Assembly: GCA_963667145.1 (NCBI GenBank)
Contig: OY762943.1
Span: 498,122-562,121 of the forward strand
Length of the DNA: 64,000 bases
Source: Candidatus Cloacimonadota bacterium
Lineage (GTDB): Bacteria > Cloacimonadota > Cloacimonadia > G963667145
Direction of reading: 5' to 3'
The first letter of the stretch is position 1; each line of letters starts with the position of its first letter. This document shows, one piece after another, positions 1 to 64,000 of this stretch. The notes beneath the pieces were generated by a model, which was not told where the DNA came from, made no database searches, and saw nothing but the letters and a program-made list of their open reading frames with translations. The translations under genes were made by a program, and so were the position numbers.

Positions 1-188
1 AGATAAAATCTGTCCCTATTCGCCCAATCGGGATTTTTCGGATTGTGTTTCATTTTGGCATACGCCCCGAGCATCAATTCCACTCCAGACAAACTTCCAC
101 CACTATGCCCAGAACCTGAACAATGTAAAGCAATAAGAATGTTCGCTCTAATATCTTTGGCTACTTCAACTAAACTTTTTTCTTGCAT
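1..188 (-). CDS. Transketolase N-terminal part (partial, runs off window start)
   Basis: Manual translation MQEKSLVEVAKDIRANILIALHCSGSGHSGGSLSGVELM...NPDWANRDRFY matches the transketolase GHxGGSLS and RDRF motifs. Confidence 0.85.
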   Translation of the reverse strand, partial: MQEKSLVEVAKDIRANILIALHCSGSGHSGGSLSGVELMLGAYAKMKHNPKNPDWANRDRFY

Positions 189-288
189 AATTTGGTTCTC
201 CACTATTTTTTGAATAAAATCTTAATTTTAGATAATCCTCCAACGACAAGGATTGTTATCACTTTGATAAAGATTTGAAGGAGATTTT

Positions 289-954
289 TTGTCAAAAAGA
301 AATTTGATAATTATTTTTATACTTTTAGTAGGGACTGTAATTGCTTGGATAACTCCCATCGATTTGGCTGTCAGCAACTATTTTTTTGATAACGGATGGA
401 TTCACCAAAACGAATTTCCGTGGCCGATAATCAAAGATTGGGGTGTATGGCCTCCTAACTCTCTCGGAATTTTTGCTTTATTGGTGCTAATAATCGGCTT
501 CTTCAAAAAAGCTTTTGTCAAATTCCGTGGACAATGTTTATTTTTGGTTGTTGTGATTTTGATAGGTCCTGGGCTCATCGTTAATTCCATCTTCAAAGAA
601 AATTACGGAAGACCAAGACCACGACAAATCCAGCAATTCAACGGCGAAAAGCAGTTCAAAAAAGCGTGGGTATATTCCGACCAAAACGGGCACTCATTCC
701 CCTCAGGTCACTCATCTATTGCATTTTACTTCATCAGTCTGTACTACGTTTTGAAGAGAAATAGAAAGAAAATCGCTAACTGGTGTTTTTTCGGCGGAAT
801 TGCCTACGGCATCTTGATGAGTTTCACGAGGATAATTCAAGGAGCGCATTTTTTCAGCGATTGTTTGTGGGCTTTCGGCTTCGTTTGGCTGACCTGCGAA
901 TTAGCGGACAAGTGGATTTTGAACAATCCAAAATTAAATATAGGAAGGCAGTAA
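289..954 (+). CDS. PAP2-family membrane phosphatase
   Basis: KENYGRPRP, SFPSGH and TRIIQGAHFFSD motifs; hydrophobic segments. Confidence 0.9.
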   Translation: MSKRNLIIIFILLVGTVIAWITPIDLAVSNYFFDNGWIHQNEFPWPIIKDWGVWPPNSLGIFALLVLIIGFFKKAFVKFRGQCLFLVVVILIGPGLIVNSIFKENYGRPRPRQIQQFNGEKQFKKAWVYSDQNGHSFPSGHSSIAFYFISLYYVLKRNRKKIANWCFFGGIAYGILMSFTRIIQGAHFFSDCLWAFGFVWLTCELADKWILNNPKLNIGRQ

Positions 955-1953
955 ATGAACCAATTCGGACAAAACTTTCGACTTAGCATTTTCGGGCGTT
1001 CACACAGTCAATTTGTCGGAATAACAATAGATGGCGTGCCTGCTGGCATTCCTCTGTGTGCAGAAGATTTTAGCAAAGATTTGGACAGACGCAAAAGTGG
1101 AAAAATCGGGACTACGCCGAGAGTAGAAGCCGATGAACCGCAGATAGTTTGCGGAACACACAACGGCTTTACCAGTGGCGACCCGCTCACTATTCTCTTT
1201 GCAAATAATAACACCAAGAGCAAAGATTACAGCAACTTGGTTCATCATCCTCGTCCATCTCACGCCGATTTTGTGGCAAGCAAGAAATTTAACGGCTTCA
1301 ACGACCCGTCTGGTGGAGGACATTTTTCGGGCAGGCTCACGCTGTGTTTGGTTTCAGCAGGAGTAGTTGCCAAGAAAATTGCCAAAAACATTAAATTCAA
1401 AAGCAAAATCGTTTCTATCGGCGGATACACAGAACCAGCTGAAATCGAAAAAGCTATAGCAGATGCTCAGCAATCTCACGATTCTCTCGGAGGAACTGTG
1501 GAAACCACCATCAACGGAGTACCTGTTGGCTTAGGAGAGCCTTTTTTTGGGTCGTTGGAATCCAACATCGCTCATTTGGCTTTTTCCATACCTGCACTGA
1601 AATCCATCGAATTTGGAGCAGGAAGTCAAGTCAGCCAAAGCAAAGGCAGTGACAACAACGACAAAATCGTCGGTGAAGACGGCAAAACTCTCTCCAACAA
1701 CGACGGAGGAATTGTGGGCGGAATCAGCAACGGAAATCCAATTGTCTTCCGTTGCCACTTCAAACCGACACCGTCGATTGGGCAACCGCAAAACACATTC
1801 AATTTTGAGAAAAAACAGGTTGAACCCTTGCAAATCGTGGGCAGACATGATGCTTGCTTAACTTTGAGAGCCGCTGTCGTTGTGGAGTCTGTCGCAGCCA
1901 TCGCCATTGCGGAAGCAATTTTATTCGCAAACTCAACCAGCCAAAAAGCATAA
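955..1953 (+). CDS. aroC: Chorismate synthase
   Basis: FGxSH, RPSHAD, GGGHFSGR, GGISNG, FKPTPSI and GRHD motifs. Confidence 0.95.
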   Translation: MNQFGQNFRLSIFGRSHSQFVGITIDGVPAGIPLCAEDFSKDLDRRKSGKIGTTPRVEADEPQIVCGTHNGFTSGDPLTILFANNNTKSKDYSNLVHHPRPSHADFVASKKFNGFNDPSGGGHFSGRLTLCLVSAGVVAKKIAKNIKFKSKIVSIGGYTEPAEIEKAIADAQQSHDSLGGTVETTINGVPVGLGEPFFGSLESNIAHLAFSIPALKSIEFGAGSQVSQSKGSDNNDKIVGEDGKTLSNNDGGIVGGISNGNPIVFRCHFKPTPSIGQPQNTFNFEKKQVEPLQIVGRHDACLTLRAAVVVESVAAIAIAEAILFANSTSQKA

Positions 1954-2427
1954 ATGATTTTCAATTTCAACGAATTTAAACACAACTGGCGAGCCTACAT
2001 CATTCAATCTCTTTTGGCGACACTAACCATTTTCTTTGTGTTGATTTACCTGGAGATGCAACACATCATCGTGGTCGCCTCAATAGGAGCCAGCACCTTC
2101 ATCGCCTTCGCCATGCCAAAATCTATTCCCGCACAGCCTCGGAACATAATCGGAGGTCAACTCCTTTGCATTTTAATAGGCGTTTCCTTCCACAAATTCA
2201 TCCCTCAGAACGAGATACTGCTATCTTTAGTCACGGCTGGCTCAGTGGGACTTGCCATTTTCTTGATGGTCGTTTTGGACTTCGAGCATCCACCTGCAAC
2301 AGCCACCACCTTGGGAATTGTGCTTGACGGAATAAATTTGAAAGTGGCAATCGTGTTTGCCTGTAGCATCATCTTCTTGTCGCTAATACACAAAATGTTC
2401 GAGAAATTTCTCAGAGATTTAGTCTAA
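1954..2427 (+). CDS. HPP-family membrane protein
   Basis: ASIGAS, AQPRNIIGG and EHPPA motifs. Confidence 0.9.
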   Translation: MIFNFNEFKHNWRAYIIQSLLATLTIFFVLIYLEMQHIIVVASIGASTFIAFAMPKSIPAQPRNIIGGQLLCILIGVSFHKFIPQNEILLSLVTAGSVGLAIFLMVVLDFEHPPATATTLGIVLDGINLKVAIVFACSIIFLSLIHKMFEKFLRDLV

Positions 2428-3408
2428 AACTTTTATCAACTGCCAAAACGCCAAAAACGACTTTTTGACCTCAGCCCCAAACTCTTTTTTTTCGGAAAGC
2501 AAAGCCACACTCGGCATGCCTTTCATTGCAGAGAAAAGCAACACCAATATGTCATCAACAAGAAAATCTTTGCGGATTTGCCCATCAATCTGCCCTTGTT
2601 CCAACCGCTTTTTCATAGTCGAATAAAAAGATTCCTTGATGCGAATCGTTGCGTTTTTAATTCGCTTGCTGGTCAAAATTCCCAAGTTCAGAATTTGCTG
2701 ATAGTTCACCACCACAGAGTCAAAGTTCGTTCCTTCCATCAGCAGAAGTTGACCTTCCAGATTGTTCGCCATTCCAAAGCAGTTTTGCAGAAAATGATAG
2801 CTGTCCTTACTGTCCTCATCCACCTGCTTCAACAACTCTTCCCAACTCTGCAACATATTGATAACACAAGCCACAAAAATCGACTTTTTACTAGTGAAAT
2901 GATGATAAAATCCGCCCTTGGTCAATCCAGCTCGCTTGGCAATTTTGTTTATCGTAGTGTCATAATAGCCAAACTTAAGAAAGCATTTCACACCCGCAGA
3001 AATTAGCTTCTCTTTCGGACTCTTCAGAAATAGCCAAGCCTTATTCATATGCTTCACGTCAAAGTACTTCTCAATCATCGTTTTAGACTGGTCTTTGAAA
3101 ACCATCTTATCCAGCTTGAACATCACTCGCTTCACCTGAGAATTGCCCACAAGAGCAATGTTACGAAATCTCTTTCTATTCTTGAAAGCATAAACAGCCT
3201 CTTTCAGAAGAAGTTGCATCGATTTTTTGTCCAGAGAAAGTTTGTCGATTTTTATCAAAATATTGATTTTCTTGGCACCCATCTTGATTTTTTGCTCAAA
3301 CAAAAATTCAACGGTTTCCATATCTTCGTGGGTATAAGAGCCTATCACCTCAAAGGCGAGAGAAGTTTTGTCATTTTTCAAAACGTTTAACATAATTTTC
3401 TTCCTCAA
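2419..3408 (-). CDS. SpoIIAA-like (STAS/SEC14) domain fused to a TetR-family regulator
   Basis: N-terminal SpoIIAA-like pattern (RNIALVG...KYFD...AWLFL), then TetR HTH (GYYDTTINKIAKRAGLTKGGFYHHFTSK). Confidence 0.75.
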   Translation of the reverse strand: MRKKIMLNVLKNDKTSLAFEVIGSYTHEDMETVEFLFEQKIKMGAKKINILIKIDKLSLDKKSMQLLLKEAVYAFKNRKRFRNIALVGNSQVKRVMFKLDKMVFKDQSKTMIEKYFDVKHMNKAWLFLKSPKEKLISAGVKCFLKFGYYDTTINKIAKRAGLTKGGFYHHFTSKKSIFVACVINMLQSWEELLKQVDEDSKDSYHFLQNCFGMANNLEGQLLLMEGTNFDSVVVNYQQILNLGILTSKRIKNATIRIKESFYSTMKKRLEQGQIDGQIRKDFLVDDILVLLFSAMKGMPSVALLSEKKEFGAEVKKSFLAFWQLIKVLD

Positions 3409-5742
3409 TCAAAATAAACTGTAAGGGTCAACATCCACATTGAGCCTGATGCCGTACAAAGGCGTTAAATTCAGCTTCACGAATTTAACAACCCAATTGA
3501 CCTCTTTGGTGCTTATCGCTTTCACCACCACATGATACCTAAAACGCTTTTTCAGGCGAAAAACAGGAGCTGGAGTTGGTCCCAAAATCTTAATTTTACT
3601 CTCCAAAAAGTCGAACAATTTTTTGTTTTTTTGCAAAAACTTTTCCAGCTTTGCGTCGTCTATTGATGAAAAAACGAACCTTACCATCTTGGAATACGGT
3701 GGATAGTCCAACATCTTTCTGACTTCAAGTGATTTTTCGGCAAAATCCTCAAACTCGCCAGATTTCACCATCTGCAAACACAAATCTTCGGGGTTATACG
3801 TTTGCAATAGAAAAGTTCCCTCTTTTTCTCCTCTGCCCGTTCTGCCAGCAACCTGCGTCAGCAAAGCAAAATTCCTCTCACCAGCCATAAAATCTGGCAT
3901 ATTCAATAAATCGTCCGCCCGCAAAACAACAGCCAAAGTGATGTTGGGAAAATCCCAGCCTTTGGCAACAATCTGCGTTCCCAGAATGATGTCAACCTCG
4001 CCTTTTTCTATCTTCTCCATATTCGCCTTGTGCTTGGCAAAAGAGCTCGCCGTGTCACTATCTACACGCAAAATCTTGGCTTGAGAAAAAAATCTGCTCA
4101 ACATCTCCTCAATCTTCTGCGTACCTGTGCCACCTTTCATAAATCCATAATTTCCACACACAGGGCACTTCTTGGGAATTTCCCGAGTGAACCCGCAATA
4201 ATGACACCTCAAAGCATTGTCACTACTGTGATAACTGAGCGAAATGTGGCAATGTGGACACTGCACCAACTCTCCGCAATCGCGACATTGCAGATACGAG
4301 CTGTGTCCTCTGCGATTTTGCAAAATAATCGTTTGCTCTTTTCTGGACAATCTATCCAACACCAATTGCTTGAACCGCTCAGTGAACAAAGATTTTTCTT
4401 CCTTCAAATCTAAGATTTCAACAGTTGGAAAAGTTGCTTTAAATGGTCGATTATTCAGGCGAAGCAAATTGTGTTTTCCCAAAGCTGTGTTTTCCCACGA
4501 AGCAAAAGACGGAGTCGCAGAACCCAAAATCACCACAGCGTTGTTGCCCTTCGCCCTCACGAGAGCCAAATCACGAGCGTTGTAGAAAGGTGCATTATCC
4601 TGCTTAAAAGTCTGCTCATGCTCCTCGTCCACGATTATCAAGCCAAGATTTTGTACTGGTGCAAAAATAGCCGAGCGAACACCAAGAACAATTTGTGCAG
4701 TTTTCGCCCTCTTCCACTGCAAATACCTCTCGACACCTGCAAGTCCACTGTGCAAAATCGCTATTTTCTCTTTCGGGAACGCCCTGCCAACTCGCTGAAG
4801 CATCATGGGTGTTAGCGAAATCTCTGGCAACAAAAAAAGAACTGTTTTGCCAAGTCGCAAGCAATCACTCATCGCCTTGAAATAGACTTCCGTTTTCCCT
4901 GTTCCAGTTTTCCCAAATAGCAGAAATGAAGAAAATATCTCTTTTTCTATAACTTCCTTGATTTGCAAATAAGCCTCTGTTTGCTCATCAGTTAAGTCAA
5001 TTTCGGAAACTATTTTGTCCTGTGGCTCCAATATCTCGCTAAATTTGTTCCGCAACTCTCTACCAATAATTTTCTTCTCCTCAAGACCTCGAATTACAGA
5101 ATACGAAAATTTTTTGCTGATAACAGACAGAGGGATTGCATCATCACAATCTGCCAACAAATTGAAAAGCTCTCGCTGTTTAAAGCCAAGCTTTGTCGTG
5201 CCAATCTCGGAACAAATAAGCTTTATATAATTCTCTTTCCCTTTCAAAGATTCCGTAGAGTTAGTCCGCAAAATCCGCAAGAAACCACCAGTTTCCAACT
5301 CTTCCAATTTTTTAAAAAATCCAGCTTTGTTGTATTTCTTCCGCAGTTCGTCAACACTAATATCGCCACTTTCGGGCAAAATCTTCAGCAAATCGTCATC
5401 ACTCTTGTTACACAATTTCACAACTTTCTGACTCACCTCAATTCGTGCACCTCTGTCCAAAACCGCAAATAACGCCATTCCAAGCGGATAATGATAGTAC
5501 CGCGACACCCAGTCCGCCAAAGAATACAACTCCTCGTTTATTATCGGCTCATCGTCCAAAATCTCTACGATTTGCTCGCACGTAAAATCTTCAGGCTTCT
5601 GCACCTCTTCTCCAACTATCGCCGTCGTTAGCTTCCTCCGAAGTTTGACCAAAACCCTGACGAGAGGCTTCACTTCAACATCACTGCAATAAATCAGCCC
5701 GTCTTCCAAATTCTGAGCAAAATACAATTTGTAATAATTCAT
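3409..5742 (-). CDS. priA: Primosomal protein N'
   Basis: GKTGTGKTEVY, DEEHE, SATPS, Cys-rich zinc region, QVAGRTGR; ATG at 5742 overlaps the upstream gene's stop. Confidence 0.95.
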   Translation of the reverse strand: MNYYKLYFAQNLEDGLIYCSDVEVKPLVRVLVKLRRKLTTAIVGEEVQKPEDFTCEQIVEILDDEPIINEELYSLADWVSRYYHYPLGMALFAVLDRGARIEVSQKVVKLCNKSDDDLLKILPESGDISVDELRKKYNKAGFFKKLEELETGGFLRILRTNSTESLKGKENYIKLICSEIGTTKLGFKQRELFNLLADCDDAIPLSVISKKFSYSVIRGLEEKKIIGRELRNKFSEILEPQDKIVSEIDLTDEQTEAYLQIKEVIEKEIFSSFLLFGKTGTGKTEVYFKAMSDCLRLGKTVLFLLPEISLTPMMLQRVGRAFPKEKIAILHSGLAGVERYLQWKRAKTAQIVLGVRSAIFAPVQNLGLIIVDEEHEQTFKQDNAPFYNARDLALVRAKGNNAVVILGSATPSFASWENTALGKHNLLRLNNRPFKATFPTVEILDLKEEKSLFTERFKQLVLDRLSRKEQTIILQNRRGHSSYLQCRDCGELVQCPHCHISLSYHSSDNALRCHYCGFTREIPKKCPVCGNYGFMKGGTGTQKIEEMLSRFFSQAKILRVDSDTASSFAKHKANMEKIEKGEVDIILGTQIVAKGWDFPNITLAVVLRADDLLNMPDFMAGERNFALLTQVAGRTGRGEKEGTFLLQTYNPEDLCLQMVKSGEFEDFAEKSLEVRKMLDYPPYSKMVRFVFSSIDDAKLEKFLQKNKKLFDFLESKIKILGPTPAPVFRLKKRFRYHVVVKAISTKEVNWVVKFVKLNLTPLYGIRLNVDVDPYSLF

Positions 5743-7868
5743 TTGATTGTCACGTACCACCGTTTTTTGTACATCGTCTCGCCCTTAGAGATGCTCAACA
5801 CCACATTGTAAACACCAGTCTCCAAAAACTTGCCTCTGTCGTCTTTGCCATCGAATTTGATGTCGCCTTGAATTGCAGATTTCTTGTAATTTCGCAAATT
5901 CCTTTTGAGATTGCCCTGCAAATCGTACACCTTGCAGTGAACTCTGGCAATAGAACGAATCTCGGGAACATTGTAGCCTATGGTAATAGATTCTCCGCGT
6001 CTGATTACCTTCTTGGAAATATTTGTATCAAACCGGTTTTTATATTGATAAACTCTGACAGAATTTGCTTCGCCTGGCGTTGCCGTGTCCACACATTCTC
6101 CCCAAACATTGCCAAGGTCTTGGTAGCCGAATTTCTCCAGCGAAGTCCCTTTCGCCAAATTTATTTTGCCATAGCTCACGGAATCGAACTTCGTCCCCCA
6201 GCAATCTTCCAAAATCAAAACTTCGTCACTGTTGTTCAAACTCACCAACTTTTCGACCTCAATTATCTTAGAAATATCGACTTGTGGATAAAACTGCACG
6301 AACGTGCTTAAGTCGTCCGTAATTACCAAATATTCGCCTTTGTCGATTTGTAAATTAAACTTAGTAATGTCGCTTGATTTATCTCGAATTTGAGCATCGC
6401 CAACAACCAACTTCTCAGTACCTTTGTTGTAAAGTTCCAACCACTCTGGCACACCTTTTTTGGGATTGCACATCACCTCATTTATCACAATCCCAGCATC
6501 AGAGCTAACTGACGACAAAACAATGCAGTTATCACTTTCATCAGCGTCCAATTCACAAGTCAAATTCGCTCTCCAAATTTGATAAACATCAGAAGAATTT
6601 CGGTCACCAAAATCTACCTCAGCACTCTCACCTTTACCCACAAATCCAACTTTGTGTTCAAGCAAAATCGAGTCGTTGCAACTTAGTGAAATCTTAGCAA
6701 AATCTGCTTGTAAATCGAATGTGGATAAGTTGGTGATTTTGGTGTATAACTTTTGGTTCTTCCTATAAAATTCCGATAGTTTCAGCGAAACAGGAAATTT
6801 ATTTATCGCTCCAGGAGTTAAAAACTTTGTAGAAGCAAAATCCAAATTACTCCTATCAAAATCAATATCCAAATTTATTCTTGCCAATGAATTCCCTTCG
6901 GAAACATCGTCCGCAAAACTTTCGCCTACTTCCCCATTTTCATTAGTCAATCCGTTTGTGTTTGGACTGTCATACAAAAGGACATCACAATAACTTGCAT
7001 CAGGCGAAACCAACTTGACACCATCCGTGGCAGAACCTCCATTCTGAAAAGACAGCTTTTTCACAACATCAAACTCAGGATTTGCCCCAATCACAACGAA
7101 AGATTTGGCAGAAACCAAACACGAATCGAATTCGTGCAAAAGAGAATAAGAAGTCCCACCAGCATAGATTTGCCAGCCACACAGATTTATAGAACTATCC
7201 GTGGGATTATAAAACTCCATCCACTCGCTATCTCCATCAGAGCCAGGAGGGTCATAATACAATTCACTAATTTTCATTGTTTGCCATTTTTCAAAAACAG
7301 GTTTTTCTTTCACGTTCGTCTTGCCAGGAGTCGGCTCGGTACATTCCGCAAAATCAACCTCACAATCGTCACAATCTTGTCCATCAATTTTCCGAGCTAA
7401 ACTACTTCCCGAAGAAACGTCAGGAGCAAATTTATTCCCAACAGTCCCGTCTTCTATCGCCAAAGAGTTGCTGTTAGGACTGTCGTACAAAAGCACATCA
7501 CAATAACTGCCATCGGAAGAAACCAACTTCACTCCGTCCGTCGCTGAACCACCGTTTTGGAAAGAAAAATCTTTTTGCAAATCACAAAAATCAGTTGCAC
7601 CTACAACCAAAAAACTCTTCCCCTCTATTGTTACATCAGGAAATGTATAAACAAGAGTAAAACTGCTTCCTCCCGAATAAATTTGCCACGATTGCAAATT
7701 AACAGCACTATCAGCACAATTGTACAGTTCTATCCACTCCTTGCCAGAGTCAGAACCTTCGGGATCGTAGAGAATCTCATTGATTTTCACATTCCCCCAA
7801 ATGTAACCAAAGCAACAATATACACCTGCAAAACTCAATAGCATTCTCAGTCCTACTCTTCCTTTCAT
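5739..7868 (-). CDS. Secreted protein with three lamin-tail domains and a C-terminal FlgD-Ig-like domain
   Basis: INEILYDP...EWIELYN-type motif three times, TPG ends, C-terminal VYDLQG...FDGKDDRG...GVY; hydrophobic N-terminus. Confidence 0.8.
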   Translation of the reverse strand: MKGRVGLRMLLSFAGVYCCFGYIWGNVKINEILYDPEGSDSGKEWIELYNCADSAVNLQSWQIYSGGSSFTLVYTFPDVTIEGKSFLVVGATDFCDLQKDFSFQNGGSATDGVKLVSSDGSYCDVLLYDSPNSNSLAIEDGTVGNKFAPDVSSGSSLARKIDGQDCDDCEVDFAECTEPTPGKTNVKEKPVFEKWQTMKISELYYDPPGSDGDSEWMEFYNPTDSSINLCGWQIYAGGTSYSLLHEFDSCLVSAKSFVVIGANPEFDVVKKLSFQNGGSATDGVKLVSPDASYCDVLLYDSPNTNGLTNENGEVGESFADDVSEGNSLARINLDIDFDRSNLDFASTKFLTPGAINKFPVSLKLSEFYRKNQKLYTKITNLSTFDLQADFAKISLSCNDSILLEHKVGFVGKGESAEVDFGDRNSSDVYQIWRANLTCELDADESDNCIVLSSVSSDAGIVINEVMCNPKKGVPEWLELYNKGTEKLVVGDAQIRDKSSDITKFNLQIDKGEYLVITDDLSTFVQFYPQVDISKIIEVEKLVSLNNSDEVLILEDCWGTKFDSVSYGKINLAKGTSLEKFGYQDLGNVWGECVDTATPGEANSVRVYQYKNRFDTNISKKVIRRGESITIGYNVPEIRSIARVHCKVYDLQGNLKRNLRNYKKSAIQGDIKFDGKDDRGKFLETGVYNVVLSISKGETMYKKRWYVTIK

Positions 7869-7899
7869 AGCAAAAACTATTATTTTCGAAATTTTTGTG

Positions 7900-8997
7900 T
7901 CAATCCAAAACTACAGAAAAATTGGGCGGTATGCAGTAAAAGTATCCACCCTTGTTAATTTTTTCAATGTCTCTCGAATAAAAATCTGTGATGATGGGAT
8001 TTATATTCATCACCTTATAATTTGGTTTCGAGCAATTTTCTTTCAAAATCTGTTTTGGCGATTTCCCATCTCGTCCTCGATTGCCACGGAAATGATTAAA
8101 ATACAGCGTGTAGCAGTGAGTTTTGCACAGAAAATCTTCGCAACTTCCAAAATCCTCAATCCTATAAAACTCATCTTCAATCAAGCAGTGAGCACTCTCA
8201 ACATCCGAGTTATAAGTCGGACTAGCTTTCGGGATGAGCAAATGCTTCGCACCATTTTCGGCTACCATTTTTTCAAAATATGTAATGCCTTTCTTCTTAT
8301 TAACGTTCGTGAATTCCGTGCCATTGTCCGTCTGAAAAGCGACTTTGGAAATATCGACTCCACATTTTGCCAAATTTTTGCACAAATAATCGATATAAAT
8401 CCCTGTATTAACGCTCGTTTTTTCGTAACAAAATCCAATGAATTGCATCCCCGATTTATAGTCGCGAGCAGTTATTTGATACTTCGGGAAATTTTTGTAT
8501 TTAATCCCCTCAAACAACTCTGGTAAGTCGGTCAGATACTTAATATCAACCTGAAATTTCTCGTAAACTTTTGCTTTTTTCCGCATCAAACTCAGGTCTT
8601 TTCTGCGTTGGTATCGTCTTCTTTTCTTCTTAATCAAACCCTCATCACACAGCTTTTTGTGAACAGTGGAATGCGAGCAATTCAGCTGAAGATGGTCAAT
8701 AATTCGTCGTGAACCCCACAGATTATTGGATTTATTTCGGCACTCTCTAATTTCGTCAACCACTTTGGAATTTATACGATTCGGGAAATATTGATTTTTT
8801 CGGGACTTGTTATTCAACCCCTCCTCTCCCTTTAAATTATAGGACTTTACCCACTTTCGCACATTTTTCCTGGTGGTGTTGAATTCACGTGCAGCCTCAG
8901 AAATGGACGTCTCTTTGGCGTACTTCACCAACTTTTTTCAGTAATAAACCTTGTACTTTTTATCCATAAAATTCTTATTGCTTTCGTAATTATTCAT
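7900..8997 (-). pseudogene. IS481-like DDE transposase with a nonsense codon at codon 20
   Basis: CGA in copy 2 is TGA here (8938-8940); the rest of the ORF is intact with FQVDIKY / QTDNGTEF / DVES. Confidence 0.85.
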
Positions 8998-9144
8998 AGT
9001 GGTCAGATTGAGCTTTCACGAGCTGATTTGACCATTTTTTTCCACAATTTACGTGAAAGTTCTAAGCAATCTCCCCATTTTTTTATAAACTTTCCTGTTA
9101 CAAATCGTTAATTTAGGGTGGATACTTTTAGTGTGAACTTTCCA
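7923..9144 (-). mobile_element. IS481-like insertion sequence, copy 1 (1222 bp)
   Basis: TGG...CCA ends sharing subterminal TAAAAGTATCCACCC; 15-bp target duplication AAACTACAGAAAAAT at 7908-7922 and 9145-9159; homologous to 51998-53218. Confidence 0.93.
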
Positions 9145-9236
9145 AAACTACAGAAAAATCCAAACTAAATTTCCTTGACTACAATCCACAAAACACAAGT
9201 AATGGCTCATATTATAGTGTATAAGGAGACTACGAA

Positions 9237-9512
9237 ATGTATAAACATGAAATGCTCGACCAATCAGTAAAATTACTTGTAAAAAATATGGCTTTTTTAA
9301 GAGCTTTAGAAAAAAAAATTACTTCTCCCGATCCAGATTCCATCAATTTGGAAGAAACTACTCAAGCTAATCAACAACAAGCATCAAGTGGCTTAGACTT
9401 TAGCAAAAAGAAAAGTTTGCAAGATGTTCTGAATACTGCTCCCCAAGCTATCGAAAAAGCTGTTGGAGACATGCAAGCAATTTGTAAAAATATAGCTTCT
9501 TACCTATTCTAA
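9237..9512 (+). CDS. Hypothetical protein
   Basis: Strong RBS AAGGAG upstream; heads a co-directional gene run. Confidence 0.7.
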   Translation: MYKHEMLDQSVKLLVKNMAFLRALEKKITSPDPDSINLEETTQANQQQASSGLDFSKKKSLQDVLNTAPQAIEKAVGDMQAICKNIASYLF

Positions 9513-9520
9513 AAACATCA

Positions 9521-10903
9521 ATGCGTAAACTTACCCTACTATTTTGCTTGTGTTTTGGATTGCTCTTTGGAAAATCCTTAGTCGAAGTTGATATCGTAGC
9601 TTTTCAGCAATTAGCTGGCAGAACTAATACCGCCGAAAGTAGCTACGGTTTCAACGAATTGCATAGCAAAATTTCCTCCGAGTTCTCTAATTCCATCATA
9701 GTTGGATTGGGGAATAATTACTACGGTTCTTTCAGATCTTTACGAAATAAAGATAAATCTGTTGCTATCGAATTGAAGAAGCTGAACGCCGACCTATGTT
9801 TGCTATCTGGCGAGGATTTAATTTGTGGACTGAAAGATTATTTAGAGTATAATGACATTGCTGGCATCAAAACTTTAGGAGCTAATCTAAAAAGCAATAA
9901 AGAGAAAAACCTAAAAGGCATTTTTCCCTCTTTCACCATAGAAAAAAGCGGATATAAAATTTTGTTTATTGGAGGATGTTCAGAAAATCTATTCATAAAC
10001 GACGAAATATCCACTTCTTCAATATCTAAAGCGGTTGAAGCAAAAATTAGTGAAGCCGTGAGAACCAAGAATATTCCCAATGCTGTGGTCGTTCTGCTTG
10101 ATATTCCCAACAGTTTTGACGCTTTTGGCAGACAGATTACCAATGAAGCCTTAAGAAAAGTCAGCAAAATTGATGGAGTTTCAGCCATCATTATGAACGA
10201 CAATAAATCTTCGTCTTACTCTACAAAAACAAAGTCCATTCCTCTAATCAACACGAGTGTGCAAGAAGGAACAATTTCTCACGTTAAGCTCAGCTTTGAC
10301 CCTAAATTCAAATTTTTAGCTTCTGCCAGTTCAGAAATAATCACTCTTGAAAAAAATACCACATCAACTGAAACCCCCGAAATTGTTGCTACCTCAAACT
10401 CCGTTATAAGTCACAAATCTACCCGAAAAAAACCAATCTCTCCATTGGGAAAAATTGTTTGCCGAAATTTGGCTGAAAGCAGTGGAGCAGATTTTGTGGT
10501 ACTTCCTCAAAATATTTTCAAGAACTCCTTACCAAATGGAAAAGTTTTTGACAAAGATGTTTATCAAATCTTCAAAACTGACCATCGCTTGTTTACCGCA
10601 AAAGTTAGTGGAAAGAAACTTAAAGAGATTTTTGAGCTTATAATCTTCAAAAACAAACGGTATCAATATTACGCCCCTGAGTTGAAGCACAATCAAAGCG
10701 AAATTACTTCTCTTAAATGTTCGGGATTTTTTGGTCTTTCTCAGATCAAAGACTATTCCCAATACTCCGTAGTAACAACTCAAGAGGGGTTTGACGAATT
10801 TCTAACAGACGGAAATAAAAAAAATTCTCTCAACAAATCTCTAATCTCTTCTCTTTTGGAGGAATTGAGAGGAAAAATTCTTTCTGCAGATCTCCAAAAT
10901 TAA
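9521..10903 (+). CDS. Divergent 5'-nucleotidase-like secreted protein
   Basis: Signal peptide; metallophosphoesterase-like N domain (LGANL, KILFIG) and 5'-NT C domain (SPLGK, GADFVV, VSGKKLKEIFE); metal ligands not recognisable. Confidence 0.6.
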   Translation: MRKLTLLFCLCFGLLFGKSLVEVDIVAFQQLAGRTNTAESSYGFNELHSKISSEFSNSIIVGLGNNYYGSFRSLRNKDKSVAIELKKLNADLCLLSGEDLICGLKDYLEYNDIAGIKTLGANLKSNKEKNLKGIFPSFTIEKSGYKILFIGGCSENLFINDEISTSSISKAVEAKISEAVRTKNIPNAVVVLLDIPNSFDAFGRQITNEALRKVSKIDGVSAIIMNDNKSSSYSTKTKSIPLINTSVQEGTISHVKLSFDPKFKFLASASSEIITLEKNTTSTETPEIVATSNSVISHKSTRKKPISPLGKIVCRNLAESSGADFVVLPQNIFKNSLPNGKVFDKDVYQIFKTDHRLFTAKVSGKKLKEIFELIIFKNKRYQYYAPELKHNQSEITSLKCSGFFGLSQIKDYSQYSVVTTQEGFDEFLTDGNKKNSLNKSLISSLLEELRGKILSADLQN

Positions 10904-10909
10904 ACTTTG

Positions 10910-11686
10910 ATGAAACCTATTGGTATTTTTGATTCTGGCGTTGGCGGTTTGACCATTTTCAAAGAGATTCGCAAGGTTTTTCCTCACGACGACATTATTT
11001 ATTTGGGCGACACAGCTCGACTTCCCTACGGAACCAAAAGCAAAGAAAGTATAATTAAGTTTTCTAGGGAAAATGTTCGATTCTTGCTCTCAAAAGATGT
11101 TAAAATAATTGTAGTTGCTTGTAATACCGCCAGTGCGTTGGCTATAGATGAATTGGAAAAAGAGTTTGATATTCCTATCATCGGTGTAATCAAAATCGGA
11201 GCAAAGTTGGCTGCTGACATCAGCAAGAACAAAAAAATCGGAATTATCGGCACGATTGCTACCGTCAAAAGCAAAGCCTATTCCACCGAGCTAACTGCAC
11301 TCGACAACACTATTCAAACACACAGCAAAAGCTGTCCGATGTTTGTTCCTTTGGTGGAAAACGGATACGAAAATCACGAAATTGCCAAAATTCTGATAGA
11401 GGAACATTTGCAAGATTTTCCCGACATCGACACCTTAATCTTGGGTTGCACGCACTATCCCGTGCTGAAAGAGAGAATTAACGAATATTTTCAAGGGAAA
11501 ATCAACTTGGTTGATTCTGGTGTTGCAATTAGTAATTTCTTAAAAACAAGAATAAAGCCATCTACCAAAAATAAAATCGGCAAAAATCAATTTTTTGTTA
11601 CGGACGACCAAGAAAATTTTTTGCTTTTATCTCGAAAAATCTTAAACGACCCTAACATCAAGCTGGAGCATGTCAATCTTATCTAA
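10910..11686 (+). CDS. murI: Glutamate racemase
   Basis: FDSGVGGL, PYGTKS, ACNTAS, LGCTHYP. Confidence 0.97.
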   Translation: MKPIGIFDSGVGGLTIFKEIRKVFPHDDIIYLGDTARLPYGTKSKESIIKFSRENVRFLLSKDVKIIVVACNTASALAIDELEKEFDIPIIGVIKIGAKLAADISKNKKIGIIGTIATVKSKAYSTELTALDNTIQTHSKSCPMFVPLVENGYENHEIAKILIEEHLQDFPDIDTLILGCTHYPVLKERINEYFQGKINLVDSGVAISNFLKTRIKPSTKNKIGKNQFFVTDDQENFLLLSRKILNDPNIKLEHVNLI

Positions 11687-12254
11687 GCAAAACATCTTTG
11701 CCAAAATTATTTTTTGTCTATATTTTTTTTACCCGCTCATTTCGTTAAACAAAATTTCAATTTCTCTCGTTCTAATTTTTCTCTTATTAAAACCATCACT
11801 CTACAAAAATTGGTTTATCATCGTAATCAAATTCCTACCACTATTCTCATTCTACTTAGGATTTGCACTCTTGCAAGGGAAAAGCGGTCATCAGGAACTC
11901 ATTTTAATCAGCAAGCTGTCACTTATTTTGTTACTATCCATTTATTTAAGCAAGTCCACTTCTATCGAAAATTTTTGCTCAGACTTACATTTTTTTGGCA
12001 AAAAGCTCCTGCTCCCTCTACTAATAATTGAATTCATAGACACAATTTTGAAAAATAAAAAGAAATTTATTTTGAATTACCGTGATTTTTTCAACAACAA
12101 CTTCTTTTTTCAGTTGGAAAAAAAATCTATACGAAATCTTAAACTGTGTATGCCCCGCAAATTTTCGTGGACTGCAAACGGTTATATAGCCTTGTTTATA
12201 TTGACAAATTCCCTCTTGCAAAATTTTTCTGACTTAAATAACATTTTTTTTTAG
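11670..12254 (+). CDS. Hypothetical membrane protein (weakly EcfT-like)
   Basis: Hydrophobic ORF filling the gap between murI and purU. Confidence 0.5.
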   Translation: MSILSKQNIFAKIIFCLYFFYPLISLNKISISLVLIFLLLKPSLYKNWFIIVIKFLPLFSFYLGFALLQGKSGHQELILISKLSLILLLSIYLSKSTSIENFCSDLHFFGKKLLLPLLIIEFIDTILKNKKKFILNYRDFFNNNFFFQLEKKSIRNLKLCMPRKFSWTANGYIALFILTNSLLQNFSDLNNIFF

Positions 12255-12266
12255 AAAGGGCTTATC

Positions 12267-13112
12267 ATGAATTCACATGCGATACTTTTAATCAGTTGTC
12301 ACGACCAAATGGGAATCAGTGCCAAAGTTACTGCATTTTTGGCGAAATACAAGGGAAATATTGTTGAAATTGAACAACATGTGGAAGACGACAAGTTTTT
12401 CATGAGAGCAAGGTGGTCTCTTTGCGATTTTGAATTGAAGAGAGAAAACATTGAAGCCAAATTCGATGACGAGGTGGCATCTTACCTAACTGATGCAAAG
12501 TTTCAATTTTTCTTTACGGATACAAAGCCCAGATTAGCGATTTTTGTTTCCAAAGCCTCGCATTGCCTGTTCGATATACTTTCACGAAGAAGCTCGTTTC
12601 CCATGGAGATTTCTCTCATCATTTCCAATCATGACAAGTTAGAACCAATCGCCAAATCTTTTGGCATCCCTTTTTTCTATTTGCCTGTTACCAAAGAAAA
12701 TAAAGCAGAAGTAGAAAAAAAACAATTAGAATTATTAAAAGAAAACGATATAACTCTTGTTGTTTTAGCAAGATATATGCAAATATTGTCTAACCAAATT
12801 ATCGAGAAATTCCCCAACAGAATTATCAACATTCATCACTCATTTTTGCCAGCATTTCCTGGAGCCAAACCTTATCATCAAGCGTTTGCCAAAGGCGTGA
12901 AAATAATTGGGGCAACCAGTCACTATGTGACGGAGCAATTGGACGAAGGTCCGATAATAGAGCAAGATGTTGCCAGAGTTTCGCACAGTGACTCGGTAAA
13001 CGAACTGATTAGGAAAGGGAAAGATTTGGAAAAAATCGTGCTATCTAGGGCAATTTACAACCACATCAATCACAAAATAATCACGCACAAAAACAAAACT
13101 TTTATTCTCTAA
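12267..13112 (+). CDS. purU: Formyltetrahydrofolate deformylase
   Basis: ACT domain, LARYMQILS, INIHHSFLPAFPGAKPY, LDEGPIIEQ. Confidence 0.97.
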   Translation: MNSHAILLISCHDQMGISAKVTAFLAKYKGNIVEIEQHVEDDKFFMRARWSLCDFELKRENIEAKFDDEVASYLTDAKFQFFFTDTKPRLAIFVSKASHCLFDILSRRSSFPMEISLIISNHDKLEPIAKSFGIPFFYLPVTKENKAEVEKKQLELLKENDITLVVLARYMQILSNQIIEKFPNRIINIHHSFLPAFPGAKPYHQAFAKGVKIIGATSHYVTEQLDEGPIIEQDVARVSHSDSVNELIRKGKDLEKIVLSRAIYNHINHKIITHKNKTFIL

Positions 13113-14398
13113 CTGCCAAAAACCCTAACGAATATTTTGTCCACATTCCGCAAAAAAGAGGCTTCCGAAAAGATTTCATCTATAGCTTCTTCGGACAGAT
13201 TTATCTCGGAATTTGCTTTAACTAACTCTTTCAAATCAATCTTCTCGTCCCACGCTTGATGAGCCAGTTTTTGCACCAAATAATAAGCTTCTTCCCGCAA
13301 CATTCCTGACTTGGTCAAAGCCAACATCAGCTTTTGGGAAAACACAATCCCTTTGGTTTTGTTCAAATTATCTTTCAAATTGTCTTCCAAGACATTTATA
13401 TTTTGCAAAATTTTTAGTAATCTCGCCAACATGTAATCTACCAAAATAGAGCTATCCGCCAAAGTTACTCGCTCGCAAGAGGAATTGGACAAATCCCGCT
13501 CATGCCACAAAGCTACATTCTCCATTCCAGCAAGAGCGTAACCACGAACAATTCGCGACAATCCAGTAATATTTTCCGCAGAAATCGGATTTCTTTTGTG
13601 AGGCATCGCCGAAGAACCTTTTTGCCCTTTGCTAAATCCTTCCTCCAACTCCCTAATCTCAGTCCTTTGCAAATTCCGCAACTCAACAGCAACTTTTTCC
13701 ATACAAGAAGCGAGCAAAGCACAAAAATTCAAGTATTCAGAATGCCTGTCTCTCTGCAAAATTTGTGTGGAAATCTTGGCAAAATTCAACCCCAAGAAAG
13801 ATAGAGCTTTCTCCTCTACCTCAGGTTCTGTGGAAGAAAATGTGCCCACAGCACCAGAAAGTTTGCCAACAGCAACTCGCTCCCTCAACTGCTCCAATCT
13901 CTGGCTATTCCGATTAAAATCTTCGTACCAAAGAGCAAATTTCAACCCGAGGCTAATAGGCTCAGCGTGAACGCCGTGAGTTCTGCCCATTTGTGGTAAA
14001 TCTTTGTAGCGATATGCCAACTCCTTGAGCCTATCCATCAGCGATGCAATGCCTTCGGAAATTATATCCAAAGATTCCGAAAACTGCAATCCCAAAGCGG
14101 AATCGAGAACATCGGAAGAGGTAAGTCCAACATGTACATAGCGAGAATTATCGCCCACATTTTCGGCAACATTTGTCAAAAAAGCTATCACATCGTGCTT
14201 AACATCTTTTTCAATTTCCCTCAGTCGAGATAAAGTGTAAGAAGCTTTTCTCTCTATCTCTTCGAATGCTTCATGCGGAATAATGCCCAATTCAGCTTTT
14301 GCTTTGCAAACGGCAATTTCCACCGCCAACATCTTGTCAAACTTGCTCTCGTCACTCCATACCCGAGCCATTTTTTCTCTGGAATATCTGTCTATCAT
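13109..14398 (-). CDS. purB: Adenylosuccinate lyase
   Basis: MIDRY, HDVIAF, GRTHGVHAEP, GSSAMPHKRNP. Confidence 0.97.
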   Translation of the reverse strand: MIDRYSREKMARVWSDESKFDKMLAVEIAVCKAKAELGIIPHEAFEEIERKASYTLSRLREIEKDVKHDVIAFLTNVAENVGDNSRYVHVGLTSSDVLDSALGLQFSESLDIISEGIASLMDRLKELAYRYKDLPQMGRTHGVHAEPISLGLKFALWYEDFNRNSQRLEQLRERVAVGKLSGAVGTFSSTEPEVEEKALSFLGLNFAKISTQILQRDRHSEYLNFCALLASCMEKVAVELRNLQRTEIRELEEGFSKGQKGSSAMPHKRNPISAENITGLSRIVRGYALAGMENVALWHERDLSNSSCERVTLADSSILVDYMLARLLKILQNINVLEDNLKDNLNKTKGIVFSQKLMLALTKSGMLREEAYYLVQKLAHQAWDEKIDLKELVKANSEINLSEEAIDEIFSEASFLRNVDKIFVRVFGS

Positions 14399-14419
14399 CT
14401 CACTTAAAACCTTTCAATT

Positions 14420-15040
14420 TCATTCAACAACAACCTGAGGCAAAATGCTTTCCAATTTCTTTGTGCCAATGCCTTTGACGTTGATTAAATCTTTAGTCGA
14501 TTTGAACTTGCCATGTTCATTTCTATAATTCACAATCTTCTCCGCTGTCGCTTTGCCGATGCCTTTAATCGTGGTCAGCTCTTCAACTCCAGCGGTATTC
14601 AGATTAACAGATGTAGCCCTTCTGTCGTACTCTGTATCTGCTTTCTTTTCTTGCGATATTTTTTTGGTATGATTTGCACCAAAAGGAACAAAGAACTCTT
14701 TTAGTTTGTCAAATTTGGCAGGACCAATCCCCTTGACCGTCATCAAATCTTCCAAGGAAGCAAATTCTGCACGGACAGCAATAATTTTGGCAGCTGTTTT
14801 CGTTCCTATTCCAGGTACCATTTCCAGCTCTTTTGCCGAAGCTGATCTCACGTCAATCATCACCTTAGCATCGACTTTGACGGCTTCGCTTATTTCTTCG
14901 GCTATTTCTTTTTGATTTTTAGGCTCGTATGAAAAGAGGTTTAGAACTTTGCCAAAAGCAAAAAAAATGACCAAAAAGAGAAGAATTCGTTGTTGAGTTT
15001 TGGTCAAAAAGTTGTCAAAAAAGTTGCTAAACCTTTCCAT
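14420..15040 (-). CDS. ComEA-like helix-hairpin-helix DNA-binding protein
   Basis: N-terminal TM segment and two HhH pairs (VPGIG, VKGIG, IKGIG, VKGIG). Confidence 0.85.
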   Translation of the reverse strand: MERFSNFFDNFLTKTQQRILLFLVIFFAFGKVLNLFSYEPKNQKEIAEEISEAVKVDAKVMIDVRSASAKELEMVPGIGTKTAAKIIAVRAEFASLEDLMTVKGIGPAKFDKLKEFFVPFGANHTKKISQEKKADTEYDRRATSVNLNTAGVEELTTIKGIGKATAEKIVNYRNEHGKFKSTKDLINVKGIGTKKLESILPQVVVE

Positions 15041-15518
15041 GAGAATCTATATCTGCTTTCATCTGAAGCATATGTGTCAACAGCGGTTCAATCTCATGCC
15101 AATACTCTTTTACAGCTTTGAGGCTTCCTGGGAGCGTAAAAATTAGCGACTGTTTCGATAGTCCGCAAATGCCTCTACTAAGCAAAGCGTTCCTATTCCC
15201 ACTGCCATACTTCACTCTGATAAACTCCATCACTCCCGGAATAAATTTGTCAATCAGCGGTTGCACAACTTCAATCGTAACGTCCTGCGTACCTATGCCT
15301 GTGCCACCTGTGGTGAAAATCAAATCAATTTTTCGCTCAACTATTTCTTTGAGAATTGAAGCGAGTTTTTTCTCATCATCTGAAAGCAAATGGTACTCTC
15401 CCGAGTTCCCGCAAAAAGACTGCAATTGCTCAATCAAATAGTTACCGCTTTTGTCCTCGTAAACGCCCTGACTGGCTCTGGTGCTCAGCGACACAACAGC
15501 GAAGCTAATTTTTCCCAT
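15027..15518 (-). CDS. MogA/MoaB-family molybdopterin adenylyltransferase
   Basis: YEDKSG, TTGGTG, LSRG, LPGS motifs. Confidence 0.9.
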   Translation of the reverse strand: MGKISFAVVSLSTRASQGVYEDKSGNYLIEQLQSFCGNSGEYHLLSDDEKKLASILKEIVERKIDLIFTTGGTGIGTQDVTIEVVQPLIDKFIPGVMEFIRVKYGSGNRNALLSRGICGLSKQSLIFTLPGSLKAVKEYWHEIEPLLTHMLQMKADIDSHGKV

Positions 15519-15970
15519 TACAAGTCTTGTTTGGTTTTTTCCAAAAGAACTATATCCGAGAAGCTCATCTTCTTATCAACGGCTTTGCACATATCGTAAA
15601 TCGTGAGCAAAGCGACGCTCACGGCTGTCAGAGCTTCCATTTCAATGCCCGTAACATCCACAGCCACCACTTTGCTAAAGCAAAGAACTCCATCATCAAC
15701 AACCTCAAAATCTACAGCAACCTGAGAAATGAAAACGTTATGACACATGGGAATCAGCTCACTGGTCTTCTTGCTCCCCTGAATAGCAGCAACTTTTGCC
15801 ACAGCCAACACATTGCCCTTAATAATGCTATTAGACAAAATTTTCTCCACAGTCTCTTTTTGCAGGTTAATCTTGCCCTTAGCTTTAGCGATGCGAAGCT
15901 GTTTTGTCTTGTCGCTCACATCCACCATCTTCGCTTGATAATTTTTATCAAGGTGAGTAAAATCACTCAT
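15518..15970 (-). CDS. moaC: Cyclic pyranopterin monophosphate synthase
   Basis: MVDVSDK, LIPMCH, TGIEMEAL, IYDMCKAVD. Confidence 0.95.
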   Translation of the reverse strand: MSDFTHLDKNYQAKMVDVSDKTKQLRIAKAKGKINLQKETVEKILSNSIIKGNVLAVAKVAAIQGSKKTSELIPMCHNVFISQVAVDFEVVDDGVLCFSKVVAVDVTGIEMEALTAVSVALLTIYDMCKAVDKKMSFSDIVLLEKTKQDL

Positions 15971-17852
15971 TGCCAACCTCATTCTGCAATCTTTTCATTT
16001 CCAACTCTTCTATTTTCAATTGTAATGGACGATTCAGAGTCGAACACAAATCCACAACTTTCTCCTGAATTTCCAAAGCCATTTCTGGATAATCACCAAT
16101 TATATTTTTGTACTCCCTGAAAGCATCATCGAATTTTCGCGATTTTTCATAGCTATTAGCAATCATCAGATGAACCTTTTGCCGTTGAGGGCTGTTCTTG
16201 AATTTTTCCAAAAATTCCCTGCCTCTACTAATAACTCGAGCATAATTCGTCTCTTGAAAATCGTTATAAATCGATTCCGAAAGTGCTTCTTGCTCAGACT
16301 TAGCTTTTTCGCCTGTTTCTCCCTGACACATTTTCAACTTAATAGCCGCATCGTTATATTTTTTGCCAGATGGATAACGCTCCATCACTTGCGAAAAATA
16401 GGAGATTGCGTCTTCAAATTTCCCCAAAGCGTAATAACATTCCCCAATCCAATACAAGCTATTTTCAACCAATCCGTCCGTGGGATATTTGTTAATAAAG
16501 GACTCAAACGAGGCTATAGCGTCCATAAATTTCTTTCCGCTGTACAAAGCATAACTCTTTTGGTACAAAATTTCTTGCGGTGTTTTGTCATCAATTCCGA
16601 GTTTCTCTTTGGACATACTAATTTTTATCCGAGCATGATTTGCTTTTTGTGAATCGGGAAACAGATGTAAAATCTTTTCAAAAACCTCTATCGCCTTTCT
16701 GTAATTCCCGATGGAGTAATAGCATTCGCCTTTCCAATAATAAGCGTTCGGCACGTATTTGCCATTAGGATAAGCCGAAATGTATTCATCAAACTCTCCT
16801 ATCGCCTTGTCGTATTTCCCTATCAAATAGTACTTACGAACGTTTTTGTACTCGGTGAATTCATCCGATTTTCTAACACTTTTTTTGGTGTTGAGTATCA
16901 TATCAATTTTGATTTGGGCATCTTTTGCTTTATCGGAGTCGGGATAATTTTTAATTACCTTCTTAAATTCACGTAACGCTATATCTTTCTTATCCAAAGA
17001 ATAATAAGACTCCGCAAGCCAATACTGGCAATTCGGAGCAAATTTGTTTGTTGGATAAAGAGTGAGGAAATCGGAAAATTCACGAATTGCTGAGCTGTAG
17101 CGTTTTTGATTATGCTCGTTCAAGGCTCGGCTGTAAATATCTTGAAGCGAATTTTTCTCTTTCTTCTTTTGCAAGGTTGCTATTCTATCCAATCGCCTCT
17201 GAGCCAAATATTTTTCTTCACTCTGCGGATACTTTTCAATTACCTCTTGGAATAACTTTGAAGCGGTGTCAAACTCACCCAAATTCAAATAGCAATCGGC
17301 AATCAAAAAATCAACGTTAGAACTAAAAGGACTTTCGGCATACTTCCCACGATACATAATAAAAGCACTCAGAGCGTATTTGTAGAGATTGTCATCAAAC
17401 AAATCTTTGCACTTCTCGAAATCCACCTGAGCTCCGTTCGTCCCAATCTCCAAACTGGAAACGAAATCGTCTTTATAATCGGTAGCCTTGGCAATCTTGC
17501 CTTTAACGTAGCTCTTCAGCTTGTAATCGGGGTACTTCTCCAAAATCTGATTGTAAATCTTAATCGAATTATTGTAATCTTTCAACTCAAAATAGGATTG
17601 CCCGACATTTAACATAACATCGGCAGAATAAGGACCATCAGGGAAAGTATTTAAAAAAGTTTCACCTAAGCGAATCGTGTTTTCATACTCCTTCTGCCCA
17701 TAATGGCTAAGGATAATGTTGTACTGCTTTTCCTGAATGCCTATTCCTTTGGACACATTTCCATCGCTATCCACGATTTTATAGACAATGACCAATCCAG
17801 AAACAACAGCTAATAGCGAGAAAAAAATGATAGTTAGGCGACGTATAGACAT
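15963..17852 (-). CDS. Membrane-anchored multi-TPR protein (CpoB/BamD-like repeats)
   Basis: N-terminal TM segment; repeated F..YP.S....NA.YW.GECYY units. Confidence 0.85.
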   Translation of the reverse strand: MSIRRLTIIFFSLLAVVSGLVIVYKIVDSDGNVSKGIGIQEKQYNIILSHYGQKEYENTIRLGETFLNTFPDGPYSADVMLNVGQSYFELKDYNNSIKIYNQILEKYPDYKLKSYVKGKIAKATDYKDDFVSSLEIGTNGAQVDFEKCKDLFDDNLYKYALSAFIMYRGKYAESPFSSNVDFLIADCYLNLGEFDTASKLFQEVIEKYPQSEEKYLAQRRLDRIATLQKKKEKNSLQDIYSRALNEHNQKRYSSAIREFSDFLTLYPTNKFAPNCQYWLAESYYSLDKKDIALREFKKVIKNYPDSDKAKDAQIKIDMILNTKKSVRKSDEFTEYKNVRKYYLIGKYDKAIGEFDEYISAYPNGKYVPNAYYWKGECYYSIGNYRKAIEVFEKILHLFPDSQKANHARIKISMSKEKLGIDDKTPQEILYQKSYALYSGKKFMDAIASFESFINKYPTDGLVENSLYWIGECYYALGKFEDAISYFSQVMERYPSGKKYNDAAIKLKMCQGETGEKAKSEQEALSESIYNDFQETNYARVISRGREFLEKFKNSPQRQKVHLMIANSYEKSRKFDDAFREYKNIIGDYPEMALEIQEKVVDLCSTLNRPLQLKIEELEMKRLQNEVGNE

Positions 17853-17859
17853 GAAAAAA

Positions 17860-19242
17860 CTAACACTCCCTCAAAAAGCTAAGATAAGCCAAATAGGTGT
17901 TATAGACATCAACCTTACTGGACAATTCATAAAGCGAATGCATTCCAAATAAACCAGTTCCACAATCGATAACGTCCGCTCCTAACTCAGCCAGATATTT
18001 GGCAATCGTGCCTCCACCGCCTTCATCAACTTTACCCAGTCCTCCCATTTGCCAAGAAATTCCGTTCTTCTCAAAAATTCTAATCAGCTTGGACGTAAAT
18101 TCGCTACTGGCATCGCTGGAAGAGTATTTGCCTCCTCCACCTCCGAACTTGCAAATCTCTACTCCCGAACCAAGAATTGTCGCATTCTGCTTGTCATGAA
18201 CTTCTTGATAATTGGGGTTCAAAGCAGCCGAAACATCAGCCGAAATTATTTGAGAATTGGTCAACGCTCTACCGAGTGAATAGCTATCATAACTCTCGCC
18301 ATTGAGCTTCATGAGTTCTTGGATAAAATTTTTAAAAAAAGCGGACTTTGCTCCAGTATTGCCGTCACTGCCTATCTCTTCCTTATCCGCAAAATAGCAA
18401 ACAACTGTCTTATCGTTCGCTTCCAAATCCAAAACAGACCTCAATCCACAATAGGAACAAACTCTGTCGTCCTGACCGTAGGACAAAATCATAGACGCAT
18501 CCAAACCAGCATCACGAGCAAGTCCCGCAGGTACCAAACTCAACTCCGCAGACAAAAAATCTTGCTCTTTAATTCCGTATTTCTCAGACAAAAGTTCCAA
18601 AGCTCGCAGTTTGAATTTCGACTTAATCTCCTTATCATCATCACCAAAAGCAGGCATAGAAGAAAAAACCAAATTCATTTTGTTCGCATCAAAAGCGTCG
18701 GTTAACTTCTTAGCGTATTGCACTTTCCGCGAAAGATGAGGAAGCAAATCTGGAATCACAAAAACAGGGTCGCTCGGATTTTCGCCAATGTCGATTTTGA
18801 CCTTCTCCCCGTTCGCCTTCATCACAACTCCGTGAAGAGCCAAAGGAGTGGACAACCACTGATACTTTTTAATCCCACCATAGTAATGTGTCTTCGCCAT
18901 GCAAACATCGTCGGACTCATAAAATGGATTTTGCTTGAGGTCAACTCTCGGCGAATCGATGTGCGAAGCAATCACATTCACACCGTCCTGAATAGAAGCG
19001 TTACCAAGAATGGCAAACGCTATGCTCTTGGATTTGAAAACCTTATAAACTCGGGAACCACCTGCTTCAATAGTTTTGAAACCAGCTTTCTCCAAAAGTT
19101 CAACTGTATAATCGACACTAAGTCGCTCTGTTTTGCAACTGTTCAAAAACTCTTTATATCCTTCAGCAAAAGCAAACACTTTCTCTTTATTATCTTTTCG
19201 CCAAGCTGTTTTCTTTTCGTATAATAACTTTTCGGATGCCAT
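17860..19242 (-). CDS. M18-family aminopeptidase
   Basis: SHIDSPR, YYGGIKKYQW, GQDDR, DKEEIGS, GGGGTIA, MHS. Confidence 0.93.
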   Translation of the reverse strand: MASEKLLYEKKTAWRKDNKEKVFAFAEGYKEFLNSCKTERLSVDYTVELLEKAGFKTIEAGGSRVYKVFKSKSIAFAILGNASIQDGVNVIASHIDSPRVDLKQNPFYESDDVCMAKTHYYGGIKKYQWLSTPLALHGVVMKANGEKVKIDIGENPSDPVFVIPDLLPHLSRKVQYAKKLTDAFDANKMNLVFSSMPAFGDDDKEIKSKFKLRALELLSEKYGIKEQDFLSAELSLVPAGLARDAGLDASMILSYGQDDRVCSYCGLRSVLDLEANDKTVVCYFADKEEIGSDGNTGAKSAFFKNFIQELMKLNGESYDSYSLGRALTNSQIISADVSAALNPNYQEVHDKQNATILGSGVEICKFGGGGGKYSSSDASSEFTSKLIRIFEKNGISWQMGGLGKVDEGGGGTIAKYLAELGADVIDCGTGLFGMHSLYELSSKVDVYNTYLAYLSFLREC

Positions 19243-19719
19243 CTAATCTCTCCAAATCTCTACTACAGAATAAGTAATGTCTCCCGAGGGTGCACTGACA
19301 ACAAACTCTTCGCCAACCTTTTTCCCTATAATCGCCTTTCCCAGTGGCGACAAAAAAGAAATTGGGACAATACCATCACCAAAATCAAAATCGATTTCAT
19401 CAACTCCCACCAAAATATGACTGGATAAATTCCCGCTTACTTTCTCCTGCACTTTCACACAAAAGCCAAATCTAACAGCAGAATCGTCCATATTTTGGGG
19501 ATTGATTACCTGCAGTTTTTGTAATCTGGAAGAGATATATCCGATTTCGTTCTCAATGTTTCTTTTCCGTTCGCGTGCCGCGTGATACTCCGCATTTTCC
19601 GACAAATCACCCATTTCGCGAGCTGATGCCACCTGCTTCACAACTTCTGGCAAGCTGGATTTCAGTCCTTCCAGCTTCTCGTTCAACTTTCTTATTCCTA
19701 TAGCTGTAATATATTCCAT
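19243..19719 (-). CDS. greA: Transcription elongation factor GreA
   Basis: GDLSENAEYHAARE; ISFLSPLGKA. Confidence 0.93.
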   Translation of the reverse strand: MEYITAIGIRKLNEKLEGLKSSLPEVVKQVASAREMGDLSENAEYHAARERKRNIENEIGYISSRLQKLQVINPQNMDDSAVRFGFCVKVQEKVSGNLSSHILVGVDEIDFDFGDGIVPISFLSPLGKAIIGKKVGEEFVVSAPSGDITYSVVEIWRD

Positions 19720-19728
19720 AATTAAAAT

Positions 19729-21789
19729 TTAGTTTCCCTGTCTATTTTCAATGCTCAATTTGAGATTTTCAAGACTTTTGTAGTGTCTGCTGTTCTCGTT
19801 AAATTCTTGCATAAACTGTGCAATGAGTTGCAAAGTGAAATCATACTCTCTCAATCTATAGCAAGAGAAAACAAAGTACGCATAATACGCTTCTTTATCT
19901 TTCAAATTCAAAATACCAGCATTAACTCTATTAAAATAAATCTTAGCCTTTGCATAATCTCTTGAATTACAATAGTATTGCCCAATCCAAGTAAATAGGA
20001 TTGCCTCTTCCTCGGAATTGTTAGCGAATTTCCCTTTTAGCGAATTGAGAACATTATAGCCCTCGCTCCACTGCCCAACTTCACACAATCTTATCCCCTC
20101 GTCCAATCTTGCTCTATCATTAGAAACATTCGTTGGCTCGGAAACATCAACTTCTTCCGCAGGTTGTGGTAATTCGGGTGTTTCTTCACTTTTTTCCAAG
20201 CACTTGTCATATCTGTTCTGAACTATTTCTCTCTCTCCAGGCAATCGATTTTCATCGAGGATTTTTTTGTAATACAATTTCGCCATCTCAAAATCTTTTT
20301 GCTTATAATAGCCTTCACCAATCAAAAATATAGCTTTGGAGGCGTCCTTGTCGTTCGGGTTATTTCGAAAAAATTTCTTTCCTTCAGTAATCAAATTATC
20401 ATAATCTTTGTTCTTGTAATACTCCTCAAGACGCTGAAAATCTGTTAATCCTTCTTCCATTTGCACACTCGGACTGCTCTCACCACGAAGTTTCTTTATC
20501 TCATTTATTTTGAGCAAAGCGTCTTTTGCTTTGTGGTGCTTGGGGTATTCACTGCGAACTTTCTCAAACTCTGCCAAAGCCTCATCATATTGCTCCTGTT
20601 CAAAATAGCATTCACCAGCCCAATAGAAACAATTAGCTGCTAAAATATCGGTGGGATAGCGATTTACAAACTCCCTAAAGTTCTTTATCGCATAATCGTA
20701 ATCTTTTCGCAGATAAGCCTGACGAGCCTTAACGTAATAGACGATTCGCTCGATTTTCCCCAATTTAGTCCGAGCATCTATAGCTTTTTGATTTTCGGGA
20801 TATTTGTTGATAACAATATTAAAATTGTCTTGTGCCAACTTAAAATTGAGCAATGTGTTCTTATACACTCCATCCTGATAATTAGCGGTGGCATAATAAC
20901 TCTCGGCAATCCAATAATAAGCGTTAGGAACAAGTTTGCTATCGGGATACTTTTCAATAAACTCCTTAAAGCCTGAAATTGCATCTTTATACTTTTTTTG
21001 CTCATACTTTTTATATAGATTTTTGTAAACCTGCTCCAATTTAGCATCAACGTCATTTCTGAGCAATTTTTGTCCACTCATCAAAATTTTGCGGTTTGCA
21101 GACGGAACTTTGGCAGAATTGGGGTAATTCTCTATAACTCGCTCGAACTCTCTTTTGGCACGACGCAAATCGTCCTTGCCATAGTAACATTCCGCCAACC
21201 AGTATTGAGCGTTGGGAGCCAACTCGGAATTTGGATATTTCCTCAGGAACGCTTCAAACCCTTTTATCGCCTTGTCAAAATCTCTGCCTTTGTACAAATC
21301 GCGACATTCCTGATAGCCACTTTCGGGAGTTTCCAACTTCAAAAAAGAATCCATTGTGCTTCTGCCAGCAATTTTGCCCAATAAATCCAACTTAATCTCA
21401 GCAAACTTAGCCATTTGCGAACCTGGAAAATTCCTGATTACGCTATTGTAACCATTTCTAGCTTCGGGGAAATTTTCCAGTCTATAGTAACTCTCCGCTA
21501 TCTTGAACAGTACGTTGGAGCTAAAATGATTTTTCGGATACTCTTGCAAAAACTTTTTGGACGATCTAATAACCTGCTCATAGTCTTGCTGATTAAAGAG
21601 CTCACTTATCTTGGCGTACTCATTGTCAACGCTCGACCGAACAGTTTCTTGCTGATCTTCCACCACGTCAGGAATATTCACCACTTGCGGAGCAACTGCA
21701 TCATGGGAAAAAACCAAATCGTTAACAACGTAAACACCGCCCAAAACAGCAAGTAATCCCAAAAATATATAAAGTAATTTGCCTTTCAT
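19729..21789 (-). CDS. Membrane-anchored multi-TPR protein (paralog-like of 15963-17852)
   Basis: N-terminal TM segment; repeated YP.S...PNA.YW.AE.YY units. Confidence 0.85.
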   Translation of the reverse strand: MKGKLLYIFLGLLAVLGGVYVVNDLVFSHDAVAPQVVNIPDVVEDQQETVRSSVDNEYAKISELFNQQDYEQVIRSSKKFLQEYPKNHFSSNVLFKIAESYYRLENFPEARNGYNSVIRNFPGSQMAKFAEIKLDLLGKIAGRSTMDSFLKLETPESGYQECRDLYKGRDFDKAIKGFEAFLRKYPNSELAPNAQYWLAECYYGKDDLRRAKREFERVIENYPNSAKVPSANRKILMSGQKLLRNDVDAKLEQVYKNLYKKYEQKKYKDAISGFKEFIEKYPDSKLVPNAYYWIAESYYATANYQDGVYKNTLLNFKLAQDNFNIVINKYPENQKAIDARTKLGKIERIVYYVKARQAYLRKDYDYAIKNFREFVNRYPTDILAANCFYWAGECYFEQEQYDEALAEFEKVRSEYPKHHKAKDALLKINEIKKLRGESSPSVQMEEGLTDFQRLEEYYKNKDYDNLITEGKKFFRNNPNDKDASKAIFLIGEGYYKQKDFEMAKLYYKKILDENRLPGEREIVQNRYDKCLEKSEETPELPQPAEEVDVSEPTNVSNDRARLDEGIRLCEVGQWSEGYNVLNSLKGKFANNSEEEAILFTWIGQYYCNSRDYAKAKIYFNRVNAGILNLKDKEAYYAYFVFSCYRLREYDFTLQLIAQFMQEFNENSRHYKSLENLKLSIENRQGN

Positions 21790-21816
21790 ATATAACTTCT
21801 TCTTTAATTAATTTCT

Positions 21817-22062
21817 CTACTTAACAACCTTGCAAGACCCACCTTTCACTTGTTTGCAAGGGTCCAGCTCCTGCTCCTCTGGCTTATCGACAAAAGTTCG
21901 ATTGGCAATAAATCTTTGTTGCAATTTGTAGATTTTCCATCCCAAATATCCCGCTATGGGCAAAGCTATAAACCAAAATTTAATCACAAAAAGGAAAAAG
22001 ATTTTGACTACTGCCAAAACCAAAATCACAAAAAACAACACAAGCAAAAAAGGAAATCTCAT
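21817..22062 (-). CDS. Small hypothetical membrane protein
   Basis: Hydrophobic N-terminal half; co-directional with the downstream run. Confidence 0.6.
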   Translation of the reverse strand: MRFPFLLVLFFVILVLAVVKIFFLFVIKFWFIALPIAGYLGWKIYKLQQRFIANRTFVDKPEEQELDPCKQVKGGSCKVVK

Positions 22063-22232
22063 CTCAAAATCCCAATACTCTAAAATGTAAATATTTATTC
22101 ATAATCCAACCATCTAAACAGCAACACAAACCATCTTTCCCACATATGCTAAACCTGACAAACATTGACTTCATCTGTCAAGAAAAGTTGCTAAAATTTT
22201 ACTTTCCCCAAAGTTACAACAACGCAAACAGC

Positions 22233-23315
22233 TTAAAATGCCAAAGCTAAATTAGCAGAAAATCCACTTTGCTCAGCAAAATAGTACTCTCCACTGAGGT
22301 TAAGAATTCCTAATCTAACACCCAAGCCAACAGGAATGCGATAATTGTTCGGTCCATCAACGTCGAAACTTATGGAAGATTTAGTACTTGTATTGGTTCC
22401 AGTAGAAATTGTATAATCGTAAGAAAATTCCATATTGCTCGATTCCAGCATAAGCCCAGCGTATGGAGTGAGGTTCAAAAATCTCCAACCAAGTTGCTTG
22501 CTCACGTTCATTCCAGCTGTCCAAGCAGACGCCTTGATAATGTCTCCGAGTTTGAATACCTGATAAGAGCCAGACAAATCCAAATCAAAAGGCAAAATGT
22601 CCAAAACAGGCAAAAACATTTTTGGATTGTGTTGCAGGGCACCTCCGTAATAACTAACCTTGCCTATAGACTTGTCAACCTCCACAGGTGGCAAAAACCT
22701 GAAAGTTCCCTTAGTTCCAAACAGAGTCCCCAAAGAAATTTGGAACGCACCCAAAGGAATGATGGGCAAATCAAGACCTGTTATGTCTGTTTCTATAGAC
22801 TGCCCTTGCAAAGAATACGAAGTACCATCCACTGTAATATTTTCATTTATAACTAAGGTAATCTTATCGCTATTAGAACCAATTACGGTTGGACCAGAAG
22901 CCTTAACTTTTACACTGGCAGCCGAATTGTCAGAACCTCCTAACTGCTCCCAAATTTTCTGAGCCAAAATTTCATTGTCCGAACCATAAAGTTTTTTAGC
23001 TAATTCTTTCACCATATCATAAGTCAAAGAAACTTTCCCGTCTGACACCTTGCTAAAAGTCTTATCAGCATCATCAAACATAGTTCCCATAGCAACTACC
23101 GAGATCTCAATATCCAATCCCAATACTTTGGCTTTGGGAGCTTTATTGAACCACCCAGCATTCATGTTGGAACAAAATCCGTCCGTAACTGGAGAAACAT
23201 ACGCTTTGCCCACTTCACCCGCCATATCACTAAGCATACTTTCAATGGACTTCTCAGTAGCCCAACTCAAACAAGCACTTGCAATAAAAACACAAAGAAT
23301 TATTATTTTTTTCAT
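22233..23315 (-). CDS. DUF6588-like putative outer-membrane protein
   Basis: Signal peptide; MNAGWF..AK and RFLP patterns; C-terminal Phe; RBS GGAGG. Confidence 0.65.
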   Translation of the reverse strand: MKKIIILCVFIASACLSWATEKSIESMLSDMAGEVGKAYVSPVTDGFCSNMNAGWFNKAPKAKVLGLDIEISVVAMGTMFDDADKTFSKVSDGKVSLTYDMVKELAKKLYGSDNEILAQKIWEQLGGSDNSAASVKVKASGPTVIGSNSDKITLVINENITVDGTSYSLQGQSIETDITGLDLPIIPLGAFQISLGTLFGTKGTFRFLPPVEVDKSIGKVSYYGGALQHNPKMFLPVLDILPFDLDLSGSYQVFKLGDIIKASAWTAGMNVSKQLGWRFLNLTPYAGLMLESSNMEFSYDYTISTGTNTSTKSSISFDVDGPNNYRIPVGLGVRLGILNLSGEYYFAEQSGFSANLALAF

Positions 23316-23326
23316 GATTCCTCCCC

Positions 23327-24712
23327 TCAATTCAAAACATTTTTTAATCTTTTTTTTGTTTCATCTATTCCCAACACGTCAATCAAAATAGGAATGTTGG
23401 GGCCTGACGAATTGCCAAACAAAGCCAAGCGAAGCGGGAAAAAATAAGCCTTCCCTTTGATTTCCAACTTCGCAGATGCTTCCTTGACAAACTGTTCATA
23501 ATCGGCACCTTCTTCCAAATTATCAAAATAGTACTTAAAAATCTTTTGGGAATCTTCGGCATTCAGAAGTTCAAAATCTTCCGTCGCAAACTCCAAGTCT
23601 TTGTAAAACATCTGCGAATATTGAACAACTTCTGGCAATCGCACCAAATAATCTTTCGCCACATCGATTACCTTCAAATATTTTTCCTTGTCGCTAATAT
23701 CAATGCCTGCATCAACAAAATACTTCTCCAACATTTTAGCCAACTCATCAAGCGGTTTTTTGCGGATGTATTGCCCATTCATCCACTCCAACTTCTTCTC
23801 ATCAAAGACAGCCCCAGCTTTGTTCACAGCCTTGAAAGAGAAATTCTCGCACAAATACTGCAAGTCGAAAATCTCTTTCTCCGATTTGGGATTCCAACCC
23901 AAAAGTGCCACAAAATTGATTATCGCCTCTGGTAAATAGCCTCGCTCAAGATAGTTGCCAACCGAAAAATCTCCGTCACGCTTGCTGAGTTTGGACTTGT
24001 TCTCATTCAAAATCAACGGCAGATGTACCCAAATTGGCGGTTTCCAGCCAAGACATTCGTATAAAAAAATGTGCTTCGGTGTGGAATAGAGCCACTCTTC
24101 GCCTCTGATGACGTGGGAAATCTCCATCAAGTGGTCGTCCACAACAGCCGCCAAATGATATGTAGGAAAACCGTCGGACTTCAAAATGACCTGATCGTCC
24201 AACAGCGAAGAATCTATTTTGACTTTGCCACGCACTTTGTCCGAAATAACGAAATCTCTGTCTTTGGGCATCGCCAAGCGAATTACGTAAGGTATTCCCT
24301 CTTGCAACTTCTTTTCGACCTCTTCTTTGGGCAAATTTCGACAAGTTTCGGGATACTTCGTCGGCAATTTTAACTCTTTTTGTCGCTGACGAGCCACATC
24401 CAAATCTTCTTTGGTGCAAAAGCAATAATAGGCGTCACCCTGCTCTATCAATTGCAAAGCGTACTTTTTGTAAATTTCCAGTCGCTGACTCTGGAAAGTC
24501 GGACCTTCATCAAAGTTCAACCCCATTGCCTTTAACGAATTTATCAAATTTTCCGTTGCTCCTTCCACAAAGCGAGTTTGGTCGGTGTCCTCTATACGCA
24601 AAATGAACTTTCCAACTTGGTTTTTGGCGTATGCATAATCGTAAAGAGCTGTCCGCAGACCTCCCAAATGCAACTTGCCCGTGGGCGATGGAGCAAATCT
24701 AACTCTAATCAT
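23327..24712 (-). CDS. gltX: Glutamate--tRNA ligase
   Basis: RFAPSPTG, HLGG, RIEDTD, DGFPTYH, KLSKR. Confidence 0.97.
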   Translation of the reverse strand: MIRVRFAPSPTGKLHLGGLRTALYDYAYAKNQVGKFILRIEDTDQTRFVEGATENLINSLKAMGLNFDEGPTFQSQRLEIYKKYALQLIEQGDAYYCFCTKEDLDVARQRQKELKLPTKYPETCRNLPKEEVEKKLQEGIPYVIRLAMPKDRDFVISDKVRGKVKIDSSLLDDQVILKSDGFPTYHLAAVVDDHLMEISHVIRGEEWLYSTPKHIFLYECLGWKPPIWVHLPLILNENKSKLSKRDGDFSVGNYLERGYLPEAIINFVALLGWNPKSEKEIFDLQYLCENFSFKAVNKAGAVFDEKKLEWMNGQYIRKKPLDELAKMLEKYFVDAGIDISDKEKYLKVIDVAKDYLVRLPEVVQYSQMFYKDLEFATEDFELLNAEDSQKIFKYYFDNLEEGADYEQFVKEASAKLEIKGKAYFFPLRLALFGNSSGPNIPILIDVLGIDETKKRLKNVLN

Positions 24713-24743
24713 ATAATTGTATTCCCTTTAAAATTTTCTTCTC

Positions 24744-26189
24744 TTAAAAAGTCATTTCCACACCGAAACTGACGTTGGAAATGGTCTCGTTGCTTCCGTT
24801 GATTTTCCCGTTGCCGTCCAAATCTTTGTACCTCTCAGTGTAAATCCAGTTAACTGCCGTGGAACTGCTGAGTTCCACACCGATTTTCCCCTCGATATAG
24901 GTGTTCTCAGTTTGCCATTCGCTGAAAAGGTTCGGTTCGTTTTCTTGAGAATATTTTACATAAGCGGTGGAAACAAAAGGAACGATGTCGGAACGCAAAC
25001 TGAACATGCCCTCAAATCCTTGGTAATTGTCGTCCTTCATCGCTTCATCATCATAGTACATACTGCTATAACTGATTATCAAATCCGCAATTCCGTAGAT
25101 ATCGCTCGTGAGTGTACCTTGCCACCCGTTGGCAGTTTTGGCATTTTTCAATTCATCTTCTTTGGTCTTCACCAACACTGAATCGCCAGACTTGTAGAGC
25201 TTGATACGATTTTGGTCATAAAGATTTCCAAAATAAGGAGCAGTAAATTCATCCTCGTAGTGCCTAAAACCAACATTCAAATCAAAGATGAAAAACTTGG
25301 CGATAAATCCTGGAAAAACAAATCCATAGCCATGGTCAACAATATGAGCAACCTCACCGTAATGTTGCACAAAAAGCGAGCGTCCGCGATAAATATCCAC
25401 TGTGTAATCGGCACCTATCTCATAAATCGCCTCGTCGGAACTCGCACCATTCCGCAAATCATTAACCGTTTTGTGATTTTGAGAAGCTATCAACTTTTTG
25501 AAATACTCTTCAAATTCGCTATCTGTCCCAGTCCATGCATCCTTCAAACGAGATTTCTCTTTTTGATATTTGTCGTAATAGCTGTCATCACTGGGATAAT
25601 CGTCATAAATGTCAGGATAGCCGTCTCCATCTTGATCAACAATTCCATTGTATTGGTCTAAATCCGCAGCTGCCGAAACGCCTATTTGCAAACGACTTAG
25701 CGGAGAATAACCAACTCTGGTCGCCACAATATCGTTCTCAATCACATCAGCAGAAAAAAGCTCAACAGACCAGTTTTTGACGTTGAAGCCAACCATCGCT
25801 CCTAGCTTGCGATTGTCAGGATAAAGCAACGTGTTGGTGTAATTCTTCATGATGAGCCCTTTGCCCAAAGTGTAAGAGTTGATGTTCCCAAACAGAAAAT
25901 AGAAAGGGTCGCCTTTTTGAGCGTAGCGTAGATACAAAATCTTGTTCACATAATCTTCTGCCTCATCCCAATCTTCCTCGTAGATGTTGCCATCCTTATC
26001 AAACAGCAGTTCGATGTTCAATCCCAAAGCAAATTTCCACACGGAAAACTCTGGCGACAAAGCGATTTTGTTGTAAATCTCATCGTTGAGCGTGATAGAA
26101 CCTGCAGCACCTTTTGCAGTGAGATTATAGTCCCCCGCAAATAAACAAAACGGTAAGCTAAAAATAATCAGTATAATAAATTTTTTCAT
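24744..26189 (-). CDS. Hypothetical secreted/outer-membrane protein with Ca-binding-like loops
   Basis: Signal peptide; DQDGDGYPDIYDDYP and DLDGNGKI motifs; C-terminal Phe. Confidence 0.6.
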   Translation of the reverse strand: MKKFIILIIFSLPFCLFAGDYNLTAKGAAGSITLNDEIYNKIALSPEFSVWKFALGLNIELLFDKDGNIYEEDWDEAEDYVNKILYLRYAQKGDPFYFLFGNINSYTLGKGLIMKNYTNTLLYPDNRKLGAMVGFNVKNWSVELFSADVIENDIVATRVGYSPLSRLQIGVSAAADLDQYNGIVDQDGDGYPDIYDDYPSDDSYYDKYQKEKSRLKDAWTGTDSEFEEYFKKLIASQNHKTVNDLRNGASSDEAIYEIGADYTVDIYRGRSLFVQHYGEVAHIVDHGYGFVFPGFIAKFFIFDLNVGFRHYEDEFTAPYFGNLYDQNRIKLYKSGDSVLVKTKEDELKNAKTANGWQGTLTSDIYGIADLIISYSSMYYDDEAMKDDNYQGFEGMFSLRSDIVPFVSTAYVKYSQENEPNLFSEWQTENTYIEGKIGVELSSSTAVNWIYTERYKDLDGNGKINGSNETISNVSFGVEMTF

Positions 26190-26286
26190 CAGTTTAAATC
26201 TCCTCATGCACCTGTAATACGCTCAAATCACGATATGTAGTCAACTATTTTCTAAGTTTTCAGCAAGTTTTTTGCCAATTTGCACA

Positions 26287-26868
26287 CTACTCAACACAAC
26301 CGACAACTCTGCACGGCAAACCCGTTAAGCCAGTAAATTTGATGGGGAAAGTGTAAGCGATGAATGTTGCCGAAGGTTTTTTTTGCAGAATTTCTGCCAA
26401 GTTGCAAAGATTTTCCACGATAAAGACGCCTTTGTCCGCACACTTCTGGTCGGTTGGCGTATGCTCTTTTCCTCTTCTGGCGCCTGCAAAATCTACGCCA
26501 ATAATCGCCACTTTTTTCTCAAGTAAGTAATCGATAAGCTCCCACGACAAATAAGGATGATTGGTGAAATACTCTTTGGAACCGTAACCGATTTCCTCGA
26601 TAAAGCCCGTGTAGAAGGCGACAAACATTCCTTCTTCTATCACGGAAGTTTCCAAATGTTGCAAACCTATCTCTCCGTTTTGCACAGCCGAAACATCGAA
26701 AACCACAGCATTTCTAAGGGCAAAATCGATTGGAAAGGTTTTGTCCATTGTGTCAAAATGTGTCCCTTGATGCCCGAAGCTCACCATTTTCTCGTTGCCA
26801 AGGGCTTCTTGCAAAATCTCCTTATTCACCTCGATTGTTAAATCTATCAATCTCTTTTCTGCTTTCAT
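26287..26868 (-). CDS. Cyclase-family (kynurenine formamidase-like) metallohydrolase
   Basis: HQGTHFD, IGVD, IVENLCNL, GLPCRVV. Confidence 0.85.
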   Translation of the reverse strand: MKAEKRLIDLTIEVNKEILQEALGNEKMVSFGHQGTHFDTMDKTFPIDFALRNAVVFDVSAVQNGEIGLQHLETSVIEEGMFVAFYTGFIEEIGYGSKEYFTNHPYLSWELIDYLLEKKVAIIGVDFAGARRGKEHTPTDQKCADKGVFIVENLCNLAEILQKKPSATFIAYTFPIKFTGLTGLPCRVVGCVE

Positions 26869-27072
26869 TTCCGCCTCTTTTTGCAAAGTGTAAGTCAGCT
26901 ACATAATTATTCCAAATTTCATCAGCTCATATTAAAGATAATTAGTCAAGAAAGCCCTTGATGTCAAGCTAAATTGACCTCCAAATACATAACAAAACTT
27001 AATTCCATTGACACTATTCTAGTTTATTCATTCCTAAATCCAATCGACTTGATAACATTGAGGTGAAAGAAG

Positions 27073-28365
27073 ATGACCATAGAAAATTTGCTAATAAAAA
27101 AAATGACCGTAAACGGATTTGGGATTGGCTATCACGAGGGCAAAACAGTCTTTGTATTTGGCGGAATAAAAGGTGATGTTGTGAATGCTGATATTTACCA
27201 TTCCAAGAAAAATCTGCTTTTCGCCCAAATAAAATCTTTTGCTAAGAAATCTGAACTAAGAACTGAAACCCCCGAGTGCAATCACGGTAACATTTGCGGA
27301 GGTTGCATTTGGCTTGATGTCAACTACAAAAACCAGTTGAAGCTGAAGCAATCTAATATGGAAAGTCTATTCGCCAAATATAAGACGAAGCAAATAATCC
27401 CTTCTAACACAGCTACTCACTACAGGAACAAAAGTTTTTTTCCGATTTCTACAAAAGGAACTGTCGGAATGTACGAGAAAAATTCGCACAATATTATAAA
27501 CCCCGAAAACTGCATATTACACCCCAAAATTTTTCGTGAAATTATAAGCGAAATAGAAGAGTATATTCAAAAATCCAAGGTGAAAATTTATAACGAAAAT
27601 AGTGGCACAGGCTCGCTGAAATCTGTTGGCTTCAAGATAAATAAGCAGAACGAAATTCTTGTTATCTTGGTCTCACAGAGCAAAAAACTCCCTTTCATAA
27701 AAACGCTCGTAAGCAATCTGAACAAAAAATTTCCTCAAATAAAGGGAATCGTTTTGAACATCAACAGAACCAAAAAAGTCTTGGGGAACGAAAACGTAGC
27801 TTTGGACGGACAAGATTTTTTGCTCTATAAAATCGAAGACAAAATTTTCAAAGTTGATGCGAACAGCTTTTTTCAAATAAACTCGCTTCAGGCGGAAATT
27901 TTGTACGAGTATGTGAAAAAGAATGTTGATGAAAATTCGTCCGCTATCGATGCTTACAGTGGAGTTGGCACGATTGGGATTTATTTGGCAGATAAGCTGA
28001 AAAGCGTTTATTGCATCGAGGAAAATCCCTTTTCCATCGAGAACCTGCAAGAAAATATTCGCATCAATTCGTGCGAAAACGTGCAATTTCTTCACAACAA
28101 AGTTGAAGATTTTATCGAAATTTCGTCTAATCTTGATAAATTTGACAGCATTGTTTTTGACCCGCCACGAATCGGCTTGGGAAAAAGCATCATCGAGAAA
28201 TGCAAAGCGATTCCCAAGATAATCTACGTGAGTTGCAATCCCATGACTTTGCTCAGGGACATAAAACTGTTTGAGAATATTGGGTTTGCTGTGAAAGAGA
28301 TTCAGCCTTTCGATATGTTTCCGCACACTCATCATATTGAGGCTGTGGCTGTTCTGACAAAATAG
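27073..28365 (+). CDS. rlmD: 23S rRNA m5U methyltransferase (RlmD/TrmA family)
   Basis: TRAM domain, CGGC cluster, SFFQIN, DPPR, YVSCNP, DMFPHTHHIE. Confidence 0.9.
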   Translation: MTIENLLIKKMTVNGFGIGYHEGKTVFVFGGIKGDVVNADIYHSKKNLLFAQIKSFAKKSELRTETPECNHGNICGGCIWLDVNYKNQLKLKQSNMESLFAKYKTKQIIPSNTATHYRNKSFFPISTKGTVGMYEKNSHNIINPENCILHPKIFREIISEIEEYIQKSKVKIYNENSGTGSLKSVGFKINKQNEILVILVSQSKKLPFIKTLVSNLNKKFPQIKGIVLNINRTKKVLGNENVALDGQDFLLYKIEDKIFKVDANSFFQINSLQAEILYEYVKKNVDENSSAIDAYSGVGTIGIYLADKLKSVYCIEENPFSIENLQENIRINSCENVQFLHNKVEDFIEISSNLDKFDSIVFDPPRIGLGKSIIEKCKAIPKIIYVSCNPMTLLRDIKLFENIGFAVKEIQPFDMFPHTHHIEAVAVLTK

Positions 28366-28368
28366 AGG

Positions 28369-28797
28369 CTAAATCTTTTCCCAATCTGCAATATCGCCAG
28401 CAACTTCCATGAATAGTGGGTGGAGTTCGCACGATACCGCTTGTTCCAAAATCTGATTTTTCTGCGGGTCTCTGATTGCCAATTTTTGGAGTAAATGCTT
28501 TCGCTCGAACTCAATCTGACCTGAGGTAACCAAAATTTTGACAACTCCCGTCGGTGCAAGAAACTTGCTTTTGTCAAACTTGTAGCCTCTTGTGTCGGCT
28601 TCTTGCCACACCTCTTGTAGATAGAAATTTATCGCATCCAAAGGAAACTCCAACTCCTTGAAACGCAACAACTGAGAATGATTTTTGTATCCGTTGGTGT
28701 TGCCTTGCAAAACTTTTTTTGCCAGCAACGTCTCACGCCAAAGTGCCAAAAGCCCTTTTACATCAAGATATTTCGGATGTAACGACCATATTCTCAT
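28369..28797 (-). CDS. Pyrimidine-dimer DNA glycosylase/endonuclease V-like protein
   Basis: MRIWSLHPKYLD.KGLLALWRE...GYKNH. Confidence 0.85.
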   Translation of the reverse strand: MRIWSLHPKYLDVKGLLALWRETLLAKKVLQGNTNGYKNHSQLLRFKELEFPLDAINFYLQEVWQEADTRGYKFDKSKFLAPTGVVKILVTSGQIEFERKHLLQKLAIRDPQKNQILEQAVSCELHPLFMEVAGDIADWEKI

Positions 28798-28801
28798 GAA
28801 A

Positions 28802-29845
28802 TTATTTACTGAAATTTTTGTACTGCTTAATCTTTTTGGAGAAGTTTTTGTCTTTTCTGCGTCTCTGCTCGGTGGATGCTGTGAAAACTTCACTCTCCTT
28901 CTTCATCTTCAAATAGTTTTCGTACAAATCTTCGTCAAGTTCACCGCTCTCCACCGCCTCAATCACAGCACAGCCAACCTCCGAAGTATGTGAACAATCC
29001 CTAAATTTGCACTTTTTGCTCAATTCGGCAATCTCCCCAAAAGTCTCGGTCAAACCGCTTGTCACGTTCGTCAAACCGACCTCGCGAATACCAGGATTGT
29101 CTATCAAAATGCCACCTTCGGGAAGAACAAATAGCTCGCGGTGTGTCGTGGAATGCCTGCCTTTGTTCGTGCTGGAGCTTATCTCGGCTGTCTTCATAAT
29201 GTCGCCACCCAAAAGATTGTTAATCAAGCTCGATTTGCCAACTCCCGATGAACCCAAAAGACAAAATGTTTTACCATTATCAAGCAGAGATTTGATTTCG
29301 TCCAATCCTGAAAAATCTTTATTGCTCAAACAAATTGAACGAACATCACCCGTTCTCTCCTGAATTTGCGAAATTATAATCTGAAGCTCGTCCTCCTCCA
29401 ACAAATCTATCTTGCTCAAAACCACAATCGGCACTATCTTCGCAGATTTGCAAATCGCCAAATATCGCTCCAAACGGTTCAGACTGAAGTCGTTATCCAC
29501 CGCCTGCACGATGAAGGCAACATCCACATTGGCAGCAATAATCTGTCCCGCAACGCTTTTGCCAGAAGACTGTCGTTCCAAAAAATTTCTCCGCTCCAAA
29601 ATCTCCTTAATCGCAACTTTATCAAAACCATCATTTGAAAAAGCGACCCAATCTCCAACAGCAGGAATGTTTTTGCTAAACCTCAAACTCCCCGAGACAA
29701 CTCCTTCGAGGTCGGCATGCGGAGTTTTGATGATGCATTTATCTCTATGCACCAAGGAGATACGCCCTATCTCGCAATGGTCAAATTCATTCTCTTGCCG
29801 TATTTTTTCAAAATGAGCATCGTATCCCAAATCTTCTAACGTCAT
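28802..29845 (-). CDS. rsgA: Ribosome small subunit-dependent GTPase A
   Basis: AVGDWV, GSSGVGKSSLIN, GRHSTT, DNPG, CKFRDCSH..E.GC. Confidence 0.95.
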   Translation of the reverse strand: MTLEDLGYDAHFEKIRQENEFDHCEIGRISLVHRDKCIIKTPHADLEGVVSGSLRFSKNIPAVGDWVAFSNDGFDKVAIKEILERRNFLERQSSGKSVAGQIIAANVDVAFIVQAVDNDFSLNRLERYLAICKSAKIVPIVVLSKIDLLEEDELQIIISQIQERTGDVRSICLSNKDFSGLDEIKSLLDNGKTFCLLGSSGVGKSSLINNLLGGDIMKTAEISSSTNKGRHSTTHRELFVLPEGGILIDNPGIREVGLTNVTSGLTETFGEIAELSKKCKFRDCSHTSEVGCAVIEAVESGELDEDLYENYLKMKKESEVFTASTEQRRRKDKNFSKKIKQYKNFSK

Positions 29846-29871
29846 AAATTCCCAAAGTCCTTCAAATTCAA

Positions 29872-29902
29872 TAAAAATAGGCTCTGCATCAAACAGAGCC
29901 TA
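29872..29902 (-). terminator. Rho-independent terminator after metE
   Basis: TAGGCTCTG/CAGAGCCTA hairpin followed by a T-run on the minus strand. Confidence 0.7.
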
Positions 29903-29925
29903 ACAATATTTTACATTTTTTTTGT

Positions 29926-39593: not shown

Positions 39594-40298
39594 GTGAATA
39601 TAAGAGAATCAAAAAAAGAAAAAACCATAGCTAATATCTTGGGAGTGGCGGAAAAACTTTTTTCTTCTCAGGGCTACGAAAGCACTTCCATAGCACAGAT
39701 AGCCAAAGAATGCGGGCTGTCCAAAGGTGCAATGTATCATCATTTTGCTTCCAAAGAAGCTGTGCTGAACGAAATTTGCCTCAATTATTACAAATTTTTG
39801 AAAGAGAAATTTATGCCGATTGCAACGAACAACAAATTGAATATGTACGAGAAAATATACAAAACGATGAAAATTGCTCGCTCAATGCAACTTAACACCT
39901 CAGCGACCTCATTTGCCAAGCCGAAAGAAGCAAACACTTTCACCGTGGAAAATGCTGCCGTGAATCAGCTGTTGGGGAAGTACGCCAAAAAAATTTATAC
40001 GGAAGTTTTCAGCATTATTTTTGAAACTGGCAAAAACGACTACGAGTGTGCTTTTCCCTGCTCAGCCACTACTATCGCCAATCTCATTTTCAACTTGGAC
40101 ATCAGCACCACCGAGCAACTAAACACCATCATTTTTGACGCTGAAATCGGAGATAAGGAAAAAGCTGTCAACGACACTATCACGGGCTTTGTCTTCGCTC
40201 TGTCCCGACTTTTGAACATCAGCTCAGAGAAAATCGCCGAAATCATTTTAATACCCGAACTAAAACAAAAATATAAGGAAATAATCACAACATTATGA
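39594..40298 (+). CDS. TetR/AcrR-family regulator
   Basis: GYESTSIAQIAKECGLSKGAMYHHFASKE. Confidence 0.92.
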   Translation: MNIRESKKEKTIANILGVAEKLFSSQGYESTSIAQIAKECGLSKGAMYHHFASKEAVLNEICLNYYKFLKEKFMPIATNNKLNMYEKIYKTMKIARSMQLNTSATSFAKPKEANTFTVENAAVNQLLGKYAKKIYTEVFSIIFETGKNDYECAFPCSATTIANLIFNLDISTTEQLNTIIFDAEIGDKEKAVNDTITGFVFALSRLLNISSEKIAEIILIPELKQKYKEIITTL

Positions 40299-41251
40299 AA
40301 AATTATTTAAAAATCTCACTCCTATTTCTTATCGCCTTGCCATCACTCGTTTTCGCACAAGAAAAAACGAAACCCAGCTTTATTCCTCTGGTGCAATACG
40401 ACTACCTGCACGCAGATAAGCAATCCCTCAAAAACAGCAATTTAGGTTTGGTAATCAAAGGAAAAAACCTTTTCATCGTGGGCTTTGCTTCACTTTTCGA
40501 ATTTGAAAAAAATCTTTTGTTCGACTATCCGCAATCCTACTTCGGCATCGACTTCATCAGCGAATATCACACGGAAAAATCGCAATTCCTCTTCTTGTAC
40601 AGCTCATACACCGACCTTCCCGAAAAAATGGAAGTGCAGACCTTGCAAACCGCTTTGGTTTACGGACACAAATTCATTGATAGAAAAGATTTCTTGCTTG
40701 TCTTCGGTGGAGGCTTTGCGGTTAGTGATTTTGGGATTGAATATGAAGACGGCAAGCCTTGGGTTCTGCTACCCGTTCCGTTTCTTAGAATAAAATCTTT
40801 CGGAGAGTATTTTGAGACTGGATTTGAATTTATCTCTTCGCCGGGCTTGGAAGTAACTTTCTTGCCAAAAAGCAAAATCAGAGCAAGTTTTGACGGACGC
40901 ATCGACCAATTTCGCGATGCAAGAGATTTTATTTATGAAACCAAATTGCATTACCGATTTTTCTCCGAAAATCACAAACTCGGAGATTTTGCAGGAGTTG
41001 CTCTCGGCTTCAAGAACGACAACTACGGCGGGTTCGATTTGACCGAGCGAAATTACGGCTCCACCGACGACACAGAATCTTTTGAACTCCAATACAACTC
41101 GGTTTTCGCAGAATTGGACTTGTCTTTCCTAAAAATTTCTTACGGCTATGTCTTCAACGCTCGCGAGCTTTATCACGACGGCGACAACTCAACTAAAAAA
41201 GATGTTGGAGAGGGATATTACTTGTCGTTGCAAGGGGCATGGGAATTTTAG
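40295..41251 (+). CDS. Hypothetical secreted, probable beta-barrel protein
   Basis: Signal peptide, alternating aromatic pattern, C-terminal WEF; ATGA overlap with TetR. Confidence 0.6.
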   Translation: MKNYLKISLLFLIALPSLVFAQEKTKPSFIPLVQYDYLHADKQSLKNSNLGLVIKGKNLFIVGFASLFEFEKNLLFDYPQSYFGIDFISEYHTEKSQFLFLYSSYTDLPEKMEVQTLQTALVYGHKFIDRKDFLLVFGGGFAVSDFGIEYEDGKPWVLLPVPFLRIKSFGEYFETGFEFISSPGLEVTFLPKSKIRASFDGRIDQFRDARDFIYETKLHYRFFSENHKLGDFAGVALGFKNDNYGGFDLTERNYGSTDDTESFELQYNSVFAELDLSFLKISYGYVFNARELYHDGDNSTKKDVGEGYYLSLQGAWEF

Positions 41252-41651
41252 AAATATGTGAAATTATCTCTTTATTTCTCTTGAAAGTTCTAACCTATAA
41301 TTCAAATTGCTTGGGACTTCTCTTATTCCAAAGCCCCAAAAATCCCCATTATTTCTGCGTAAATTCGGATAAACATATTTGTAAAACATTTGCTTACCTC
41401 TATCATAATTATTAGAATTAATACCTTTCAAACATGCAGAAAATGTCCCAGAAATATAGTCTGCAAGCTGAATACCAACACTTTGATGAGAATTTTCAAT
41501 ATTTAAACTATCTTTAATGTGTTTATATTCGTTTATAAAATCACCTGAATTATACAATTCAAAATACGCATCTCTAAAAAAATTATCCGTATTTTCATTA
41601 ACAGGATCGAAAAATAAAACAGCCAAATTTTCTTCTGTTCTTGTTTGAACT

Positions 41652-42998
41652 AGTCAAGTCTCATTTGTGGTGTAAATTCTCTCATGTTTTAATTATTCTT
41701 AAAAATTTTCTGCTAACTTAAGTTTTTTCTGTAAGTTGGCTCTTTCTGTTTTTATTATACTCATATAGGTTCGACCCTCTGTCCAGTCCTCATTTTGTTG
41801 AATCAAAATTGCTCCAATTAGAAGATTACAACTCTCACAATTAGGGAAAATTCTGATGCTTTTTTCTCGTCGTCTAATCTCTTCATTCAGTCGTTCTATC
41901 GGATTAGTGCTTTTAATTTTCGCCCAATGTTGTTCTGGTAAGGCAATAAAATTGCTGACTTCAGGCAGGGTCTCCTCAAGCCAATCAAAAAGTCGTTCAC
42001 TCCCTTTATTTTCAACATTTGACAACAACTTATTTTTGTGATATTTAAACTCTTCCAAGTTTGCTGATTTCACAAAATTGCTACTCAGAGGAGTTAGCCA
42101 GCCCAAATCTTTCTTCGGAACTTTATCCAACAAATTTCTTTGCCAATGCACAATACATCGCTGCTGAATTTGGCACGGAAAGCACTTAGTTAAAGCGGCT
42201 TTCAGCCCATCATGGTCGTCTCTTATCCACATATTTGTTTCTCTTAAACCTCTATGTTTTAGACTCAAAAAGAACTCTTCCCAAGAACTTTCGGCTTCTT
42301 TTAGGTGCATCTCAAATCCCAAAATTTCTCGCTTCCCATCTTCCGTTAAGCCAAGAGCAATCATAATTGCTTGCGGTCTAACTTGCCCATTTTCTCGCAC
42401 TTTAGTGTAAATGGCATCAATCCAGATGTATTCATATTTTGAAGCCAATTTGCGAGATTTCCACTTGTTAACCTCTTGTTGAATCGGCTGAATATACCTG
42501 CTAACAGTGCTTTTGGCCAAATTTTTTATCCCAAGTCTGTCGAACAATTTTTTCATTTTCCGAGTAGAAACTCCATTGATGTAAGCCTGCTGAACTATGC
42601 TAATCAGCGACCTATCGATTCGTTGGTATTTCTCCTATTACGGAAGATGTGAAAGTACCCTTTCTTATTTTGGGAAAATCAATTTCTAACTCGCCTAAAC
42701 TAGTGGCAAGTTTTCTAGTTCTAAATCCACTTCTATAAGTTGTTCGCTCCTCATTTCGCTCATATTTTTTAGCATTCAAATATGACTCTAATTCTGCTTG
42801 AAACAGTTGATTTACAGCTGTTTTCAAAATTTTTGTTAAATTATTACTCGTTTCGTCCTTGACAAAATTTGTAAATTCTTCAAGTTTTTTATCATGGTTG
42901 TTGGTCATTTTTGCCTCCTCGTGTTAACTTTTTGTAACATGAGAACAAAAGTGACCATTTTTTACTTTTTAAATTTACACCAACTTTGAGACGTTATC
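41652..42998 (-). mobile_element. IS256-family insertion sequence (1347 bp)
   Basis: Ends GATAACGTCTCAAAGTTGGTGTAAATT / AGTCAAGTCTCATTTGTGGTGTAAATT; 8-bp duplication TTTGAACT at 41644-41651 and 42999-43006. Confidence 0.93.
41699..42908 (-). pseudogene. IS256 transposase with a +1 frameshift near 42635
   Basis: WIDA, QRCIVH and STNPIERLNEEIRRR motifs; ATAGGAGAAATAC carries one extra base relative to the in-frame I-E-K-Y-Q-R. Confidence 0.85.
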
Positions 42999-43531
42999 TT
43001 TGAACTTCCATCTCAATTCTTTGCATATGTTCTTGTAAATGCATCTTCAACATTGATTTTTCGTTTATTCTTGCACAATTTTTGTTGTCTGTATGAGTTA
43101 TAATAATTTGCTTATATTTAATTGTTTCAAGCAACTTTAAAGATTCTTCAACAAAATCAATTAATTTGTGATAATCATAAATTTCTAAAAATTTAAAATC
43201 TTTATCTTGGGGAACTTTTTGCTCTTTCTTTTGAAAATTTCTTAAAGGCCAAAGATAGCTCCATTTTATCTCTTTAGTAAGTGGCAATTCGTACTTATTT
43301 TTCAAACTAAAAAAAGCATTATTGATATTTTTCCATTCATCTGCCTCTATAAGTAAAGTACTTCTTATATAATAAGGATGTCGTTTCAAATGTTTCTCAG
43401 ACCTTCTTAATTGATAAGCCCCACATTCATCACTAAATCCAAAAAAAATACTCATATTCTCTCCAATCAACTTAAATTCTATTTTTCCGAAGTCTTTATT
43501 ACTTCAAATCTTTACACACTTTCTGTCAAAC

Positions 43532-43561
43532 AAAAACCGCTACCGAAATTCAGTAGCGTTT
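43532..43561 (-). terminator. Putative terminator after the methyltransferase/ATP-grasp gene
   Basis: CGCTAC/GTAGCG hairpin with a T-run on the minus strand. Confidence 0.5.
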
Positions 43562-43576
43562 TCAATGTTTTTATTC

Positions 43577-45484
43577 TTATCTCAATCCATATCGCTGTTC
43601 AGCTGCTTTGAGAATTGCCTCCAACATCTGCGAATAGTCAATATCGGCAAACTTGCTCATCTTCGCCATATGTCCATCCCAGCACCATCCGGGGTTCGGA
43701 TTCACTTCCAACAATTTCGGACTACCATCGGCACTCAGTCGCCAGTCAAACCGACAATAGTCGCGACATCCCAAGCGTCTAAACAACTTCAAACTGTGCC
43801 TGATTAACTGTTGCTCCATCTCCAAATCGAGATTTGCCCTAATAGATTTCAGATTTTTCATATAAGGAGAATCCTGCAACCACTTTGCCTCATAGCCACA
43901 AATCCTCGGCAAACCCTCAGGCAAATCGGAATAATCTTCCTCTATAATCGGCAAAATTATGTCTCCATCCGCATTGCCTATCACTCCCAAAGTCAGCTCC
44001 GCTCCAGTCAAAAACTCTTCCACCAAAATCGGATTTTCGTAATCAAACTGCTCTTTAATCCGCACAATCGCATTCATCAACTCCTCAATGTTGTTCGCCA
44101 CATTTTTTTGCGTAATCCCAAAACTGGAGTCACCAAAGTTTGGCTTGGCTATCACAGGAAAAGAGATGTTGAGTTCATACAAATTGCTATCAGCGGTAAT
44201 CACAAAAGCGTCCGCGACAGGCACATCAATTTCGTTGGCAATACCTCGAATAAGCGATTTATCATAACAATAAGCAAGCGTTTGCGGATTTGAACCCGTA
44301 TATGGCAAATTCAGCATCTCCAACAAAGACGGCACGTGCAACTCCTTTTTGGCATCGTTATTGAAGCCCTCGTCGCACAAATTAAGCACCAAATCCGTAT
44401 TCCCTTTCAATCTGTCGCAATCGCTTATAAGCGTGCTGTGATTGTCCAAATAGCTAAATTCATACCCCTTAATCTTGCCAAGAGCCGACTTCAGTCTATC
44501 GATAGTAGCAAAGTCGTCCGAATCGAATTTGGCATCAGGCTTCACGATGTCGTTCAATTTCGGGTCGCCCATTATCACCACTACATTCTTCACGTTTTTG
44601 GTAGATTTTTTGGGAGTCCATTCTTTCGTCGCTGTCGCCACCAAAATAATCCTATTGGACATCATCCCCAAATCTTTGCTGTCCATAGACTCCAGCTCCA
44701 AATTGTCGTAAAAAATGCTCTCCAAGAAACCAGCTTTTTGTGCAAGTTCGGACAAAGTTTTCTTATCGTAAAGTCGCTCAGCGTAGAATTGGTCAACCAC
44801 AACGCCCTTTTCCGTGTGAGTAACAACCTCTCTGGAAATCAGCCTTTCGTTGTCCGCAGCCAGTGACCTCTCACGGCACACAAAATACTTCTTATCTATC
44901 CATTCCCAACTTCGGGAAGCAAAATTCTCCCGCAGAAACTTTCCATCTGCCACATCCATTAGCAATTTTCCGCCAGGCTTCAAAACACGAAAAATTTCTT
45001 TGAGCACCTTTATATCATCTTCCGCAGTCTCAAAATAGCCAAAGCTATTTCCCAAAATGGTGATGTAATCGAAACTATCAGTGTCAAAAGGCAATCTCCG
45101 TGCATCGCCCTCTCGGAAATTTATGGAAAGACCCTTTCGCTTGGAATTGTTTTTGGCTCTCTGAATAAGATATCTGGAACGGTCTATTCCAGTGAGCAAA
45201 TACGAATCGTCCTTCGCCAACTCAATCAGGTGTCGCCCTTGTCCACAAGCTATATCCAAAAGCGACTCGCCACTTTTAATTCCCAAAATTTTCCTAAATA
45301 AAGACATTTCCCTGATGGTAATCTGCTCATTATCCAAGACATCGGCGTCCGTTTTCAAATAAATGGAATTGAAAAGTCGCTTCCACCAGTCGGAATGCAA
45401 ATACTGCTCCAAATCCTCAACTGGACCCACAGTCTTGCTCACACAAATCTGCTTTTTGTGTTTATCATTCTTTTTTCTCTTCAT
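43577..45484 (-). CDS. Class I SAM methyltransferase fused to a D-Ala-D-Ala-ligase-like ATP-grasp domain
   Basis: LDIACGQGRH and NSFGYF, then LPYTGS, KP..GDSSFGI, LVEEFLTG, RFDWR, LEVNPNPG. Confidence 0.88.
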   Translation of the reverse strand: MKRKKNDKHKKQICVSKTVGPVEDLEQYLHSDWWKRLFNSIYLKTDADVLDNEQITIREMSLFRKILGIKSGESLLDIACGQGRHLIELAKDDSYLLTGIDRSRYLIQRAKNNSKRKGLSINFREGDARRLPFDTDSFDYITILGNSFGYFETAEDDIKVLKEIFRVLKPGGKLLMDVADGKFLRENFASRSWEWIDKKYFVCRERSLAADNERLISREVVTHTEKGVVVDQFYAERLYDKKTLSELAQKAGFLESIFYDNLELESMDSKDLGMMSNRIILVATATKEWTPKKSTKNVKNVVVIMGDPKLNDIVKPDAKFDSDDFATIDRLKSALGKIKGYEFSYLDNHSTLISDCDRLKGNTDLVLNLCDEGFNNDAKKELHVPSLLEMLNLPYTGSNPQTLAYCYDKSLIRGIANEIDVPVADAFVITADSNLYELNISFPVIAKPNFGDSSFGITQKNVANNIEELMNAIVRIKEQFDYENPILVEEFLTGAELTLGVIGNADGDIILPIIEEDYSDLPEGLPRICGYEAKWLQDSPYMKNLKSIRANLDLEMEQQLIRHSLKLFRRLGCRDYCRFDWRLSADGSPKLLEVNPNPGWCWDGHMAKMSKFADIDYSQMLEAILKAAEQRYGLR

Positions 45485-45824
45485 TTTGTTTTTACCTTCG
45501 TTTTTTTGAAAAGTACAAGAATCAATTATAGAATTGTCCTATAACTTCTTGTACCTCAATTAAATATTAACAAAACGGAGATTTTTATTATTTTGGGACT
45601 TGGATGTCAACACTTAATGAAGAGAATGTGAATATAAGCTTTTCCCACTAAATCCTAATCCATAATGATTTCCAAAAAGTGTCCAAATTTTAAGTTATTT
45701 TTCCCGAAGCTGTATATGGCGCATACTGCGAGGGGAAAATAACAAAAAAGTTGGACATTTCTAATCTATTTTCTTCAAAATCTTTTTGAGAATAAAACTT
45801 TTTGGCAATAAAAAAAGCTCTCTA

Positions 45825-45942
<118 letters not shown>

Positions 45943-46111
45943 CAAAGAGCTTTTAAAACAAATCGTTATGATAAAAAAGTTGGTGAGATATTAAAAAGAA
46001 AAAAATAAGCCAATGGAACAATTAGTATCACTCGGCTGAGCGCATTACTACGCTTACACCTGTGACCTATCAACGTTGTAGTCTCCAACGGTTCTCATAG
46101 GGAAATCTATT

Positions 46112-46153
<42 letters not shown>

Positions 46154-46270
46154 TTCCAAACTTAGCTACTCGGCAATGCAGCTGACGCCACAACCGATAC
46201 ACCAGAGGTTTGTTCACACCGGTCCTCTCGTACTAGATGCAAATCCTCTCAAATTTCCTACTCCCACGAA

Positions 46271-46317
<47 letters not shown>

Positions 46318-46340
46318 ACTCTTTAATTGGCGAACAGCCA

Positions 46341-46371
<31 letters not shown>

Positions 46372-46427
46372 AGTTGAGCCGACATCGAGGTGCCAAACAC
46401 CGCCGTCGATATGAACTCTTAGGCGGT

Positions 46428-46460
<33 letters not shown>

Positions 46461-46618
46461 TTTGAGCAACGGCCCTTCCATACAGAGCCGCCGGATCACT
46501 AAGACCTGCTTTCGCATCTGCTCGACCCGTCAGTCTCGCAGTTAAGCTCCCTTATACCTTTATGCTCTTCGATTGATTGCCGACCAATCTGAGGGAACCT
46601 TTGTAAGCCTCCGTTACT

Positions 46619-46651
<33 letters not shown>

Positions 46652-46902
46652 ACCAGACAATGTCTGCTAGCAGGGTAACTGCTAGCGTTAGTGATTCAAC
46701 AACATAAGGGTGGTATTTCAAGGGTGACTCCACGCAGACTAGCGTCCACGCTTCAAAATCTCCCACCTATCCTACACATACCTCATCAAATCACAATGTC
46801 AAGCTATAGTAAAGGTTCACGGGGTCTTTCCGTCCGTTCGCGGGTAGGCGGCATCTTCACCGCCACTACAATTTCACCGAGATCCTGGTTGAGACAGTAT
46901 TC

Positions 46903-46990
<88 letters not shown>

Positions 46991-47178
46991 TGGGGCTTCA
47001 CTCAAGAGCTTGCACTCTCTCACTTAACCTTCCAGCACCGGGCAGGTGTCAGTCTATATACTTTCAATTGCTTGTTTGCATAGACCTGTGTTTTTGATAA
47101 ACAGTCGCTTGAATCTTTTCACTGCGGCCGGGGGCATGCTCATACCGCGAAGGTAATCACTTCCCCCGGCACCCCTTC

Positions 47179-47212
<34 letters not shown>

Positions 47213-47695
47213 TAACCAGAATTCTCTCGAACACCTGAGGATACTCTCCTCACCCACCTGAGTCGGTTTGGGGTACGGTCTGTTATGACATAAACGCTTA
47301 GAAGTTATTTCTTGGCAGCACTATAGGTGGACTTTGCGAGCTTAAGCTCTCGTCCTGTGTCTCAGAATATTGCTCGGCGGATTTGCCAACCGAACTTCTT
47401 ACGCACATTCAACACCACTTTCAGCCGGTGTCTCCACTGCAACGCTGCGTCACTCCATCACTTCCCATAACAGGTTCTGGAATATTAACCAGATTCCCAT
47501 CAGCTACCCTGGAAACCAGACTCGCCTTAGGGGCCGACTAACCCTGAGCAGATTTTCTTTACTCAGGAAACCTTGGGTTTTCGGTGTGCGGACTTCTCAT
47601 CCGCATTATCGCTACTCATGCTAGCATTCTCTCTTGTAGCCACTCCAGCATCTCTTACAAGACACCTTCAACGCCGACTACAATGCTCTCCTACC

Positions 47696-48009
47696 CCAAG
47701 CACCTATTTTTAACTTCAAACTTTATCAGAATTTTCTACTCTTTTCAGGAGGTATCTCCTTGAGTTTCCATTCTGTTTCAGCATTCTTTCTCTTTTTCTC
47801 GCATCACTCTCGGATAAGTAAGCTTCATAATATATAAGCTTCCATTCTCCAGCTTGAGTATATTTACTCTTGCCACTTAAATGCTCAAAAATTCTACGCT
47901 CTAAATCGTTGGTGTATCCTATATAATGCAAATTTCTATTCAAATCTTTCAATAGATATACATAGTACATAGTTACTCCTTAAATTCAAAATTAAAAATA
48001 GGTGCTTGG
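47696..48009 (-). other. 23S intervening sequence at the helix-45 position (314 bp)
   Basis: Perfect 18-bp IR CCAAGCACCTATTTTTAA/TTAAAAATAGGTGCTTGG enclosing an ORF. Confidence 0.9.
47716..47970 (-). CDS. GIY-YIG nuclease-family protein inside the 23S IVS
   Basis: YYVYLL...HYIGYTNDLERRIFEH...WKLIYYE...ARKRERMLK; RBS AAGGAG 5 nt upstream. Confidence 0.9.
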   Translation of the reverse strand: MYYVYLLKDLNRNLHYIGYTNDLERRIFEHLSGKSKYTQAGEWKLIYYEAYLSESDARKRERMLKQNGNSRRYLLKRVENSDKV

Positions 48010-48621
48010 CCGCGATTTCGGTATTATACTTATCAGTCCCGATCATCTTCGGTGCATTACCACTTAACCAGTGAGCTATTACGCACTCTTTAAATGATAG
48101 CTGCTTCTAAGCTAACATCCTGGCTGTCTTTGCAATAAAACATCCTTTCTCACTAAGTATAAATTTAGGGACCTTAATCGTCGGTTAGGGATCTTTCCCT
48201 CTCGCCCATGGAGCTTATCCCCCACAGACTGTCTCCCTTACATCAAATTACGGTATTCGGAGTTTATTAAGGTTCGGTAGGCTTGTAGGCCCCCTAGCCT
48301 AATTAGTGCTCTACCCCCGCAATTCTAATAAGAGGCACTGCCTAAACAGTTTTCGGAGAGAACCAGATATCGCCCGGTTTGATTGGCCTTTCACCCCTAC
48401 CCACAGCTCATCCACTGATTTTTCAACATCAGTTGGTTCGGTCCTCCATTTGGTTTTACCCAAACTTCAACCTGGCCATAGGTAGATCACCGGGTTTCGG
48501 GTCTAATCCTGCCAACTAAACGCGCTATTAACACTCGCTTTCGCTTCGGCTCCATCACTTTATGATTTAACCTTGCTGACAAAATTAACTCGCTAGCTCA
48601 TTATACAAAAGGCACGCCATC

Positions 48622-48691
48622 CCAAGCACATATTTAACCCCCACAAACTATAATCTCTTATAAAATCTATAAGAATTAAATATGTGCTTGG
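48622..48691 (-). other. 23S intervening/expansion segment at the helix-25 position (70 bp)
   Basis: Perfect 16-bp IR CCAAGCACATATTTAA/TTAAATATGTGCTTGG. Confidence 0.8.
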
Positions 48692-48741
48692 TCTGACTGA
48701 TTATAAACATACGGTTTCAGATACTATTTCACTCCCCTTCC

Positions 48742-48789
<48 letters not shown>

Positions 48790-49091
48790 AAAATGTATTT
48801 AGCCTTACCGGATGGTCCCGGCAGATTCAGACAGGGTTTCACGTGCCCCGCCCTACTTGGGATCCTGCTACAGCAGATACAGAATTTCGTCTACAGGAGT
48901 ATCACCCTCTTCGCTACAGCTTTCCAACTGTTTTCGACTATCCTCTATCAGTCCGATATCGCAGTCCCACAACCCCAGCTAACAAGTCAGCTGGTTTAGG
49001 CTCTTTCCCGTTCGCTCGCCACTACTTAGGAAATCATTATTATTTTCTCTTCCTGTGGTTACCTTAGATGTTTCAATTCACCACGTATGCC

Positions 49092-49161
49092 CCAAGCACC
49101 TATTTAAGCCACAACAGACTAAAATTTCTATTCAATCCGCAAGGATTAAATAGGTGCTTGG
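49092..49161 (-). other. 23S intervening/expansion segment at the helix-10 position (70 bp)
   Basis: Perfect 16-bp IR CCAAGCACCTATTTAA/TTAAATAGGTGCTTGG. Confidence 0.8.
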
Positions 49162-49448
49162 TAATTGAGTATAACCTCAATTGGGTTGCCCCATTCGGAA
49201 ATTCCCGGGTCAAAGCTTGCTTACAGCTAACCGAGACTTATCGCAGCAAACCACGTCCTTCATCGCCATTTTGCGCCAAGGCATTCACCGTATGCCCTTT
49301 CTACTTAATTTTCGATTCTCTTTAATAATCTCACCACTTCTATAAAATTTCTTTTCTTAAAGAACTATAAAATAAATTATTAGCCCCAAAATTGAGCTAC
49401 TAATTTATTCTTTATCATCAATCCAACCGTAAACCCAACATAAAAAAA

Positions 49449-49524
<76 letters not shown>

Positions 49525-49602
49525 AAGCAAATTGCAAACAATTTGCAATTAATAATTTATAATTAATAGTTGATAATTACCGACCCCGTCCCACCAAAAC
49601 AT

Positions 49603-49950
49603 CTAATTACTTTTAGAGTTTTTGATTATTGCGGTCAGGAGCTTAATTATTTCTACCAGATCACTTTTGAGACCAGCAACTTCATCCTCTGTCAAATAAA
49701 TGTCAGTAAGCAAATCCAACCAGTACTCAGTTTCTCCAGCCTCTTTGAGTGCTATTGACAATTTCGAGATAAAGTCTTTCCTACTTTGAGCATTCTGGCT
49801 TTCCTTGATGTTAGCACCAATTGACGTTCCACTTCTCAGAACCTGCTTAGAGAGCACATACTCTTTTTTGATAGCTGTTAAATACTTGTAGAGCTTAACA
49901 ATTCGTTTAGCAAACTGAAAACCCTTTTCATAGACAACATTATCTTTCAT
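49603..49950 (-). CDS. Four-helix-bundle protein (23S rRNA-IVP / TIGR02436 family)
   Basis: LSKQVLRSGTSIGANIKE...SRKDFISKLSIALKEAGETEYWL. Confidence 0.93.
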   Translation of the reverse strand: MKDNVVYEKGFQFAKRIVKLYKYLTAIKKEYVLSKQVLRSGTSIGANIKESQNAQSRKDFISKLSIALKEAGETEYWLDLLTDIYLTEDEVAGLKSDLVEIIKLLTAIIKNSKSN

Positions 49951-50012
49951 CTCTTTCCAAGTCCAACGTATCCATAATTATCAATTATTCATTGTCAATT
50001 TTCAATTACAAA

Positions 50013-50089
<77 letters not shown>

Positions 50090-50157
50090 ATCAGGATTTA
50101 ATAAAATAAATTATGTAGAGTAAACCAAAGCCAATCGGCTTAATTTTTTTCCTTTAA

Positions 50158-51724
<1,567 letters not shown>

Positions 51725-51811
51725 AATAAATAGTTTGATTGATTGACTTATTTTTAGGTTTACTCTACACTTCTATAAATTTTTCAAGTATCTACATTTT
51801 CAACGTGAGCG

Positions 51812-51839
51812 ATAATTATTTTTGCGGTTTTTGTGTCAA
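51812..51839 (-). promoter_or_regulatory. Putative rrn promoter
   Basis: TTGACA-16 nt-AATTAT with an A-rich upstream tract, about 90 nt before 16S; the -10 match is weak. Confidence 0.5.
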
Positions 51840-51974
51840 ACTTATTTTTTTTGACGCATAAAAATACTTTGCCTTCAATTTCTAATACTCAATATTGCTC
51901 AACTGAAGACCTAGCATTCAGACTCAAAAACTTCGCTCAATTGTGAATCGTAATTAAAATGGTCTGTTTTGCCG

Positions 51975-53072
51975 TCAACATAAAAGTTCATATTTTCTGG
52001 GCGGTATGCAGTAAAAGTATCCACCCTTGTTAATTTTTTCTACGTCTCTCGAATAAAAATCTGCGATGATGGGATTTATGTTCATGACCTTATAATTAGG
52101 CTTTGAAAAATTTCCTTTCAAAATCTGTTTTGGCGATTTCCCATCTCGTCCTCGGTTGCCACGGAAATGATTAAAATAAAGCGTGTAACAGTGGGTTTTG
52201 CACAGAAAATCTTCGCAACTTCCAAAATCCTCAATTCTATAAAACTCATCTTCAATCAAGCGGTGACAACTCTCGACATCTGAATTAAAAGTCGGACTAG
52301 CTTTTGGAATAAGCAAATGCTTCGCACCATTTTTGGCTACCATTTTTTCAAAATATGTAACGCCTTTCTTCTTGTTAACATGCGTAAACTCTGTGCCATT
52401 GTCCGTCTGAAAAGCAATTTTGGAAATATCGACGCCACATTTTGCCAATTTTTTGCACAAATAGTCGATATAAATCCCTGTGTTAACGCTCGTTTTTTCG
52501 TAGCAAAATCCAATGAACTGCATCCCCGATTTATAGTCGCGAGCAGTTATTTGGTATTTCGGGAAATTTTTGTATTTAATCCCCTCAAACAGCTCTGGTA
52601 AGTCGGTCAGGTACTTAATATCAACCTGAAATTTCTCGTAAATTTTCGCTTTTTTTCGCATCAAGCTCAAGTCTTTTCTGCGTTGGTATCTTCGCTTTTT
52701 TTTCTTAATCAAACCTTCGTCGCACAGCTTTTTGTGAACAGTGGAATGCGAGCAATTCAGCTGAAGATGGTCAATAATTCGTCGTGAACCCCACAGGTTT
52801 TTGGATTTATTTCGGCACGTTACAATCTCATCAACCACTTCAGGATTCATGCGATTCGGGAAAAATTGATTTTTTCGGGACTTGTTATTCAACCCCTCCT
52901 CTCCCTTTAAATTATAAGCTTTTACCCATTTTCGCACAGTTTTTCTGGTGGTGTTGAATTCACGTGCAGCCTCCGAAATAGAAGTTTCTTTGGCGTACTT
53001 TACCAACTTTTTTCGGTAATAAACCTTGTACTTTTTATCCATAAAATTCTTATTGCTTTCGTAATTATTCAT
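51975..53072 (-). CDS. IS481-like DDE transposase (intact; stop codon lies outside the element)
   Basis: HTH, FQVDIKY, QTDNGTEF, DVESCHRLIEDEFY. Confidence 0.92.
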   Translation of the reverse strand: MNNYESNKNFMDKKYKVYYRKKLVKYAKETSISEAAREFNTTRKTVRKWVKAYNLKGEEGLNNKSRKNQFFPNRMNPEVVDEIVTCRNKSKNLWGSRRIIDHLQLNCSHSTVHKKLCDEGLIKKKKRRYQRRKDLSLMRKKAKIYEKFQVDIKYLTDLPELFEGIKYKNFPKYQITARDYKSGMQFIGFCYEKTSVNTGIYIDYLCKKLAKCGVDISKIAFQTDNGTEFTHVNKKKGVTYFEKMVAKNGAKHLLIPKASPTFNSDVESCHRLIEDEFYRIEDFGSCEDFLCKTHCYTLYFNHFRGNRGRDGKSPKQILKGNFSKPNYKVMNINPIIADFYSRDVEKINKGGYFYCIPPRKYELLC

Positions 53073-53218
53073 AGTGGTCAGATTGAGCTTTCACGAGTTG
53101 ATTTGACCATTTTTTTCACAATTTACGTGAAAGTTCTAAGCAATCTCCCCATTTTTTTATAAACTTTCCTGTTACAAATCTTCAATTTAGGGTGGATACT
53201 TTTAGTGTGAACTTTCCA
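51998..53218 (-). mobile_element. IS481-like insertion sequence, copy 2 (1221 bp)
   Basis: Same TGG...CCA ends as copy 1; 15-bp duplication AAAGTTCATATTTTC at 51983-51997 and 53219-53233. Confidence 0.93.
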
Positions 53219-53265
53219 AAAGTTCATATTTTCATTTTGCGAAAATCAATCTTGCAGAACTGCTC

Positions 53266-53868
53266 CTAAATACCCAAATTATCATTAATCAAAGCCACAT
53301 GGATGCGATTGGGATACAAGCAGTGGCGGGTAAAAACAATGTGATTGCAGATGCACTCAGGACTCAGACAATCGTGACATTTACCATCAACCACACAAGG
53401 CGTGTTTTTATTTAATCGTTTGGAATTAAGAGGGGCAACATAGTTTCTTACTCGTGCCAAAGATTCCTCCTCCGTCTTGCAGATTTTGTTCTTCCCAACC
53501 AAAAGAAAAACCTTGGTCGAACCATAAACAAGATTTGCCAAACGATTGCCATTGCCATCAATGTTGACCAGAACGCCATTTTCACTGAGAGCGTTGGAAC
53601 TCATAAGGTAAGCATCACAGCCAAAAGTCTGCAGATAGATATTTCGCACTTCCTGAGGATTTTTTGCCAAAGCTCTATCCAAAAGCACCGCACCTTTTTC
53701 TCTCAAGACATCTTTAATCCCTGAATTGCCAATGCTGAGGGAACCACCCCAAGAAACTGTTTGTCCTGCGTCTATCTGCGATGCGATGTAATTGACTGCC
53801 TCCGCTGTGGTCTGAAAATATTGAGGATTGAAATTTCTTTTTTTTAAATTTTCAATTAGTCTTTTCAT
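53266..53868 (-). CDS. LUD-domain (lactate utilization-like) protein
   Basis: WGGS, SSNAL, NIDGNGNR, GKNKI, TPC...C.DC....IC. Confidence 0.85.
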   Translation of the reverse strand: MKRLIENLKKRNFNPQYFQTTAEAVNYIASQIDAGQTVSWGGSLSIGNSGIKDVLREKGAVLLDRALAKNPQEVRNIYLQTFGCDAYLMSSNALSENGVLVNIDGNGNRLANLVYGSTKVFLLVGKNKICKTEEESLARVRNYVAPLNSKRLNKNTPCVVDGKCHDCLSPECICNHIVFTRHCLYPNRIHVALINDNLGI

Positions 53869-53905
53869 TTATTCTCTCCAAAATTGCTCAGCTTTTGGAT
53901 GTAAA

Positions 53906-54475
53906 TTACTTAAACTGCACCTTGCCATCTTTGAGGGACTTAATGATTGCCAAAGATTCTACCCGAACACCTTCATTTCTAATCAATTTCCCGCCGGGCT
54001 GAAACTCTTTTTCTATGACGATACCAACCCCTTCCAGTGTTGCTCCTGCTTGTTTAACTATATCAATCAGTCCGAGACACGCCTGTCCATTCGCTAAAAA
54101 ATCGTCCACAATCAGCACGTGGTCATCGGCGGTCAAATATTTTTTGGAAGCCTGAATATCATAATCAATTTGTTTGGTAAAAGAATGCACTTTAGTTAGA
54201 TATGTGTCTTTGTCCAAATTTCGTGAAGCAACTTTTTTGGCAAAAAGAAGAGGAACCCCGAAGCTGAGACCTGTCATCAATCCGACCGCAATACCAGATG
54301 CCTCGATAGTCAAAATTTTTGTAATCGTTTTATCGGAAAATCGCCTGTGAAACTCCTTACCAACCTCAAACAGTAATTGCGGATCAATTTGGTGATTCAA
54401 AAACGAATCAACCTTTAAAACTTCCTCCGAAAAAACTTTCCCTTTTTCAACAATTTTGTTTTTTAACAAATCCAC
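53906..54475 (-). CDS. xpt: Xanthine phosphoribosyltransferase
   Basis: LKVDSFLNHQIDP, TIEASGI, VDDFLANGQA; GTG start with RBS. Confidence 0.95.
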   Translation of the reverse strand: MDLLKNKIVEKGKVFSEEVLKVDSFLNHQIDPQLLFEVGKEFHRRFSDKTITKILTIEASGIAVGLMTGLSFGVPLLFAKKVASRNLDKDTYLTKVHSFTKQIDYDIQASKKYLTADDHVLIVDDFLANGQACLGLIDIVKQAGATLEGVGIVIEKEFQPGGKLIRNEGVRVESLAIIKSLKDGKVQFK

Positions 54476-54744
54476 AATTTTCTCCCTTCTTTTGAATTTT
54501 AACCATTTAATAGATTTTAAAGACGACGTTGAAACGCCACAAAACGTCTGCAACAAAAAATCAAATTGCAAACAACCAACTGCTCATCCAGAATTATTTT
54601 TTCAAAAAAAAGTAAACAAAAAAATGAAATTTTTTTCCCCTCTAAACTTGAATTAACTCAAATCTTATTTGGATTAGCTTGACTTCCCAACCTCTTTTTT
54701 TTATCTGCTATAAAACTAAACCACATCGTCAATTAGGAGGAAAT

Positions 54745-56643
54745 ATCAAATCACCCGAAATCTTAGCTCCCGTTGGGAATAAAGAGGCGTTCTTCGCCAC
54801 CATTGATGCAGGTGCAGACGCTATTTATCTTGGACTACAAAATTTTAGTGCTAGAGCAAGAGCTAACAACTTTTGTTTGGAAGATTTGCCTTTTATCCTC
54901 AAATATGCACACAATAACCAGACAAAAATTTACATCACTATCAACACTTTGATAAAAAATCGGGAATTGCCCGAGCTGATAAAAACATTATTTTTTCTGA
55001 ACAAGCTGAAAGTTGATGCCATTATTTTCCAAGATTGGGCTGTTTTATATATCGTAAAAAACTTATTCCCAACTCTCACCTTGCATGCCAGCACTCAACT
55101 GGGCATTCACAACTCAGCAGGAGCAAATTTTGCCAAGCGACAAGGAATCGAGAGAGTTGTTTTGTCACGGGAGATTACAAAATCGGAGTTGGCAAGCATC
55201 AGAAAAAAAAGCAAAGCGGAATTGGAGTTGTTCGTTCACGGAGCTTTGTGCTACAGCTTTTCGGGAGAGTGTCTATTCAGTAGCTTCATCGGAAGTTGCA
55301 GTGGCAACCGAGGGCAATGCAAACAACCTTGCAGGAGACTCTATAACGACAAATATTTATTCAACTTATCCGACCTCCAACTTCTGAAACATTTGCTATA
55401 TTTGGAAGAAATCGGTGTCGATTCCCTGAAAATAGAGGGCAGAATGAAGTCGGCGGAGTACATCTATAATGTGGTAAAAGCGTACAAAAACAAAGCTGAG
55501 AGTGTTCAAGATTTCGGGCGTGAAAAAACCGAATACTTTTTTGGAGAGAAGCTGAATAAGCCAATCATCGACTTCCCTTACACTGGAGAGCTAATTGGCA
55601 CTATCAGCAAAGTTGGCAAAAGTTCTCTTGATTTGGACTGTAAAATAAAACTGTCTGATGGGCTTCGTATAAGGATTTTGAGCAAAAATGGCTACGATGC
55701 ACAGCAATTCAAAGTCAAGACTGACAATTTGCTCTCGCCTAATTCCTTGCACAACTTACCCCCTGAAATAACGCAATCTGTGGAAATCGGCGACAACGTT
55801 TTTTTGGTGGGTCAACAAGATTATAAGCCTAAAGCCAAATTTCAGCGTAGCAAGTTGAACTTTGGATACGACCCCAAGGTAGTCCAAAAACTTATAGGGA
55901 AATCCAAAAGAGTTGACCCTATCCAACGTGAGCTTTTTGTCAAAATCGATTCTCTCGAATGGCTCCGCAAAGTTGACTTGAGAAATATGGATAAGCTGAT
56001 TTTAGACTTCGACAAAATTTCTTTGGGTAAATTGGATTTGAGCAAAGGATTTTTGCAAAAATTCAAGGAAAAACTAATCGTAGAATTGCCGACCTTCGTC
56101 AGTGAAAACAACATAGTCAGCTATCAGAACCTTGTAACCAAGCTGTACAAAGGCGGTGTCAAAAATTTTGCCTGCTACAAATCGCAAGAGGAGTTGTTGC
56201 TGCCAGGATGCACCGTCTATTACAAAGACCCGATGATGAACGATTTGGCAATCAGAACTCTGAACAGCAACAATTTCTTCTATCCGCAAGAGGGAGAATT
56301 TGAAAACGAATACCGAAATCGGAACGGAATTTTTCCACTATATTTCACGCCTAAACTCTTTTATTCTCGTTGTCCCATAGCGGATTTCGAGCAAATTACC
56401 GTTGACCAATTTACACTCAAAAAGCAGTCTCGAAACGGCTTTACCGTGGTTTATCCAGACAAGCCAGTGTCAATTTTGGAAGAAAAAGACAATCTGTACA
56501 AAAAGGGCTTCCGAAGATTTTTAATCGATTTGTCGTTTTGCAAGCCATCCAAAAATATTTTGTCCAAACTGATTAGAGAGTACGCCTATCCGAAAGACGG
56601 GATTGCGGGTTACAAATTCAACTTCAAACGAGGATTAAAATGA
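54745..56643 (+). CDS. Peptidase U32-family protein (RNA hydroxylation, RlhA/TrhP-like)
   Basis: PEILAPVG, GADAIY, LHASTQ, FVHGALCYSFSGEC, NRGQCKQPCR, SLKIEGRMK; start uncertain. Confidence 0.9.
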   Translation: MKSPEILAPVGNKEAFFATIDAGADAIYLGLQNFSARARANNFCLEDLPFILKYAHNNQTKIYITINTLIKNRELPELIKTLFFLNKLKVDAIIFQDWAVLYIVKNLFPTLTLHASTQLGIHNSAGANFAKRQGIERVVLSREITKSELASIRKKSKAELELFVHGALCYSFSGECLFSSFIGSCSGNRGQCKQPCRRLYNDKYLFNLSDLQLLKHLLYLEEIGVDSLKIEGRMKSAEYIYNVVKAYKNKAESVQDFGREKTEYFFGEKLNKPIIDFPYTGELIGTISKVGKSSLDLDCKIKLSDGLRIRILSKNGYDAQQFKVKTDNLLSPNSLHNLPPEITQSVEIGDNVFLVGQQDYKPKAKFQRSKLNFGYDPKVVQKLIGKSKRVDPIQRELFVKIDSLEWLRKVDLRNMDKLILDFDKISLGKLDLSKGFLQKFKEKLIVELPTFVSENNIVSYQNLVTKLYKGGVKNFACYKSQEELLLPGCTVYYKDPMMNDLAIRTLNSNNFFYPQEGEFENEYRNRNGIFPLYFTPKLFYSRCPIADFEQITVDQFTLKKQSRNGFTVVYPDKPVSILEEKDNLYKKGFRRFLIDLSFCKPSKNILSKLIREYAYPKDGIAGYKFNFKRGLK

Positions 56644-57581
56644 TAAAGCCCATCCTGAAATATATAGAAACCCACTTCGGCACCATCTTGAGTGCCTTGA
56701 TTGTCGTTGCTTTCGTTCTTCCGAATTTGCTGTCTCCTTTCCTTGCTTACATCGATAAATTCCTTATGATCGCTTTATTTTTGGGATGCCTGAAAATCGA
56801 TTTCGACGAATTTTCACACCTGCGAGCAAACCTCCACCGAATTGTTATCCTCAGTATCGTCTCGACGCTCGCATTACCTTTTTTGGTGTTCCTGCTTGTG
56901 TTTTGGATGCCACTACCCATCGCTCTGGGAGCGACCATGATAGCCGCTGCACCGGGAGCTATGATGTCTCCACTAATCGCTGGAATGTACAACCTACGTA
57001 TATTGTGGACAAGCGTCTATGTCATCATCTCGTCCATCATCTTGCCTGTCTTTCTGCCATATTTAATAGTCCTGCTCTTCGGCTCAAAAGTCGATTTTTC
57101 CATCTTGGAGATGAGCCTGTTCCTCACAAAAATGATACTTATTCCAGCTACACTCGCCTTTATTTTTAAGAAATTTTTTCCCAAAGCCTCCGATTTCACT
57201 GCCAAAAATTCTGGCTTCATGGGAACTCTGCTTATCGCTTTGTTCATTGCTGCTATCATCGCTGGAAATCGCGATTTTCTGATAAATAGCTTCTCCGCTC
57301 AACAGACGTATGTGGCTTTGATTACGATGATTTTGATTTTCATTCTTCGCTTTGCGATTGGCTACTACATCCCCTCTGGCGAATTGCGAGAAAGGCTGAC
57401 GAACTGCATGATGCTCGGATGCATGAACAACGGCATCATTATTATCGTTGCCAATAGATTTTTCTCCTCCGATGTGCAATTAGTGATATTGCTGTCTGAA
57501 GTTCCATGGAGCTTGTCACTGCCGATATTTGGGAAATTTTTAGCTTGGCATAACCAAAGAATTGAATTGGGAAAGAATTAA
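56640..57581 (+). CDS. Bile acid:sodium symporter-family transporter
   Basis: Multi-TM protein with AAPGA and GCMNNG motifs. Confidence 0.75.
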   Translation: MIKPILKYIETHFGTILSALIVVAFVLPNLLSPFLAYIDKFLMIALFLGCLKIDFDEFSHLRANLHRIVILSIVSTLALPFLVFLLVFWMPLPIALGATMIAAAPGAMMSPLIAGMYNLRILWTSVYVIISSIILPVFLPYLIVLLFGSKVDFSILEMSLFLTKMILIPATLAFIFKKFFPKASDFTAKNSGFMGTLLIALFIAAIIAGNRDFLINSFSAQQTYVALITMILIFILRFAIGYYIPSGELRERLTNCMMLGCMNNGIIIIVANRFFSSDVQLVILLSEVPWSLSLPIFGKFLAWHNQRIELGKN

Positions 57582-57584
57582 ATT

Positions 57585-58160
57585 GTGTACATAAAAAAAG
57601 GTTTATCTGAGGAATACAAAAGCGAAGTTACAAGATTGCTTTGGGAAGCTTTTGAAGATATATTCATGCCAATACTGAAAGACAAAACTAAAGCAATTGA
57701 TTTGCTAAATTTGTCCTATAATCCCGAAGACTGTTTTTTGGCGATTGAAGATAACAAGTTACTTGGGGTTTTGGCTTTTCAGACCAAAAAGAGTACATTT
57801 CTCTCCATCACAATGTCAAATTTAGTGAAAATTTATGGAATAGTAAAAGGTATTTTTAAAGCTTTCACCCTTTCTATACTTGATTATGAATGCAAAAGTG
57901 ATGAGTTTTATATTGATGCTATAGCTGTGACAGAAGATTCGCGAGGGAAAAAAGTGGGAACAAAGCTATTAAATTACGCATTCCAATTTGCTGTGGAACA
58001 AGGTTTTAATTCTGTTTCATTACAAGTCGTTGAAACAAACCTTAAAGCAAAAAAATTGTATGAGCGACTTGGATTTCGTGTAGTTAAAAATTTGAAAACT
58101 TGGCCTTTCCACAAAATTCTAAATTGGGATTTTCACAATACGTATTTAATGAAAAAGTAG
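57585..58160 (+). CDS. GNAT-family acetyltransferase
   Basis: YIDAIAV..DSRGKKVGTKLL; N.KAKKLYERLGF. Confidence 0.9.
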   Translation: MYIKKGLSEEYKSEVTRLLWEAFEDIFMPILKDKTKAIDLLNLSYNPEDCFLAIEDNKLLGVLAFQTKKSTFLSITMSNLVKIYGIVKGIFKAFTLSILDYECKSDEFYIDAIAVTEDSRGKKVGTKLLNYAFQFAVEQGFNSVSLQVVETNLKAKKLYERLGFRVVKNLKTWPFHKILNWDFHNTYLMKK

Positions 58161-58352
58161 GATAAATCCGTATTCATTTAATCTATTCGATTAGTCTCCT
58201 TTTGGGCAATTACCAGTGCAATAACAACGTGTAGCATCTTATTTGAACTACACTTTAACTTATTGCTTGACAAAGTATTAAATACTATAAGCATATCAAC
58301 GAATATTCAAATTAGGCAGCTGTCCATTACTTTAAATTAATAAGGAGAAAAA

Positions 58353-58823
58353 ATGAATTTTGAAGTAAAAACCATAGGCACCGTTAGGATTGAGAACGGC
58401 AAATATTCGATAGTAATCCAACCTGAATATAGAGACGGACTTACTAATATAGAAGGATTTAGCTATTTGAATGTATTTTGGTGGGCAAACAAATGTACTG
58501 CAAAAAGTAGAGAGAATCTAATTGAAAAATCACCTTACAAAAAATCTCCTGAAATCTTGGGTGTTTTTGCCACACGCTCACCTTTTCGTCCAAATCCAAT
58601 AGCTCTTTCGTCCATCTACGTTATTGATGTTGACCACAAAAACGGGGTAATCCATTTCCCATACATTGATGCGGAAAATGACACACCTGTGTTAGACATT
58701 AAGCCTTATCATCCCTGCTTGGACAGAATAAAGAACGTTGAACTTCCGCAGTGGTGCAGTCATTGGCCAGAATGCTACGAAGATTCAGCAAATTTTGATT
58801 GGGAAAATGAATTTCAATTTTAA
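58353..58823 (+). CDS. TsaA/TrmO-family SAM-binding protein
   Basis: GVFATRSPFRPNPI; DA...TPVLDIKPY. Confidence 0.9.
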   Translation: MNFEVKTIGTVRIENGKYSIVIQPEYRDGLTNIEGFSYLNVFWWANKCTAKSRENLIEKSPYKKSPEILGVFATRSPFRPNPIALSSIYVIDVDHKNGVIHFPYIDAENDTPVLDIKPYHPCLDRIKNVELPQWCSHWPECYEDSANFDWENEFQF

Positions 58824-61117
58824 AGAGTAACTTCACTTACACCGTCTCCACCAAATTTTTCTTCGGGGACGGTGTATTTTATTTTTTTGGAATGCAAATA
58901 TTCTCTTATCTTTCCCGCTAACACGCCCTTGCCATGAACTATTCGCACAAAATCCAATCCTGACAAAAGAGCGTCATCTATAAAGCTATCGATTTCTCCC
59001 TGAGATTCCAAAAAAGTCTTGCCCAACAAATTCAACTCTTTTTTAGCTTGTGCCAGAATGACTTTTTGGCGTTGTGGAGATTGCTCTTGCTTCTTGCCAC
59101 GGGCGGAATATAAGTCGGATAACTTACACGAAATAAGCAATCTACCGATTTCCACTTTAACCATTTCCCCATCTACGGAAACGACTTTGCCGTTGTCAGC
59201 AAAAGTTTTTACGAAAACCACATCTCCTGCGTGAACCTCGGATAAAGTCTGCTCTTCGTTAAACTCCTGCTCTCGAAGTTGGCTAACAATATCAGCAGAC
59301 TTATCAACCAATTTATCAAAATGCTTATTTTTCTTGGACTCAGCCAATTTCAAACTGAACTCTTTTTGCAAATTCTCAAAATAATTTTTGACTTTCGCCA
59401 ACTGCTCCTTGCGAATTTTTTTCTCGTTCCGCTTGAAATAGTCCAACTTATCCAAATAGTCTTTCATCAGTTTTTCCGACTCCTGCAAAACCTCGGAGAG
59501 CTTAGTATTCTTAGCTTGCCATGAATTTTTCTCTTTGCCCAGTTCGGACAACAAATTGGAAAACAGCAAACTTTCATCTTCCAACAATTCCTTTGCTCGA
59601 GACAAAATATCAGCATCAAAATGAAGATTTTTCGCCAACTCCAAGGCGTGACTATCGGCAGGATGACCTATCTGCAAATGGAATGTCGGCAAAAGCGTTG
59701 TACGGTCGAAGCTCATGGATGCGTTCTGACAATTGTCGCTATTGTGAGCAAAAAGTTTCAGCTTGTTCAAATGCGTAGTGATAACGCCAACGCTACCATT
59801 GACGCAGAGCGATTCCAAACTCGCAGCTCCCAGAGCAAATCCCTGCTCAGGGTCGGTGTAAGAGCCAAGTTCGTCGAACAAAACCAAAGAACCTGCTCCG
59901 CTATAACGAAGTGCTTTTTTCAGATTGAGCATATATCCAGAAAACGAAGATAGTTGATTATCAAGCGATTGCATATCTCCGATGCCCACAAAAAATTTGC
60001 TGAAAACTCCAACTTTGCTCTCAGAATCGGCAGGAATTAACAGACCGCAATTCACCATCAAAGCCAAAAGCCCAACGCTCTTCAAGAAAATGGTTTTGCC
60101 TCCAGCGTTAGCTCCAGAAACCACCAAATACGAACAATTTTTTTGCCCAATCTCCACACAAAATGGAATACATTTTTGCTCCAAATCCATCTTCAATAGC
60201 GGATGATAAGCGTTTTTGAAATCCACAATCGGCTCTTTTGTTACCTCAACAGATTTGCATCCCAACTCCAAACTAAACTCTCCCAAACCAAAATAGAAAT
60301 CCAATTTTGCTAAAATTTTTTGATTGGAAAGAATTTCAAAACTTATGGCAAAAATTTCTTCGCTGAACTCTTCCAAAATTCGATTAATTTCCCTCATCTC
60401 CTGACTTCGCAAATCTTGCAACGAGTTGTTCTGACCGACTATTTCCTGAGGCTCAACGTAAACGGAAGCCTTAGTGCTACTGCGTCCATGCACGATGCCA
60501 TCAACTCTGTCCGAAGCGGATGCCAAAAGCAAAATCCGCCCATCTTGATAAGCGACATAATCTTGGTCGGAATTGACATAAGTTTGCTCCAAGTAGCTGT
60601 TAATCTGTGAAGTTAGTGACCTTTTGTGAGAACAAATTCCTGTCAATTTCTTGCTGGCGGATTCTTTCACATTGCCGTGATTATCAAAGATGCGATTGAA
60701 TTTGGTTGTGATAAATTGCAATTTGCAAAGCTGACTTATCTCCTCTCCCACAAGCAAAAAATCTTCTTTTTCCAAATCTTCCAAGCTTTCCCACTCAGCT
60801 GTCAATCTTGAAGATAAAACACAAATTCTGCTAATTTTTTGCAATTGCTCGAAATTCAGACGTTGTGGTCGCTCCAATAATTTGGTGACATCTTCCAATC
60901 CATCAAATCTCGCTCTGCTAACTCGGGAAATATAGGAACAAATTTGGAAGATAAATGTTTGCCTTGCAACGATTAACTTGCTCTCGCCCAAAGGAGTCAA
61001 TTCCAAAAGATGCAACTTGCCCAAAGGGCTGTGAATCCTCGCTTCAATTAACTTTTTAAGCTTCCCAAAATCTAAAGCCTTTTCCCAATCACGCTCTGTT
61101 TTCATATCTTTCTTCAC
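58820..61117 (-). CDS. mutS2: MutS2 endonuclease
   Basis: SGANAGGKT, IGDMQS..QLSSFS, DELGSYTDP, TTH, Smr domain (RIVHGKG...GGDG). Confidence 0.92.
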   Translation of the reverse strand: MKKDMKTERDWEKALDFGKLKKLIEARIHSPLGKLHLLELTPLGESKLIVARQTFIFQICSYISRVSRARFDGLEDVTKLLERPQRLNFEQLQKISRICVLSSRLTAEWESLEDLEKEDFLLVGEEISQLCKLQFITTKFNRIFDNHGNVKESASKKLTGICSHKRSLTSQINSYLEQTYVNSDQDYVAYQDGRILLLASASDRVDGIVHGRSSTKASVYVEPQEIVGQNNSLQDLRSQEMREINRILEEFSEEIFAISFEILSNQKILAKLDFYFGLGEFSLELGCKSVEVTKEPIVDFKNAYHPLLKMDLEQKCIPFCVEIGQKNCSYLVVSGANAGGKTIFLKSVGLLALMVNCGLLIPADSESKVGVFSKFFVGIGDMQSLDNQLSSFSGYMLNLKKALRYSGAGSLVLFDELGSYTDPEQGFALGAASLESLCVNGSVGVITTHLNKLKLFAHNSDNCQNASMSFDRTTLLPTFHLQIGHPADSHALELAKNLHFDADILSRAKELLEDESLLFSNLLSELGKEKNSWQAKNTKLSEVLQESEKLMKDYLDKLDYFKRNEKKIRKEQLAKVKNYFENLQKEFSLKLAESKKNKHFDKLVDKSADIVSQLREQEFNEEQTLSEVHAGDVVFVKTFADNGKVVSVDGEMVKVEIGRLLISCKLSDLYSARGKKQEQSPQRQKVILAQAKKELNLLGKTFLESQGEIDSFIDDALLSGLDFVRIVHGKGVLAGKIREYLHSKKIKYTVPEEKFGGDGVSEVTL

Positions 61118-61161
61118 TAAATTTCTTGACCTCTTCCAAGTCTATTTCAACTCTAATTTTC

Positions 61162-61512
61162 ATGAATGACAAGGGTGCAAAATACGAAAAAATAGCAAGA
61201 AATTTCCTAGAAGATAAAGGGGTTACGCTTGTCGCGGGCAACTTTTTTTCACGCCACGGAGAGATAGACATCATTACCATTGATGAGGATTATTTGTGCT
61301 TCGTGGAGGTGCGTTATAGAGCGAAAAACATCATGACCGCCATCGAAAGCGTTGACTACAAAAAGGCGGAGAAAATCAGACTTACCGCTCAGGAATTTTT
61401 GGAACAAAACCCACAATTTGAAAATTATCCATTGCGATTTGATTTATTGGCAATCTCTTACGACCAACAATCTCAAAAATATTCAATTCAGCATCTGAAG
61501 GATTTCTTTTAG
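61162..61512 (+). CDS. YraN/UPF0102-family protein
   Basis: GEIDII, FVEVRYR, RFDLLAI. Confidence 0.9.
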   Translation: MNDKGAKYEKIARNFLEDKGVTLVAGNFFSRHGEIDIITIDEDYLCFVEVRYRAKNIMTAIESVDYKKAEKIRLTAQEFLEQNPQFENYPLRFDLLAISYDQQSQKYSIQHLKDFF

Positions 61513-61513
61513 T

Positions 61514-62284
61514 CTAACTGGCGGTGTATTCCTCTAAAATCCTTTCCCGAGAATAGTTACAACTGACTTTCCGATTGACAGTGCCATCTATAGCTGGCAA
61601 AAAACTGATGCGAACTTTGGCGTTTTTAATATTGACCAACCCCTTGAAATGATTGATAAAGCGGATTTTGCCATAGTAATAAAACGTTTGCTTATTCGTC
61701 TCGTCAACCGCACGACCGTTAAGTTGCAAATACTTCACGCAAATCGGAACAATCTTGGAATTTACGGCAGATTCAAACATTGAAGCCTTGAAATTCTTCA
61801 CAGTTACACCATCAGAAGTAGTACCCTCAGGGAAAAGCAAAATCGGAAGTCCACTATCCAGCACCTCTTTGGTTGCCTGAATATCCTCCAACAATCTTGC
61901 TTTGTTTCGCCTCTCGATGAACAAACTGCCACCCATAGTGGCGATAATCGCCTGAAATAGATGAATCTTCAGGTCAACAGAAGTAATGAAAAGAGTGGGA
62001 GTTACGGAAGCGATTATGGGAATATCCAAATACGAAAGATGATTGCAAACGAAGAAATTTCCACCAAATTCGGGGATGTTCTCTTTCCCGACAACCTCTA
62101 CCTCGAAATTCATGAATTTCAAAGCACGTTTAGCCCATTTGGAAGTAGTTTTGATGAAGAAAATTCGCCTCTTTCTGAGATTTCTATACCAAATAAAACC
62201 CCAAAAAGAAACGAAAACATAGCCGATTACATACAAAAAAATAAAATACAAATTACGATGAAAACTTATCTTCTTATTTGACAT
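61514..62284 (-). CDS. Lysophospholipid acyltransferase (PlsC family)
   Basis: NHLSYLD, FIER, FPEGTT. Confidence 0.9.
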   Translation of the reverse strand: MSNKKISFHRNLYFIFLYVIGYVFVSFWGFIWYRNLRKRRIFFIKTTSKWAKRALKFMNFEVEVVGKENIPEFGGNFFVCNHLSYLDIPIIASVTPTLFITSVDLKIHLFQAIIATMGGSLFIERRNKARLLEDIQATKEVLDSGLPILLFPEGTTSDGVTVKNFKASMFESAVNSKIVPICVKYLQLNGRAVDETNKQTFYYYGKIRFINHFKGLVNIKNAKVRISFLPAIDGTVNRKVSCNYSRERILEEYTAS

Positions 62285-62300
62285 TTAATTCCTCTGGGTT

Positions 62301-64000: not shown

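What the first reader, a model, noticed from the sequence alone, without database searches (positions are those of the whole stretch)
7898..9159. IS481-like element that appears to target -35 promoter boxes and borrows its stop codon from them (copy 1 of 2)
Seen: two independent insertions (7923-9144 and 51998-53218) have different 15-bp target duplications but identical geometry. On the transposase strand, each element end is followed by exactly 19 bp of host DNA and then a TTGAC hexamer: TTGACA at 7903-7898 and TTGACG at 51978-51973. The transposase has no stop inside the element. It reads through the IR, adds 7 target-encoded residues (NFSVVLD versus RKYELLC) and ends on the TGA within TTGAC in both cases. 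Both hexamers point at downstream transcription units (the lamin-tail/priA run and the rRNA operon). Established: insertion at a fixed distance upstream of sigma-A promoters is known for Mutator-like ISLre2/TnGBS elements, and some IS (IS1595 and IS630/IS5 types) complete their stop codon from flanks. I do not know of this combination in IS481/IS1202-type elements. Inference: the transposase or RNA polymerase holoenzyme directs insertion just upstream of promoters, a harmless site that also guarantees termination. Caveats: n=2, and the -10 boxes are weak.
Basis: partly seen in the sequence, partly recalled or inferred. Interest (0 to 1): 0.9.

Follow-up and report, generated by a model that had tools for sequence, protein, structure and literature searches.

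The report
Insertion sequence that homes on promoter -35 boxes
A small jumping gene in this bacterium and its relatives lands, with single-base precision, 19 bases upstream of the TTGACA box of host promoters, which leaves the promoter whole and happens to supply the stop codon for its own transposase gene.

Summary
The element is a 1221-1222 bp IS481-like insertion sequence with TG...CA ends and a 15-bp target duplication. Its transposase frame stays open through the right end.

- This genome holds 8 full copies; 5 have TTGAC exactly 19 bp beyond the right end (P about 1e-13).
- A same-genus genome holds a 72%-identical IS. Of 38 full copies, 21 have TTGAC at +20 and one at +19. Five more show the mirror geometry at the left end, and five loci are tandem repeat hits on one hexamer.
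- Relatives at 43-47% identity in other genomes of the class show it in 8 of 9 copies.
- In wider scans, 9 of 19 loci whose right end finishes in CA show it, against 1 of 57 in the CT-ended sister clade.
- A sister genome has the empty site with the hexamer already present.

TTGACA is the host's own -35 consensus, and the targeted hexamers carry the flank features of promoter hexamers.

The "borrowed" TGA stop is real: 20 of 26 tails are exactly 7 residues. It is best read as a by-product of the geometry.

How the hexamer is recognised is unresolved: direct reading, or tethering to sigma factor or RNA polymerase.

This is a new variant of a known kind, convergent with TnGBS/ISLre2.

The parts
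7923..9144 (-). IS copy 1 (1222 bp), IS481-like. The transposase frame is broken by a TGA at codon 20 (8938-8940).
   Evidence: 92.7% identical to copy 2; one search lists '1 TGA' in this copy.
7923..7951 (-). Right inverted repeat (IRR, at the 3' end of the transposase) of copy 1. It encodes the conserved ...KGGYFYCIPP C-terminus. The GGATAC core lies 19 nt from the tip.
   Evidence: alignment A2.
9116..9144 (-). Left inverted repeat (IRL) of copy 1. It reads TGGAAAGTTCACACTAAAAGTATCCACCC on the transposase strand.
7908..7922 (.). Target-site duplication of copy 1, promoter-proximal copy (AAACTACAGAAAAAT on the + strand).
   Evidence: It is a single copy in the empty site of sister genome G002.
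9145..9159 (.). Target-site duplication of copy 1, distal copy.
7898..7903 (-). TTGACA, the host -35-type hexamer, 19 bp from the IRR tip. Its TGA (7900-7902) is the stop of the read-through frame.
   Evidence: It is conserved as TGTCAA in G002.
5739..7868 (-). The likelier start is the second ATG, which follows an AAGGAAGAG Shine-Dalgarno-like motif.
   Evidence: The start-codon reading is inference.
51998..53218 (-). IS copy 2 (1221 bp), with an intact 365-aa transposase frame at 51975-53072.
51983..51997 (.). Target-site duplication of copy 2, promoter-proximal copy (AAAGTTCATATTTTC on the + strand). The distal copy is at 53219-53233.
51973..51978 (-). TTGACG, a -35-type hexamer 19 bp from the IRR tip of copy 2 and about 250 nt upstream of the 16S rRNA gene.
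45825..51724 (-). rRNA operon (16S, two tRNAs, 23S, 5S) downstream of copy 2.

Best explanation
This is an active or recently active family of IS481-like insertion sequences with a retroviral-integrase-fold DDE transposase. The element is 1.22 kb, has TG...CA tips, and makes a 15-bp target duplication. It chooses its target by a TTGACA hexamer.

The staggered cuts fall so that the duplicated 15 bp are positions -19 to -5 relative to the first T of the hexamer. The element therefore always ends up upstream of the hexamer, 19 bp away. It usually (about 4 to 1) sits with the transposase 3' end (IRR) next to the hexamer.

In these hosts TTGACA is the sigma-70 -35 box. In practice the IS therefore parks just upstream of promoters, duplicates the promoter-proximal 15 bp, and leaves the -35 box, the spacer, the -10 region and the gene intact. 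This is a low-cost site.

The transposase frame has no stop inside the element, and the offset is fixed. The TGA inside TTGACA is therefore in frame and caps the C-terminal tail at 7 residues. I read this as a by-product.

Shown: the geometry, its statistical weight, its conservation across a clade, repeated hits on the same hexamer, the empty site, and the promoter-like character of the chosen hexamers.

Inferred: the determinant is read on the DNA by the transpososome itself, by a transposase DNA-binding domain placed 19 bp outside the tip, together with the A/T tract just upstream of the hexamer. Selection then removes most hits on TTGACA inside genes. I put direct reading at about 0.5 and tethering to sigma or RNA polymerase at about 0.3.
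For: This genome: 5 of 8 copies have TTGAC at +20. The others read TTTACA, TTTAAA and TTCTTC. P = 1.1e-13.

Same-genus genome G003, which holds an IS 72% identical in protein and DNA:
- 38 full copies; 26 have an exact 15-bp duplication.
- 21 have TTGAC at exactly +20 and 1 at +19. No other offset has more than 1.
- Mirror geometry (GTCAA-N4-duplication next to IRL) occurs in 5 of 38, with one more one base off.
- Five loci are tandem (IS, 14-15 bp, IS), and one is an IS nested in another IS. In L037 the same 15-mer is present three times. After a first insertion the upstream side is IS DNA, so site choice is set by the hexamer side.
- Copies have a median pairwise identity of 99.3%. This was a recent burst, so the pattern reflects insertion preference.

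Empty site: G002 has TGTCAA-TTTA-AAATTGTAGAAAAAT once, and then the right flank.

Relatives at 43-47% identity in G007, G008, G010, G014, G016 and G032: 8 of 9 copies.

Wider scans: of 147 loci, 100 could be scored. TTGAC lay at +18..+22 in 9 of 19 with CA-ended IRR, against 1 of 57 with CT-ended IRR (Fisher P = 5.6e-6). In the tree the CT rows fall in one 51-row clade, and 50 of its rows lack the hexamer.

Promoter nature of the hexamers:
- TTGACA has the largest sense-over-antisense excess of all hexamers in 533 gene-upstream regions (146 against 76). It peaks 50-70 nt before start codons.
- Only 167 of 1128 genomic TTGACA (14.8%) are intergenic and co-oriented with a gene.
- Yet 15 of 16 duplication-verified TTGAC sites in G003 are of that kind (binomial 5e-12).
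- The 27 pooled sites share the flank features of the promoter class and not of the coding class. T at +27 is 63%, against 63% (promoter class) and 31% (coding class). An all-A/T tract at -8..-5 is 59%, against 59% and 11%.

For direct reading:
- The spacing is exact.
- Position 6 is A in 23 of 27 sites, against 55% among upstream TTGACN.
- No -10 consensus is visible: TAnnnT in 3 of 27, about background.
- There are hits in non-promoter DNA. These are a CRISPR repeat and the 3' end of a convergent ORF in this genome, one site spanned by ORFs in G003, and a TAGACA inside another IS copy.

Tails: 20 of 26 copies with TTGAC at +20 end after exactly 7 residues, and 6 end earlier. Copies without the hexamer run from 2 to more than 23 residues.
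Against: - No experiment and no RNA data exist. No transcription start is mapped for any targeted hexamer (one search listed no RNA run).
- The -10 region is weak, both at the targeted sites and at the genome's promoter-like TTGACA in general. 'Promoter' therefore rests on position, orientation, conservation and flank features.
- About a quarter to a third of copies have no TTGAC in either orientation (3 of 8 here; 8 of 35 sites in G003 by my reading). The specificity is strong but not absolute.
- The excess of promoter-type over coding TTGACA could come from selection rather than recognition. The internal control is weak. ORF-spanned sites are 1 of 16 with TTGAC at +20 against 5 of 9 without (Fisher 0.012). 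Counting mirror sites as targeted gives 3 of 20 against 3 of 5 (0.07). ORF calls were crude (any frame of 90 aa or more).
- T at +27 is enriched. It lies too far from the tip to be touched by a reader of the hexamer, which fits promoter recognition or selection better than bare DNA reading.
- In the wider scans the IS end was placed by rule (core plus 19 nt), not by duplications. The 15-mer was found upstream in only 6 of 23 loci tested (two exact matches, the rest with 2-3 mismatches). 44 of 147 loci had no recognisable core, and 3 had too little flank.
Confidence: 0.85

Rival explanations
1. Tethering. The transposase does not read DNA. It docks on sigma-70 region 4, or another part of RNA polymerase holoenzyme, sitting on the -35 box. 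This would resemble retroviral and Ty integrases, which are tethered by LEDGF, BET proteins or TFIIIB, and the mechanism proposed for TnGBS/ISLre2.
For: - The chosen hexamers are almost all of the promoter class (15 of 16).
- Their flank features match promoter hexamers, including T at +27, which lies outside any plausible footprint of the transposase.
- The preference for the consensus A at position 6 could reflect stronger sigma occupancy.
- The fold is integrase-like, and tethering is common in that superfamily (established knowledge).
- PMC3942029 (passages read) proposes such a model for Mutator-like elements with the same habit.
Against: - The spacing is exact (21 at +20 against 1 at +19), whereas PMC3942029 (passages) reports 13-17 bp for TnGBS-type elements.
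- There are hits in DNA unlikely to be promoters.
- The clade occurs in several phyla with the same hexamer and offset. That is easier for a DNA reader than for a partner-specific contact, although sigma region 4 is itself conserved.
- No -10 signal is seen.
Confidence: 0.3
2. Bare motif. TTGACA is simply the element's preferred target word and has no tie to promoters. The promoter-like contexts are what purifying selection leaves in gene-dense 1.5-Mb genomes.
For: - 76% of genomic TTGACA lie in coding DNA. Most hits there would be lost in a genome that is 90% coding.
- Some retained copies sit at non-promoter hexamers.
- Hexamer stringency is higher than in natural promoters.
Against: - The G003 burst is recent (99.3% median identity), and it retains gene-disrupting insertions at non-TTGAC sites (5 of 9 against 1 of 16). 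Selection has therefore not purged everything.
- The A/T tract at -8..-5 is present in 59% of targeted sites against 11% of coding TTGACA. This shows that more than the hexamer is shared with promoters.
- In any case the hexamer is the host's -35 consensus, so the practical outcome is promoter-upstream parking.
Confidence: 0.2
3. Adaptive stop-borrowing. The element has evolved to lack its own stop codon because the target guarantees one, and the 7-residue tail matters for transposase function or regulation.
For: - The open frame through the IRR and the in-frame TGA are conserved from this IS to relatives at 37-47% identity (for example L086 ends ...KSA on the TGA of TTGACA).
- Tails are capped at 7 residues in 26 of 26 copies with TTGAC at +20.
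Against: - With a fixed offset the phase is right one time in three by chance, and it is then inherited.
- The last 25 nt are constrained as both coding sequence and transposase-binding site, so the phase cannot drift freely.
- Tail sequences are unrelated.
- Copies without the hexamer still have intact catalytic parts, with tails of 2 to more than 23 residues.
- The model gives the tail no structure (pLDDT below 50 for residues 351-365).
- In the CT-ended sister clade, 14 of 21 loci listed have TAA or TAG straddling the tip. The family as a whole simply runs its frame to the very end.
Confidence: 0.12
4. Chance or artefact. The shared TTGAC is a coincidence of two AT-rich intergenic flanks, or it belongs to the element.
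Against: P = 1e-13 in this genome alone. There is independent replication in other genomes. The 19 nt between the tip and the hexamer differ at every site. The hexamer is present in the empty site of G002.
Confidence: 0.01

Closest known systems
[quoted passage not shown]
   Same: Both insert at a short fixed distance upstream of the -35 box of sigma-A/sigma-70 promoters. Both usually place the right inverted repeat next to the promoter. Some elements are found in both orientations. The site is proposed to be low-cost.
   Different: The transposase superfamily is unrelated (Mutator-like, against integrase-fold IS481-like). The distance is 13-17 bp there and exactly 19 bp here. There, promoters were detected with both -35 and -10 models; here only the hexamer and an upstream A/T tract are visible. 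No ICE forms were seen here.
IS481 family (ISfinder; described in PMC10045372, passages read)
   Same: A single DDE transposase with N-terminal helix-turn-helix domains, about 1.0-1.3 kb, TG...CA tips. Some members are reported to make duplications of about 15 bp. It is the best NCBIfam match over the full profile length. The nearest annotated plasmid genes are 'IS481 family transposase'.
   Different: The score of 145.8 bits is below the curated cut-off of 224. Identity to annotated members is only about 27%. The tips are TGG, not TGT. The residue 7 positions after the catalytic E is an invariant E, not K/R (the K/R rule is as stated in the IS1202 preprint). No promoter targeting of IS481 members was found in six literature searches.
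IS1202 family: the ISTde1 subgroup (15-17 bp repeats) and the ISAba32 subgroup, which targets XerCD sites (bioRxiv 10.1101/2022.12.17.520857 and PMC10132070, passages read)
   Same: The long target duplication falls in the ISTde1 range. As in ISAba32, insertion is at a fixed distance from, and oriented relative to, a short site that a host protein binds. The two families are said to be related (PMC10045372).
   Different: ISTde1 ends are reported to begin TGT; ours begin TGG. IS1202-family transposases are reported to carry Q seven residues after E; ours has E. In that preprint only ISAba32 was reported to have target specificity, and for xrs/dif sites, not promoters. There it is IRL that abuts the site; here it is mostly IRR.
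Tethered integrases of eukaryotic retroelements (Ty3 with TFIIIB, lentiviral integrase with LEDGF, MLV integrase with BET proteins). This comparison rests on established knowledge; Ty3 is cited as an analogy in PMC3942029.
   Same: The catalytic fold is the same (retroviral intasomes are among the best structural matches). Integration is placed next to transcription start regions.
   Different: No host partner is shown here. The one complex prediction gave no verdict (see Tried and rejected). Base-exact spacing points at least as much to DNA reading.

Membership tests
IS481 family | Transposase matches the curated family model (NCBIfam NF033577) above its cut-off. | tested here: not met
   best family, full-length alignment (profile 2-282 of 284), but 145.8 bits against a cut-off of 224. 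It is IS481-like, not a scored member.
IS481 family | DDE catalytic core of the RNase H / integrase fold, preceded by helix-turn-helix domains. | tested here: met
   (HTH_28, HTH_32, rve_3). (invariant D151, D224, E267). (pLDDT 85; best PDB matches are IS21 IstA and retroviral integrases).
IS481 family | Size about 1-1.3 kb, one ORF, tips TGT...ACA, target duplication of 2-15 bp (as given in PMC10045372 passages and recalled from ISfinder). | tested here: inconclusive
   1221-1222 bp, one ORF, 15-bp duplication. The tips are TGG...CCA, so TG...CA is kept but the third base differs.
IS481 family | K or R seven residues after the catalytic E (the rule as stated in bioRxiv 10.1101/2022.12.17.520857). 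| tested here: not met
   E267 is followed at +7 by an invariant E274.
IS1202 family, ISTde1 subgroup | Direct repeats of 15-17 bp. | tested here: met
   15 bp in 6 of 8 copies here and 26 of 38 in G003.
IS1202 family, ISTde1 subgroup | Q seven residues after the catalytic E, and ends beginning TGT (preprint passages). | tested here: not met
   E at +7; ends begin TGG. No reference ISTde1 sequence was available for direct comparison.
IS1202 family, ISTde1 subgroup | [quoted passage not shown] | tested here: inconclusive
   One search shows an invariant D157 between D151 and D224. Without reference sequences the correspondence cannot be judged.
Promoter-upstream targeting elements (TnGBS / ISLre2 / ISKra4 behaviour) | Insertion at a fixed short distance upstream of a -35 box, oriented. 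| tested here: met
   This is a shared behaviour only.
Promoter-upstream targeting elements (TnGBS / ISLre2 / ISKra4 family membership) | Mutator-like (p-MULT) transposase. | tested here: not met
   Searches give an IS481-like, integrase-fold protein, and no Mutator or IS256-type family is among the matches.

The most novel reading that the evidence does not exclude
A phylum-spanning clade of integrase-fold bacterial transposases carries a dedicated promoter-finding function. It either docks on sigma-70 region 4 or RNA polymerase at the -35 box, or it reads TTGACA as sigma does. It would be a bacterial counterpart of the host-factor tethering used by retroviral and Ty integrases. It arose independently of the Mutator-like TnGBS/ISLre2 solution and works with base-exact placement 19 bp upstream of the -35 box.
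Probability: 0.3. Interest if true: 0.85.

Novelty: new variant of a known kind. Interest (0 to 1): 0.72.

Why it matters
Very few bacterial transposons are known to pick their sites by a host landmark. Parking upstream of promoters was reported only for Mutator-like elements. Six full-text searches found no such report for IS481, IS1202 or IS3-type elements.

An unrelated, integrase-fold transposase here reaches the same solution with single-base precision. That makes promoter-upstream DNA look like a general safe harbour for mobile DNA.

It also offers a compact system of one 365-residue protein and two 29-bp ends. With it one could ask how a transpososome measures 19 bp from a 6-bp word, and whether sigma factor or polymerase takes part.

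There are two practical uses. These elements mark -35 boxes in uncultured phyla such as Cloacimonadota, where promoters are otherwise unmapped. A transposase that inserts at a predictable distance from any sigma-70 promoter could also serve as a tool.

Tried and rejected
Complex prediction. Transposase (alignment A2) with residues 462-549 of this genome's RpoD gave 'no answer'. The score was 0.00 and the controls were not run. It is not used for or against binding.

Expression. One search listed no RNA holder: 4 runs of one study, none on record as RNA.

Laying contigs of those 4 runs on window 7300-9800.
- Only the IS-flank junctions and loose ends that match other copies were seen.
- No contig joined across an empty site.
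- One loose-end consensus looks like a further site with TTGACT at +20. Its agreement is only 0.68, so it is not counted.

-10 boxes. No TATAAT-like element appears at a 16-18 bp spacer (3 of 27 with TAnnnT, about background). The only downstream signal is T at +27.

Mimicry idea. I asked whether the hexamer resembles the transposase-binding core of the inverted repeats. By eye, IRL has TTCACA at positions 8-13, but the G003 IS does not keep it. Rejected.

Duplications in the wider scans. The 15-mer was found upstream in 6 of 23 loci: exact in 2, with 2-3 mismatches in 4, and at least one of these is doubtful. The rest may have 16-17 bp repeats, rearranged flanks or misplaced ends.

First core-finder. 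It mis-assigned some ends because it was frame-restricted. One search replaced it.

Sequence search of solved structures. Only a Tc3 transposase helix-turn-helix domain matched (E = 0.0014).

Not done.
- A direct comparison with ISfinder entries (ISTde1, IS481 members with 15-bp repeats), because no reference sequences were on hand.
- A Pfam check of the N-terminus against sigma-70 region 4 models at loose thresholds.
- The supplementary tables of PMC3942029 and of the IS1202 papers were not seen. They may list target sites that bear on novelty.

Full report
WHAT IS THERE.
- The elements are 1222 and 1221 bp long and lie at 7923-9144 and 51998-53218. The transposase is on the minus strand.
- The inverted repeats are imperfect, about 29 bp, and share the inner core AAAAGTATCCACCC. 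The tips are TGG...CCA.
- The direct repeats are 15 bp.
- Copy 2 encodes an intact 365-residue protein. Copy 1 has CGA changed to TGA at codon 20 (8938-8940) and is probably dead.
- The frame has no stop inside the element. The last 25 nt of the right end encode the conserved C-terminus ...KGGYFYCIPP, so the transposase-binding core GGATAC is also coding sequence.
- Reading on, the frame adds 7 residues and stops at the TGA of TTGACA (7903-7898) or TTGACG (51978-51973). Each hexamer lies 19 bp beyond the tip.

IS IT MORE THAN CHANCE. The window lies in a 1.54-Mb single-contig genome of 39.6% G+C. It holds 8 full copies and one fragment.
- Aligned on the right tip, positions +20..+25 read TTGACG, TTGACA, TTTAAA, TTGACT, TTGACA, TTTACA, TTCTTC and TTGACA. 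That is TTGAC in 5 of 8, against 0.00114 per position and strand in the genome (P = 1.1e-13).
- Six of 8 have exact 15-bp duplications. In the other two, the upstream 15-mer of one equals the downstream 15-mer of the other.
- A same-genus genome, G003, carries about 45 copies of an IS of the same length that is 72% identical.
- Of its 38 full copies, 26 have exact 15-bp duplications. Twenty-one have TTGAC at exactly +20 and one at +19. No other offset holds more than one.
- Five further copies have the reverse complement GTCAA at the mirror distance from the left tip. The element is therefore always upstream of the hexamer but can sit either way round, with a bias of roughly 4 to 1 for the transposase reading towards it.
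- The G003 copies are 99.3% identical at the median. This was a recent burst, and the pattern reflects where the element goes, not only what survives.

TWO NATURAL EXPERIMENTS.
- Five G003 loci are tandem (IS, 14-15 bp, IS), and one is an IS nested in another copy next to TAGACA. In L037 the same 15-mer occurs three times, followed by gagc-TTGACG. That is what a second hit on the same hexamer predicts. It shows that the determinant lies on the hexamer side, because the other side is by then IS DNA.
- The sister genome G002, which has no copy, holds the empty site of window copy 1. It reads TGTCAA, four bases, a single copy of the 15-mer (3 differences), and then the right flank. The hexamer is host DNA, was there before the insertion, and is conserved in a region that is 75% identical overall.

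ARE THE HEXAMERS PROMOTERS. No RNA data could be found, so this rests on sequence.
- In this genome TTGACA shows the largest sense-over-antisense excess of any hexamer in 533 gene-upstream regions (146 against 76). It ranks ahead of the Shine-Dalgarno word AAGGAG and peaks 50-70 nt before start codons.
- Of 1128 genomic TTGACA, 861 lie in my rough coding calls, and only 167 (14.8%) are intergenic, co-oriented and within 250 nt of a start.
- Yet 15 of the 16 duplication-verified G003 sites with TTGAC at +20 are intergenic, with a co-oriented ORF starting 47-165 nt from the tip (binomial 5e-12).
- The 27 pooled targeted hexamers share the flank features of the promoter-like class rather than the coding class:

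| Feature | Targeted sites | Promoter-like class | Coding class |
|---|---|---|---|
| T at +27 | 63% | 63% | 31% |
| All-A/T tract at -8..-5 | 59% | 59% | 11% |
| A+T in the 15-mer | 0.75 | 0.74 | 0.59 |

- A -10 consensus is weak in this organism generally and is not visible at the targets (TAnnnT in 3 of 27).
- In the window, copy 2 sits about 250 nt upstream of the 16S gene.
- Copy 1 sits in a divergent promoter region. The targeted hexamer faces the 709-residue ORF at 5739-7868, and a second TTGACT (9175-9180) faces the plus-strand gene at 9237.
- There are exceptions. One copy lies in a CRISPR repeat (TTTAAA at +20). One TTGACT lies just past the end of a convergent ORF. One G003 site is spanned by ORFs.

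HOW WIDE. Relatives at 43-47% identity in six other genomes of the class have the right end ...GGATACTTTTTACCTTTACCACCCA. Eight of their 9 copies have TTGAC at +19 or +20. Names supplied by the tools place these organisms in Cloacimonadota.

Scans of species-representative genomes and of metagenome contigs gave 147 further loci.
- I placed the tip 19 nt after the GGATAC-type core. On that rule 100 loci could be scored, 44 had no recognisable core and 3 had too little flank.
- TTGAC lay at +18..+22 in 9 of 19 loci whose right end finishes in CA. It did so in 1 of 57 whose end finishes in CT (mostly Acidobacteriota and Planctomycetota) and in 1 of 24 others (Fisher 5.6e-6).
- The positives include contigs labelled Marinimicrobia and Dojkabacteria, and several unlabelled metagenome contigs at 36-46% identity.
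- On a quick maximum-likelihood tree of 78 clusters, the CT-ended rows form one supported 51-row clade, and 50 of its rows lack the hexamer. The positive rows are spread through the remaining 27 rows.
- Well-sampled elements hit the hexamer in only about 60% of copies. A single negative locus therefore says little, and the trait may be ancestral to that whole assemblage.

THE STOP CODON. All 26 copies with TTGAC at exactly +20 (5 here, 21 in G003) have tails of 7 residues or fewer. Twenty end on the hexamer's TGA after exactly 7 residues, and six end earlier on a stop inside the duplication. The 20 copies without it have tails of 2 to more than 23 residues.
- So the claim is true as a description.
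- With a fixed 19-bp offset the phase is right by chance one time in three.
- The tail sequences are unrelated, and the model leaves residues 351-365 disordered.
- In 14 of the 21 CT-clade loci listed, TAA or TAG straddles the tip.
- I read it as a by-product of a family habit of running the frame to the very end, not as a selected device (about 0.12 that it is adaptive).

WHAT FAMILY.
- Pfam finds helix-turn-helix domains and an rve_3 core.
- NCBIfam's best model is IS481, aligned end to end, but at 145.8 bits against a cut-off of 224.
- The nearest annotated plasmid genes are 'IS481 family transposase' at about 27% identity.
- The AlphaFold model (pLDDT 85) resembles IS21 IstA and retroviral integrases most.
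- The 15-bp repeat fits both the minority of IS481 members said to make repeats of about 15 bp (PMC10045372, passages) and the ISTde1 subgroup of IS1202 (15-17 bp; preprint 10.1101/2022.12.17.520857, passages).
- However, the TGT tips and the Q at E+7 reported for the IS1202 family are not met. The tips are TGG and an invariant E stands at +7.
- I file it as IS481-like and unassigned.

HOW IT LIKELY WORKS.
- The transpososome cuts the target 15 bp apart, at -19/-20 and -5/-4 relative to the hexamer.
- The promoter-proximal 15 bp are duplicated. The -35 box, spacer, -10 region and gene all remain intact, and only DNA beyond about -55 is displaced.
- The hexamer must be sensed at a fixed distance from one tip. 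Left and right ends differ in their outer 15 nt, which can explain the orientation bias. PMC3942029 argued the same for Mutator-like elements.
- Exact spacing, a stronger preference for A at position 6 than natural promoters show (23 of 27 against 55%), the lack of a -10 requirement, and hits in non-promoter DNA all favour direct reading by the transposase.
- The near-exclusive use of promoter-class hexamers and the enrichment of T at +27 favour sigma or polymerase involvement, or else selection.
- I put direct reading at about 0.5 and tethering at about 0.3. The sequence data cannot separate them.

KNOWN OR NEW. Parking 13-17 bp upstream of sigma-A promoters, right end next to the promoter, is established for TnGBS, ISLre2 and ISKra4 elements, which use Mutator-like transposases (PMC3942029). 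Fixed-distance, oriented insertion next to a protein-binding site is established for the ISAba32 subgroup of IS1202 at XerCD sites (PMC10132070 and the preprint).
- Six full-text searches and passages of five papers gave no report of -35 targeting by IS481, IS1202 or IS3-type elements. Supplementary tables were not available to me, and ISfinder notes could not be consulted.
- I therefore rate it a new variant of a known kind: a convergent, base-exact version of promoter-upstream targeting in an integrase-fold transposase clade that spans several phyla.

LIMITS.
- Gene calls were crude (longest ORFs of 90 residues or more).
- Kin copies are not fully independent, although their flanks differ.
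- IS ends in the wide scans were set by rule.
- No transcription start, binding or transposition was measured.

Noticed in passing
G000:C1 about 1267888-1269108 (outside the window): One IS copy sits inside a repeat of a CRISPR array. The repeat is GTTTCAATTCTACAGTAGTCTAATTTAAAT with spacers of about 36 nt. The 15-bp duplication lies within the repeat, and TTTAAA stands where TTGACA usually is. The array is therefore split by the IS.
   Followed up: partly
G000:C1 about 1507800-1521300 (outside the window): Three IS copies lie within 14 kb. The copies at 1516459 (+) and 1521212 (-) lack matching duplications, and the upstream 15-mer of one equals the downstream 15-mer of the other. This suggests an inversion by recombination between them. 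About 60 bp of flank is also present twice, once uninterrupted. The copy at 1521212 is degraded (stops and a frame break).
   Followed up: partly
window 9175-9180 (+) and 7898-7903 (-): Copy 1 lies in a divergent promoter region. A second -35-like TTGACT faces the plus-strand gene starting at 9237. In the empty site of G002 the two hexamers are 34 bp apart.
   Followed up: partly
window 7842-7868 (-): The listed start of the 709-residue ORF (ATG at 7868) is only 35 nt from the first T of the -35 hexamer, about where transcription should begin. The second ATG, 24 nt downstream, follows AAGGAAGAG and is the likelier start.
   Followed up: no
G000:C1 460657-460900 (outside the window): A short, scrambled remnant of the IS: three pieces at 82-87% identity.
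   Followed up: no
L031 (G003:C1:1305270-1308830): An IS is inserted into another copy of the same IS near its start codon. Positions 141-154 of the inner copy are duplicated, and TAGACA lies at +20. The element can therefore hit a near-consensus hexamer inside itself.
   Followed up: partly
L004 (G008:C1:422467-426303): The 45%-identical relative in G008 has its transposase split into frames of about 280 and 84 residues in all three copies. One copy has an 85-bp tandem duplication of its right end. None of the three has a matching 15-bp duplication.
   Followed up: no
L088-L128 and other loci with CT-ended right ends: In the sister clade (mostly Acidobacteriota) the element ends ...CCCCT. In 14 of 21 loci listed, the next two bases complete a TAA or TAG stop. 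This is a different way of ending the frame at the tip. No TTGAC lay at +20 in 56 of 57.
   Followed up: partly
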